The translations under genes were made by a program, and so were the position numbers. A stretch of 64,000 bases of DNA from Ranitomeya imitator (lineage: Eukaryota): contig NC_091285.1 of assembly GCF_032444005.1 (NCBI RefSeq), positions 424,390,001 to 424,454,000 of the forward strand. Direction: 5' to 3'. This document shows positions 1 to 64,000 of the stretch, piece after piece (the stretch's first letter is position 1; each line of letters starts with the position of its first letter). The notes under the pieces are model-generated. The model was given only the letters and a program-made list of their open reading frames with translations, ran no database searches and was not told the origin of the DNA.

Positions 1-161
1 CAGGGAAGCTGACGGCGGGGGACGTGACAGACATCGGAATGTGAGGGGCCTGATCGTTGGTCACTGTCACACATAACGAGATTGTTAGCGGGATCGTTGC
101 TACGTCACAAAAAGCGTGACGTGCAACGATATCGTTAACGATATCGTTGTGTGAAGGTACC
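1..161. mobile_element. Right end of a non-autonomous DNA transposon (PIF/Harbinger-like MITE), inserted in L1 ORF2
   Basis: Ends ...GTGTGAAGGTACC followed by TTTA, resembling the GG(N)4-5TCACAC termini with TWA targets of other MITEs in this window. Contains a perfect 26-bp palindrome at 124-149. L1 RT sequence begins immediately after. Confidence 0.55.
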
Positions 162-165
162 TTTA

Positions 166-3078
166 GTCTGTAACTGTTCGAAAGACATTAAGACGCCCCG
201 CTCATATAAATTATTAATGGAAACACCGCATGAGGTCCAGAATTGAGTAGATGGATGGTTCAGTAGCTCCGGGAAATACATATCATTCCATAATGGCATT
301 TCGGCTATAATACCTTCAAAATAAATGGCCCTTTTCACCTGTTTCCAAACCAACCTCGCTAAGCGGAGAAGCGGTAATAATTTAGAGGTATTGGGTCTAT
401 CAATTTCCAAAAAGCCTAACGGGCAATCAAGCTTTGCCGTGTGGGCCAGATGACTCTCCGAATTTAGTAAATGACCCACAGGCATCCACTTACCCAGAGC
501 CCTAAGTTGTCCGGCCAAGTAATTCAGAAAAAAGTCAGATAACGCCACACCTCCCATTTGCTTGGATCTATGTAAGGTAGATAATTTAAGTTTAGGCCTG
601 GCTTTCCCCCATATAAAGGATGAGATTAAAGAATTTAGATTTGAGAAAAAGGATCTGGGAACAGGAATAGCACTGTGCTGAAGGGAATAATTGAGCTTCG
701 GAAGTAATATCATCTTGATTAAATTTATGCGACCGGAAACAGACAAGGGTAATTTACTCCATACTGCAAATTTATGCTTAACTAGATCCAATAACGGGAG
801 AACATTAAATTGTAGGTCAAATCTACTGTATTTAGGTATAATTATCCCTAAATATTTAAAGTGGGACACCACTGGCAATAAGGATAGCTCTTTAAGATGA
901 TCTGCTGAAATATGGGAGAGAGGCATCAAGGCGGATTTGTCCCAATTTATATACAATCCCGAGCATTTACTAAATCTATTTAGGGTGGTAATCACATGCG
1001 GCAGTGTCTCCTCTACGTCATCCATGAATATTACCAGATCGGCATATAAGCCAATAAACTCCACGCGGTCTGCTATCTCAATACCTTTAATTGATGGAGT
1101 GGATCTCATGCGTATTGCTAGTGCTACCCTGTCGGGTTCCCCTTTTTAGGGAAAATGTGTGACATGGAGCTATTAATAATTATCCGGGCTTTAGGTTACA
1201 TATATATTGCACTAATCCATTTTTGAAATTTGGGGCCAAATCGGTATCTCTGTAAACGTGCGGACAGGTAGGGTCATTTAAGGGAATCAAACGCCTTGGC
1301 CGCGTCCAGCGAGGCCAAAGCCCATCTATTCTCCAATACCAGTGAGCTATATTGGGCTACCGACTGGACCCTCCTAATATTAATGGATATACTTTTACCT
1401 GGCATGAATCTGGTCTGGTATGGGTGTATTATGTCTAGTATTACCGTATTTTATCTACTGGCTAATATTTTAGTGAAAATTTTATTATCTACATTTACCA
1501 ATGAGATAGGGCGATATGATCCACATTCCTGGGGGTCCTTACCTTGCTTTTTTAAAACTATAATATTTACTTCATAATAGGAGTCTGGCAAAGAACCTCC
1601 CTTCCAAATCCCTTCAAAAGACACGATGCTAAAATATCCCGGTATTGTCTATACATTTCTATGGGGAACCCGTCTGGGCCTGGTGCCTTCCCAGAAGCCA
1701 TATCTGCTATAGCCACATTAATCTCTTCCAGAATGAAGTCTGCATCTAGAAAAGCTTGTTGTGTAGGACTCAACGTAGGAAACTCAATGTCTGATAAATA
1801 GTCTAAACAACCTGGTGTATCGAGGTCCCCCTGAGAGCAATACAACTCTTTATAATATTCCTGAAAGCATTGAAGTATATCATTTGTGGAGGTCACTTTT
1901 GCACCATCTGGTTTCCAGATTTTAAGTATAGTATTAGATGCATTGTGTTGTCGTACCATGAATGCTAGTAGTTTACTCGATTGATTCCCTAACTCAAAAT
2001 ATGCTTGTCGAGTAAAACAGTTTAAGTTTAGACTTAGTATCTACATATTGAGTATATAATCTATGGGAAAGCAACCATTCAGCCCTATTCCCACTGGTTT
2101 GGCTAGTAATATAGGACGCTTCTAAGTCTGTCGTCTCTCCATCTCATCATCTTCCCGTGAGGTCATACGTTTAATGTAGGAAATTGTAGAGGTCAAGCAT
2201 CCTCTCAGGTACGCCTTAAGAGCATCCCAAAACATATTTATATTTTGTGGCTCCGGGTCAGACGTTATGAAGCAGTCTAGTTGGTCTATAGTTCTATCAT
2301 TAGGGCCTATCAGCTTTAGCCAGAATGGATTTAGTTTCCAGATCTTGTCTGACCAAAGTTGAGCTTAAGTATTACCGGACTATGGTCTGAAATGCCCCTG
2401 TTTCCATCTTCTATCTCCCCCACCCACATCGCCAAGTTACTAGAGCCAAAAATATAATCCAAGCGGGATAGAGTGCATCTAACGGACGAGTGGCAGGTGT
2501 ATTCTTTTACATCAGGATGACGTATTCTCCGAATTCTAGCCACCCACTACCCTCCATGAATGTGGACAAACGAGATGGGGAGGAAGTCACCCCCAAAGCC
2601 TCACCATCCAACCTGAGCCTATCAAGGCCCTCGTCCGTAGCCAAATTGAAGTCTCCCATGTATAAGATATATGAATCTGGATAATTTAGAGCAAAACTCA
2701 GCGCCTTTTTTTATGATGGACATATTAGCAGGATGGGGGTTGTATATACATATTATAACATAGTCTTTCAAATTAATCCACGCATGTACAAAGATTAAGC
2801 AGCCCTCAGGATCCCGCTGTACCTCCCCAACCTCCCATCTAACATTCCTGTGAATTAATAGAGAGACCCTCCCTAGAATAACTAGTATGGAATGTATGTA
2901 CTGACCATTGTACCCACGGTTTTTGTACATAGCGGGCCGAATCTCTGGTCAAGTGTGTTTCAGCTAGGGTTACAATATGAGGATGGTGATGTCTTATTTG
3001 AAAAAATACTTTCACTCTTTCGGGGTGATCCAAGATCTCTCACATTCCAGGTCAAACATGTAAGATCAGATGCTATAC
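166..3078 (-). pseudogene. L1 ORF2 (APE endonuclease + reverse transcriptase), frameshifted
   Basis: Motifs in order: CLTWNVRDL (about 3060), HIVTLAETHL, SRLDYIF...ISDHSP, GKAPGPDGFPIEMY, KRGTRQG, LYAD(D)LVIF, FKYLGI, GRINLIKMILLPKLNY. Confidence 0.92.
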
Positions 3079-3244
3079 CTCTTCATCCCCATATAATATA
3101 CATTGTCCCGCCAATCACATTTTTGGTATACAATGGAAAAAGACATTGCAGCAATTCCTATATAACGAATACCTAACAATACTGAAACAAAATAAAGCAA
3201 AATACGCTTCAAGAGGGAGCAAAGTTTCTTGCTCCTATCGCTGT

Positions 3245-3537
3245 CCAGGAAGATGGCCGCCCCCACCGATGCAAGGGATTACAGCGCAGATCGCGCGCTG
3301 CTTGTTCACCACTACGCCAGCAACGTAAAGCTGAGGAAGAACCAGCGATGTCACCACGCCCTCCCGACCTGACCAGCCTGATTGACAGGCGAAAATGGCG
3401 ACTTTGGTAAGTTATTTCTCAGCATACATGGGGAATCGGGGTACACTACATACACTATAGGAACACACAGCGCAGGCCCTATTTAACAGTATTTATAGCT
3501 CAATCTCAAAAAACGGGGTGACAGGTTCCCTTTAAAT
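3245..3537. mobile_element. Half of a Kolobok/T2-type MITE (single TTAA-AGGG terminus)
   Basis: GGGGTGACAGGTTCCCTTTAA at 3517-3537 matches the TTAAAGGRR-type termini of anuran T2 MITEs. No partner terminus is visible. Confidence 0.65.
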
Positions 3538-4738
3538 ACAGTCACTACTTAGTTAATGCAGCAATGTGTTGCAGAGCAAATAAGTCTGTGTTAAGTATCC
3601 GCACAGCCTACAGAAGGTCCTTACAGAGGAAGCAGCAGCATGTGGCACCAAGGATTTATTGCAGTTGCTGCACTTATTACCTTGGGGGGAGGTGCAGGTC
3701 AGGGGGACAAAGCCAAGATAAATAAAGCGCAGTGTCTATCAAGAAATGTAGGGTCCTCCTCCAGACTATGTTGGTATGCAATGAATTTGTCTATATATCA
3801 ATCTCTGTGGTGCTTTGTAGGTCAGCCACCCATCAGACACTACAGTGTCTGCAGTTATATTCTGGATGGCGGGAACGGAGGGCGATATATCTGTTTGGGA
3901 GCAGATGCTGGAACTATCAGGCGTTATACCGTATTAAGGATGGGGGGAGCGCAGGGCCCGTTTCTCATGGCTCACACCGCACGGTCCCCCTTTGGTACCT
4001 CCCGGAGCTTTGCCTGCGTCCAGCTAACTCCCCTTGAGCCGAGTGCCGCAGCGCCTCGTCCTTCACCGCCAACGCATGCGGCAAGAAAAATGGCCGCCGT
4101 CTCCTTCAAGGCCCGTCCTGCATCCTGGCTTCCCCGGCGCTCACCCAGCCAGAGCGGCACCGAACAACACCTCTGAAGCCGGGCGCCACCAAGTACCCAG
4201 GGGAACACAGCGGCAGCCGAAGGAACCCTCCTGGGTGAGTATATCGCAGGATTTTAAGCAGGATCACGGGAGCTCCAGCCAGACACGTCCTCTCCGCTTG
4301 GCTACATAGCCAAGCCCCCCATGCATTGTTTACATTGAGCATAGATGCACTTTAAAAAATCTTAGTTATGCTATACACTTAGAGATATTCAATTAATGGG
4401 ATTGATGGTTACATTTACCCCTTTAATTAGAAACTACGAGATAAAACTTCAGTGAGGTCATAGACATTATTGTGTGTATGTCTGGGGTTTGTATTGGTCA
4501 CGGGGTAGCTAATGGGGGGTGTAGGGATATAAAGAACAGCCGACGTTGAGCGGGGGCGCCACATCAAATTTTAGGGTGCCAACCTCTGCTGTCAGGAAGG
4601 GGAACAGCTTAATAGGGACCTATTAAGGTCAGTGTAGGACTGTGAAACTACACTGCCAGACTGTCCCATCCCTTGAATATTTCCCTATTTTGAAAAGACC
4701 CGAGAGGTGCTTGTGATATTTTGCAATTTTTAAAATAA

Positions 4739-4900
4739 CTAAATGTGGCCCGATTCTAACGCATCGGGTATTCTAGAATATGCATGTCCACGTAGTATGT
4801 TGCACAGCCCGCGTAGTATGTTGCACAGCCCACGTAGTATGTTGCCCAGCCCGCGTCGTATGTTGCCCAGCCACGTCGTATATAGCACAGGCAGAGAGAG
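4739..4900 (-). mobile_element. Helitron-like 3' terminus with adjacent 21-bp minisatellite
   Basis: The minus strand reads hairpin CCCGAT-(8 nt)-ATCGGG (4768-4749), then CCACATTTAG|T (a CTAG variant). About 4 copies of CACGTAGTATGTTGCACAGCC at 4789-4880. Confidence 0.5.
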
Positions 4901-5049
4901 TATATAGCACATTCCAAGTAGTATATACTCACCTTCTGTTTGCAGCTGTCACCGCCGCATGTGCTGCGCTGTTTCCTGCTGTCGCAGCCATCATGAATAA
5001 CTGCGGCAGCCATCATGAATAACCGCGGCAGTCATCATTGACTGCGGCC

Positions 5050-5310
5050 GCAAATTTAGTCCCCGGCTTTTGGCGGCGGTAGACCCAACAACATCCATGG
5101 TCCCGGCCGGCTCCGCCTTCCTCACGGCGACTCCCCCCTTTGCAGCGCTTCTGGCCGGGCCTGTACTGGCTGGCCGCGACCTGCGGCCGCTAATTTAGTC
5201 CCCGGCTTTTTGCCGGGGTAGGCCCAACAGTGTCCATGGTCCCAGCCGGCTCCGCCCTCCTCATGGTGACTCCTCCCCCTTTACAACGTTTCTGGCCGGG
5301 CCTGTATGGA
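5050..5310 (+). repeat. Diverged ~140-bp GC-rich tandem duplication
   Basis: AATTTAGTCCC(C)GGCTTTT...CCATGGTCCC.GCCGGCTCCGCC...TTCTGGCCGGGCCTGTA occurs at about 5052-5165 and 5192-5305. Confidence 0.75.
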
Positions 5311-5869
5311 ATGGGCGGGGACTCGCTCTGCATACTTCCTGGTCTCCTCTGCACTTTTGTCTACGCCCACTGGCTGGCCACGACCAATGAATATCCGGTT
5401 CAGACAGAAAGAAAGATGGAAGTACCCCTTAGACAACTATATAGTAGATTTTTGTGAATTTTTTTAATGAGGAATAGTAAAAGTTAATTTTTAAGGGTGT
5501 TTTTTTTTTTTTTTTTTTCTCTGTTGGTTGTTAAATCAAAGTAAACCCTATCTATATATTTTCTGGTTTATTACGAGCAAGCATTGCCAAGGGCGTTACA
5601 TCTCGCTGACTGGGCACTGGGCGACACTGGTGGCTGTGGGGGCAGGTGGAGAAGGGGCTGCTCCAAAAGTCTTGGAATCCCCAAGGCTTGCAGGAAAAAC
5701 CTCTGTATTTTGCACTTCCTCCACTGCTTCTGCCTCCTCTAGGATCTCCACCTGTGCCCTCTGCCTTAATGAGACACGCATTCCAAAAGTGCTGAGTGAG
5801 TCCCCACCATCTCCTTGCTGGGCTGGCAGGGCTCATAGCAATCGGCCATTAAAATTGATATGCCTTGGA

Positions 5870-6240
5870 GATCGCAGTCATACAGCTGAAGAGTTGTGGA
5901 CAACTCTCCAGGCCAAGACCTTGTCCGATAACTGTACGAATATGGTGGCGGCCCTACGCCGAGGCAAGCTCACACATGTGCCTTGCATGGCTCACATCCT
6001 CAACCTGTGGTACCGCGATTTCTCGGCCACGATCTTGACCTGGGTGAGCTGCTGCAGAGAGCACGAAAGTTGTGTGCTCACTTCCGACGTTCGCACCCCT
6101 CAGGTCATCGACTTGCATAGATACAGAAGTCTTGGTCCACGCCAGTTAACAGGTTGATATGTGCCGACACGGTGGAATTGCACTCTGCACATGTTGCAGT
6201 GAGTGTGGCAGTAGCAACGAGCCCTGACACGCTGTCATGT
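5870..6240 (+). pseudogene. hAT transposase, catalytic-region fragment
   Basis: HTAEEL...SDNCTNMVAAL...HVPCMAHILNL, then a frameshifted LIC..PTRWNCTLHML. Confidence 0.85.
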
Positions 6241-6318
6241 CGTATAGCCTGGACCAACGCAGTATGGATGTGGCGCATATCACGTATTAACCTCTTTCTA
6301 ACGTTTTAATCTTTTTAA

Positions 6319-8803
6319 CCCCTTAACGATCGCCGATACACCTTTTTAACGTCGCTGGTTAAGGGTACTTAAACCACAGCGCCGTTAATTAACAGCGCTG
6401 TGGAAAAAGTCTATAGCGCCTCAACCCCCCCAGTGTCAGATTTTCTCCAGGGTCTTGGCTGCCCGGGGGAGACCCTAGAAAACATGATTAGGGTCGTTTT
6501 TTACCGACCCACGGGTTGCGATTGCAGTATTAACCCTTTACCGACGACCGCAAAAAAGCACGATTTGTCATTTGATACTTACCAGTGTCTCCCGGTGTCC
6601 CTGGATCCTTCTGCTTCTCCCCACGGCCGCTGGTGTCGTCTTCTGGTACGAAAATGGTGGGCGCAGTGCACCCGCCGGGATCTGCCGATAAACACCCGGC
6701 AACCATAGGAAGATTTTTCCTATTGGTTCATTTTGGTCACTGTGATAGGCTCTCACAGTGATCAAAATAAAAAAAAATAGTAAATAACCCACCTCTTTAT
6801 CACCCCCTTAGTTAAGGAACAATAATAAAATAAAGAAAATGAATTTATTTCCATTTTCCCATTAGGGTTACAGTTGGGCTAAAGCTAGGGTTAGCATTGG
6901 GGCTATAATTAGGGTTAGTGTCTGTTTCCACGTTAAGGATTTGTTCAGGATTTGCTGCTGATTGGACACTGTGTACAGCCGCAGCGTCCAATCCGCAGCG
7001 TTCAGATGTTACAGCATAGTGGAGGGGATTTTATGAAATCCCGTCTCCACTATGCGTGGAGGGTGGCATCCGGCGGCCCTGCATAACCAGACATGTGGCG
7101 CATCTATTTATCTTGCGGGCTGGGATTAGGGTTTGGGTTAGGGATGGGGTCTGGGTTAGGATTGGGATTAGGCTTAGGGGTGTGTTGGGGTTAGGGTTGT
7201 GATCAGGGTTATGGTTAGGGGTATGTTGGGGTTAGGGTTAGGACTAGGGTTAGTGGTGTGTTGGGGTTAGGGTTGGGACTAGGGTTAGTGGTGTGTTGGG
7301 GTTAGAATTGGGGAGTTTCTACTGTTTGGGCACACCAGGGGGTCTCCAAATACGACATGGCGCCACCATTGATTTCAGCCAATTTTGCGTTCAAAAAGTC
7401 AAAGGGAGGCTTCTGAGCTCTGCTGTGCGCCCAAAGAGTGGTTTACCCCCACGTATTGGGCATCAGCATACTCAGAAAAAATTGGACAACAACGTTTGAG
7501 GTCAAATTTCTCCTGTTACCCTAGGGAAAATAAGAAATTGGGGGCTAAAAATCACCACATATCTAGATAAGCTCCTTGGGGGGGGGGGGGGGGGGGGTGT
7601 CTAGTTTCCAAAACTGGGTCAGTTGTGGGGAGTTTCTACTGTCTAGGCACATCAAGGGCTCTGCAAACACAACATGACGCCCGCAGACCATTCCATCAAA
7701 GTCTGCATCCCAAAACCTCACTACTTCCCTTCCGAACCCCGACGTGTGCCCAAACAGTGGTTTCCCTCCCCCCCCCTCCCCCCCTCCCATATATGGGGTA
7801 TCAGCGCACTCCGGACAAATTGTACAACAACTTTTGTGGTCCAATTTCTCCTGTTTCCCTTGTGAAAGTAAAAATTTGTGGGTAAAAATATCATTTTTGT
7901 GGAAAAAAAAAATGATTTTTTTTTTCACGACTCTGCCTTATAAATTTCTGTTAAGCACTTGGGGGTACTTAGTGCTCACCACACATCTAGATAAGTTCCT
8001 TAAGGGGTTTAGTTTCCAAAATGGTGTCACTTGTGGGGGGGGTTTCCATTGTTTAGGCACACCAGGGGCTCTCCAAACGCAACATGGCGTGAATCTCAAT
8101 TCCAGCCAATTCTGCATTGAAAAAGTCAAACGGCGCTCCTTCTCTTCCGAGCTCTGCCATGAGCCCAAACAGTGGTTTACCCCCTACCTATAGGGGTATC
8201 GGCGTATTCAGGAGAAATTGCGCAACAAATGTTGTGGTTCATTTTCTCTTTTTACACTTGTGAAAATAAAAAATAATGGTTCTGAAGTAACTTTTTTTTT
8301 TTTTTTTTTTTTTACAAACGTTTTAATTTTTCCTACCACATTGCTTCAGTTCCTGTTAATAAACTTCTTGAATGTGGTTTTGAGCACATTGAGGTGTACA
8401 GTTTTTAGAATGGTGTCACTTTTGGGTATTTTCTGTCATGCACATCCCTCAGTGTCTTTTTCCAAAATTGTGCTGATGTAAAGTAGACATATGGGAAATG
8501 TTATTTATTAACTATTTTGTGTGACATATCTGATTTAAGGGCATAAAAATTCAAAGTTTGAAAATCGCAAAATGTAAAATTTTTTTTCCATATTTCTGTT
8601 TTTTTCCATAAAAAAAAAAACACAAGTCATATCCAAGAAATTTTACCACTAACATGAAGTACAATATTTCACGAAAAAACAATCTCCGAATCTGCGGGAT
8701 TCGTTAAAGCTTTCCAAAGTTAGAACCTCATAAAGTGACAGTGGTTAGAATTGTAAAAATTGGCTTGGTCATTAAGTTGCAAATTGGCTCCGTCACTAAG
8801 GGG
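6319..8803. mobile_element. Non-autonomous piggyBac-type element (copy 1)
   Basis: TTAA at 6315-6318 and 8804-8807, CCCCTTA/TAAGGGG termini, internal TTAGGG-like array and about 3 tandem ~390-bp units. Confidence 0.88.
6862..7305 (+). repeat. Degenerate telomere-like (TTAGGG)n array inside piggyBac-N copy 1, interrupted by a MITE fragment at about 6908-7115
   Basis: Repeated GGGTTA/GGGTTG/GGATTA hexamers. Confidence 0.85.
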
Positions 8804-8894
8804 TTAAACTAGCTCATGCACCAGCACAACAGAGTCCAAGTCTGACGCTGAATGGTCCAGGATTATCTAGAACTGAATAATACCATAATGGAGG

Positions 8895-9112
8895 GTTTGG
8901 ATCCTTTCACATTTTGGTCTTCAAAAATGGATGAGTGGCCTGACCTTGCCTCTCACGCCTTGGAGGTTTATCATTCCCAGCTGCCAGCGTTCTCTCAGAA
9001 CATGTATTCAGTTCTGCTTGTGGTGTCCTGACGGATAAGCGCATCCGGCTGTCCACTGAAAGTGTAGACTGCCTAACTCTCATCAAGATGAACAAGTCAT
9101 GGATCTCAAAGA
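8895..9112 (+). pseudogene. hAT transposase C-terminal dimerisation domain fragment
   Basis: FWSSKMDEWPDLASHAL...PAASVLSE.VFSSACGVLTDKRIRLSTESVDCLTLIKMN (with frameshift). Confidence 0.88.
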
Positions 9113-11439
9113 ACTTTTGCACCTCAATCACAGACTGTACATACGGTACTAGGCGATGTTGTAGATTTTAGTGTGCTTGATTGATCTCGTGTAATTGCAG
9201 TTTGTGATATCTTTAGTGAGGCTTCTGTGCCTTCTGTTGCTGCTCAGATGTTAACACTAATTTGCGGAAATGTGAACAGTCCCGGTTGGGTCTCCATGTG
9301 CTGAGTTGGATATAGTGGAAGAGATGTCGCTCTCCGTTATACTATTTCTACTCTGGTGAAATTGATGCCACTTGTTGTCTGCCACTAATTTTTGGAAATG
9401 TGGAGAGTCCTGATTGGGTCTCTCCATCTGCTGGATTGGTTGTAGTGGAAGAGATGTCGCTCCCCATTATACTTTTTCATTCTGAAATTGATGCCACTTT
9501 GGTGGTGTCTGCCCCGAATTATTTTAAAATTGAAAACTCCTGATTTGGGTTTACATTTGCAGGGTTGGCTGCAGTGGAAGATGTGTTGGTCCCTATTTTT
9601 ACTGTGGTGAAATTGATGCCACTTTATTGGTGTCTCCCACTAATTTTTGTAAATGTGTAGACTCCTAGTTAGGTCTCCTTTATGTGTGTTGTCTGTACTA
9701 GTAGGCCTCCAAGATCAGCAGACCTCCACTACCTTTGAGTCAACGACTCTAATAATAGTAACAAGATTCTTCTGACAATCGTAGTCTGCGAAACTGATAT
9801 TTGTGCCACCTGAGTGTGGCTGAGCATGAAAGCAGGTTGAGCTGTTGAATGTGGTGTCAGTGCTCCCAGCACAGCAGGCCTACACCGATCCCTCAAGCAC
9901 CTGGTCTTACTTTGACTTTCAATTCAAAGCTGTAAATGCTGGCCCAGACCCAGATACCTCATGTATGGCTGATTGCTGTCATACCATTCTAAAATATGTG
10001 CTGTTGGTGAATTGAGGCCACTTTCCTGGTGTTTGCCCCTAATTTGATGTGTTTTGGCAGCTTTTGGGCCCGTTTGAAGGTGTTGTGTATACATTTGTTT
10101 TTGCCTTCCATTGACTACAATGGCGTTTGACTAATATTCAACGAAAATAAATCAACGAATATTGCAAAATCGGCGATTGTAAATTGAACATTGAACTATT
10201 CGCTCATCTCTAGTCAAGACCAGGCCATTTACCCACATTTCTGACAGGGCACATTTTCAGATTTATGTGCAAGTTTAACCCAATATGCGCCGTACATATA
10301 CTGCTCTGTGGGAGGTGCGTTCCCGCAAAGAGAAGTATATGTACAGCAGCACCATTACCAGTCATCTTGCGGTGATCGGTTTACGATGGTTGCTGTCCCT
10401 GACAGCAGAGCTTCCCTGCACGTCGCCCCGGGGGTCTGTACCGCAACCCCCTCCCTTCCACCCCATATCGGCGATCACAGCAATATGTCAAAAAGTTAAG
10501 AAAAAAACGTGTAACATTCTATCATCGTTGCTGTGTAACAGCGCACCAATCACAGCCTTCACAATGGGTGGGGTGATTGCGACGTCACCTCACCTGATTA
10601 ACCCCCTTGGCGCTGATTGGCTGAACAATAGTTTCTGGCCAATCAGCGCCAAAGGGGTTAGTCTGAAATAGCGATCACCACCCTGCACGCCATCTTTGTC
10701 TCAGATTTGGCGCGCAGATAGGTTGTCTAGCCCCTCTGTCACCTAAGTAAAGAATCCATTGGTGGCCAGTGCGATCTCCTGCTCCAGTGTCCTGCTGTGC
10801 TGTGTGTTGTGAACTGACTGCTGTGCTGTCTGCTGTGTGACTCGTCTGTGATCACAGCAGCAGCACCTCCTCCCCTTCCAATTGAATTTTTAGCGCGCTT
10901 TTTCACGCGTTTTTTCGTGTGCAGCATCCTGCGCAGAGCATTCTTGCTCTGTGTCCGCAGCGCTCTTATCAGTATTACTACTGATCAGAGACTGTGCTGC
11001 AGGACTTTCTTTTTTTAGTTGGCGTAACTGGCGTAGCAGTGTAAGCGACAGATGATTTTTGTATTTTTTTTTATAGAAAGAAATAATTGTAGTTAGTACA
11101 GCGTAGTTCTAGAGGTAGCATGTTAGTGTAGCCAGTGTTTGGTGACAACTGATCTTGTTTTAGGAAAGAAAAAAAAATGTACAGTGTAGTTTTCGAGATG
11201 GCAAGGTAGTGTAGCCAGCATCATAGTGTTAGTGACTAGAGTTGAGGGAATTTGCTCGGGTTCCCTCTTATTCGGCAAGCCCTAAAGCTGCAGAGGGAAC
11301 ACGGCTTTCTGGATTGCGCCAGCTGATCTGCGCCGCATCTGCATGTGTCACGGATGTGTCGGTCAGCACATGCATGGAGAGCCTGTTTATTTCATCAGCG
11401 AGTCCTCCTTATGCCGCTAATTGGGCATACGCTGAGAAA

Positions 11440-12030
11440 AGGTGAAAGCAGAGCCCAATGCAGCGACAACATGCTGATCAAGAATAAGGACAAAAGGGAT
11501 GTCCTTATCTTGACCACCATACACAGTGACAACAGCTCCCTTGTCACTGTTCGTGGTACCACAACATAAGTCCCAAAGCCAGATTGTCTTGTATTACAAT
11601 CGGTACACGGGGGGCATAGATCTCTCAGCTCAGGTCCTCCAACCATACTGTGCCATGCAAAAAGCCAAAGTATGGTACAAATAATTGGCCGAGCACATTG
11701 TACAGATGGCAATGAACAAAGCTTTTGTGCTATCTGATCTGCAGAAAATATGGGGACCTTCCTTCAGTTTCTGGAGGTAGTCATCAAGGCCCTAATGTTT
11801 GGCACTCTGGGAGGTGAGTTCCAGTAATTCAGAAAATGATAGTGCTCGTATTGTGCCAGGTCAACATTTTCAAGGAGAGGTTCCCCAAACAGCGAGGAAA
11901 GGAGTATCACAAAAACGGTGCAGAGTATGCTCGAAGAGAGGAATCTGAAAGGACACGACATAACATTGTAAAACCTGCCCTGAGAAACCCGGCCTTTGCA
12001 TTAAGGATTGCTTCAAAGTGTACCACACTT
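11440..12030 (+). pseudogene. piggyBac transposase C-terminal part (DDD region end + cysteine-rich domain)
   Basis: KDKRDVLILTTIH...VPKPDC, a decayed YN..MGG.D region, and QKRCRVCSKRGI...HCKTCPEKPGLCIKDCFKVYH, with stops and frameshifts. Confidence 0.88.
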
Positions 12031-13649
12031 CCACAAATTAATAAAATTTGGTTTTACCCTGTTGACACAACACACTTTCATATTCTGATATACTCCACAC
12101 AACTTACACATAGCACCACATTACAAATTCATACACCAGTAAAACCAAAAGCATTATAATCTATACTATAAAACTATGCCTCTAGATAAATTCCTTCAGG
12201 GGTATAGTTTCTAAAATGGGGTTACTTGTGTTGGATTTCCACGGTTTAGGCACATCAAGGGCTCTGCAAACGTGACATGATACCCGCATACCATTCCATC
12301 AAAGTCTGCAATCCAAAACATCACTCCTTCTGAGCCCTGCCGTGCACCCAAACAGTGGTTTTCCCCCAACATATGGGGTATCAGCGTACCCAGGAGAATT
12401 GCACAACAACTTTACCTGTCCACTTTCTCCTTTTACCCTTATGAAAATAAAAACAATTGTTAATAAAAGATCATTTTTGGGGAAAAAATAGATTTTTTTT
12501 ATTTTTTATTTTCAAGCCTCTACATAATAAACTTCTATGAAGCACCTGGTTGTTCAAAGTGCTCACCACACAGCTAGATAAGTTCCTTAATGGATCTAGT
12601 TTCAAAAATGGGGTCACTTGTGAGGGTTTTCCAATGTTTAGGCATATCAGAGGCTCTTCAAGCGTGACATGGCGTCCGCTCTCAATTCCAGACAATTTTG
12701 CGTTCATAAGGTTAAAAGGTGCTCCTTCCCTTCTGAGCCCTGCCATGCACCTAAACAGTGGTTTTCTCTTACCCCATGACGGCACTAACGAGAGAGAGGG
12801 ATCCGCCCTCAGGGACAGGAAACCCACAGGTTAAAAAGGCGGGACCTCTCCTCCACCTCAGTTCGGTTTCCTGTCCCCGACGGGGATCCCACAACTCACC
12901 ATCCAGGAGTCCAGGGACCATCGGGCCGAGTTCAGGCAGCGGGGGGCCCTGCCACGGTTCAGGTGGATTCCTCCCTGAAGGCGCGTTCCGGGGTCGGCGG
13001 GCCTCGTGGATATGCGCGGAGGGGAGGCAGTGAAGAGGTTACCGAGCCTGCCTCTTCTCTTTTCAATGGAGTGGTCGGTAATAGGTAGCGGCGGCTACCT
13101 GGAGGTTTCCTCCGCCGGTCCATGAGGCGCACAGGGGGTGGTGACGCCGGTCACCGACAAGCGGCAAGACGCAGATTGCAGCGGCGGCTGCAGAAGCTCC
13201 GTCCCTCCTGTGAGCCGGCAAGTAGTGAGCGCGCGCGCGAGGTCCGGCAACTTACTGCGCAGGCGCTGGGGTCACTTCCGGGGTCGGCGCAAGGTACCTC
13301 TGGGTAAACCGGAAGTTACCTGGCGCCGCTCTGTCAGCATAAAAAGGGAAAAAAAGGGGCATACCGCTGCTCAGTAATTACCACCATGAGTGGAATAGAG
13401 CAGTCGGTGGAAGAAATTTCACAGGCCCCTGTGACAAAGAATCCGAAGGAGCGCCATTCGTCACGGAAACCTACGCAGCGCAGCAGCTCAGGATCCCAGC
13501 GCAGCAGAGGCTCTGGTGGATCCAGGAGGGAGACGGTGGTTCAAGTGGAGGAGGCATCCTCAAAGCCACAGCCGGTATCTTCCTCACATTAGGAGGGTAA
13601 GTGACCTCCGTGAAAGTGTATATTCTAATAGGGGTTTATTGTTTCCTAG

Positions 13650-14879
13650 GGAAAGAAATGCCAAGGGAAAAGTAAACATAAAGTGTGCCCACTTTGTTCA
13701 GCAGATTTGCCAGATTCGTGGGTTAAAAAACTCTGTGCGTCATGTATTAAGAACACCATTGATGAGGAGGCACCAAGTTTCACATCTGAATTAAAAGATT
13801 TAATTAAAACCCAAGTAGCAGACGCATTAAAAAGCGTAAAAAACCGTAAAAGAAAACATAAAGAAAAATCTCCAGATTACAGCTCCAGCGAGGGAGATAG
13901 TACGAGTGGGGACTCTGATAGCTCTACAGCTTCATCATCCTCCTCTGCATCTTCAGAAAGCGGTCGCAACTGTTTCCCAATAGATGAAACGGATGCGTTG
14001 GTGAAAATGGTTAGGGCGACAATGGGTCTGGCAGATACTCGTTCCAAAAAATCTGTACAAGATCTTATGTTTAGTGGCCTGGAACAAAAGAAGTACAGAG
14101 TGTTCCCATTAAATGAAAAAATTCAAGCCCTTATAAAAAAGGAGTGGAAAAGACCAGACAAAAAAGTACTGTTAACACCCAAAAGGAAATACCCATTTGA
14201 TGACCCAGCCTGCGCCTCATGGGGAAAAGCGCCAAAATTAGACGTCGCCATTGCGAAAGCCTCTAAAAAGTTCGCTCTGCCTTTTGAAGATATGGGGACC
14301 CTCAAGGAGCCTATGGATAAAAAGGCCGATGTCTTCCTAAAAGGGTCCTGGGAGGCCGCCAGCGGGGGGCTAAAACCCGGTATAGCTGCTACGTGTACAG
14401 CTAGAGCACTAATGGTCTGGCTGGATCATTTGGAGTCTCAATTAAAAAATAAAACCCCGAGAGAGTCTATACTAGACTCCGTGTCAGCGATGAAAGGGGC
14501 CGCTGCATATTTAGCAGATGCCTCAATAGACTCAGTTAGACTGACGGCAAGATCGGCTTCCTTCTCAAATGCGGCTAGGAGAGCATTATGGCTAAAGTGC
14601 TGGCCGGGGGACCTGCAAACTAAAGCTAAGTTGTGTTCCATTCCGTGTGAAGGTGAATATTTGTTCGGTCCCACCCTAGACGATGTCCTCGAAAAAGCGG
14701 TTGATAAAAAGAAAGCCTTTCCGGGATTCCTAAATCAATCTTATAGGCGGCCCTTTCGAGGAAGGAGGTTCACACAAAGACGCCCCCCAAAAAATCAAAA
14801 GGAGGGGTGGGAAGACAGAAAATTCAAAAGAGGAGGTTTCATGTTCAACAAGCCGGATAATAAAAAACAGCCACAATGA
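13650..14879 (+). CDS. DIRS gag-like ORF1 (N-terminal CxxC...CxxC); the true start probably comes from an upstream exon at 13386
   Basis: Open frame from GKKCQGKSKHKVCPLC...KLCASC to TGA at 14877-14879, preceded by a pyrimidine-rich AG at 13648-13649. Contains the conserved DIRS gag block ARRALWLKCWPGD..K.KLCSIP..GEYLFG. Confidence 0.85.
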   Translation, partial: GKKCQGKSKHKVCPLCSADLPDSWVKKLCASCIKNTIDEEAPSFTSELKDLIKTQVADALKSVKNRKRKHKEKSPDYSSSEGDSTSGDSDSSTASSSSSASSESGRNCFPIDETDALVKMVRATMGLADTRSKKSVQDLMFSGLEQKKYRVFPLNEKIQALIKKEWKRPDKKVLLTPKRKYPFDDPACASWGKAPKLDVAIAKASKKFALPFEDMGTLKEPMDKKADVFLKGSWEAASGGLKPGIAATCTARALMVWLDHLESQLKNKTPRESILDSVSAMKGAAAYLADASIDSVRLTARSASFSNAARRALWLKCWPGDLQTKAKLCSIPCEGEYLFGPTLDDVLEKAVDKKKAFPGFLNQSYRRPFRGRRFTQRRPPKNQKEGWEDRKFKRGGFMFNKPDNKKQPQ

Positions 14880-14883
14880 GGGT

Positions 14884-16776
14884 GTGCCCCAGGTAGGAGG
14901 GAGACTGACCCACTTTCTTCCAACCTGGGAAAAAATTTCTGGAAGTGCCTGGACTCTAAACATCATAAAGACGGGCCTAAAACTAAGCTTTCACACAATG
15001 CCACACAATCAGTTTGTGGTCACACCACGAAGAAAGTCAGAGATCGAGCAGCTGAGCATCCAGAGAGAAGTTCTCAGTCTTCTGGAGAAGAAAGTCTTAC
15101 AGGAAGTTCCACAACAGGAAGAGACGAGGGGGTTTTATTCTCCACTCTTTCTTCGAACAAAACCGGACGGAACTTTCAGAGTAATTATAAATTTAAAACA
15201 ACTAAACAGATACCTGATAATAGAAAAATTCAAAATGGAGACAATAAAATCATGTGTCAGATCCCTTATCCCGTCTTGTTTCATGACTGTTATAGACTTA
15301 AAGGACGCATACTATCATGTGTCAATCCATCCGGATTTCCGGAAATATCTCAGGGTTGCAGTAATGATACAAGGGGAACTGAAACATTACCAATACAAGG
15401 CTCTTCCGTTTGGTCTAGCCATTGCCCCGAGAGTATTCACAAAATTAATGGCGGAAGTAATGGCCCATATAAGGGAACAAAACATATTGATTGTGCCTTA
15501 TCTGGACGACCTCCTAGTGATGGGCAGTTCCTCTCTACATTGCAGCCAGCAACTAAACAGAGTGATGGTAGCCCTATCGAATCTAGGATGGTTTCTGAAC
15601 CTGGAAAAATCCAGGCTTATCCCATCTCAAGTACAGTTGTACTTGGGGATATTAATAGACTCAACAAAGCAAGAGTGTCGTCTGCCAGAAGAAAAAGTAT
15701 CCAACATGATACATCTAGTGAATCAGTTGAGTATCTCTCCTCTGATCTCTCTAAGGAGAGCCATGTCCATACTGGGATCAATGACATCCTGTATCCCAGC
15801 GGTACAGTGGGCTCAGAGCCACTCGAGAGATCTCCAGTGGGAAATACTAGAGGCGGTATCCCACGCAGGAGGAAATTTAGAAAAGCAATTAAAAATATCC
15901 TCTCGGACAAAAACTTCCTTAGCTTGGTGGACAGACCCGTCCAATCTCAGGAGGGGGGTTCCATGGGTATGGCCGGTCTCGATAATCCTGACCACAGACG
16001 CAAGCCCTTGGGGGTGGGGGGCCCACCTAAACAGGCAAATTGCCCAAGGTCCTTGGTCAGTAGAAGAAAAAGACCTTACTTCAAACATGAAGGAGCTTTT
16101 AGCAGTTCAGTACGCCATCAATCATTTTTTAACTTCCCTCCGTTCCCACCACGTGAGAGTACTGACGGACAACAGGGTGGTAGTAGCATATTTAAACCAT
16201 CAGGGAGGGACGAGGTCTCAATCCCTAATGAAAGTGACAAATTTCATCATGTCACAAGCAGAAGCCAACTTGTCCTCCCTGACAGCCCTTCACATAAAAG
16301 GGTCAGAAAATCAAACTGCAGATTTTCTAAGCAGAACCCAATTAAAACAGGGGGAATGGGAGTTAAATACAAGTATATTCAAACGCATAGTGGATCTTTG
16401 GGGGGCCCCGGATATAGATCTATTTGCAAACAATCAAAATCGGAAAACGGAGGCCTTCTGCTCGATAGATCCTCGGGGGAGTCCAGTGGCCATAGACGCG
16501 TTGTTAATTCCATGGAAATTCCATCTAGCTTATGTGTTTCCTCCGATAGCTCTAATTCCCTTAGTCTTGAAGAAAATCAGGGAAGACAGAGCCAAAGTGA
16601 TACTGATAGCTCCGTTCTGGCCGAAAAGAGTATGGTTCCCATGGCTACGCCTAATGTCCATAGCGGATCCATGGGTACTCCCAGATATCCCAGACCTTCT
16701 GCATCAAGGGCCAGTGAATCACCCTCAAATAAAAAGTTTGCACATGACGGCCTGGCTTTTGAAAGGGAACTGTTAA
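14884..16776 (+). CDS. DIRS reverse transcriptase - RNase H - adenine methyltransferase-like polyprotein (630 aa, uninterrupted)
   Basis: FYSPLF..KPDG.FR.IINLK, IDLKDAYYH, LPFGL..APRVFTK, YLDDLL, TDASPWGWGA, N.KEL.AV, TDN..VVAYLN.QGG, DIDLFA, AYVFPP, LIAPFWP. Confidence 0.95.
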   Translation: MPQVGGRLTHFLPTWEKISGSAWTLNIIKTGLKLSFHTMPHNQFVVTPRRKSEIEQLSIQREVLSLLEKKVLQEVPQQEETRGFYSPLFLRTKPDGTFRVIINLKQLNRYLIIEKFKMETIKSCVRSLIPSCFMTVIDLKDAYYHVSIHPDFRKYLRVAVMIQGELKHYQYKALPFGLAIAPRVFTKLMAEVMAHIREQNILIVPYLDDLLVMGSSSLHCSQQLNRVMVALSNLGWFLNLEKSRLIPSQVQLYLGILIDSTKQECRLPEEKVSNMIHLVNQLSISPLISLRRAMSILGSMTSCIPAVQWAQSHSRDLQWEILEAVSHAGGNLEKQLKISSRTKTSLAWWTDPSNLRRGVPWVWPVSIILTTDASPWGWGAHLNRQIAQGPWSVEEKDLTSNMKELLAVQYAINHFLTSLRSHHVRVLTDNRVVVAYLNHQGGTRSQSLMKVTNFIMSQAEANLSSLTALHIKGSENQTADFLSRTQLKQGEWELNTSIFKRIVDLWGAPDIDLFANNQNRKTEAFCSIDPRGSPVAIDALLIPWKFHLAYVFPPIALIPLVLKKIREDRAKVILIAPFWPKRVWFPWLRLMSIADPWVLPDIPDLLHQGPVNHPQIKSLHMTAWLLKGNC

Positions 16777-17786
16777 CAAAAAGGGGGTTTTCTTCAAATT
16801 TAATTTCTACCCTGCTGGCCAGTAGAAAACCTATAACTACCAGAGCCTACGGCAAAGTCTGGAAAAAGTTCCTCTCCACGTCAGGAGTTATCCTATCAAA
16901 TCAGATGCCAATTCAGGAAATCTTAGAATTTCTTCAAAAAGGTTTAGAGAAAGGCCTAGCAATAAATACTCTGAAGGTTCAGATTGCAGCATTGGGTGCC
17001 CTTTACAACCAGGATTTGGCGGGGAATCACTGGGTAAAAAGATTTGTTAGAGCATCTACTAGGTCCAGACCAGTTATACATCTCACCGCTCCTCCCTGGG
17101 ACCTGAACTTAGTCCTTTCAGCACTAACTAAAGCGCCGTTCGAACCTTTATCTCAGGCTTCACTAAAAATAATATCTTGGAAAACCTGTTTATTGGTGGC
17201 CCTAACCTCAGCTCGCAGGATTAGTGATCTGCAGGCCTTATCAGCCTACCCACCTCTAACACAAATATTAGATGACAGAGTAATCCTCAAAACTGACCCT
17301 TCTTACCTTCCCAAAGTGGCATCAAAATTCCACAGATCTCAAGAGATAGCGTTACCATCTTTTTGCCCCAATCCAAAAAACAAAAAAGAGGAGGCTCTAC
17401 ACACTCTAGATGTAAAGAGATGTCTAACACACTATCTATCAGCCACAAGGGAGTGTAGAAAAGGGAGGGCTCTGTTTGTCTGCTTTCAGGGACCAAATAA
17501 GGGTCACAAGGCATCGAAAGCCACGTTGGCGAGGTGGGTAAGAGATGCCATCAAGATGTCATATACCTCTTCCGGAGAACAAGCTCCGGACACAATTAAG
17601 GCCCATTCAACCAGGTCGGTGGCAACCTCTTGGGCTGAACGTGGTGGAGCATCAATAGATCAAATATGTAGAGCAGCCACTTGGTCTTCCCCCTCTACAT
17701 TCTTCAAGCACTATCAGCTTAATCTATCTTCTCCCTCAGACTTAACTTTTGGTAGGAGAGTTCTTGAGGCAGTAGTCCCACCCTAA
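15252..17786 (+). CDS. DIRS tyrosine recombinase ORF (844 aa; the first ~500 aa overlap the RT frame)
   Basis: YR catalytic residues are present: SARRISDL (R), AHSTRS (HxxR), ATWSS (W), FFKHY (Y). No stops. Confidence 0.93.
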   Translation: MCQIPYPVLFHDCYRLKGRILSCVNPSGFPEISQGCSNDTRGTETLPIQGSSVWSSHCPESIHKINGGSNGPYKGTKHIDCALSGRPPSDGQFLSTLQPATKQSDGSPIESRMVSEPGKIQAYPISSTVVLGDINRLNKARVSSARRKSIQHDTSSESVEYLSSDLSKESHVHTGINDILYPSGTVGSEPLERSPVGNTRGGIPRRRKFRKAIKNILSDKNFLSLVDRPVQSQEGGSMGMAGLDNPDHRRKPLGVGGPPKQANCPRSLVSRRKRPYFKHEGAFSSSVRHQSFFNFPPFPPRESTDGQQGGSSIFKPSGRDEVSIPNESDKFHHVTSRSQLVLPDSPSHKRVRKSNCRFSKQNPIKTGGMGVKYKYIQTHSGSLGGPGYRSICKQSKSENGGLLLDRSSGESSGHRRVVNSMEIPSSLCVSSDSSNSLSLEENQGRQSQSDTDSSVLAEKSMVPMATPNVHSGSMGTPRYPRPSASRASESPSNKKFAHDGLAFERELLTKRGFSSNLISTLLASRKPITTRAYGKVWKKFLSTSGVILSNQMPIQEILEFLQKGLEKGLAINTLKVQIAALGALYNQDLAGNHWVKRFVRASTRSRPVIHLTAPPWDLNLVLSALTKAPFEPLSQASLKIISWKTCLLVALTSARRISDLQALSAYPPLTQILDDRVILKTDPSYLPKVASKFHRSQEIALPSFCPNPKNKKEEALHTLDVKRCLTHYLSATRECRKGRALFVCFQGPNKGHKASKATLARWVRDAIKMSYTSSGEQAPDTIKAHSTRSVATSWAERGGASIDQICRAATWSSPSTFFKHYQLNLSSPSDLTFGRRVLEAVVPP

Positions 17787-17805
17787 AACTTTCATTCTTT
17801 GAAAT

Positions 17806-17887
17806 TCTCTCGTTAGTGCCGTCATGGGGTAAGAGAATATCGTAGTTACTTACCGATAACGGTATTTCTCTGAACCCATGACGGCAC
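17806..17887 (+). other. DIRS1 internal complementary region (ICR)
   Basis: Its reverse complement equals the right terminus joined to the left terminus (...GTAACTACGATA-TTCTC-TTACCCCATGACGGCAC). Confidence 0.95.
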
Positions 17888-17936
17888 CTGTATATTCCCT
17901 CCCTTCACGTATGGGTGTCCACACTACTTATAAATT

Positions 17937-18095
17937 NNNNNNNNNNNNNNNNNNNNNNNNNNNNNNNNNNNNNNNNNNNNNNNNNNNNNNNNNNNNNNNN
18001 NNNNNNNNNNNNNNNNNNNNNNNNNNNNNNNNNNNNNNNNNNNNNNNNNNNNNNNNNNNNNNNNNNNNNNNNNNNNNNNNNNNNNNNNNNNNNNN
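17937..18095. other. Run of N (159 nt), assembly gap or mask inside the DIRS1 3' region
   Basis: Directly visible. Confidence 0.99.
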
Positions 18096-20084
18096 ATACA
18101 GTTATATTTTGTTGTGTAAAAATAACCAATTAAGTTACAGCAGAAATTCCCTGCAAGGCTCTGTAAACCAACTGAGGTGGAGGAGAGGTCCCGCCTTTTT
18201 AACCTGTGGGTTTCCTGTCCCTGAGGGCGGATCCCTCTCTCTCGTTAGTGCCGTCATGGGTTCAGAGAAATACCGTTATCGGTAAGTAACTACGATATTC
18301 TCCCACATATGGGGTATCTGCGTACTCAGGAGAAATTGCGCAACATCTTTTGTGGTCCATTTTCTCTTTTTACCCTTGTAAAAATAAAAAAAAATTGTTG
18401 CTGAAAGATTTTTAGGACTAAAAGGTTAAATGTTCATTTTTTCCTTCCACGTTGCTTCAGCTCCTTGAAGGGTTAATAAACTTCTTGATTGTGGTTTTGA
18501 GTACCTTGAGGGGTTCAGTTTTTAGTATGGTGTCACTTTTCTGTCATATACTGTAGACCCCTCAAAGTGACTTCAAATGTGCGGTGGTCCCTAAAATTTG
18601 AGGAAATGAAAAATCGCTGGTCAACTTTTAACCCTTAGGCTGTGTGCACACACATTGCGGATTTGATTGAGGATCAGCAGCATTTTTTGCCGCGCGGAAT
18701 TGCATCAAATTCGCAGTGTGGTGCACAACCAATGTAAGTCTATGGGAACTGCAGACTTGATGTGCACATGCGGAAAAATGCGCACCAAAACGCAGCTTTT
18801 TTCCCGCAGCATGTCACTACTTTTGTGCGGAACTGCAGCGTTTCTGCACCCACAGACTTGCATGGAGTCCGGCACATCTGCAGCAAAACCGCAGATTTAG
18901 AAAAGATCTGCAGTTTTGCTGCGGATGTGGGTGCGAGAAACGCTGCAGTTCAGGAGAAGTGAAGTGTGTGGGCGGTGACTGTGTGCGTGTATGTGTGTGC
19001 GGGCGCGTCTGCGGGCTGTCCGAGGGTCTGTTGGGGAATCTGCATGGCTGTCTTTTTCTCCTACACCTCATTGGGGGACACAGGACCATGGGTGTTATGC
19101 TGCTGCCACTAGGAGGACACTAAGTAAACAAAAAGATTAACTCCTCCTCTGCAGTATACACCCCTTCACTGGCTACAATTTCACCAGTTCTTGCTTAGTG
19201 TCTGTAGGAGGCACTTGGGTCTGGTTTCAGGCCCCAACTTTATTATTTTAATTTTTATTTTAATTTTTAATTTTATTTTTTACCCAACGGAGTGAAGGGG
19301 GCGACGGATCCCTTTTATAGGGTCCGCTCTCCCCCGAACCAGCAACAGGCGAGCACGGCGAGTATACCTCCCCGTCCCTCTCCTGCGACGCTGGAGCACA
19401 CCAATATTTACTGGGGCGACGGTTTCCATATTGGCCCCGATCTCCCTTCCCCCCCCCTGCTGGACGGCGAGCACACAGAGCCCGCTCTGATGTACCTCTC
19501 CGAGGGCCCTACAGACTAGGCCCACTACATGGTGTTGTACATAGGCTATTCCAGCGCCCTGTATCAGACAGGCACAGCCGGAGTAGGCCGCTCCGGCGTT
19601 ACCTGAAGAGGCTCCGAATGTGAGTGGAACGCACAGGGGGACCGCCGACCGGAGGGCACTGTAAGTACACATCCCTCCGGCCCCCCGAAGCTCTAGGGAG
19701 GCGCCGGCGTTACTGCGGGAGTCCCTGGGGAGAGGTGTCGGGGGTCTGCGGTGTCAGCGACTCTTCTTGCCGCCGCCGGGCAGGCCGGAAATTTAGTCCC
19801 CGGCTTTTTCAGCCGGAGTAGGCCGCAAGTGGGCAGATCCCTCCCACGGCTGTAACCCCGCCCCCTATATCGGCACTTCTCGTCTGGGACGAGAGGCGCC
19901 CTGCAGATCTCGGGGGCCATATTGTTTTCCCTCTCTGCAAGGAGCACACGCGTCCTCCGGCACTCCAGGAACCGCCACGGCTAATTCCTCCCTGGGGACA
20001 CAGAGACAGGACCGTGGGTAAGCTGCTTCAAGAAAGCTTAACCCTTTCCCTGCGTATACTGCCCGCTCTGTCTTTAAAGGCACT

Positions 20085-21551
20085 ATGTCTCAATCCAAGG
20101 AGACAAAAAAGGGTAACAAGAAGCACACAGTGTTTTTCACTGTATGTGCCACTTGCAATACGGCCCTGCCCTGAGCTCACACTAACCCTTTGTGTGCGGA
20201 TTGTGTCCCGGCCTCCATGCAGCCGCCTTCCGCCGATACCGATGCCGCCGACCCTGTGGAGCCTAGTCTCCCTGAGTGGGCAGCTTCTCTGTCACGTTCT
20301 ATGGATTTTCTAGTCAGGGCGGTTGATTCCCTCCGGGGTCCCCCTTCAGGTCAGTCCGCGGTGGATTCGGGCGACGGTTCGGATCCGTCCACCAGCAGGG
20401 GGCGTACTCTATCTCCTCCTTCTCGGGGTTCCAGAAAACGGGTCCAGGTTTCATCCCCTGTCCATGGGCCAGTTGGTTTTTCAACGTCGACAGCCTCCGC
20501 CTCCCGGTCCCCTTCTCCAGACAACCCGAACGATTCTGAATGAGTCCGACGATTCCTGTGTTCAGGATCTCTCCCCCTCCCAAGAGATGCTCGACTCTCT
20601 CATCGAGGCGGTCAACCAGACCCTAAAGGTGACCGAGGAATCCGCATCCACGCCCGAACACGTGGTGTCGTTCAAAAAGACTAAACGTGTCCAAAAGGTT
20701 TTTGTCACTCATCCTGAGTTCAAGGAAATTGTACAAAAACATAGGGACCGTCCTGATAAACGCTTCATGGGTCAAAAGCCCATAGAGGCCCAATATCCCT
20801 TTTCTCAGGAACTAATCAAGGACTGGCTTCAGTCCCCCTCAGTCAACCCTGCTGTGTCACATCTCGCTTCCAAAACCATCCTGTCCCTGTCAGACGGCTC
20901 CTCTGTTAATCTGGCGGTCAGAGGGGTTCTTATCTGGCTCGCTCAGTCTTCGAGGCCACAGGAGCCTCTCTCTTCCCATCCTTCGTTGCCTCCTGGGTGG
21001 CTAAGGCTATGGTCGCTTGGGCCGAGACGCTTTCCTCGACCATGCAAGCTAGCAACTTACCTCCAGAAGCGATCAACCTGGCTAACCAGATAGCCCAGGC
21101 TGGGGACTTCGTAGTCAACGCCTCAATAGACGCAGCCAATTGCACTGCACAGGCAGCCGCAAATGCAATCTCCATTAGAAGAGCCCTGTGGCTCAGGGAT
21201 TGGCGAGCAGATTCGGCCTCCAAGCGCTCTTTGACGTCTCTGCCCTACCAGGCTGGTCATTTGTTTGGAGAAAAATTAGACCAAATGATCTCGGATGCCA
21301 CCGGGGGAAAAAGTAAATTTCTTCCCTAGCAAAAGCCTACCCGGCCATTTCGGTATCAACAACAACCCCGATTTCGGCTTTTTCGTAACAATACCAACTG
21401 GTCTTCTACTCCCTCTACCTCCGCATCAGGACGTGGCCCGCGCGGTGACCGAGGCTCCCAGGTCTCTTACAGACCTAACCATAATTGGAAACCCAGACCA
21501 AGACCTCCCGGGTCTAAGGGAGCCACTTCCCTTAGATCCTCCTCGCAATGA
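20085..21551 (+). pseudogene. DIRS2 gag-like ORF (disrupted)
   Basis: ATG 20085 MSQSKETKKG...CATC...LCADC, later AISIRRALWLRDWRAD...LFGEKLD; internal stops and frameshifts. Confidence 0.85.
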
Positions 21552-21552
21552 C

Positions 21553-24389
21553 TACTTGCAGCATCCAGGGAGCACCAACAGGGTAGTAGGGCGGTTACTT
21601 TTGTTCCGCCAAGCCTGGCTCTGTCGTTTCCGACGAGTGGGTCAGGGAACTGGTGTCCACCGGATACAAAATAGAATTTTCTTCCCCTCCCTACGCGCTT
21701 CTTCCAGTCTTGCTCTCCAAAATCAAAGACAACAGCTCTTTTCCAGGCCATACGGGCACTTCAAAGGGACGGAGTCATCATTCCGGTTCCCCTAGACCAA
21801 AGGTTCAAAGGGTTCTACTCGAACCTATTCGTGGTCCCAAAGAAGGACGGATCGCTCCGTCCGATCCTGGACCTGAAACTGCTAAACAAATTTGTAAAAA
21901 TCCGTCACTTCAGAATGGAATCCCTCTGGTCTGTGATCGCATCCATGGAAAAAGGAGAATTCCTGGCGTCCATAGACATCAAGGATGCTTACCTCCACAT
22001 CCCAATTTTTCCTCCGCTTCGCATGTCGCGAAGAAAACTTCCAATTTGTGGCCTTGCCTTTCGGTCTCGCCACCGCCCCCAGAGTCTTCACGAAGGTCAT
22101 GGCGGCTGCCATGGCCATTCTTCATTCCAGGGGAGTGGTGGTACTTCCGTACCTGGACGACCTACTGATAAAAGGTCCTTCTTACCCAGCCCGCGAAGAG
22201 TCCGTCGCTCTCACGGTGGATACTCTTTCTCGCCTGGGTTGGAAGATAAACTTCGAGAAATCTTCTCCGATTCCGGCCCAGCGGATCTCCTTTCTTGGGA
22301 TGACTCTGGACACTTCTCGCGGTCTGGTCATCCTCCCTCAAGACAAGGCCTTGGCCTTGCAGCAGGGAGCTCAGTCTTTCCCATCCAGTCTCCTACTCAT
22401 CCGATTCAGCATGCGCATTCTCGGGCAGATGGTAGCAGCCATGGAAGCGGTTCCATTTGCGCAATTTCACCTCCATCCCCTTCAGCATGCGCTTCTGTCG
22501 GCGTGAGACGGCAACCCGTCCTCCCTCGACCGCCGCTTCATTCTGCCCCCACGGGTCAGAAAGACCCTCAGGTGGTGGACGTTGAAGTCCTCCCTAACCC
22601 AGGGAAGATCTTTTCTCCCTGTGCGGTGGCTGGTGCTGACCACCGATGCCAGCCTGATAGGCTGGGGGGCGGTTTTCAACCATCACACAGCTCAGGGGCG
22701 GTGGTCCACTCGAGAGTCTCGCCTTCCCATCAATCTCTTGGAGATACGAGCCATCAGACTAGCATTGTTCCAGTTTCACCACCTTCTGGCGGGTCATCCA
22801 GTCAGAATCCAGTCCGACAACGCCACGGCCGTGGCGTAAATCAACCGTCAAGGGGGAACCCGCAGCAAGACGGCTATGCTCGAGGTGTCCCACATCCTGC
22901 TCTGGGCGGAATCCAACCTTTCGCCCATCGCGGCGATCCACATTCCAGGTGTGGAGAATTGGGCGGCGGACTTCCTCAGCCACCAGGGCCTCACCTCAGG
23001 CAAGGGGTCCCTTCACCCGGAGGTTTTCCAGCAGATCTGTCATCGCTGGGGGACCCCAGATGTGGATCTCATGGCATCCACGTTGAACAACAAGGTTCCA
23101 CAGTTCTTTGCACGGTCACTCGACCCACGGGCCATCGGAACAGACGCCCTGGTCTTGCCTTGGCACCAATTCCGCCTCCCGTACATTTTCCCCCTCTTCC
23201 CCTGCTGCCGAGGGTCATCAAGAAGATCAGGGCAGAGGGGATGGGCATGGTACGCGGAACTAGTTCAGCTGGTCGCCGACGTTCCCTGGCGTCTTCCAGA
23301 TCACGTGGATCTTCTCTCACAGGGCCCGATTTACCACCAGAACTCAGGGGCCCTGTCTTTGACGGCCTGGCCGTTGAATCCTGGATTCTAGGCCAAGCGG
23401 GTTTCACTCCCAAGGTGTCTTCCACCATGATCAGGGCTAGGAAACCCGTATCCATGCGCAGTTACCACCGTACCTGGCGAATTTTCTTCTCATGGTGCGA
23501 TGCACAGGGGCGATCTCCCCTAGTATTTTCTATCCCTGCCATATTGGATTTTCTCCAATCTGGACTAGAGTCGGGACTTGCCCTTAGCTCTCTAAAGGGT
23601 CAAGTTTCGGCATTGTCAGTCCTTTTCCAGCGAAAGATTGCCAATAGATTGCCGGTGAAGACTTTTTTCCAGGGAGTCTCCCATGTGGCGCCTCCCTACA
23701 AAATGCCCTTGGATCCGTGGGATCTTAATTTAGTTCTCGGAGCCCTTCAGGAGACTCTCTTCGAACCGCTACAGGATGTTTCTCTGACCTTCCTCTCCTG
23801 GAAGGTAGTTTTCCTAGTGGCCATTACGTCCATCAGGCGGGTTTCGGAGTTGGCTGCACTCTCCTGCCGCCCTCCGTTTCTGATTTTTCATCCGGACAAG
23901 GCGGTATTGAGGACCTCTCCCGCTTTTCTTCCCAAGGTCGTTTCTTCTTTCCACCTCAATGAGGAGATTGTTCTGCCTTCGTTCTGTCCGGCACCGGTCC
24001 ACCGCATTGAAAAGGCTCTGCACACTCTTGATGTGGTAAGGGCTCTTTGTCGGTACGTCTCGCGGACGGCTCCCTTCCGCACGTCTGATGTCCTGTTTGT
24101 AATTCCAGAGGGGCCAAGGAAGGGTTCTCCCGCTTCCAAAGCTACTCTAGCTAAATGGATTCGGTCGGCCATTGAAGAATCCTATCGTGCCAAAGGTGTT
24201 CCTATCCCAGCTGGGATCAAGGCCCATTCTACCTGGTCGGTGGGCGCCTCGTGGGCCATTCGGCACCAGGCGTCAGCACAGCAGGTCTGCAAGGCTGCGA
24301 CATGGTCCAGTTTGCACACTTTTACCAAACATTACCACATTCATTCTCTGTCTTCTGCAGCCGTAAGCCAGTGGTACATGGGGTATTAG
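21553..24389 (+). pseudogene. DIRS2 RT-RNaseH-MT and overlapping YR (disrupted)
   Basis: IDIKDAYLH, YLDDLL, TDASLIGWG, SDNATAVA, DVDLMAS, TSIRRVSEL, AHSTW, FTKHY; several frameshifts and stops. Confidence 0.92.
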
Positions 24390-24734
24390 CATATTGCTCC
24401 CCACCCAGGGACTGCTTTTGTACGTCCCATGGTCCTGTGTCCCCCAATGAGGCGTAGGAGAAAAGGAGATTTTTGTGTACTCACCGTAAAATATTTTTCT
24501 ACGAGCTACTCATTGGGGGACACAGCACCCACCCTGTTAGCCTGTTTGGCTTGTTGTTACTTCTTGGTTTTGGACATAGTTTGTCATTTGTTCATGCTCC
24601 TACTGCTTTACTACCGAACTGGTGAAATTGTAGCCAGTGAAAGGGTGTATACTGCAGAGGAGGAGTTAATCTTTTTGTTTACTTAGTGTCATCCTAGTGG
24701 CAGCAGCATAACACCCATGGTCCTGTGTCCCCCA

Positions 24735-25149
24735 TCGCAGTCCGGGGCCTCCCATCTTCTTACGATGACGTCCTCTTCTTGTCTTCACACCGCAGCTTTG
24801 GCGCAGGTGTACTTTGTCTGCCCTGTTGAGGGCAGAGCAAAGTACTGCAGTGCGCCGGCGCCGGCCCTCTCTGACCTTTCCCGGCGCCTGCGCACTGCAG
24901 TACTTTGCTCTGCCCTCAACAGAGCAGACAAAGTACGCCGGAGCCATAGCGTGAAGATAAGAAGAGAACGTCATCGTAAGAAGATGGGAGGCCCCGGACC
25001 GCAGCGGGACCGCCCCTGGGTGAGTATAATCTAACCTCTTTCTTATCTTTCAGGATACATCAGGAGCTTATCTACAGCATTACAGAGGCTGATACCACTG
25101 ATGCCGGTGGGCTTAGCTCTACGATTTTGGGGGTGACAGGTTCCCTTGA
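24735..25149. mobile_element. Kolobok/T2-type MITE fragment (right terminus only)
   Basis: Ends GGGGTGACAGGTTCCCTTGA, nearly the same terminus as 3517-3537. Confidence 0.65.
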
Positions 25150-25586
25150 AAGAAGGAACATGTCAATACTTTTGTGCAGATCTGCAGCGTTTCTGCACCC
25201 TTCCATTATAGAAATACGCAGGGGTAAAAAAACGCATGAAATCCGCAACAAAAACGCACAAAAGCTGCAAGAAAAACGCAGCAAATATGCACCTGCGTTT
25301 TCTGCCAGGAGATGCTGATTTTGTTCAGAAAATTCTGCACCCAAATCTCTATACAGTGCTTAGGCAATCCCTGCATGTGTTGTGGCTGTTGAACAGCCAT
25401 GAGACATGCAGCTGTGAGGACTCGAACATATTTTTCGAGCGTTCCGAAGACACTGGGTTAGCATACGAGCGTGATCGGATAACACCTTATCTCAGCATGT
25501 TCTCTTATCATTACTTATGTGCTTGTTTGATTTTAGACTTGCTTATTCTTGCCGAAAGGCTGTAAAAGATACTTTCTTCTTTGCAG

Positions 25587-25642
25587 ATCCGTTGTACCTC
25601 AATGACCAACTGACATATGAAGACCTTGTGAGAAGAAATGTT
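25587..25642 (+). CDS. ncaph2: Condensin-2 complex subunit H2, internal exon (fourth from last)
   Basis: TTTGCAG|AT CCG...AAT GTT|GTAAGT encodes (D)PLYLNDQLTYEDLVRRNV, like vertebrate CAP-H2 YEELVRRNV; ends in phase 0. Confidence 0.9.
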
Positions 25643-26399
25643 GTAAGTGCAATACATCAAATTCTGTTCAGGTGGACACAAATTATAATTTCTCTGAAGG
25701 CCAGTGCCTTTTTTTTTCTACCTGTAATTTCTGGACATTTGAGAAGTTAAAATGTAAGGATCATATGTTGAATAAAAGTCTATTTTACATATATAGGTCC
25801 ACTTTTAGCAACGCCGATTCCTTTAGCCCAGTATTTAGATAAAATGTGGGCTTTGGAGATCCATTTCTTAAAGGAATTATCCAGCCTTCTAATGAGACTC
25901 TGCTATCATTTTCAAGCTGTTGGAGTACAATGATCAGCACCCCCTCCAATTAGCTGATTGAAGAGGCTGCTTCTTCATTGTTTACTGCAACTTGCAGACT
26001 ATTTGTCTGCATCGTACAATACAAGATTCTGCAGCAGTTCCACTGACGTGAATAGGACGATACTGCAATAACTTGTTTCGCGCTGTGAAATGTACAGAAC
26101 AGGCAAGTACAAACCAGGCTGCCTATTGACATTTATAAAAACTGAAAAGCTCTCACTTGCACCATGGCCATTTCAAACATCTGATCAGTGGTGGGTTTTG
26201 ATCTTAAAGCCTCCTCTGATAAAATATGGATTGGCTATTTTGCGGTAAGCCATGTTTTAAAAGGCTGAATAATACTACGAGCCCTGTTTTTTAGTGTAAG
26301 GATGTTTTTCATAATGGGATTTTTTTTTATATAATTTCTTGGGTGACATTTAATGTTGCTTAGAATACAAAGTGATTCTATTTTATTCTCTAATTTTAG

Positions 26400-26501
26400 G
26401 ATTTATTTATTGCAAATTCTCAGAAGTATGCACAAGAAACGGTACTCTCCTTGCGTGTGCGAGAGTGGGAGGATAAAATGGGACCACAACTTCAAGAACA
26501 G
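26400..26501 (+). CDS. ncaph2: Condensin-2 complex subunit H2, internal exon
   Basis: TTTTAG|GAT...CAG|GTATAT, 102 nt, [34 protein letters not shown]. Confidence 0.94.
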
Positions 26502-27566
26502 GTATATGAAGAATAGGCTCTTAATGCAAACGCGAATCAACATCAGCAGTGAATTTTAATTTGTTTTTAACATAATTAAAGCCGAGCACCCATCTCAATT
26601 TCCATATACCGTACACGATTTAATCGAGAAATCATAGATTGGATCCTCCACGTGGACCATCATCTAATGGGCCCAAGGGAGAGCTGCTTTACCTCTGAAG
26701 GACGTGTCTTAATCCAGTGTAATCAGTTAACATTCTAATTTCTTCAACCTACCAGCTCACCTGATGTGAAAAATGGTAAAATCCATGTTACTCTCTTCCC
26801 CTGCTCCAGCGCTGTCTCTCCATCACTGCTCCTTTACAGGATTCAGCGGTGAAGTCCCAATTACAGTGCACATGCGTGCTACAGCCAATCTCTGGGCTCA
26901 GCAGTGATCCTACTGTAGTCAAGACTTCACCATTGCAGCCTGTAATGCAGAGATGGCGCATGGGAGTAACAGTGATTTTACTGGCTTTACATAGGGTAAG
27001 CTGATGGAAAAAATTGAATGTTAAAAACGCTTACCCTCACAATTAAAACTGATCACCCACTGCTTCCAGATTTTCACAACTGTAATCAAAACCCGACAAT
27101 CAGTTTTACCTCATTCATGACATGTGCCATACATGTACAGTTCTAATAGGAAGCTGGTGTATGGAGCAGTCTCACTGGATTTGCCTGTAACAATGTTAAC
27201 CTGTTAAATGCCTCTGACAGCGGCATTTAACACGTGCCGGCATAGGGGTGCGTCATTCCATACGCTCATCGGTGGGCTCGTGACATGATCACGGGTCGCC
27301 AATTAATTGTTGTGATAGCCAGGAGTCTGTAGAAGACCTCTGTGTTTGTCATTACAGAGCTCCTTTGAAACCCTGCCAGTGACCGGGATTGAAAGGAGAC
27401 CGTAACTTCTGCTTTATACAGCGATGCCACAGCATTGCTGTATGTAACACAGGTGATCAGACCATCTCAGCCTCAAGTCCTCCCTGAGGGGACTAAGAAA
27501 GTTTTAAATATTAAAAAAAAAAAAAAAAAATTAAAAAAATACACCCTTAAAGTTAAAATTGCCCCA

Positions 27567-27774
27567 NNNNNNNNNNNNNNNNNNNNNNNNNNNNNNNNNN
27601 NNNNNNNNNNNNNNNNNNNNNNNNNNNNNNNNNNNNNNNNNNNNNNNNNNNNNNNNNNNNNNNNNNNNNNNNNNNNNNNNNNNNNNNNNNNNNNNNNNNN
27701 NNNNNNNNNNNNNNNNNNNNNNNNNNNNNNNNNNNNNNNNNNNNNNNNNNNNNNNNNNNNNNNNNNNNNNNNNN
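27567..27774. other. Run of N (208 nt)
   Basis: Directly visible. Confidence 0.99.
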
Positions 27775-28104
27775 AGTCCAACCAATCAAGATATAATTAA
27801 CCCAGCCGGTAAACACCGTAATTGAAAAGAATTCAATAATGCCAAAATTGTTGTGATGGACAATCGAATCGTCTCATCTATCGCAAAATAGCTTAAATTT
27901 AAAAAATTGTCCTGCCCTGCGAAAAATGTAGTCCCACAACCCCTTTGAGAGAAAAAATAACGGGTCTGGGACAGCATTTGATTTTTTATTTTATTTTTTT
28001 CAGCCACGAAAAAAAAACAAAAACACTGGACATTTTTTTTTGTATCTCCGTAATCGTACTGATGAGCAGAATCAAATTGCAAGGTCAATTTTGACCACAA
28101 TACA

Positions 28105-28911
28105 CAGAGTGGGATAAAATGTATTTAGTCAGCCACCAATTGTGCAAGTTCTCCCACTTAAAAAGATGAGGCCTGTACTGTACTATTTAAGCAGGGGGAC
28201 ACATCTGGCACTGCAGGATCCTGGCAGCGTAGTGTGTTACTGATGGTAGCTTTTGTTAACCTTGATCCCAGCTCTATGCAGGTCATTCACAAGGTCCCTC
28301 TATGTGGTTCTGGGATGTTTGCTCACCGTTCTTTTGATCTTTCTTTTGACCCCACGGGGTGAGATCTTCCGTGGAGCCCCAGATCGAGGGAGATTCAGTG
28401 GTCTTGTATGTCTTCCATTCTCTTATTATTGCTCCCACAGTTGATTTCATCACATCAAACTGCTTGCCTATTGCAGATTCAGTCTTCCCAGCCTGGTGCA
28501 GGGCTACAATTTTGTTTCTGGTGTCTTTCGACAGCTCTTTGGTCTTCACCATAGTGGAGTTTGGAGTGTGACTGTTTGAGGTTGTGGAAAGGTGTCTTTA
28601 ATACTGATAACAAGTTCAAACAGGTGCCATTACTACAGGGAATGAGTGGGGGACAGAGAAGCCTCTTAAAGAAGAAGTTACAGGCCTGTGAGAGCCAGAA
28701 ATCTTGCATGTTTTTAGGTGACCAAATACTTATTTTCCACCATAATTTGAAAATATATCTTGCCAAATCAGACAAGGTGATTTTCTGGATTTTTCTCATT
28801 TTGACTCTCATAGTTGTGGTCTACCTATGATGTCAATTACAGGCCTCGCTCATCTTTTTAAGTGGGAGAACTTGCACAATTGGTGGCTGACTAAACACTT
28901 TTTCCCCACTG
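28105..28911 (-). mobile_element. Tc1/mariner element, internally deleted
   Basis: TIRs (TTTAGTCAGCCACCAATTGTGCAAGTTCTCCCACTTAAAAAGATGAG and its reverse complement), TA after 28911, and a transposase N-terminal HTH fragment MVKTKELSKDTRNKIVALH...STVGAIIR at 28552-28283. Confidence 0.92.
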
Positions 28912-29162
28912 TATACACCATGAAAACAATGTCAGAATTCTCGTTTTCCAGTACACTATGTGTTAAAATAAATGGTGTCATTGAAAAGTACAACATGTCG
29001 GCAAAAAAAGCCCTCATATATCTGTGTGGACATAAAAATAAGCGGCGTTGTTCTTGAAGGACAAAACGGAAATTGGGCCCTCGTTGTGACTTGTAAAGTT
29101 CAGTTTCACTGACTTTGGTATAGTATTAGAATGAAAAGATCTTCTTATGTATTGCATTGCAG

Positions 29163-29312
29163 GAAGACAGAGGAGCCTTCGATATTCATGATTATGGAGA
29201 CCGTCTAGTGTCACAGTTTAGTAGGGTGGGAGAGTGGAGATCGTTTGCAAGTCTAATGGCCAACAGACAACCCTATGAAGTTTGCAGATACATGCTGGCA
29301 TCTTTACAACTG
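29163..29312 (+). CDS. ncaph2: Condensin-2 complex subunit H2, penultimate coding exon
   Basis: TTGCAG|GAA...CTG|GTAAGT, 150 nt, [19 protein letters not shown]...[13 protein letters not shown]. Confidence 0.96.
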
Positions 29313-29413
29313 GTAAGTGAGCAAAGCTGATCTTATTCTTTGATATTGCTGTGATCCGATATTAATGGACTTGCATAGATCTGCAGGCTGAACTGGGCAA
29401 TATTTGTATAGTA

Positions 29414-29828
29414 CCGTATTTTCCGGGGTATAAGTTGACTTTTTAACCCCTGAAAATTGTCTCAAAAGTCAGGGGTCGTCTTATACTCTGGGTACGTCAC
29501 ATTCACGTGACCGCGACATCATCGCAGGTCCTACGCTCAATGCATCCTTAGGAACGGAGGCCACCGCTGAGAGTCGGGGGCCGTCGGAGGGTAAGTATAT
29601 CCATATTTTTTTTTTTTTAAACATGAATATGGATCCCAGGGCCTGAAGGAGAGTCTCCTCTCCTCCAGATCCTGGGAACCATCTGCACCGCACACACCGT
29701 ATAAGATGACTGGACGTATGAGATGACCCCCGTCTTATACGGCGAGTATATCCCAAATTCCATATTTTATATGGAAAAGTTGGGGGTCGTCTTATACACC
29801 CATTCGTCTTATACACCAGAAAATAATG
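29414..29828. mobile_element. pogo/Tigger-like MITE
   Basis: TA-CCGTATTTTCCGG.GTATAAG ... CTTATACACCAGAAAATAATG-TA, with repeated GTCGTCTTATAC motifs. Confidence 0.75.
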
Positions 29829-30140
29829 TAATTATTTTTGGTAGTTCTGTGCATCAGTAGTACTGCAACACAAACAAGGAGTACACAACATTATCTAAAC
29901 CTTTAGGATAAAGATTATGAGCAGCTTACAGCATTATTATTTTACATGGCTTTTTGTTGTCAGACTATGAACTGTTGTTTTTTTTAATTTTTTCCTTGAC
30001 CATTATCCATGATCTATTGACTGACGGTTAATCTCTGGAGAATCAAAGTTCCCATTGGCTTCCCTGCTCTATTTGCATGGAGCACGTGGGCACAATGTAT
30101 TTACAAACAATGCAGTACTGACTTTTGTTTTTTCCAATAG

Positions 30141-30281
30141 GCCAATGATTACACAGTGGAGGTGTCCCAGAAGCCACAGCTGCATGAAGGACTGGATACA
30201 ATGGCTCTACGTCTTCTCAGTCAGCAGAAGGCACACGAGAGATTTAAGACATATACTGCTCCATCTGTTTCAGATCAGTGA
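30141..30281 (+). CDS. ncaph2: Condensin-2 complex subunit H2, last coding exon
   Basis: CCAATAG|GCC...[49 protein letters not shown]. The four exons join in frame into the CAP-H2 C-terminal kleisin domain. Confidence 0.96.
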
Positions 30282-30688
30282 CAGTAAAGAAAAAAAACAG
30301 TTTATTGCACCTTCTTACAGCAGAGTCCATCAGTTTTACTAGTTTTTGTAACACAGTGATGCATAATTCAGCATGTGACGTGGCTGCCCCCCCAAAAAAG
30401 GCAATTACATTGCCTAATGGGACTCATTTTTCCCATGTCTTCTAGTGATGGAGGAGTCTTTTGTCTTTTTTTTTAATGCATTTCATTAGAGAAACAAGTT
30501 TTTATTACATTTATATTCTGTACATACTTTTTTTAACCCATATTTTGTACAGTTTCTTTTGGTCTACTGTACCTGTTTTTAAATTTTTGTATGTATAAAA
30601 TTAATCTATATACCCACTATTGTTTTTTTTTCTTCTCTCATTATGACATGGTAACTTTGAACATAGCTTCACATAGGAACCCTTTTAA

Positions 30689-33600
30689 CCCCTTCGTGAC
30701 TTGCGCCATACTAGTACTGAGCTTCAGGAACTGCATTTATGCCAGCCGCAGTACTAGTGCGGCACCGCGGTCTCATGGTGAGCGCTGCGGCGATCGCGTG
30801 CAGTTGTCAGCTGTATGTGAGAGCTGACACCCTGCAGCAATGCCCACGATCGGTGCTAGCACCGATCACGGGCATTTCACCCCTCTGATGCCGCTGTCAG
30901 TAGTGACAGCGACATAGAGAGGCATCGTGCAGGGACGGGGGCTCCCTGCACACTTCCTTCAGAATAATGCAATGGTCTCCATGGAGACCCTCGGATCCAA
31001 GAAGGCTACGGGGTCCTTCCGGGTCCTGCAGTGAGGTGGCCGTGCGAACGCCTGCTGAGAGCAGGCGCCGGCAAGCATCCTTCACTGCCTGTCAGATCGC
31101 TGGTCTGACACAGTGCTGTGCAAAGTGTCAGATCAGCGATCTGATGTAATATAGTGATGTACCACCCTGGGACAATGTTATAAAGTAAAAAAAAAAAAAA
31201 TTGGAATGTGTAAAAATATTTTTTTTGAAAAAAAATCCCCAAATAAAGAGAATTTTTTTTTTCCCAATAAATCCATTTATGTAAATAAAAAAAAAACAAT
31301 AAAAGTACACATTTGGTATCCCCGTGTCCGTAACTCCTCGCTCTAGAAAACTGCCCTACTAGTTAACCCCTTGAGTGAACACCATAAAAAAAGGCAAAAA
31401 AACTATGCTTTCATACCGCCGAACAAAAAGTGCAATAAAACGCGATCAAAAAGATGGATGTAAATAAAAATGGTACCGCTGAAAACGTCATCTTGTCCTG
31501 CAAAAAACAAGCCACCATACAGCTCCATGAGAAGAAAGATAAAAAAATATAGCTCACAGAATAAAGCGATGCAAAAATAAATTTTTTCTATAAAATAGTT
31601 TTTATGTAAAAGCGCCAAAACATTAAAAAAAATAAATGAGGTATCGCTGTTATCGTACTGACCCGAACAATAAAATTGCTTTATCAATTTTACCACACGT
31701 GGAACGGTGTAAACTCTGCCTCCCAAAAATCGGAATAAAAAGCGATCAAAAAATGGTACCAATCAAAATGTCATTTCGTCTCGCAAAAAAACAAGACCTC
31801 ACAAGACTCTGTGGGCCAAATTATGGAAAAATTATAGGTCTCAAAATGTGGTGATGTAAAAAATATTTTTTGCAATAAAAAGCATCTTTTAGTGTGTGAC
31901 AGCTGCCAAACATAAAAACCCGCTATAAATAGTAAATCAAACCCCCTTTTATCACCCCCTTAGTTAGGGAAAAATAATAAAATAAAAAATATATATTTCC
32001 ATTTTCCTATTAGTTAGGGCTAAAGTTAGGGTTAGGGCTAAGGTTAGGGCTTAAGTTGGGGCTTAAGTTGGGGTTAGGGTTTGGATTACATTTACGGTTG
32101 GGATTAGAGGAGGTTTAGGGGTGTGGTTATCGTTAGGGTTAGGAATGTGTGTTGGGGTTAGGTGTGGTTGGGATCAGGGTTAGGGGTATGTTCGGGTTAG
32201 GGTTGGAGCTAGAATTGGGGGGGGGGGGGAGGGAGGTTCCACTGTTTAGGCACAACAGGGGCTCTCGAAATGTGACATCGTATCCAATCTCAATTCCAGC
32301 CAATTCTGTGTTGAAAAAGTAAAAAGGTGCTCCTTCCTTTCCAAGCTCTGCCATGCACCCAAACAGTGGTTTACCCCCACATATGGGGTATCGGCATACT
32401 CAGGGCAAATTGGACAACAACTTTTGCGTACCAATTTATCCTGTTACCCATGGGAAAATAAAAATTTGGGGGCTAAAAATCATTTTTGTGGGGAAAAAAA
32501 TTATTTTTTTTATTTTCACGGCTCTGCGTTATAAACTTTAGAGAAACACTTGGGGGTTCAAAGTTCTTACAACACATCTAGATAAGTTCCTTGGGGGGGT
32601 CTAGTTTCCAAAATGTGGGAGGGTTCCTATGTGGTCACTTGTGGGGGGGGGGGGGGTTCCTACTGTTTAGGGGGTCATCAGTGGCTCTGCAAACGCAACA
32701 TGATGCCCGCAGACCATTCCATCAAAATCTGCATTTCAAAACGCCACAACTTCCCTTCCGTGCCCCGACGTGTGCCCAAACAATAGTTTTCTCCAACATA
32801 TTGGGTATCGGCGTACTCAGGACAAATTGCACAACAACTTTTGGGGTCCAATTTCTCCTGTTACCCTTGGTAAAATTCAAAATTGGGGGTGAAAAATCAT
32901 TTAAAAATATATATATTTTAAAATCACCACACATCTAGATAAGTTCCTTAGGAGGTCTACTTTCCAAAATGGGGTCACTTGTGTGTGTGTGTGTGTGTGT
33001 GTGTGGGGGGGGGGGGGTTAGGCACATCACGGGCTCTCCAAACGCAACATGGCGTCCGATCTCAATTCCAGCCAATTTTACATTGAAAAGTCAAACGGCG
33101 CTCCTTCCCTTCTGAGCTCTGCCGTGCGCCCAAACAGTGGTTTACTTGCATATGTGGGGTATCGGCGCACTCAGGACAAATTGTACAACTTTTGGGGTCC
33201 AATTTCTCCTGTTCCAATTTGTTTAATTTTACAAAGGGTATCTGAAGTAATTTTTTTGTGAAAAAGGTTAAATATTTATTTATTTATTTATTTATTTTTT
33301 TAATATACATTCCAAAAATTCCTGTGAAGCACCTGAAAGTTTAATAGACTTCTTGAATGTGGTTGTAAGCACCTTTAGGGGTGCAGTTTTTAGAATGGTG
33401 TCACTTTTCATCATTGTTTTGTCATATAGGCCCCTCAAAGTCACTTCAAGTGTGAGGTGGTCCCTAAATTTAAAAAAAAATGGTTTTGCAAATTTTGTTG
33501 TAAAAATGAGAAATCGCTGGTCAACCTTTAACTCTTATGTCCTAACCACAAAAAAAGTTTCCAAAATTATGCTGATGTAAAGCAGACATGTGGGAAATGT

Positions 33601-33790
33601 TATTTATTATCTATTTTGTGTGATATGACTCTCTAAGGGCATAAAAACCAAAAGTTTCAAAATTGTGAAATTTTCGCTAAATTTCTTCTTCCAGAGCGTT
33701 CTAGAGTTATAACCTCCTAAAGTGACAGTGGTCAGAATTGTAAAAATTGGCCCGGTCATTTAGGTGAAAACAGGCTTCATCTCAAAGGGG
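30689..33790. mobile_element. Non-autonomous piggyBac-type element (copy 2), about 400 bp downstream of the ncaph2 stop
   Basis: TTAA at 30685-30688 and 33791-33794, CCCCTT/AAGGGG termini, TTAGGG-like array at about 32015-32215, about 3 ~390-bp units. Confidence 0.9.
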
Positions 33791-33902
33791 TTAAAAATTC
33801 TCACAGATTTAACAAAGTAAACTAACATGACTACATAATGTCTAACCTGGCCAAACTATAAAAAAAACACAATTACAAGAAGTAGTTATAATTGATTACT
33901 AA

Positions 33903-34602
33903 TGTACAACCACAATTAGAAATAAAGTTGGGACTTTGGATAAAATGTAAAGAAAACAAGAATGCAATGATTTGGAAAAAACTTCTAACCATATTTTATT
34001 CAGAACAGAACACAGATCAGATGTTGAACACTAGACACTTCCATTTCATTTGAAAAAATAAAATACTTTTATAAATTTGCAGCAACACATCTCAAAAAAG
34101 TTGGGACGGGGCCATGTCTACCATTTATGTAGCATTCTCTGATTTTTACAACAGTCTGGGAATTAGGTAGATCAATCGCTGGAGTTTTGGGTGAGAAATG
34201 TTGTCCCATTCTTGTCTGCTGCAGGCTTCTAGCTGCTCAACAGTCCTGAGGAGTCTGCTGAATTTCTCATTTCATAATGTGCCAAATGTTTTCTATTGGT
34301 GAAAGGTCTGGACTGCAGGCTGCCAGTTCACCTGCACCCTTCTTCCGTAAATTCATGCTGTTATGGATACAGTATGGCTTAGGATTGTCTTGCTAAAATA
34401 TGCATGATCCTCCATGAAATACGTTGTCTAGATGTGAGCATATGTTGTTTTAAAATAGTTACTTATATTTCAAGATATGTAAGCTGCCCATGCCATAAGC
34501 CCTAATGCAACCACCTACCATCAGAGATGCAGGCTTTAATCTGTGCGCTGACAAGCTGGATGGTCTCTCTAGAGTCCGCAGGACACAGTGTCTGTGGTTT
34601 CC
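33903..34602. mobile_element. Tc1/mariner relic (left TIR region and decayed interior), truncated by DIRS4
   Basis: TA-CAACCACAATT...AAAAGTTGGGAC, with the motif repeated at about 34095-34106. Confidence 0.65.
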
Positions 34603-34611
34603 ATTAAGGTA

Positions 34612-36016
34612 TTTAAAAAGATTTTTGTACTTACCGTTAAATCTCTCGTAGCTTTCATTGGGGCACATAAGAAACTATGGGTGTAAGCTGCCGCCACTGC
34701 CAGGAGGAGGTTGACACAAAGACTTAAAACTAAGAAAAAAGTTAGCTCCTCCCCATCAGGTGAGGGAAAGCAGTAAGAGAAGCAGAGAAGATCTTCATTA
34801 ATAAACAAACTCGGCCAACGAAGCAACATCAACCAAGGGGTGAGTGAGAAATTTTGTGGCAAGTAGGAAAAAAATCCTTTCTCCCAGCTGCATTCAGCTA
34901 CATGCAGCCGCCAGGCAGGTTAGTAATGCTATTAACCTGCAGATTAACCCCATATCTGCAGGTTAATAGTGTTATTTCTGCTGACCGGTTTCCTTTAAGG
35001 TGGAAGGAAGAGACAACCTTGCGAAGAAATAAAGGCACCGGACACACTACCTCCTAGTCCAAGTGAAGGACAAGGAACAAAAAAGAGCGACAGGACAGGG
35101 CCGCTGGTTCAAATACTCACCTAATAGAAGTGAATATTGATCAGGAACACCCACCTTCTGGGGAAATGCTTTGGATTGGTTTAAAGGGAGGGCGCATAAA
35201 AGTGCTGAGGGACAGATTAAAGTCACAAGGATCCAAAGGAGGGCCACAGCCTCAAAAGTCTTGACTTGTGGCTTGGAAACAAAGTCCTTTTGAAAGGGAA
35301 AGCTGATGGCTAAACCGGACTCGAGACCCAAAAGTCGAGATCATTGAATTCACACCAGTGGAAAAGGACCATCCAAGTATGATGATAGATACGCAATGAG
35401 GATGGCTTCTGATGCTTGATCTTAGTCTGTACACCTTGGGCTCTTAGAACTGCGGCTTCAACAACCATGCTATTAAATTGAGCAGCTGAGAATTTGGGTG
35501 GAAGATGGGGACCTTGGAGAGAAGGTCTGTTTTGTCCGGGAGACTACACTGAACGTCTGTTGGAATGTTGACCACTTCCATGTACCATGATCTGGGTCTG
35601 TCCAGAGTCACCAGGTGTGAATGTAGTGATGAGCGAGTATACTTGTTGCTTGGGGTTTCCCAAGCACGCTCTGGTGGTCTCCGAGTATTTGTAAGTGCTC
35701 GGAGATTTAGTTTATGTTGCCTCAGCTGCATGATTTACGGCTGATAGACAGGTTGAATACATGTGGGGATTCCCTAGCAACTAGGCAACCCCCACATGTA
35801 CTCAGTCTGGCTAGCAGCTGTAAATCATGCAGCTGAGGCAAAGAAAACTAAATCTCCGAGCAGTTACAAATACTCGGAGACCACCCGAGCGTGCTTGGGG
35901 AATCCCGAGCAACGAATATACTCGCTCATCATTACTAGAATCCTTCTGACCTGGTCTTCAGAAGCCTGTGTTATAGATAAAGGGAGAACTGGGACCAAGG
36001 AATCGCCAGGGTGTCG
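34612..36016 (-). mobile_element. DIRS element 4 relic: right terminus, YR fragments and MT end
   Basis: The minus strand gives DTLAIPWSQF, LPDKTDLLSKVPIFHPNSQLLNLIAWLL, KVVSSFH and a right-ITR-like end (...GCCCCAATGAAAG...ACGGTAAGTAC). Small Kolobok remnant at about 34880-34997. Confidence 0.8.
35624..35934. mobile_element. Fold-back MITE with TAGTGATGAGCGAG termini
   Basis: Almost entirely self-complementary; its terminus resembles the hAT relic TIR at 10197-10212. Confidence 0.8.
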
Positions 36017-36170
36017 CAGTGTTCTCCAACTCCAGTCCTCAAGAGCCACCAACAGGTCATGTTTTCAGGATTTCCTTAGTGTTTCACAGGTGATGGAATT
36101 ATTGCCTGTGAAGGTGATGAAATTATCACCTGGGAAATACTAAGGAAATATTGAAAACATGACCTGTTAC
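36017..36170. mobile_element. hAT-type MITE, left part (right part at 55179-55208)
   Basis: CAGTGTTCTCCAACTCC... is the same family as the intact 55610-55795 copy; broken at ACATGACCTGTT by the CR1 tail. Confidence 0.85.
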
Positions 36171-38743
36171 ATAGTAACTTAGTTAAGGTTGAAGGAAGAC
36201 TTTAAGTCCATCTCATCTAGTTCAACCCATAGCCTAACCTAACATGTTGATCCAGAGGAAGGCAAAACAAAACCCATGTGGCGAATAGTAAGCTCCACTT
36301 TGGGGAAAAAAAATTCCTTCCCGACTCCACATACAGCAATCAGACTAGTTCCCTGGATCAACGCCCTATCAAGGAATCTAGCATATATACCCTGTAACAT
36401 TATACTTTTCAAGAAAGGTATCCAATCCCCTCTTAAATTTAAGTAATGAATCACTCATTACAACATCATACTGCAGAGAGTTCCATAGTCACACTGCTCT
36501 TACAGTAAAGAACCCTCGTCTGTTATTATGCCTAAACCTTCTTTCCTCCAGACGTAGAGGATGCCCCCTTGTCCCTGTCTCAGGTCTATGATTAAAAAGA
36601 TCATCAGAAAGGTATTTGTACTGTCCCCTCATATATTTATACATTAAAATAAGATCACCCCTTAGTCTTCGTTTTTCCAAACTAAATAGCCCCAAGTGTA
36701 ATAACCTATCTTGGTATTGCAGACCCCCCCAGTCCTCTAATAACCTTGGTCACTCTTCTCTGCATCCGCTCCAGTTCAGCTATGTCTTTCTTATACACCG
36801 GAGACCAGAACTGTGCACAGTATTCTAAGTGTGGTCGAACTAGTGACTTGTATAGACGTAAAATTATGTTCTCCTCATGTGCATCTATGCCTCTTTTAAT
36901 GCATCCCATTATTTTATTTGCCTTTGTAGCAGCTGCCTGACACTGGCCACTGAATGAGTTTGTCATACACCCAGGTCTTTTTCATTGACAGTTTTGCCCA
37001 GAGTTTTAGAATTTAGCGCATAGTTATACATCTTATTACTTCTACCCAAGTGCATGACCTTACATTTATCCCCATTAAAGCTCATTTGCCATTTATCAGC
37101 CCAAGCTTCTAGTTTACATAAATCATCCTGTAATATAAAATTGTCCTCTGTATTGATTACCCTGCAGAGTTTAGTGTCATCTGCAAATATTGAAATTCTG
37201 CTCTGAATGCCCCCTACAAGGTCATTAATAAATATGTTAAAAAGAAGGGGGCCCAATACTGACCCCTGTGGTACACCACTGCTAACCGCGACCCAGTCCG
37301 CGTTTGCTCCATTAATAACCACCCTTTGTTTCCTATCCCTGAGCCAGCTCTTAACCCACTTACACATATTTTCCCCTATCCCCATTATTCTCATTTTATG
37401 TATCAACCTTTTGTGTGGCACCGTATCAAAAGCTTTTGAAAAGTCCATATACACTACGTCCACTGGGTTCCCTTGGTCCAGTCCGGAACTTACCTCTTCA
37501 TAGAAGCTGATCAGATTAGTCTGACAGGAACGGTCCCTAGTAAACCCGTGCTGATACTGGGTCATGAGGTTATTCCTCTTCAGATACCCCAGTATAGCAT
37601 CCCTTAGAATGCCCTCCAGGATTTTAGCCACAGTAGAGGTTATGCTTACTGGCCTATAATTTCCTAGTTCAGTTTTTGTCCTCTTTTTGAATATTGGCAC
37701 CACATTTGTTATACGCCAGTCCTGTGGTACAGACCCTGTTCTTATGGAGTCTTTAAAGATTAAAAATAATGGTCTATCAACGACTGTACTTAATTCCTGC
37801 AGTACTCGGGGGTGTATCCCATCCGGGCCCGGAGATTTGTCAATTTTAGTGATTTTTAGACGCCGACGTACTTCCTGCTGGGTTAAGCAGGTGACATTTA
37901 ATGGGGAATTTTTATCACTAGTCATTTTGTCTGCCATGGGATTTTCTTGTGTAAATACTGATGAAAAAAAGTCATTTAGCATATTGGCTTTTTCCTCAGC
38001 CACCATTTCACCCAGACTATTTTTAAGGCGGCTAACACTATCATTTTTTAGTTTCTTACTATTTACGTAGTTAAAGAATATTTTGGGATTTTTTTTACTC
38101 TCTCTGGCAATGAGTCTCTCTATCTCAATCTTTGCTGCCTTGATTTGCTTATTACAGAATTCATTTAATTGTATTTATTTAATGCCTCATCACTACCTAC
38201 TTCCTTTAATTCTGTAAATGCTTTCTTTTTGTCACTAATTGTGCCCCTTACAGCTCTATTTAGCCATACTGGTTTCCTCCTATTTCTAGTATTTTTATTC
38301 CCATATGGTATATACTGTGCACAGGTCCTATCCAGGATGCTAATAAATGTCTCCCATTTTCTTTGTGTATTTTTATGTCTCAGGATATCGTCCCAGTTAA
38401 TTGCACCAAGATCCTCTCTCATCCGTTGGAAATTTGCCCTCCTGAAGTTTAGTGTCCTTGTAACCCCTCTACTACACATCTTATTAAAGGATACATGAAA
38501 ACTTCTTATTTTGTGATCACTATTCCCCAAGTGACCCCCAACCCTTATATTTGCTATGCGGTCTGGCCTGTTGGTTAATATTAGGTCTAGCAGTGCCCCC
38601 CTTCTTGTTGGGTCCTGAACCAATTGTGAACGGTAATTGTGTCTCATAGTTGTCAAAAACCGATTACCTTTGCTGGAACTGCAGATTTCCGTTCCCCAAT
38701 CTATTTCAGGGTAGTTGAAGTCCCCCATAATAATGACTTCCCC
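36171..38743 (-). mobile_element. CR1-clade LINE, 3' part (EN C-terminus, RT, 3'UTR, TACTATGT-type tail)
   Basis: GEVIIMGDFNYPEIDW, KSPGPDGIHPRVL, NYRPVSITS, QHGF, DFSKAFDTV, GVPQGSVLGP, FADDTKL, LRGDLI; tail at about 36171-36185. Confidence 0.95.
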
Positions 38744-38747
38744 TTAA

Positions 38748-39293
38748 CCCCTTTCTGACATCGGACGTACTATCCCGTCCATGTGGGGTGGGCCCCTATG
38801 ACCATGGACGGGATAGTACGTCCAGCGCGATCGGCGGCGCTCACGGGGGGAGCGCCGCCGATCGCGGCCGGGTGTCAGCTGCCTATCGCAGCTGACATCC
38901 GGCACTATGTGCCAGGAGCGGTCACGGACCGCCCCGGCACACCGCGATCAAAGATGATCGCGATGTGCCGGCGGTACAGGGAAGCTTCCCGCAGGGAGGG
39001 GGCTCCCTGCGGGCTTCCCTGAGCCCCCCGCAGCAACGCGATGTGATCGCGTTGCTGCGAGGGTCTCACCTCCCTCCCTGCTCCCTCCAGCCCCGGATCC
39101 AAGATGGCCGCGGATCCGGGTCCTGCAGGGAGGGAGGTGGCTTCACAGTGCCTGCTCAGAGCAGGCACTGTGAAGGCTGCAGCACTGTAAGTCAGATCAG
39201 TGATCTGACAGAGTGCTGGGCAAACTGTCAGATCACTGATCTGTGATGTCCCCCCCTGGGACAAAGTAAAAAAGTAAAAAAAAAAAAATTTCA

Positions 39294-39324
<31 letters not shown>

Positions 39325-42300
39325 TATTCCAAAATAATGAAAAAAAAAAAAAATATTATTCCCATAAATACATTTCTTTATCTAAATAAAAAAAAAAAAA
39401 ACAATAAAAGTACACATATTTAGTATCGCCGCGTCCGTAACGGCCCGACCTATAAAACTGGCCCACTAGTTAACCCCTTCAGTAAACACCGTAAGAGGAA
39501 AAAAAAAAAAACGAGGCAGAAAACAACGCTTTATTATCATACCGCCGAACAAAAAGTGGAATAACACGCAATCAAAAAGACAGATATAAATAACCATGGT
39601 ACCGCTGAAAACATCATCTTGTCCCGCAAAAAACGAGCCGCCATACAGCATCATCAGCAAAAAAATAAAAAAGTTAGTCCTGAGAATAAAGCGATGCCAA
39701 AATAATTATTTTTTCTATAAAATAGTTTTTATCGTATAAAAGCGCCAAAACATAAAAAAATGATATAAATGAGGTGTCGCTGTAATCGTACTGACCCGAA
39801 GAATAAAGCTGCTTTATCAATTTTACCAAACGCGGAACGGTATAAACTCCTCCCCCAAAAGAAATTCATGAATAGCTGGTTTTTGGTCATTCTGCCTCAC
39901 AAAAATCGGAATAAAAAGCGATCAAAAAATGTCACGTGCCCGAAAATGTTAAAAATAAAAACGTCAACTCGTCCCGCAAAAAACAAGACCTCACATGACA
40001 CTGTGGACCAAAATATAGAAAAATTATAGCTCTCAAAATGTGGTAACGCAAAAAATATTTTTTGCAATAAAAAGCGTCTTTCAGTGTGTGACGGCTGCCA
40101 ATCATAAAAATCCGCTAAAAAACCCGCTATAAAAGTAAATCAAACCCCCCTTCATCACCCCCTTAGTTAGGGAAAAATTAAAAAAATGTATTTCCATTTT
40201 CCCATTAGGGCTAGGGTTAGAGTTAGGGCTAGGGTTAGGGCTAGGATTAGGGTTAGGGCTAGGGCTACAGTTTTGGGTTGGGGCTAAAGTTACAGTTAGG
40301 GTTTAGATTACATTTACGGTTGGGAATAGGGTTGGGATTAGGGTTAGGGGTGTGTCAGGGTTAGAGGTGTGGTTAGGGTTACTGTTGGGATTAGGGTTAG
40401 GGATGTATTTGGATTAGGGTTTCAGTTATAATTGTGGGGTTTCCACTGTTTAGGCACATCAGGGGCTCTCCAAACGCGACATGGCGTCCGATCTCAATTC
40501 CAGCCAATTCTGCGTTGAAAAAGTAAAACAGTGCTTCTTCCCTTCCGAGCCCTCCCGTGTGCCCAAACAGGGGTTTACCCCAACATATGGGGTATCAGCG
40601 TACTCAGGACAAATAGGACAACAACTTTTGGGGTCCAATTTCTCCTGTTACCCTTGGGAAAATACAAAACTCGGGGCTAAAACATATTTTTTGTGGGAAA
40701 AAAAAAGATTTTTTATTTTCACGGCTCTGCGTTATAAACTGTAGTGAAACACTTGGGGGTTCAAAGTTCTCACAACACATCTAGATTAGTTCCCTGGGGG
40801 GTCTAGTTTCCAATATGGGGTCACTTGTGGGGGGTTTCTACTGTTTAGGTACATTAGGGGTTCTGCAAACGCAATGTGACGTCTGCAGACCATTCCATCT
40901 AAGTCTGCATTCTAAATGGCGCTCCTTCCCTTCCGAGCTCTGCCATGCGCTCAAACGGTGGTTTCCCCCAACATACGGGGTATCAGCGTACTCAGGACAA
41001 ATTGGACAACAACTTTTGGGGTCGAATTTCTCCTCTTACCCTCGGGAAAATACAAAACTGGGGGCTAAAAAATAATTTTGGGGGGAAAGATTTTTTTTTT
41101 TAATTTTCACGGCTCTGCGTTATAAACTGTAGTGAAACACTTGGGGGTTCAAAGCTATCACAACACATCTAGATGAGTTCCTTAGGGGGTCTAGTTTCCA
41201 AAATGGTGTCACTTGTGGGAGGTTTCTACTGTTTAGGTACATTAGGGGCTCTGCAAATGCAATGTGACACCTGCAGACCATTCCATCTAAGTCCTCATTC
41301 CAAATGGAGCTCCTTCCCTTCCGAGCCCTCCCATGCGCCCAAACAGTGGTTCCCCCCCACATATGGGGTATCAGCGCACTCAGGACAAATTGGACAACAA
41401 ATTGTGGGGTCGAATTTCTCCTGTTACCCTCGGGAAAATACAAAACTGGGGGCTAAAATAATAATTTTTGTGGGAAAAATTTTTTTTTATTTTTACGGCT
41501 CTGCATTATAAACTTCTGTGAAGCACTTGGTGGGTCAAAGTGCTCACCACACCTCTAGATAAGTTCCTTAGGGGGTCTATTTTCCAAAATGGTGTCATTT
41601 GTGGGGGGTTTCAATGTTTAGGCACATCAGTGGCTCTTCAAACGCAACATGGCGTCCCATCTCAATTCCTGTCAATTTTGCTTTGAAAAGTCAAACGGCG
41701 CTCCTTCCCTTCCGAGCTCTCCCATCCGCCCAAACAGTGGTTTACCCCCACATATGGGCTATCAGCGTACTCAGGACAAATTGTACAACAAGTTTTGGGG
41801 TCCAATTTCTTCTCTTACCCTTGGGAAAATAAAAAATTGGGTGCGAAAAGATAATTTTTGTGAAAAAATATGATTTTTTATTTTTACGGTTCTACATTAT
41901 AAACTTCTGTGAAGCACTTGGTGGGTCAAAGTGCTCACCACATCTCTAGATAAGTTCCTTAGGGGGTCTACTTTCCAAAATGGTGTCACTTGTGGGGGGT
42001 TTCAATGTTTAGCCACATCAGGGGCTCTCCAAACGAAACATGGCGTCCCATCTCAATTCCAGTCAATTTTGCATTGAAAAGTCAAATGGCACTCCTTCGC
42101 TTCCGAGCTCTGCCATGCGCCCAAACAGTGGTTTACCCCCACATGTGGGGTATTGGCATACTCAGGACAAATTGTACAACAATGTTTGGGGTCCATTTTC
42201 TCCTGTTACCCTTGGTAAAATAAAACAAATTGGAGCTGAATTAAATTTTTTGTGAAAAAAAGTTAAATGTTCATTTTTATTTAAACATTCAAAAAATTCT

Positions 42301-42868
42301 TGTGAAGCACCAGAAGGGTTAATAAACTTCTTGAATATGGTTTTGAGCACCTTGAGGGGTGTAGTTTTTAGAATGGTGTCACACTTGGGTATTTTCTATC
42401 ATATAGACCCCTCAAAATGACTTCAAATGAGATGTGGTCCCTAAAATAAAATGGTGTTGTAGAAATGAGAAATTGCTGGTCAACTTTTAACCCTTATAAC
42501 TCCCTAACAAAAAAAAAATTTTGGTTCCAAAATTGTGCTGATGTAAAGTAGACATGTGGGAAATGTTACTTATTAAGTATTTTGTGTGACATATCTCTGT
42601 GATTTAATTGCATAAAAATTCAAAGTTGGAAAATTGCGAAATTTTCATAATTTTCGCCAAATTTCCGTTTTTTTCACAAATAAACGCAGGTACTATCAAA
42701 GAATTTTTACCATTGTCATGAAGTACAATATGTCACGAGAAAACAATGTCAGAATCACCAGGATCCATTGAAGCGTTCCAGAGTTATAACCTCATAAAGG
42801 GACAGTGGTCAGAATTGTAAAAATTGGCCCGGTCATTAACGTGCAAACCACCCTTGGGGGTAAAGGGG
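38748..42868. mobile_element. Non-autonomous piggyBac-type element (copy 3)
   Basis: TTAA at 38744-38747, CCCCTTT start, AAGGGG end (following TTAA decayed), TTAGGG-like array at about 40200-40430, 5 or more ~390-bp units. Confidence 0.9.
40435..42560 (+). repeat. Tandem ~390-bp units inside piggyBac-N copy 3
   Basis: The anchor CTA(G/T/C)TTTCCAA recurs at 40803, 41191, 41577 and 41968 (spacing 388, 386, 391). Confidence 0.9.
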
Positions 42869-43219
42869 TAAAAAAGTTGTCCACTACTATAAAGTTTTTT
42901 TTTTTTTTTCATAAATCTTGCTATTATGTGCCACTGAAAACATCTACTGTGTTTATTTTAGCAATATTACCTATTATCATGCTGTAGCAGCACATCTTCA
43001 GTGCTGGATTCAGCTCTCATGGGGTTAATCGACAACTTCCTTATTGTGCCCTAATACTACAAGTTCCATGATGCTTTGCACTGCCACTAAGCTAGAACCT
43101 ACCACACCCACTCCAAAAACACACCCAAACCCCTCCCTCCTCTCTCTTCAAAAAGATGTGTGGTGTCATTTCTGTCCACCTCCTCTTTTACATTTGTCCA
43201 ACCCACACTCCATTACACA

Positions 43220-43375
43220 TAGATAGATATTAGATAGATAGATATTACATAGATAGATATTAGATAGATATGGGATAGATAGATAGATATTAGATAGATA
43301 TTAGATAGATAGATAGATATTACATAGATATTAGATAAATATGGGATAGATAGATACATACAGATATATCTATTT
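43220..43375. repeat. Compound (GATA)n microsatellite
   Basis: TAGA repeats interrupted by TATTAGA/TACA. Confidence 0.9.
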
Positions 43376-43655
43376 CCATAGATATGTCCATATCCATGTT
43401 TCTAAACCCCTTCACCCCTGGAGCTTTTTTCGTTTATTGCTCCCCTTCTTTCCAGAGCCATAATGTTTCCGTCAATATGGCCATGTGAGGGATTTTTTTT
43501 TGTGGGACAAGTTCTACTTTTGCACGACACCATTGGTTTTACCATGTCGTGTAACAGAAAATGTGAAAAAAATTCAAAGTATGATGAAATTGCTAAAAAG
43601 TGCAATCCCACACTTGATTTTTGCTTGCCTTTTTGCTAGGTTCACTAAATGCTAA

Positions 43656-44168
43656 GACTGTGTGCACATGTTGCGGATTTGATTGCAGATCTGCAGCGTT
43701 TTTTGCCGCACAGAATTGCATTAAATCCGCAGTGTAGTGTACAACCAATGTAAGTCTATGGGAGCCGCAGACTTGTTGTGCACATGCTGCGGAAAAGGCC
43801 ACACCGAAACGCAGCTTTTTTTTTTTCTCCGCAGCATGTCACTTCTTTTGTGCCGAACTGCAGCGTTTCTGCTCACTTACGCCGGGATCACACTACAGCG
43901 AGATACGGCCAAGTCTCGCAGGTTAAAACCAAGTTCTGGCACCGGCACTCTGGAGCGGAGCGTGCGGCCGCACAGCAATACGTGGAGCCGCACGCTCCGC
44001 TCCGGAATGCCGGTGCCAGAGCTTGTATTTAACCTGCGAGACTCGGCCGTATCTCGCTGTACTGTGACTCCGGCCTTACACTTTCATTGAGATGTAAAAA
44101 ATATCTGCAGTTTTGCTGCGGATGTGGGTCCGAGAAATGCTGCAGTTCAAGAGGAGGGAAGTGTGTGG
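43656..44168. mobile_element. Harbinger-like MITE left arm (same family as 18638)
   Basis: TAA-GACTGTGTGCACATG..., colinear with 18638-18980. Confidence 0.75.
43880..44075. mobile_element. Small fold-back Harbinger-like MITE nested in the previous MITE
   Basis: TTA on both sides (43877-43879, 44076-44078) and long inverted arms (TACAGCGAGATACGGCC). Confidence 0.88.
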
Positions 44169-44169
44169 G

Positions 44170-45870
44170 CGGTGACCAGGGCCGGACTGGCCATCGGGCA
44201 CTTCTGGCAAATGCCAGTAGTGGGCCGCTGCACTCTTTCCCCCCTACTCCCGCCAGTGCCGCCGCCGCATTCAACTATACCGGCGTCTATGACGCCAGTA
44301 TAGTTCAATGCAATGATGGAGGAGAGAGCGTCCGCTGACGCTCCCTCTCCCATCATTCCCCGCTCTGCCTCTGACACTGCGGGTGCGTGATGACATCATA
44401 TCATCGCACACCTGCTGTGTCCCGGGCAGACTGCAGCCGCCGAGACAGGAGCAGCGCGGGCAAGAGGAAAGGTGAGGAGAGTGTGGAGCCATTATCGCGG
44501 GGATGAGATGTGGGCTGTGCTGTGTATACCACTGTGTGGGCTGTGCTGTGTATACCACTGTGTGGGCTGTGTATATACCACTGTGTGGGCTGTGTATATA
44601 CCACTGTGTGGGCTGTGTATATACCACTGTGGGCTGTGCTGTGTATATACCACTGTGTGGGCTGTGCTGTGTATATACCACTGTGTGGGCTGTGCTGTGT
44701 ATATACCACTGTGTGGGCTGTGCTGTGTATATACCACTGTGTGGGCTGTGCTGTGTATATACCACTGTGTGGGCTGTGCTGTGTATATACCACTGTGTGG
44801 GCTGTGCTGTGTATATACCACTGTGTGGGCTGTGTATATACCACTGTGTGGGCTGTGCTGTGTATACCACTGTGTGGGCTGTGCTGTGTATACCACTGTG
44901 TGGGCTGTGTAGTGTATATACCACTGTGTGGGCTGTGCTGTGTATATACCACTGTGTGGGCTGTGTATATACCACTGTGTGGGCTGTGCTGTGTATATAC
45001 CAGTGTGGGCTGTGCTGTATGTACCACTGTGTGGGCTGTGCTGTATGTACCACTGTGTGGGCTGTGCTGTGCATGTACCACTGTGTGGGCTGTGCTGTGC
45101 ATGTACCACTGTGTGGGCTGTGCATGTACCACTGTGTGGGCTGTGCTGTGTATGTACCACTGTGTGGGCTGTGCTGTGTATGTACCACTGTGTGGGCTGT
45201 GCTGTGTATGTACCACTGTGTGGGCTGTGCTGTGTATACTACTCCGCGGGCTGTGCTGTATATACTACTACGCGTGTTGTGCTGTATATACAACGACCCG
45301 GGCTGTGCTGTATACTACTACGCGGGCTGTGCTATATACTATGCAAGTTGTGCTATATTATATGCGGGCTTTGATATATACTATGGGAGGTATATTATAT
45401 TCTATGGGGGAGGCCGTGTTATATACTATGTGGCTGTGTTATATACTATGTGGCTGTGTTATATACTATTGCGGGGGTATATTCTATTCTATGGGGGAGG
45501 CTGTCTTATATACTATGGGGGGTATATTATATTCTATGGGGGAGGCTGTCTTTTATATACTATGGGGGCTATATTATATTCGATGTGGGCTACATTATAT
45601 ATTATGGGAAGGTGGGCTGCATTATATTCTATGGGGGGCTGTATTAGATTTTATGAGGGATGATTGCATCATACTCTTTGATGGGGCTGCATTATATTCT
45701 ATGGGGAGGTGGGCTGCATTCTATTCTATTCGGGGCTACATTATCTATGGGGGCTGTATTATATTTATATTCTATGAGGGGTGATTGCATCATACTCTAT
45801 GGGGGGCTGCATTATATTATTTGGGGGGTTACATTATACTCTGGGGTGGCTGCATTATACTCAGCAAATT
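44170..45870. mobile_element. hAT-like non-autonomous element (CAGGGCCGGACTGGCC start) carrying large minisatellites; right end not seen
   Basis: A CAGGGCCGG terminus abruptly replaces the MITE sequence at about 44170. Confidence 0.5.
44510..45850. repeat. Compound minisatellite: 28/26/23-bp GGCTGTGCTGTGTATATACCACTGTGTG units grading into ~21-bp GGGGCTGCATTATATTCTATG units
   Basis: Directly visible tandem array; source of many spurious ORFs. Confidence 0.95.
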
Positions 45871-46167
45871 CAGATGTAAGGCCGGCGTCACACTTGCGAG
45901 TTTTACGGATGTAAGAGCGCAGAAACTACGTCGGTAAAACTCGCAAAAAATACGGCACAATTATTCTCTATGCCCCTGCTCCTATCTGCCGTATTAAACT
46001 GATCAGTATTATACGGCTTTCTACGGCCGTAGAAAATCGCAGCATGCTGCGTTTGTCACCGTATTGCGCAAATAAAGCGTCAATAAAAGTCTATGGAAGC
46101 CCCCAAAATACGGATTACACGGACCAGCAGTGTGACTTACGAGGAATACGCAGCGCTGTTAGAGAGA

Positions 46168-48013
46168 AAAGCCGGCAATTCAATTACCGGCTTTTGCCTT
46201 CTCCTTCCTAAACCCGACATGATATGAGACATGGTTTACATACAGTAAACCATCTCATATCCCCTTTTTTTTGCATATTCCACACTACTAATGTTATTAG
46301 TGTGTATATGCAAAATTTGGCCGTTCTAGCTAGTAAAATAAGGGGTTAAATGGCGGAAAAAATTGGCGTGGGCTCCCGCACAATTTTCTCCGGCAGAGTA
46401 GTAAAGCCAGTGACTGAGGGCTGATATTAATAGCCTGGAGAGGGTCCATGGTTATTGCCCCCCCCCCCCCCCCCTGGCTAAAAACATCTGCCCCCAGCCA
46501 CCCCAGAAAAGGCACATCTGGAAGATGCGCCTATTCTGGCACTTGGCCACTCTCTTCCCATTCCCGTGTAGCGGTGGGATATGGGGTAATGAAGGGTTAA
46601 TGCCACCTTGCTATTGTAAGGTGACATTAAGCCTAATTAATATTGGAGAGGCGTCAATTATGACACCTATCCATTATTATTCCAAAACTAGTAAAGGGTT
46701 AAAAAATAAAACACACATATTATTAAAAATTAATTTATTGAAAAAATCACAAAGGTTGTTGTATTAATTTATTCTACTCTCAATCCACTCACTGAAGACC
46801 CTCGATCTGTAAATTAAAAAAAAAATAATAAACCAACAATATACATACCTTCCGAGGATCTGTAAGGTCCAACGATGTAAATCCATCTGAAGGGGTTAAA
46901 ATATTTTGCTGCCAGGAGCTCCGCTAATGCAGGCTGCTCATGTCTGCAAAACCCCGGCGAATGAAGGTAAAGTAGGTCAATGACCTATATTTAGCTTCAT
47001 TTGCGGTGAGGCGCCCTCTGCTGGCTGTTCCTAGATCGTGGGAACTTTCCTAGAAAGCTCCCTTGCTCGAGTTCATATGAGGACAACCAGCAGAGGGCGC
47101 CCTCTTATGATCTCGAGCAAGGGAGCTTTCTAGGAAAGTTCCCACGATCTAGGAACAGCCAGCAGAGGGCGCCTCACCGCAAATGAAGCTAAATATAGGT
47201 CATTGACCTATATTTAGCTTCATTCGCCGGGGTTTTGCAGACATGAGCAGCCTGCATTAGCGGAGCTCGTGTCTGCAAAATATTTTAACCCCTTCAGATG
47301 GATTTACATCGTTGGACCTTACAGATCCTCGGAAGGTATGGATATTGTTGGTTTATTATTTTTTTTTAAATTACAGATCGAGGGTCTTCAGTGAGTGGAT
47401 TGAGAGTAGAATAAATTAATACAACAACCTTTGTGATTTTTTCAATAAATTAATTTTTAATAATATGTGTGTTTTATTTTTTAACCCTTTACTAGTTTTG
47501 GATTAATAATGGATAGGTGTCATAATTGACGCCTCTCCATTATTAATTAGGCTTAATGTCACCTTACAATAGCAAGGTGGCATTAACCCTTCATTACCCC
47601 ATATCCCACCGCTACACGGGAATGGGAAGAGAGTGGCCAAGTGCCAGAATAGGCGCATCTTCCAGATGTGCCTTTTCTGGGGTGGCTGGGGGCAGATGTT
47701 TTTAGCCGGGGGGGGGGGGGGGGCAATAACCATGGACCCTCTCCAGGCTATTAATATCAGCCCTCAGTCACTGGCTTTACTACTCTGCCGGAGAAAATTG
47801 TGCGGGAGCCCACGCCAATTTTTTCCGCCATTTAACCCCTTATTTTACTAGCTAGAACGGCCAAATTTTGCATATACACACTAATAACATTAGTAGTGTG
47901 GAATATGCAAAAAAAAGGGGATATGAGATGGTTTACTGTATGTAAACCATGTCTCATATCATGTCGGGTTTAGGAAGGAGAAGGCAAAAGCCGGTAATTG
48001 AATTGCCGGCTTT
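46168..48013. repeat. Near-perfect inverted repeat, arms about 915 bp, spacer about 18 nt
   Basis: 46168-47082 is the reverse complement of 47101-48013, with only scattered mismatches and homopolymer length differences. Confidence 0.95.
47011..47172. promoter_or_regulatory. Three CTCF core-motif matches (CCAGCAGAGGGCGC) at the palindrome centre
   Basis: 47011-47024 (-), 47087-47100 (+) and 47159-47172 (+), each an exact match to CCASYAGRKGGCRS. Binding untested. Confidence 0.5.
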
Positions 48014-48066
48014 CTGCTATATCGCGCTGGATGAAATATTAATATATATACATATATGCGTCTACT

Positions 48067-48115
<49 letters not shown>

Positions 48116-48381
48116 TATATATATACAGTGTATATATAGACAGTATATATGTTTTGTTTTTTTTTTAACACATGGATCCCTTGTATAGCCGTATGTCGGT
48201 TTTGCAAGCCTGCGATAAAAACACGCAGTACGGATTACATACGGAGGATGCCATGCGCAAAAAACGCTGAAACACCCTGCCTACGGAGGAGCTACGGACC
48301 ACTATTTTCGGGACTTTTCAGCGTATTACGGCCATAATATACGGACCGTATTTTCATACGCTGAGTGTGACGCCGGCCTAA

Positions 48382-49299
48382 GGCTACTTTCACACTTGCA
48401 TCGGTACGGGGCCGTCGCAAACCTTCGGCCAGACGTACCGACGGACGTTATGCTAAATTTAGCACAACGTGGGCAGCGGATGCAGTTTTACAACGCATCC
48501 GCTGTCCATTGTGATGAGCGTGGAGGAGGGGGCGGAGTTCCAGCCACGCATGCGCGGTCGGAAATGGCAGACACGTCGCACAAAAAAAGTTACATTGAAC
48601 TTTTTTTTGTGCGTTGCGTCTGCCAAAACACGACGGATCTGTTGCTAATACAAGTCTATGGGTACAAAATGCATCCTGTGAGCACATTTGCAGGATCCTT
48701 TTTTTTTCTGCCGGATTTTTTTTTTCCCGCCATATCCGTTTTTTACCACCTGATCGTTTTTTTCCGCCAGATCCGTTTTTTTCTCATAGAGTTGTATTAG
48801 CGCCGGAGTGCGTCTGATGGCCACACGTTTCATCCGTTTTTTGCTAGATCAGTCGCTGTGCATTTTTTCGACGTACCGAAAAACCGTTCCTCTGTATGTG
48901 TTTTCCGTCCAGTGGAAACAGCTTTTTTGACGGATCCTGCAAAAACGGATTAAACGTGTGGCCACCAGGCGCAATCCGGCGCTAATACAACTCTGAGAAA
49001 AAACAGATCTGGCGGAAAGAAAAACATCCGGTGGAATAAAATGGATCCAGCGGAAAAAAAACGGATTCGGTTGAAAAAAACGGATCTGGCGGAAAAAACG
49101 ATCCGGTGCAAATAAACGGATCCTGCAAATGTGCTCGCAGGATGCGTTTTACCCATAGTCTTGTATTATCTTTATTTATTTATCTTTATTTTTTTTTTAT
49201 ATAGCGCTAACATATTCCGCAGCGCTTTACACACATTATCATTGCTGTCCCCATTGGGGCTCACAATCTAAATTCCCTGTCAGTATGTCTTTGGAATGT

Positions 49300-49330
<31 letters not shown>

Positions 49331-49759
49331 ACGCAAACACGGAGAGAACATACAAACTCTTTGCAGATGTTGTCCTTATTGGGGCTTGAACCCAGGACTC
49401 CAGCGCTGCAAGGCTGCTGTGCTAACCACTGCGCCACCGTGCTGCCCTGTATTAGCGACGGATCGTGACGGATGGCCAGACATCGCCTCCGTCGTGCTAC
49501 GGATCCGTCGTGTTTTGGCGGACCGTCGGCACGAAAAAATGTTCAATTGAAAATTTTTTCGGCCGTCTCGCCCGCCATTTTCTACCGCGCATGTGCGGCA
49601 GAAACTCCGCCCCCTCCTCCCCGCACTTCAGAATGGGCAGCGGATGCGTTGAAAAGCTGCATCCGCTGCCCACGTCGTGCACAAATTTCACAACGTGCGT
49701 CCGTACGTCGGCCCGACGCATAGCGATGGACCCGTACTGACGCAAGAGTGAAAGAGGCC
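48382..49759. mobile_element. Harbinger-like MITE inserted at the right TSD of the previous element
   Basis: GGCTACTTTCACACTTGC / GCAAGAGTGAAAGAGGCC termini, TWA flanks, internal inverted arms. Confidence 0.8.
49169..49447 (-). mobile_element. tRNA-derived SINE (V-SINE-like)
   Basis: Pol III A box TGGCGCAGTGG (49436-49426), B box GGTTCAAGC (about 49392-49384), V-domain-like GTTTCCTCCGGGCACTCCGGTTTCCTCCCAC, A-rich tail, 7-bp TSD TGTATTA. Confidence 0.9.
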
Positions 49760-49763
49760 TTAA

Positions 49764-50830
49764 TGAGCGTTGAATTTAAAAAGAAAAAAAAACGGCGTGG
49801 GCTCCCGCGCAATTTTCTGCGCCAGAGGGGGAAAGCCAACGGCCGGGGCCAATATCTGTAGCCTGCTATGAATACCAGCCCGCAGCTGTCTGTGTAGCCT
49901 TTACTGGATATTAAAAGAAGGGGACCCCCCCCCCCCAAAAAAAAAATGACGTGGGGTCCCCCTATATTTTATAGCCAGAAAGGCTACGCGGACAGCTGCA
50001 GGTTGATATTCATAGCTTAGAGAGGGGCCATGGATATTGCCAAGCCCCCCCCCCCGGCTACAAATACCAGTCCGCAGCCGCCCCAGAAATGGCGCATCTG
50101 TAAGATGCGCCAATTCCGGCACTTAGCCCCTCTCTTCCCACTCCCGAGTAGCGGTGGGATATGGGGTAATAAGGGGTTAATGTCACCTTGCTATTGTAAG
50201 GTGACATTAAGCCGGGTTAATAACGGAGAGGCGTCAATAGGACGCCTATCCATTATTAATCCAATAGTAAGAAAGGGTTAATAAAACACACACACATTTT
50301 GAAAAAAGTATTTTAATATTCTTCATTTAACCATACTTACCATACTTCAGCGCCTGCAAAAAAAAGTAAAATAATAAACCGTATACTACCTATCCGCCGT
50401 GGTCCAATTAATAACGAGTGTCCCACGACGATCTCCCCTATAGAACAGTGACATCGGGTGATGTCACTGCTCTATAGGACCCTCAGTGACACACTGACAG
50501 GAGACAATGGCTCCTGCAGTGCATCACCGAGGTTACTCTAGTTCACTGGTCTCACTTTATGGCAATTGCTGCGTGGGAAAATGTCTCACCCAGCAATGCC
50601 AATAGCGAGACTAGGGACTATTTTCTCACAGGGGCGTAGGAATACCTTGTGAGGAATACATGATGGAAGGATACCTTCCAATCATTGTGTTCCTGGAGCC
50701 CCTGGAGAGTGGTCGCATCAACTGATGCTCCTGCTCTCCACGGGAGATCGTCGTGGGACACTTGTTTTAATTGGATTTCTGCGGACAGGGAGTATATTGT
50801 TTATTATTTTAATATTTTTTACAGGTGACA
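49764..50830. mobile_element. Partial relative of the 45880-48378 element (left arm and its own central hairpin)
   Basis: GGCGTGGGCTCCCGC...GGGATATGGGGTAAT...GTGACATTAAGCC is colinear with about 46365-46720; inverted segment at about 50340-50830. Confidence 0.65.
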
Positions 50831-50919
50831 ATGGCTTCGGGGAACAAAGTGACAAGTGATGGTGAGTATGTACTCTGTTATATGTACTGTATGTCTGTAG
50901 TATGTATGTATGTACTGTA

Positions 50920-52625
50920 TGTCGCAGGTCGTTGCATGGTGCATGTCACATGGTGCATGTTGTCGCATGGTGCATGTCGTCGCATGGTGCATGTCGCATG
51001 TTGTCGCATTGTGCATTTCGCATGGTGAATGGTGCATGTCGCATGCCGTCACATGGTGCATGCAGCATGTCGCATGGTGCATGTCACATGGTGCATGTTG
51101 TCGCATGGTGCATGTTGTCGCATGGTGCATGTCAGCGCATGGTGCATGTCGGTGCATGTCGCATGTCGTCGCATGGTGCATGTCACATGCCGTCACATGG
51201 TGCATGCAGCATGTCGCATGGTGCATGTCGTCGCATGTAGCATGTCGCATGTCGTCGCATGGTGAATGTCGCATGTCATCGCATGGTGCATGTAGCATGT
51301 CGTCGCATGGTGCATTTCGTATGGTGAATGTCGCATGTCGTCGTATGGTGCATGCCGTCACATGGTGCATGTTGCATGTCGTCACATGGTGTATGTCGCC
51401 GCATGGTGCATGTCGTCGCATGTCATCGTATGTTGGAAACTTGGGCTGAAAGGTGGCAGATGAGGTTTAACAATGATAAATGTAAGGTTATACACATGGG
51501 AAGAAGGAATCAATATCACCATTACACACCGAACGGGAAACCACTGGGTAAATCTGACAGGGAGAAGGACTTGGGGATCCTAGTTAATGATAAACTTACC
51601 TGGAGCAGCCAGTGCCAGGCAGCAGCTGCCAAGGCAAACAGGATCATGGGGTGCATTAAAAGAGGTCTGGATACACATGATGAGAGCATTATACTGCCTC
51701 AGTACAAATCCCTAGTTAGACCGCACATGGAGTACTGTGTCCAGTTTTGGGCACCGGTGCTCAGGAAGGATATAATGGAACTAGAGAGAGTACAAAGGAG
51801 GGCAACAAAATTAATAAAGGGGATGGGAGAACTACAATACCCAGATAGATTAGCGAAATTAGGATTATTTAGTCTAGAAAAAAGACGACTGAGGGGCGAT
51901 CTAATAACCATGTATAAGTATATAAGGGGACAATACAAATATCTCGCTGAGGAAGGTGACGGGCACAAGGGGGCATTCTTTGCGTCTGGAGGAGAGAAGG
52001 TTTTCCACCAACATAGAAGAGGATTCTTTACTGTTAGGGCAGTGAGAATCTGGAATTGCTTGCCTGAGGAGGTGGTGATGGCGAACTCAGTCGAGGGGTT
52101 CAAGAGAGGCCTGGATGTCTTCCTGGAGCAGAACAATATTGTATCATACAATTGGGTTCTGTAGAAGGACGTAGATCTGGGGATTTATTATGATGGAATA
52201 TAGGCTGAACTGGATGGACAAATGTCTTTTTTCGGCCTTACTAACTATGTTACTATGTATGTCGTCGCATGGTGCATGTCGTCGCATGGTGCATGTCGTC
52301 GCATGGTGCATGTCGTCGCATGGTGAATGTCGCATGTCATCGCATGGTGCATGTAGCATGTCGTCGCATGGTGCATTTCGCATGGTGAATGTCGCATGTC
52401 GTCGCATGGTGCATGCCGTCACATGGTGTATGTCGCCGCATGGTGCATGTCGCCGCATGTAGCATGTTGCCGCATGGTGCATGTCGTCGCATGGTGCATG
52501 TCGTCGCATGGTGCATGTCGTCGCATGGTGCATGTCGTCGCATGGTGCCACATGTAGCATGTCGCCGTATGGTGTCGCATGGTGCATGTCATCGCATGTA
52601 GCATGTCGCATGGTCCATGTGTTGC
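50920..52625. repeat. GTCGCATGGTGCAT-type short-unit minisatellite, split by a CR1 fragment
   Basis: Directly visible at 50920-51431 and 52259-52625. Confidence 0.95.
51432..52258 (+). mobile_element. 5'-truncated CR1 (RT C-terminus + 3'UTR + ACTATGT tail)
   Basis: WAERWQMRFN.DKCKVIH.G, EKDLGI, YKSLVRPHMEYCVQFW, LRGDLI.MYK; tail CTAACTATGTTACTATGT. Confidence 0.93.
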
Positions 52626-52843
52626 ATGATGTCACATGGTGTGTGTTGTATGTATGTACTGTGTAAGTGTTCTTTTTTTTTTACATTCAACACATTAGCC
52701 GGATGATGGGACTACTACTGTCCCATCATTGGCTAATGTGTCACTCACTGTCAGTGTATCAGGCAGAGCCCGATGGGACTTGTAGTCCCATCGGACGATG
52801 CTTGCACACACACACAGCGCCGCCACACACACACACTGCCAGA

Positions 52844-53062
52844 CACCGGCCGCCAGAGCCCCGGCGACCGCTCACCGACCGCAGCACAAACACCGGCCGC
52901 CAGAGCCCCGGCGACCGCTCACCGACCGCAGCACAAACACCGGCCGCCAGAGCCCCGGCGACCGCTCACCGACCGCAGCACAAACACCGGCCGCCAGAGC
53001 CCCGGCGACCGCTCACCGACCGCAGCACAAACACCGGCCGCCAGAGCCCCGGCGACCGCTCA
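52844..53062. repeat. Perfect 47-bp CpG-rich tandem repeat, about 4.7 copies
   Basis: Unit starts at 52844, 52891, 52938, 52985 and 53032. Confidence 0.95.
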
Positions 53063-53430
53063 CTGCAGCACAGCCCCGCCCGCAGATCCCAGCAGCAGTG
53101 AACACACAGCCCCGCCCGCCCCCAGCACAGCCCTGCAGGCAGCCCCCAGCACCGCCCACAGCCCAGTCACTCTTGCTGAGTGACTGCTGACTGTGGGGGC
53201 TGGTCACGCTTGCTGCTGACGTCACATCAATTTTCAGAGCCTGGAAATTGACGTGACGTCGGCGGAAATGAGCGGCGGCTGCAGCCTGGGGGTCATGTGA
53301 CCCGCACTCAGCAGCCAGAATAGCGCCGCTCACAGGAGAAAACTGCAACGGAAGGTAATTGCACAAATCATTAGGGGCCCCGGGGGAATACATTGGGGGG
53401 TTAATTGAAAGTAGTGGACAACCCCTTTAA

Positions 53431-55178
53431 GTCGCAGCTTCATCTATTTGCTTTACGAGGATATTCTCCATTGCTTCCATTATTTTTGGAGATTTATAAC
53501 AAACCCCTATCAGTAATTTATTATTTTTCCCCCTCCCCATATCTCCGCCCACAGGGACTCTACATTTTCATTAGATTCACCTATATTATCATGCTGGATG
53601 GGTTTTAAGGACGATTTTACATATAGACACACCCGTCCCCCTCGCCTATCTATTCGGTCATTTCTGAACAGACTATAACCCTGCAAGTTAACAGCCCAGT
53701 CATGGCTCTCATCCAGCCACTTTTCAGATATCCCCACCATGTCATAATTATGCTCCAACAACATTAATTCTAATTCGTCCATTTTGTTGGCAAGGCTTCT
53801 GGCATTAGTATACAATGCACTTGATGTTCCTCTCTGTACCTCTTTTCTTTCTTAAATTAACTGTTCTAACCCCTCCCCCCCATGCTACCGCCACCCCAAT
53901 CTTCCTTATTTGTGCCCAGGTCTCTATCTGCACTATCTTCCCTTCCTATAAAATGAATACCCTCCCCCCAATCCCTAGTTTAAACACTCCTCCAACCTTC
54001 TAGCCATTTTCTCCCCCAACACAGCTGCACCCTCCCCATTGAGGTGCAGCCCGTCCCTAGCGTAGAGCCTGTAGCCAACTGAGAAGTCGGCCCAGTTCTG
54101 CAGGAACCCAAACCTCTCCTTCCTACACCAATTCTTGAGCCATTTATTAACCTCCCTAATCTCCCGATGCCTTTCTGGCGTGGCACGTGGTACAGGCAGT
54201 ATTTCGGAAAATACTACGTTGGAGGTCCTCGCTTTCAGCTTGCAGCCTAATTCCCTGAAATCATCTTTAAGGACCTTCCACCTACCCCTAACTTTGTCAT
54301 TTGTGCCAATGTGCACCATGACCGCTGGGTCCTCACCAGCCCCTCCCAGTAATCTGTCCACCCGATCAGCGATGTGTCGGGCTCGAGCGCCAGGTAGGCA
54401 GCACACCGTTCGATCCCTGTCTTTGTGACAGATTGCCCTATCTGTTCCCCTAATAATTGAGTCCCCCACTACCAGCACCTGTCTGGCCTGCCCTGCTCTC
54501 CTATTTCCCTCCTTACTAGAGCAGTCACTCCTCCGGCTTTCAGAGGACATGCCTTGCTGCAGCAGTGCTACCCCTGTACTGGCACCCCCCTCATCTGCCA
54601 ACTTAGCAAACTTATTGGGGTGTGCCAGATCAGGACTAGCCTTCCTGGCACTCTTCCCTCTACCCGGCCTTCTGTTATCCAGCTTGCTACTTCACTGTCC
54701 TGCAGCTCCATCCTACCATCCCCTGCCTCATCTATTCCATTGAGAGTCTGCTCAGTGAGCAGAAGACTCCTTTCCATGTTGTCAATGGATCTCAGTGTTG
54801 CCAGCTGCACATTTAGATCCAGAATCTGGGCTTCCCAATGCACAACATGCTCACATCTCGCACAGCAGTATGCACCCTCGACCGGCTGATCAAGGACTGC
54901 AGACATGTGGCAAGATGTGCACTGGATGGCATTAACAATAGTGGAGCACATTTCCTAATGGGGTTTGCACCAGACAGAACCATTAAATAAAACAAATAAT
55001 GCAAAGTATCAATAAAATACAGACAGCAATTCAGTAATTCCTCCCTTGGAAACTCCCTGAATCCAAAGTCACTGAATCACAAGTCGCACATACTGCCTTT
55101 CACACTCCGCTCAGCTTTTTTTTTTTTCTTTTTCCCCTCAGCTGCAATCCACCTTGCTGTTCAATGCACTTCCAAAAA
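53431..55178 (-). mobile_element. CR1-clade LINE, 5' part (5'UTR, ORF1, ORF2 N-terminus); the same element as 36171-38743
   Basis: The ORF2 start YTNARSL...VGISE.W...GGRVCLYVK...IGVCYKSP...IDEAAT continues into GEVIIMGDFN at 38743. Confidence 0.93.
53975..54951 (-). pseudogene. CR1 ORF1: Cys-rich finger + coiled coil + SGNH esterase (frameshifted)
   Basis: CTSC...CARC, then VLVVGDSIIRG, VHIGTND, DGLHLN (GDSL/SGNH blocks, known from CR1 ORF1s). Confidence 0.9.
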
Positions 55179-55208
55179 GCTCTTGAGGACTGGAGTTGGG
55201 AAACACTG

Positions 55209-55412
55209 TGCTAGAGGATCGGGAGCTCTGGATATTAACAGGGGCACCTTGTGATTGTGTCTGGATGATCCATTGAAGATGGTCGGATGCAGGGACAACC
55301 CTCCCTCCCCCCCCCCCTTCCCCGACACAACCCCTGTGGTTAGCCATTTTTGACTTGGAAAGTCTGTGACCCATTGTTGTCCACTCCCAGGATGTGAATT
55401 GGTACATTAAGG
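55209..55412 (-). mobile_element. DIRS element 4 relic, upstream continuation (RNase H end / MT start)
   Basis: The minus strand gives PIHI(P)GVDN..DF, SLHPTIF, HKVP..SRAPDPLA, which joins DTLAIPW at 36016. Confidence 0.75.
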
Positions 55413-55609
55413 GAAATGAGAAGCAAATACACATGTGGAAACACTGTGCAAGAAACTAAAAAGGGGCACATAAGATGGGAGCAATGGTGTTATATACCTG
55501 TACATGTAACATACAGTGCTACTACTAGATAGAATATGAATAATCCTGCATAGGAAAGCTGGAGGAGGTAATAACTGTTAAGGCTATGTAACAAACGATG
55601 CGTGTAGGG

Positions 55610-55795
55610 CAGTGTTCCCCAACTCCGGTCCTCAAGAGCCACCAACCGGTCATGTTTTCAGGATTTCCTTAGTAGTGCACAGGTGATAATTGCATCACCT
55701 GCACAGGCAAGCATTCACTTACCTGTGTAATACTAAGGAAATCCTCAAAACATGACCTGTTGGTGGCTCTTGAGGACCGGAGTTGGGGACCACTG
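55610..55795. mobile_element. Intact 186-bp hAT MITE
   Basis: CAGTGTTCCCC / GGGGACCACTG termini with 8-bp TSD GTGTAGGG (55602-55609, 55796-55803). Confidence 0.95.
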
Positions 55796-56988
55796 GTGTA
55801 GGGCTATGTCACAGTTGCCAAACAATACATATAGTTGTATTATAGTATAACCTTGACCATCAGTTTGTGCAGTGGCTCCGAATACTTGCGCGTCCACCTG
55901 ACAGGTGTTTCTCCTTCGCCTCATTGGGGGATACAGGACTGTGGGTGTATGCTTCTGCCGCCAGGAGGCTGACACTAAGAAAACAAAAAAAGTTTAGTTC
56001 CTCCGTCGTATACACCCTGACCCTGGCTACCAGAGAATCCAATCATGCTTAGTGTCTGAAGGAGGCACACGTCTGGGTCCGGATCCCATGGACCCTTGTT
56101 TCAACTTCGTATGGATTGAGAGGGGCGACGGACCCTTTTGAGGGTCCGATCTCCCCAAACCAGCAACGGGCAAGCATGTGCGAGTTTTCCTCCATGTATC
56201 CTTTCCCGCAACGTGGGATTGCATGCCGGACTTAGCCCTGACCACCCTAAAGTACTCTTAGACCATAGGCTGTACAGGAGCCCACAGATGTCCGAGCATC
56301 CCCCCTGATTCCTACACCTATGTTTTACTGCGGTGATATAGGGGTAGTAGACGATCCCTCTCCTAATCCTTGGCGGAATATGGAGCCAGGGTTCTTGCAC
56401 CGTCAGGCTTTCCCCCGCTATATTTTGTAATGCTACACGCTGCTCCTCTCCTTCAGAGGAGTATAGCTTGCAAATGGAGGGGGCAGAAGAAGGGGGGCTC
56501 CTGATTAATGAGTTTTACCTTAGGGTCTTCACACTGCGCTGTGCCAGCTGTCGCCGGCAGCGGCGTCTCATTCCCCATGGGCCACTGAGCTCCGGTCGGC
56601 GTTTTGAGTTTCCCGGCACCGGTCGGCGCCACTGTCATTCAGAGGCCCAGGACCTGACCTTGCGTCCCGAGTGCATTTCCAGGTCAGTCAGGCCTGCTTC
56701 CGTTCAGGGCAGGCTGCGCTGTTAAGCCCCACCCCTGACGCATCTACTTCCGGGTCACCACTCTTCGCGCTGAGGCAAATCTAGGTCCCGGCTTCAGCCT
56801 GCTGCAGGCCGCATGGCGCTACAATCACGGCGGTTCCGCCCCTTGGGGGTAGCTGAGATAAAAACAGGCACTTTTTCTTCTTCATTTGGTGTCGGGGACA
56901 CAGGACTGGGGTAAGTGCTTCTACCTTCCAGCCTTACAGCTTTGTTTTTTTTCCCAGTATAAGGCCTGGGTTGAGCATAACAGTCGCT

Positions 56989-58324
56989 ATGTCTGGAAAA
57001 GTCAAATCTCACACGGTTCTATATACCATTTGTGTAACCTGTCATTCGGCCTTCCCGCATGCCCATAGCAATCGCCTCTGCGAGGCCTGTGACTCCGAAT
57101 GCGCCCAGGAGCCCCCCCCCCCTCAGGGCCAGCAGTGCATCTGTCTCAGAGAGGGCCTCGGGGTCTCAGGAGCCTTCGGCCTGCAGGGTCTGTGCTTGCA
57201 CTAGACAGATGCGTGGAAAGCGAATTCGCACAGCGTCGCCCGGGCCGTCAGGTGCTTCGGCATCCTGGTGCTCCGTATCATGCTCTCCCTCCCCAGCAGA
57301 GAGCGGGGAAGTTGAGACAGACTATGAGTCACAAGGGTCCCTTAATTTGGAGACTCCTGGGTTTCAGGAGTCTGTAGATAGCCTGATTGAGGCTGTCAAT
57401 CAGTCCCTGAGGATAGAAGACGAACTCTCCTTATCCTCAGATCACAAGGTTTCATTTAAACGGGCCCATAAGGTGTTTTCCTCTCACCCCGAGTTTGAGG
57501 ACCTGATTCGGCGAAACCGGGAGCACCCGAACAAGCATTTTTCAGGGCAAAAAGCCATGAAGGCTAGGTACCCCTTTTCTGCTGAGCTATGTAGTAAATG
57601 GGCAGAAACTCCTTCAGTAGATCCACCGGTGTCCCGTTTAGCCTCTAACACTTTGTTATCCCTTCCTAATGGCTCGTCTATTAAGGATCCTACGGATCGT
57701 CTTATAGAGAGCTTGACTCGTTCCGTTTTTGAGGCTTCGAGTTCAGCACGTTTTCCCTCTTGCGGCAACTTGGGTTGCTAAAGCTATGATGTCTTGGTCA
57801 GAGTCTTTAACAAAGGTTCTTCAAGAAAGGGATTTGCCAGCGGAGCTGGCAGAAATGTCAACTCAGATAGCGCTTGCTGCAAGCTATCTGATGAATGCAT
57901 CCTTAGATGCTGCAGAGTGTGCCTTATCTGCAGGCGGCAAATGCAATTGCCATTAGAAGGGCGCTCTGGTTAAGAACATGGCGGGCAGACTCTACCTCTA
58001 AGAAGTCTCTTACAACCCTACCGTATCAGGGGGGTCGCTTATTCGGAGAGAAGCTGGATTAGCTTATTTCAGATTCCACAGGAGGGAAAAGCAAGTTTCT
58101 TCCACAGCAGAGGATTAGACAGCCTTTTCGTCGCCAATTCCAGGCCCGTTTCAGACCCTTTCGTAATACTAGATGGGCTCCAGCACCGGGCTCTGCTGCG
58201 CAGGGTCGACCCAATCAGGACCGAGATAATCGTCACTCCTATACGACCAACCAGGGGGGGAAGAATGCATTCCCAGCCAACTAGATCCAGAGGATCTAGG
58301 ACTCAAAGGTTTTCGGCCAAGTGA
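56989..58324 (+). pseudogene. DIRS3 gag-like ORF (disrupted)
   Basis: ATG 56989 MSGKSQ...CVTC...LCEAC, SLIEAVNQSL, DPPVSRLAS; frameshifts. Confidence 0.85.
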
Positions 58325-61300
58325 CTGGAGGCCTCCTCGGAGTGCCTCCAACAGAGTAGGCGGAAGTCTACTTTTGTTTCACCAAGTCTGGCTTCAATTA
58401 ATCCACGACCGGTGGGTGGGAGAGCTCGTGTCTTCAGCTCTATCTTGTAAACTGGTCTGTCAGCCTCCTCCCCGCTTCTTCCCATCCCGTCTTCCCAGGT
58501 CCGAGTCCCACCGACAAGACCTGTTTAATTCCATAGAGTCCCTTCGTCTCAGCGGGGTCATCTCTCCTGTTCCAAGGGAAGAAAGGTTTCAGGGGTTTTA
58601 TTCCAATCCTTTTATAGTACCCAAAAAAGATGGAACAGTAAGGCCCATTCTGGATCTGAAACGCTTAAACAAGTTTGTCCACGGTTGTCACTTTCGGATG
58701 GAATCTCTCCGGTCAGTTATTGCCTCAATGGAAAAGGGAGAGTTCTTAGCCTCGATAGACATTCAGGATGCCTACCTACATATTACCATTTTTCCTCCTC
58801 ATCAAAGATTTCTCCGGTTCGCCCTAAACAACTTACACTTCCAGTTCACGGCTTTACCCTTCGGGCTGGCCTCCTCCCCCAGGGTGTTCACGAAGGTCAT
58901 GTCAACTGTGGTGTCCATTCTGCACTCCCGAGGCATAGTAGTCTTGCCATATTTAGACGATCTTCTGATCAAAGGGCCGACCTTTCAAGCTTGCAAGGAA
59001 AATGTCAGCATTTCTCTAGACACCCTTTCTCGTCTGGGTTGGCTAGTAAATTTAAGGAAGTCATCCCTAGAACCATCTTGGAGGATTTAATTTCTAGGAA
59101 TGATTTTCGACACCTCTCAAGCCCTATCAATCCTTTCCCAGGACCTAGCCCTTCGGCGGGAAGTGAGGAATCTTCAGCAACCGTACCCTCATACGATCCT
59201 GCATGAAGGTCTTAGGAAGGATGGTTGCAACTATAGAAGCAGTACCATTTGCACAGCGTCACCGCCGACCTCTCCAACATGCAATCTTAGCAGTATGGGA
59301 CAGGAATCCATTGTCCCTCAACCGCAGATGTCGGTTGTCTCCCCAGGTCAGGCAGGCTCTTTCATGGTGGTTAAACAGCTCGACCCTACTGAAGGGGAAA
59401 CCCTTTCCTCCAACCAATTGGCTAGTGGTTACAAAAGATGCCAGTCGCCTAGGTTGGGGAGCGGTGTTCTTTCACCACACTGCTCAGGGGCGCTGGTCTC
59501 CTCGGGAATCAGATCTTCCTATCAATCTCTTAGAGATTCAGGCAGTTCGACTAGCTTTGCAGTATTTCCACCATTTTCTGGCAGGTCGCCCTGTCTGGAT
59601 TCAATCGGACAACGCCACAGCCGTGGCATACATAAATCATCAGGGGGGCACCCGCAGCAAGGCAGCCATGCAGGAGGTAAAACGAATACTGTACTGGGCC
59701 GAGAGGAATCACTTGGTGATTTCAGCAGTCCACATTCCGGGCGAAGAGAACTGGGCGGCAGATTTCCTCAGTCGACAGGGTCTAGCGTCTGGGGAATGGT
59801 CTTTCCATCCCGAGATATTTCAGCAAATATGCCATCTATGGGGACTCCGGACGTGGATCTAATGGCGTCCAGGAGGAATTCCAAGGTACCCAGATTTGTC
59901 GCCCGGTACTGAGATCCAACAGGCAATCGCCAAGGATGCGCTAGTGCTGACTTGGAACCAGTTTCATCTCTCTTATCTGTTCCCTCCTCTGGCACTGCTC
60001 CCGAGGGTAATCGAGAAAATCAAGTCAGAAAGAGTGCCTGCTATTCTGATCGCCCCGGGTTGGCCGGGGCGGACCTAGTACAGCTTCTCGCCGGAGTTCC
60101 ATGGCGGCTCCCCGATAGTCCGGATCTTCTATCTTAAATGCCGATTTACCACCAGAACTCAGGGGTCCTACGTTTGACGGCCTGGCTGTTGACTCTTGGG
60201 TTTTAACTCAGGCAGGGTTCTCCCAAGAGGTAGCAGATACCATGATCAGTGCACGTAAAACCGTTTCGGCCAGGATTTATTATCACACTTGGAAAGTTTT
60301 TCTTGGTGCCTCCTCTGCGTTTTTCCGTCCCAAATATTCTAGCCTTTCTCCAAGCAGGCCTGGATTCAGGGCTGGCTCCAAGTACCCTTAAAAGGCAGAT
60401 TTTAGCCTTGTCGGTCCTTTTTCAGCGCAGGATTGCAACTAACCGACAGGTCAGGACTTTTTTTCAGGGAGTCGCTCATAAGGTCCCTCCTTATAAGACT
60501 CCTTTGGAAGCTTGGGACCTTAATTTGATCTTAAGGGCTTTACAGGAAGTTCATTTTGAGCCTCTTCAAGATATTTCCTTAACTTTCCTTTCCTGGAAAG
60601 TTGTATTCTTAGTGGCCATAACTTCCATAAGGCGGGTATCAGAGCTGGCAGCCCTCTCCTGTCGTACTCCTTTTTTACGGTTTCATCAGGATAAGGCCAG
60701 TCTCACACGTCCAGATAATTCCGGTACCGGAAAAATCGGTGTGCTTACGTTGAACATCAGTGTAGTACACGTGCGGCAGCCATGTGCCGCCCGTGTGCCG
60801 ACTGAGGACCACACGGACCGTGCAGGAGACAGCGCTAGAGTTAAGCGCTGTTCCCTGTGTGCGGTGCTGAAGCCGGTATTCCAGCGTTTGCTGGAAAGAA
60901 GGAATGAATAATCTTTTTTTTTATTATTATTTTTGTTTTTAAAATAAAGTTGCCGGTAATCTGCCCCCTCCCACCCCCTGTGCAGGAAACTGTCACCTCA
61001 CGTACCGTAGCCACTGACGTGTGAATCCGGCCTAAGGTAGTGCTCAGACCAGCACCTTCCTTTTTGCCGAAGGTTGTTTCCTCGTTCCACATTAATGGGG
61101 ATATAGTTCTTCCCTCTTTTTGTCCGAAGCCTACGCACCGTGTGGAAAAAGCTCTCCATACGTTGGACCTAGTGAGAGCGCTGAGATACATTTCCCGAAC
61201 AGCTCCATTTTGTCAGACGGATGCTCTGTTTGTCCTCCCAGAGGGTCGAAGGAAGGGATGCGCGGCCTCAAAATCTACCCTGGCTAGGTGGATACGTGCG

Positions 61301-61543
61301 ACCATTCAGGAGGCCTATCGCGCCAAGGGCATGATGGTTTCGGCTGGAATCAAAGCTCACTCCACAAGAGCAGTGGGGGCTTCCTGGGCGATTCGGCATC
61401 AGGCCTCAGCAGAACCGGTTTGCAAAGCTGCAATATGGTCTAGTTTGCATACCTTTGCCAAGCACTACAATGTCAACTCCCAGATCTCTGCTGATGCGAG
61501 TCTGGGTAGAAGGATTCTTCAAGCGGCGGTGACGCACTTATAG
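58325..61543 (+). pseudogene. DIRS3 RT-RNaseH-MT and YR (disrupted; YR split by a MITE)
   Basis: IDIQDAYLH, YLDDLL, DASRLGWG, SDNATAVAYINHQGG, TSIRRVSEL, AHSTRA, FAKHY. Confidence 0.92.
60695..61032. mobile_element. Harbinger-like MITE inserted in DIRS3 YR
   Basis: TAA TSD (60692-60694, 61033-61035), GGCC..(T)CACACGTC termini. Removing it restores FHQDKVVLRP. Confidence 0.92.
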
Positions 61544-62559
61544 ACAACAGTTGTCTGGATAATTATTACTGGTGAGTTAATTTCCCACCCAGGGACTGCT
61601 TTAGGACATCCCACAGTCCTGTGTCCCCCAATGAGGCGAAGGAGAAATAGGGATATTTGTGTTACTCACCGTGAAATCCTTTTCTCAGAGACGCTCATTG
61701 GGGGACACAGCTCCCTCCCTGGCGGCTACTGTCTTCTTGTATCTGATATTATCAGTAAAGTGAGGTCTTTTCTAGACATAAGTTTCCTGTATTGATGCTG
61801 ATAATATTATTTTCTGGTTCTCCTACTGCTTTTGCACCGAACTAGATTCTCTGGTAGCCAGTGTCACTGTGTATACGACGGAGGAGGAGCTAAACTTTTT
61901 TTATTTTAGTGTCAGCCTCCTGGCGGCAGAAGCATACACCCACAGTCCTGTGTCGTGTCCCCCAATGAGCGTCTCGGAGAAAAGGATTTTACGGTGAGTA
62001 ACACAAAAATCCCTATTTCAGATAGCCTTCGTCAGTGGGGCATAACTGCAATGATAGTGTGGGGTTTAAAAATGATGCCCAAACCAATATAATTTAATCT
62101 TGGGTTGCTCTTTTTTCTCGATCCATAAACCCACATGTCTGTTTCTCAGCCTAATCACATGCTACTTGGGGCTGGTTTCTGGTCTGATATAACCCTGTTA
62201 ACGAAGCAGGTGTATATCGAATGAAGAACTGGTGGCAATCCTACTGCGCTGTTTCACTGGTGGCTAGCGAAAGGGGCCTCTTAGCCTGTCATGGCTGTGG
62301 ATGAGTGGTGCCACGTCAGTGACTGCGTGGGCCACCTTCTCTCGCTCCCCGTACCATCCTGGGCCTGTAAGGACAGGGGTGGGTCTGTGTAAAACTGCCA
62401 AGTTGTCCCTAGGGGGTGCGGAACGTCATGTTGGTACACATGGGGAGGCCTTATCACGTGACCCCGCTGACGTAATATTGACGTCTGGCAAGGTGTGACT
62501 CCCTCTGCGTTTCTTCACAGGAGGTAACAACAGATCGAATAGACTCCATCCTGGATCAG

Positions 62560-63148
62560 CATAGGTGAATGCGCTTGTTCAGCAATATGAAATCCAGACC
62601 AGGAAGGACTGCAAAAATCCTTTTTGGGGACAACATAAAGGTACAATAAAAACCCTAGAACAATTCCTGGGTATGAACTGACTCAAGACTGAGTGCTTGG
62701 GTGCCAAGAAGGAACTTTCTTGAGGTATGGTCGGTCTCCCTTGGCGAGTAGACGGAAATTGACTAAAGAAGCAAAACTGAAGTGAATTTAACAGCTTTTA
62801 CCTGAAGAAGTGAAATCTGCGGAAGGGTAAGAACATCAGGGACTGCTTGAATGCATGATCTGCATTCCCCCACCTTGTGCAAAGGCTACGACGGATATCC
62901 AGCATATTGCTCTAGGGGTGTGCTTAGCAGCTTCTAGAGGGAGAACAGAGGTACTTACCTGCCTGGGCGATCTGTCTGCAAGATTCAATGGAAGGGAACT
63001 GGAGATGAAGATGATGCCTTAGCATAGATGCTTTGACTAGCCATGACTGCGTTGGTGACCCAGGTTGCAACAAAGGACGGATGCAAGGACAAACCTGCAA
63101 CTTCAAAGGTGGACATGGCTAAGAATTCCATGAGCGTCAGTGAGGTCC
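62560..63148 (-). mobile_element. DIRS element 5 relic (gag C-terminus and RT start)
   Basis: The minus strand gives LMEFLAMSTFEVAGLSLHPSFVATWVTNAVM, QAGKYL and a decayed PKKD...LLNKRI. Confidence 0.7.
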
Positions 63149-63149
63149 T

Positions 63150-63770
63150 GGCCAGGTTCACATTAGCGTATGTGTGCGCGGCGTATACCTGCGTACCGAT
63201 CCGCATGCGTCTATATATTTAACACTGTGTATGTAGGGACATGAGTTTGCATCAGTTCGCATGCGTTGTTTTGCGGTGTGTGGCAAACACAACATGTTGC
63301 ATTTTTTTGAGGCGTCAAATATGCACAGGCTTGCGCATGCAGATGAGTGCGTTAAAAACGCATTACTGTCTATGGGAACACATTGGATTGCTAGGACGTG
63401 TGTACGCATGTGTTCGATACGCATGCGTACTTCAGACTGCGCATGTCCAGGAAATGATTTCACCACCTCCACCATGCGCATAAACCATGCAAACACATTT
63501 AAATGCATGCACACGCTGGGGTTTTTTGCATCATGCATAAGATGATGCGGAGTAAAAACGCAGCGTAAGCATGTTTTTGTGCATGCAGGTATGCTGCGCA
63601 CAGATACGCTAATGTGAACTTAGGCTAGTTTCACACTATCGTTCGGCAGGGCTGCGGACTTCCTCCATGAAGCCCCGCCCACTGCTGCGCCTCTTCCTCC
63701 AGCTCCGCCTACGGCTGCATATGTCCTGCGTACCCTATTTTTAACATTGGGTACGCAGGTCATGCAGATG
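63150..63770. mobile_element. Two abutting Harbinger-like MITEs (63150-63620 fold-back; 63623 onward, left arm only)
   Basis: GGCCAGGTTCACATTAGCG / CGCTAATGTGAACT, then TA-GGCTAGTTTCACACT. Confidence 0.7.
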
Positions 63771-64000
63771 TGTCACGCCCCAGATGTGTCTATCGAGTGG
63801 ACCCACTGGACCGCAAATACAGCGGTTACTGATACCAGGAAGGGAGAACCAGACCAGGAAAGCAGGTTCAAACGCTTTATTGTACTGTAATACAAGTACT
63901 AGGGGAGACATCCCAAAGGAAGGCCACAGGGCCACAACACCAGGGTGCCTCTAAGGCGTCCAAGGCTTGGAGTGACACCTATACAGGGATTTCCCCTTGA
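63771..64000 (-). mobile_element. Probable LTR end running off the window
   Basis: Abrupt TGTCACG start and AATAAA on the minus strand at 63881-63876. Confidence 0.4.

What the first reader, a model, noticed from the sequence alone, without database searches (positions are those of the whole stretch)
47011..47172. Divergent triple CTCF motif at the palindrome centre: a mobile insulator cassette?
CCAGCAGAGGGCGC matches the CTCF core consensus CCASYAGRKGGCRS exactly and occurs three times in 162 bp, oriented left, right, right. The ~18-nt loop of the palindrome is mostly one such motif. Divergent CTCF clusters are the typical arrangement at domain boundaries. TE-spread CTCF sites are established in mammals (B2 SINEs); a DNA transposon whose symmetry builds a boundary-like cassette in frogs is not something I know to be described.
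Basis: partly seen in the sequence, partly recalled or inferred. Interest (0 to 1): 0.75.

Follow-up and report, generated by a model that had tools for sequence, protein, structure and literature searches.

The report
Frog palindromic repeat with three CTCF motifs
Three perfect matches to the landing site of the genome-folding protein CTCF really do sit at the centre of a 1.85-kb mirror-image repeat in this poison-frog genome. Their boundary-like arrangement follows from the repeat's symmetry plus one small local duplication, and nothing yet shows that they bind CTCF or insulate anything.

Summary
CCAGCAGAGGGCGC occurs at 47011-47024 (-), 47087-47100 (+) and 47159-47172 (+). These are the only exact CTCF-consensus matches in 64 kb (0.05 expected). 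They lie at the axis of a 1,846-bp palindrome (46168-48013), and the 18-nt loop is mostly the middle motif.

The three sites are not independent. The outer two are mirror images of one site. The middle one is a local copy of the same roughly 20-nt unit.

All three sit in a 385-bp core (46900-47284) bounded by TTAA. Around it are four arm modules that each end in GGGTTAA, the end signature of piggyBac-type elements elsewhere in this window. A decayed relative 2 kb downstream has the same outer modules but a different core without the motif.

The arm differences are nearly all transversions, include no CpG transitions and cluster near the axis. This copy is therefore young, and intact motifs say nothing about selection.

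I could not fetch other family copies or lay reads. Mobility rests on two unchecked notes from this scan, which found similar palindromes on other DNA of this genome. CTCF sites carried by non-autonomous DNA transposons are already reported in zebrafish.

Verdict: a real, non-coding palindromic repeat with plausible but untested CTCF sites.

The parts
46168..48013 (.). Whole palindrome, 1,846 bp, non-coding
   Evidence: the arms are 97.7% alike over a 1,850-column alignment; the ends are sharp, with no TSD and no weaker palindrome beyond them; there are only short ORFs, with no protein relatives.
46168..47082 (+). Left arm (915 nt)
   Evidence: it differs from the right arm by 11 substitutions and 4 indel nucleotides; as single-stranded DNA it folds to -156.6 kcal/mol, with less perfect local hairpins than the right arm.
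47101..48013 (-). Right arm (913 nt), the mirror of the left arm
   Evidence: it folds to -172.8 kcal/mol. In three difference clusters it carries the version that makes the local hairpin perfect.
47083..47100 (+). Asymmetric 18-nt loop, ACAACCAGCAGAGGGCGC; 14 of its 18 nt are the central CTCF motif
   Evidence: I5: 18 nt between the innermost arms.
47011..47024 (-). CTCF core-consensus match, left, pointing left
47087..47100 (+). CTCF core-consensus match, central (in the loop), pointing right
   Evidence: It shares a 20-nt block (one mismatch) with the outer unit, as read.
47159..47172 (+). CTCF core-consensus match, right, pointing right; the mirror image of the left one
46900..47284 (.). 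385-bp palindromic core. It holds all three motifs and both IR-1 sites, and is bounded by TTAA at 46896-46899 and 47285-47288.
   Evidence: layers and TTAA positions; the DNA hairpin folds to -227 kcal/mol, z -35; there is no other copy in the window.
46343..46349 (+). GGGTTAA ending arm module S1 (46168-46349); its mirror TTAACCC is at 47832-47838
   Evidence: four per arm against 0.06 expected. AAGGGGTTAA is the terminal motif of other TTAA-flanked elements in the window (for example 6314-8808 and 30684-33795).
46594..46600 (+). GGGTTAA ending arm module S2 (46350-46600); its mirror is at 47583-47589
46696..46702 (+). GGGTTAA ending arm module S3 (46601-46702); its mirror is at 47481-47487
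46893..46899 (+). GGGTTAA ending arm module S4 (46703-46899); its mirror is at 47285-47291
46974..46986 (.). AGGTCAATGACCT, an inverted repeat with 1-nt spacer at the tip of a local hairpin (left arm)
   Evidence: two matches against 0.01 expected.
47197..47209 (.). AGGTCATTGACCT, the mirror copy; it is the centre of a perfect 45-nt local palindrome
46419..46729 (+). High-copy part of the arm (most of S2-S3); its mirror is at 47454-47762
   Evidence: it is 84-85% alike to 50001-50306; low-coverage runs of five other organisms hold 0.33-0.39 of the palindrome's words. That equals the share of this segment counted twice (an inference, because no reads were laid).
49786..50825 (+). Decayed relative. 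It has S2-, S3- and S4-like modules in the same order, then a different palindromic core (50412-50766) between two TTAAs, with no CTCF motif.

Best explanation
This is a young copy of a non-coding, hairpin-rich repeat that is palindromic over its full length. It is of the foldback or MITE-like kind and is built from modules with piggyBac-type TTAA ends.

Its 385-bp core is bounded by TTAA and carries a roughly 20-25-nt unit containing a perfect CTCF core motif. That unit appears once in each arm, because the arms mirror each other, and a third time in the loop, through a local duplication at the fold-back point. The divergent, boundary-like layout is therefore a by-product of symmetry.

The sites are good enough to bind CTCF if the chromatin is open. 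Their only CpG is at the methylation-tolerant position 12. At this locus they are most likely neutral cargo, raw material at best, not a selected insulator.

Shown here: the motifs, the palindrome, the module structure, the youth of the copy and the lack of coding capacity. Inferred: that the element is a dispersed family, and that CTCF can bind it.
For: - Motifs and palindrome.
- Non-independence of the motifs: and direct reading.
- Repeat nature: part of each arm recurs at 84-85% identity 2 kb away with the same module order. Low-coverage runs of several organisms hold about a third of its words. The surrounding 10 kb holds four other palindromic elements 66-86% symmetric.
- TTAA and GGGTTAA modules occur four times per arm against 0.06 expected, and the same end motif terminates other elements in the window.
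- No tRNA and no Rfam family above threshold. No protein relatives of its open frames.
- Youth: the arms differ at 11 substitutions, 10 of them transversions, with no CpG transition despite about 23 CpGs per arm.
- Not an artefact: the differences are clustered, are not confined to homopolymer runs and change local hairpin quality. The nearest N runs are more than 18 kb away.
- CTCF plausibility: the consensus is from PMC6746451. Methylation at position 12 is tolerated (PMC6222495).
- Two notes from this scan report 1.76- and 1.89-kb palindromes with the same motifs and IR-1 sites on other pieces of this genome. These are unchecked leads.
Against: - There is no target-site duplication at 46168/48013, and the termini are not typical of any superfamily.
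- No second copy of the core or of the outermost 189 bp exists in the window.
- No family copy could be fetched from any collection.
- The read-laying run was lost, so neither copy number nor the presence of this palindrome in an independent sample was checked.
- Zero differences in the outer 306 nt and a rising density toward the axis would also fit a local fold-back extension of an older, smaller palindrome.
- A perfect triple match is rare, and this genome has many CTCF-motif repeats. That could mean something selects for them.
Confidence: 0.55

Rival explanations
1. This is a local fold-back duplication, not an insertion. An older, smaller palindrome (roughly the inner 450 nt of each arm) sat beside modules S1-S3 on one side only. 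A break followed by intrastrand priming on the old arms then copied the left flank in reverse, extending the palindrome outward. The CTCF motifs are incidental, and this copy is not mobile.
For: - The outer 306 nt of the arms are 100% identical, and all differences lie inward with density rising toward the axis.
- The ends are sharp and have no TSD.
- The relative at 49786-50825 shows the one-sided state this model predicts: S2-S3-like modules on the left only, next to a smaller palindrome.
Against: - Two notes report palindromes of nearly the same length (1.76 and 1.89 kb) with the same three motifs and IR-1 sites on other pieces of the genome. Independent local events would not repeat like that. 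These notes are unchecked.
- The relative's core is unrelated to this one.
Confidence: 0.22
2. One reading: the family is a mobile insulator cassette. CTCF occupies the three sites, blocks cohesin from both sides and creates or strengthens domain boundaries wherever the element lands.
For: - There are three perfect core matches 72-76 bp apart in divergent orientation.
- The only CpG is at the methylation-tolerant position 12.
- The core's CpG observed/expected ratio is 0.74, against 0.62 for the window.
- There is precedent for CTCF sites borne by DNA transposons in zebrafish.
Against: - No occupancy, Hi-C or methylation data could be consulted.
- The geometry is explained by symmetry.
- The copy is too young for motif intactness to show constraint.
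- The related element nearby lacks the motif.
- This genome carries CTCF-like motifs in very abundant satellites and minisatellites, so most such motifs are unlikely to be boundaries.
Confidence: 0.1
3. The resemblance to CTCF is coincidental. The repeated GC-rich unit, which includes the perfect 14-nt palindrome AGAGGGCGCCCTCT at 47092-47105, is a binding or cleavage site for the element's own mobilising enzyme or another dimeric factor, or simply the fold-back point.
For: - The central motif overlaps a perfect local palindrome (read).
- The element is a hierarchy of small hairpins.
- The IR-1 sites arise in the same way, at hairpin tips.
Against: - A 14/14 consensus match is expected 0.05 times in 64 kb.
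- The outer copies of the unit are not themselves perfect palindromes.
Confidence: 0.08
4. This is an assembly or library artefact: a fold-back chimeric long read assembled as a palindrome.
For: - An earlier follow-up in this genome found a 12.9-kb error-free palindrome missing from the only deep sample.
- The deep runs of organism A hold only 0.67 of this palindrome's sampled words.
Against: - The arms differ by clustered substitutions that are not confined to homopolymer runs and change local hairpins.
- Similar palindromes are noted elsewhere.
- Older palindromic elements are common around it.
- No assembly gap is nearby.
Confidence: 0.05

Closest known systems
CTCF sites borne by transposable elements: rodent B2 SINEs, and zebrafish non-autonomous DNA transposons including HATN9_DR
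   Same: A repeat carries a strong CTCF core motif and could seed sites wherever it lands. In zebrafish the carriers are non-autonomous DNA transposons (PMC7182764; PMC9341505).
   Different: Occupancy has been shown in those systems and is untested here. Here the motif is present three times within 162 bp at the axis of a full-length palindrome, giving a ready-made divergent cluster. I found no frog example in the searched library.
Foldback-type and long-TIR MITE-like elements (Drosophila FB, zebrafish Angel, Xenopus palindromic MITEs; named from general knowledge)
   Same: It is non-coding, almost the whole length is two inverted arms around a short loop, and the sequence is rich in nested hairpins.
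   Different: No TSD was found at the outer ends. The arms are not tandem subrepeats but four different modules that each end in GGGTTAA. Family copy number was not measured.
piggyBac-type (TTAA-specific) elements and their MITEs
   Same: TTAA bounds the core and every arm module. The AAGGGG/CCCCTT motif next to TTAA is the terminal signature of other elements in this window. An unresolved 4-nt TTAA hairpin on a transposon end (PMC7351741) would, once replicated, give exactly the end-TTAA-inverted-end junction seen if the inner layers are removed.
   Different: The ends face inside-out: 3' ends are on the left and 5' ends on the right. The core begins AATATT, not CCC. The outermost ends lack TTAA. 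It is therefore not a conventional piggyBac element.
Clustered divergent CTCF sites at domain boundaries
   Same: Several motifs within about 160 bp, in the order reverse then forward.
   Different: Only sequence is available. There is no evidence of a boundary at this locus.

Membership tests
CTCF binding site | Match to the 14-bp core consensus CCASYAGRKGGCRS | tested here: met
   Three exact matches. The consensus is as cited in PMC6746451.
CTCF binding site | No CpG at the methylation-sensitive position 2 | tested here: met
   Position 2 is C followed by A, and the only CpG is C12-G13 (read). The rule is from PMC6222495.
CTCF binding site | Occupied by CTCF in cells | not testable with these tools
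   No ChIP or CUT&RUN data are accessible.
Insulator or domain boundary | Divergent cluster of sites | tested here: met
   The orientation is -, +, + within 162 bp. This follows from the palindrome symmetry.
Insulator or domain boundary | Insulation in contact maps, or enhancer blocking | not testable with these tools
   No Hi-C data or assay are available.
Non-autonomous cut-and-paste DNA transposon (MITE-like) | Terminal inverted repeats | tested here: met
   The whole element is two inverted arms, and the outer 306 nt are 100% complementary.
Non-autonomous cut-and-paste DNA transposon (MITE-like) | Target-site duplication at the ends | tested here: not met
   There is no direct repeat of 5 nt or more abutting 46168/48013. 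The only shared word, GCGCTG, lies 9-10 nt away on each side.
Non-autonomous cut-and-paste DNA transposon (MITE-like) | Many dispersed copies with the same ends | tested here: inconclusive
   The window has only a partial relative at 84-85% identity. Other copies are known only from unchecked notes. Fetching copies failed, and the read-laying run was lost.
Non-autonomous cut-and-paste DNA transposon (MITE-like) | No coding capacity | tested here: met
   The longest stop-free stretch is 117 aa, and no relatives were found.
piggyBac-type element | TTAA at both ends, with CCC...GGG termini directly inside | tested here: not met
   The core has TTAA on both sides but begins AATATT. The GGGTTAA/TTAACCC motifs face away from the axis, and the outer ends have no TTAA.
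SINE or structured-RNA-derived repeat | tRNA, 5S, 7SL or ribozyme module | tested here: not met
   ARAGORN found none. Rfam gave only sub-threshold miRNA-hairpin look-alikes.

The most novel reading that the evidence does not exclude
A piggyBac-associated foldback family in dendrobatid frogs spreads a ready-made divergent triplet of methylation-tolerant CTCF sites. These sites are occupied in vivo and create or reinforce loop anchors and domain boundaries at its insertions. This would be the first such case in amphibians, and the first in which a transposon's own mirror symmetry supplies the boundary geometry.
Probability: 0.1. Interest if true: 0.7.

Novelty: new member of a known kind. Interest (0 to 1): 0.35.

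Why it matters
If the family is abundant and its sites are bound, poison-frog genomes would offer a natural experiment. Filled and empty alleles of a single insertion that delivers both orientations of CTCF at once could show how transposons rewire chromosome folding outside mammals.

Most likely, though, this is ordinary repeat cargo. It is also a caution that palindromic repeats produce boundary-like motif layouts automatically.

The nested module structure around TTAA may interest people who study how palindromic repeats arise from transposon-end hairpins.

Tried and rejected
- **Laying reads.** Copy number, presence in independent samples and per-base variation among copies are all unmeasured. 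I ended tool ranges at 48050 and masked those places in the BLAST script.
- **Fetching other family copies through open frames.** Three protein word searches found nothing: the 58-aa frame across all three motifs, a 58-aa frame beside them, and the 117-aa frame in the high-copy part.
- **Exact-pattern scans of metagenome contigs.** A 31-mer at the outer motif and a 30-mer of the high-copy segment both found nothing.
- **Earlier findings by sequence.** Blank.
- **Hammerhead or Penelope-type head-to-head insertion**, which other palindromes in this genome suggested. Rejected: there is no ribozyme or other Rfam family.
- **SINE origin.** Rejected.
- **Continuation of the palindrome into the flanks, or a TSD.** Neither was found.
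- **Homology between this core and the core of the neighbouring relative.** None beyond the A-rich module end.
- **Gene context of the element** (intronic or intergenic). Not determined.

Full report
**The observation**

The 14-mer CCAGCAGAGGGCGC occurs at 47011-47024 on the minus strand and at 47087-47100 and 47159-47172 on the plus strand. These are the only three exact matches to CCASYAGRKGGCRS in the 64-kb window. Dinucleotide-preserving shuffles give 0.05 expected, and none of 100 reached three. Allowing one mismatch adds three scattered sites at 19450, 20392 and 57293. The consensus is the human genome-wide ChIP-chip consensus as quoted in PMC6746451.

The motifs lie at the axis of a palindrome spanning 46168-48013. 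The arms are 97.7% alike over a 1,850-column alignment. The innermost arms are separated by 18 nt (47083-47100), of which 14 are the central motif.

**How independent the three motifs are**

The outer two are the same site seen through the mirror. The 25-nt unit AGGAACAGCCAGCAGAGGGCGCCTC is identical at 47008-47032 (-) and 47151-47175 (+). The central motif shares with that unit a 20-nt block with one mismatch, ACA[A/G]CCAGCAGAGGGCGCC, read directly. It is therefore a local duplicate sitting at the fold-back point.

The structure is A'-M'-B'-M-B-M-A, where M is the motif unit and B is a 58-nt spacer. One original motif plus mirror symmetry plus one short duplication accounts for everything. 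Any motif that lies in a palindrome arm yields a divergent or convergent pair automatically.

**Anatomy of the element**

The palindrome is non-coding. The longest stop-free stretch is 117 aa, and three word searches with its frames found no relatives. It has no tRNA-like part. No Rfam family reaches threshold; the only hits are sub-threshold miRNA-precursor look-alikes that reflect the central hairpin.

Each arm contains GGGTTAA four times in one orientation (46343, 46594, 46696 and 46893), mirrored as TTAACCC in the other arm. Shuffles give 0.06 expected per arm. These motifs cut each arm into modules:
- S1: 46168-46349
- S2: 46350-46600
- S3: 46601-46702
- S4: 46703-46899

Between the arms is a 385-bp core (46900-47284) with TTAA on both sides.

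The extended motif AAGGGGTTAAA is over-represented in the window, with 16 matches against 2.4 expected. It marks the ends of other elements whose flanks differ after the TTAA, for example the pairs 6314/8798 and 30684/33785. It is therefore the terminal signature of TTAA-specific, piggyBac-type elements in this genome.

In the palindrome these ends face inside-out, with 3' ends on the left and 5' ends on the right. The outermost ends have no TTAA, no CCC/GGG termini and no target-site duplication, and the palindrome does not continue weakly into the flanks. The element is therefore not a conventional piggyBac MITE.

The core holds all three CTCF motifs and two AGGTCAnTGACCT sites. It folds as single-stranded DNA into one hairpin of -227 kcal/mol, z -35. 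The arms are full of smaller nested hairpins.

**Relatives**

Within the window, 46419-46729 and its mirror match 50001-50306 at 84-85% identity. Positions 46357-46437 match 49786-49865 at 78%. That relative keeps the order of S2-, S3- and S4-like modules. It then has a different palindromic core (50412-50766), again between two TTAAs, with no CTCF motif and no detectable homology to this core. On its right side the outer modules are not mirrored.

The surrounding 10 kb contains four more palindromic elements that are 66-86% symmetric. Such structures are common and of many ages here.

Public runs: two deep runs of organism A hold 0.67 of the sampled words. Small runs of five other organisms hold 0.33-0.39. 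That equals the share of the 311-bp S2-S3 segment counted twice. I infer that only this segment is very abundant and shared among species.

The scan's earlier notes identify the genome as a poison frog. They list two palindromes on other pieces of it, of 1.76 and 1.89 kb, with the same three motifs and the two IR-1 sites. These notes are unchecked leads, but they are the main reason to prefer a dispersed family over a one-off event.

**Age and reality of this copy**

The arms differ at 11 substitutions and 4 indel nucleotides.
- Ten of the 11 substitutions are transversions.
- Eight put the same base on the plus strand at mirrored positions.
- None is a CpG transition, although each arm has about 23 CpGs.
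- No substitution lies in the outer 475 nt. By my own arithmetic from the positions, that has a chance of about 3e-4 per substitution, or about 3e-3 if the clusters count as eight events.

In three clusters the right-arm version makes a local hairpin perfect while the left-arm version does not. The whole-arm folding energies are -172.8 and -156.6 kcal/mol.

This is not the signature of slow neutral decay, so the copy is effectively very young. The differences are either inherited asymmetries of a master copy or hairpin-templated changes. Two things follow. Intact motifs in this copy carry no information about selection. And clustered substitutions outside homopolymer runs argue against a fold-back read artefact, as does the absence of nearby gaps.

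**Mechanism**

My best reading (0.55) is that this is a young member of a non-coding foldback or MITE-like family built from TTAA-ended modules, with the CTCF-like triplet as cargo of its core.

The main rival (0.22) is a local fold-back extension of an older, smaller palindrome. It would explain the perfect outer arms, the sharp ends without a TSD and the one-sided relative. It is contradicted by the reported copies of the same size elsewhere.

A speculative origin for the layering: piggyBac excision makes 4-nt TTAA hairpins on transposon ends (PMC7351741). A hairpin-capped end that escaped opening and was replicated would give exactly the end-TTAA-inverted-end junction. That is what each layer would show if the layers inside it were removed. 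I could not test this.

**CTCF function**

The sites are as good as a core match can be. Their spacing of 72-76 bp would in principle allow co-occupancy. The only CpG is C12-G13; methylation at position 12 does not impair binding, whereas methylation at position 2 does (PMC6222495). Repressive chromatin on repeats could still exclude CTCF.

This genome also carries CTCF-like motifs in very abundant satellites and minisatellites. Most such motifs cannot be boundaries. I give 0.10 to a real insulator role.

**Comparison and novelty**

Transposable elements that spread CTCF sites are established for rodent SINEs. In zebrafish, non-autonomous DNA transposons are significantly enriched at CTCF sites (PMC7182764), and HATN9_DR alone contributes 647 CTCF-bound sites (PMC9341505). 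My literature searches found no frog case.

The element is a new member of a known kind: a motif-bearing non-autonomous repeat. Its particular feature is that the symmetry supplies both orientations at once. Interest is moderate to low until a genome-wide census and binding data exist.

Noticed in passing
window 46168-48013: The differences between the arms are very unusual. Ten of 11 substitutions are transversions, eight put the same base at mirrored positions, and none is a CpG transition. No substitution lies in the outer 475 nt, and most differences sit near the axis. In three clusters the right arm has the version that makes a local hairpin perfect. This suggests hairpin-templated changes or inherited asymmetry, not point-mutation decay.
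   Followed up: partly
window 46343-46899 and mirror 47285-47838: The palindrome has a Russian-doll layout. Four modules per arm each end in GGGTTAA, so every layer would read end-TTAA-inverted end if the layers inside it were removed. That is the junction expected from a replicated piggyBac-type TTAA end hairpin.
   Followed up: partly
window 50353-50825: The neighbouring relative has a different palindromic core (50412-50766), also lying between two TTAAs at the axis of an S4-like palindrome. Two unrelated cores therefore occupy the same axial TTAA position in related hosts.
   Followed up: partly
window 43881-44074, 48379-49762, 49865-50016: Further palindromic elements of various ages (73-86% symmetric) are packed within 10 kb, so this region is dense in foldback-like repeats.
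   Followed up: no
window 6314-8808 and 30684-33795: Two elements are bounded by TTAACCCCTT ... AAGGGGTTAA. Their right-hand ends (leading into 8798 and 33785) are clearly alike, which makes them piggyBac-type non-autonomous elements. Several other families in the window share only the 10-nt end motif.
   Followed up: partly
window 44509-45862: A long GT-rich minisatellite block lies just upstream of the palindrome. It includes about 31 copies with a 28-nt period, followed by related units of 20-47 nt.
   Followed up: no
window 50905-51435 and 52254-52653: Two blocks of a GCATGGTGCATGTC-type minisatellite flank a 620-bp segment (51436-52055) that matches 36481-37109 in reverse at 70% identity.
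   Followed up: no
window 46974-46986 and 47197-47209: There are two perfect AGGTCAnTGACCT inverted repeats of nuclear-receptor IR-1 type (0.01 expected). Both are tips of local hairpins, so they are probably structural by-products.
   Followed up: partly
window 47030-47153: The central hairpin scores as a sub-threshold look-alike of several miRNA precursor families (best 52 bits against a gathering score of 90). If transcribed, the palindrome would form a long double-stranded RNA hairpin. Some runs that may be RNA hold 0.26-0.30 of its words, but which part they hold is unknown.
   Followed up: no
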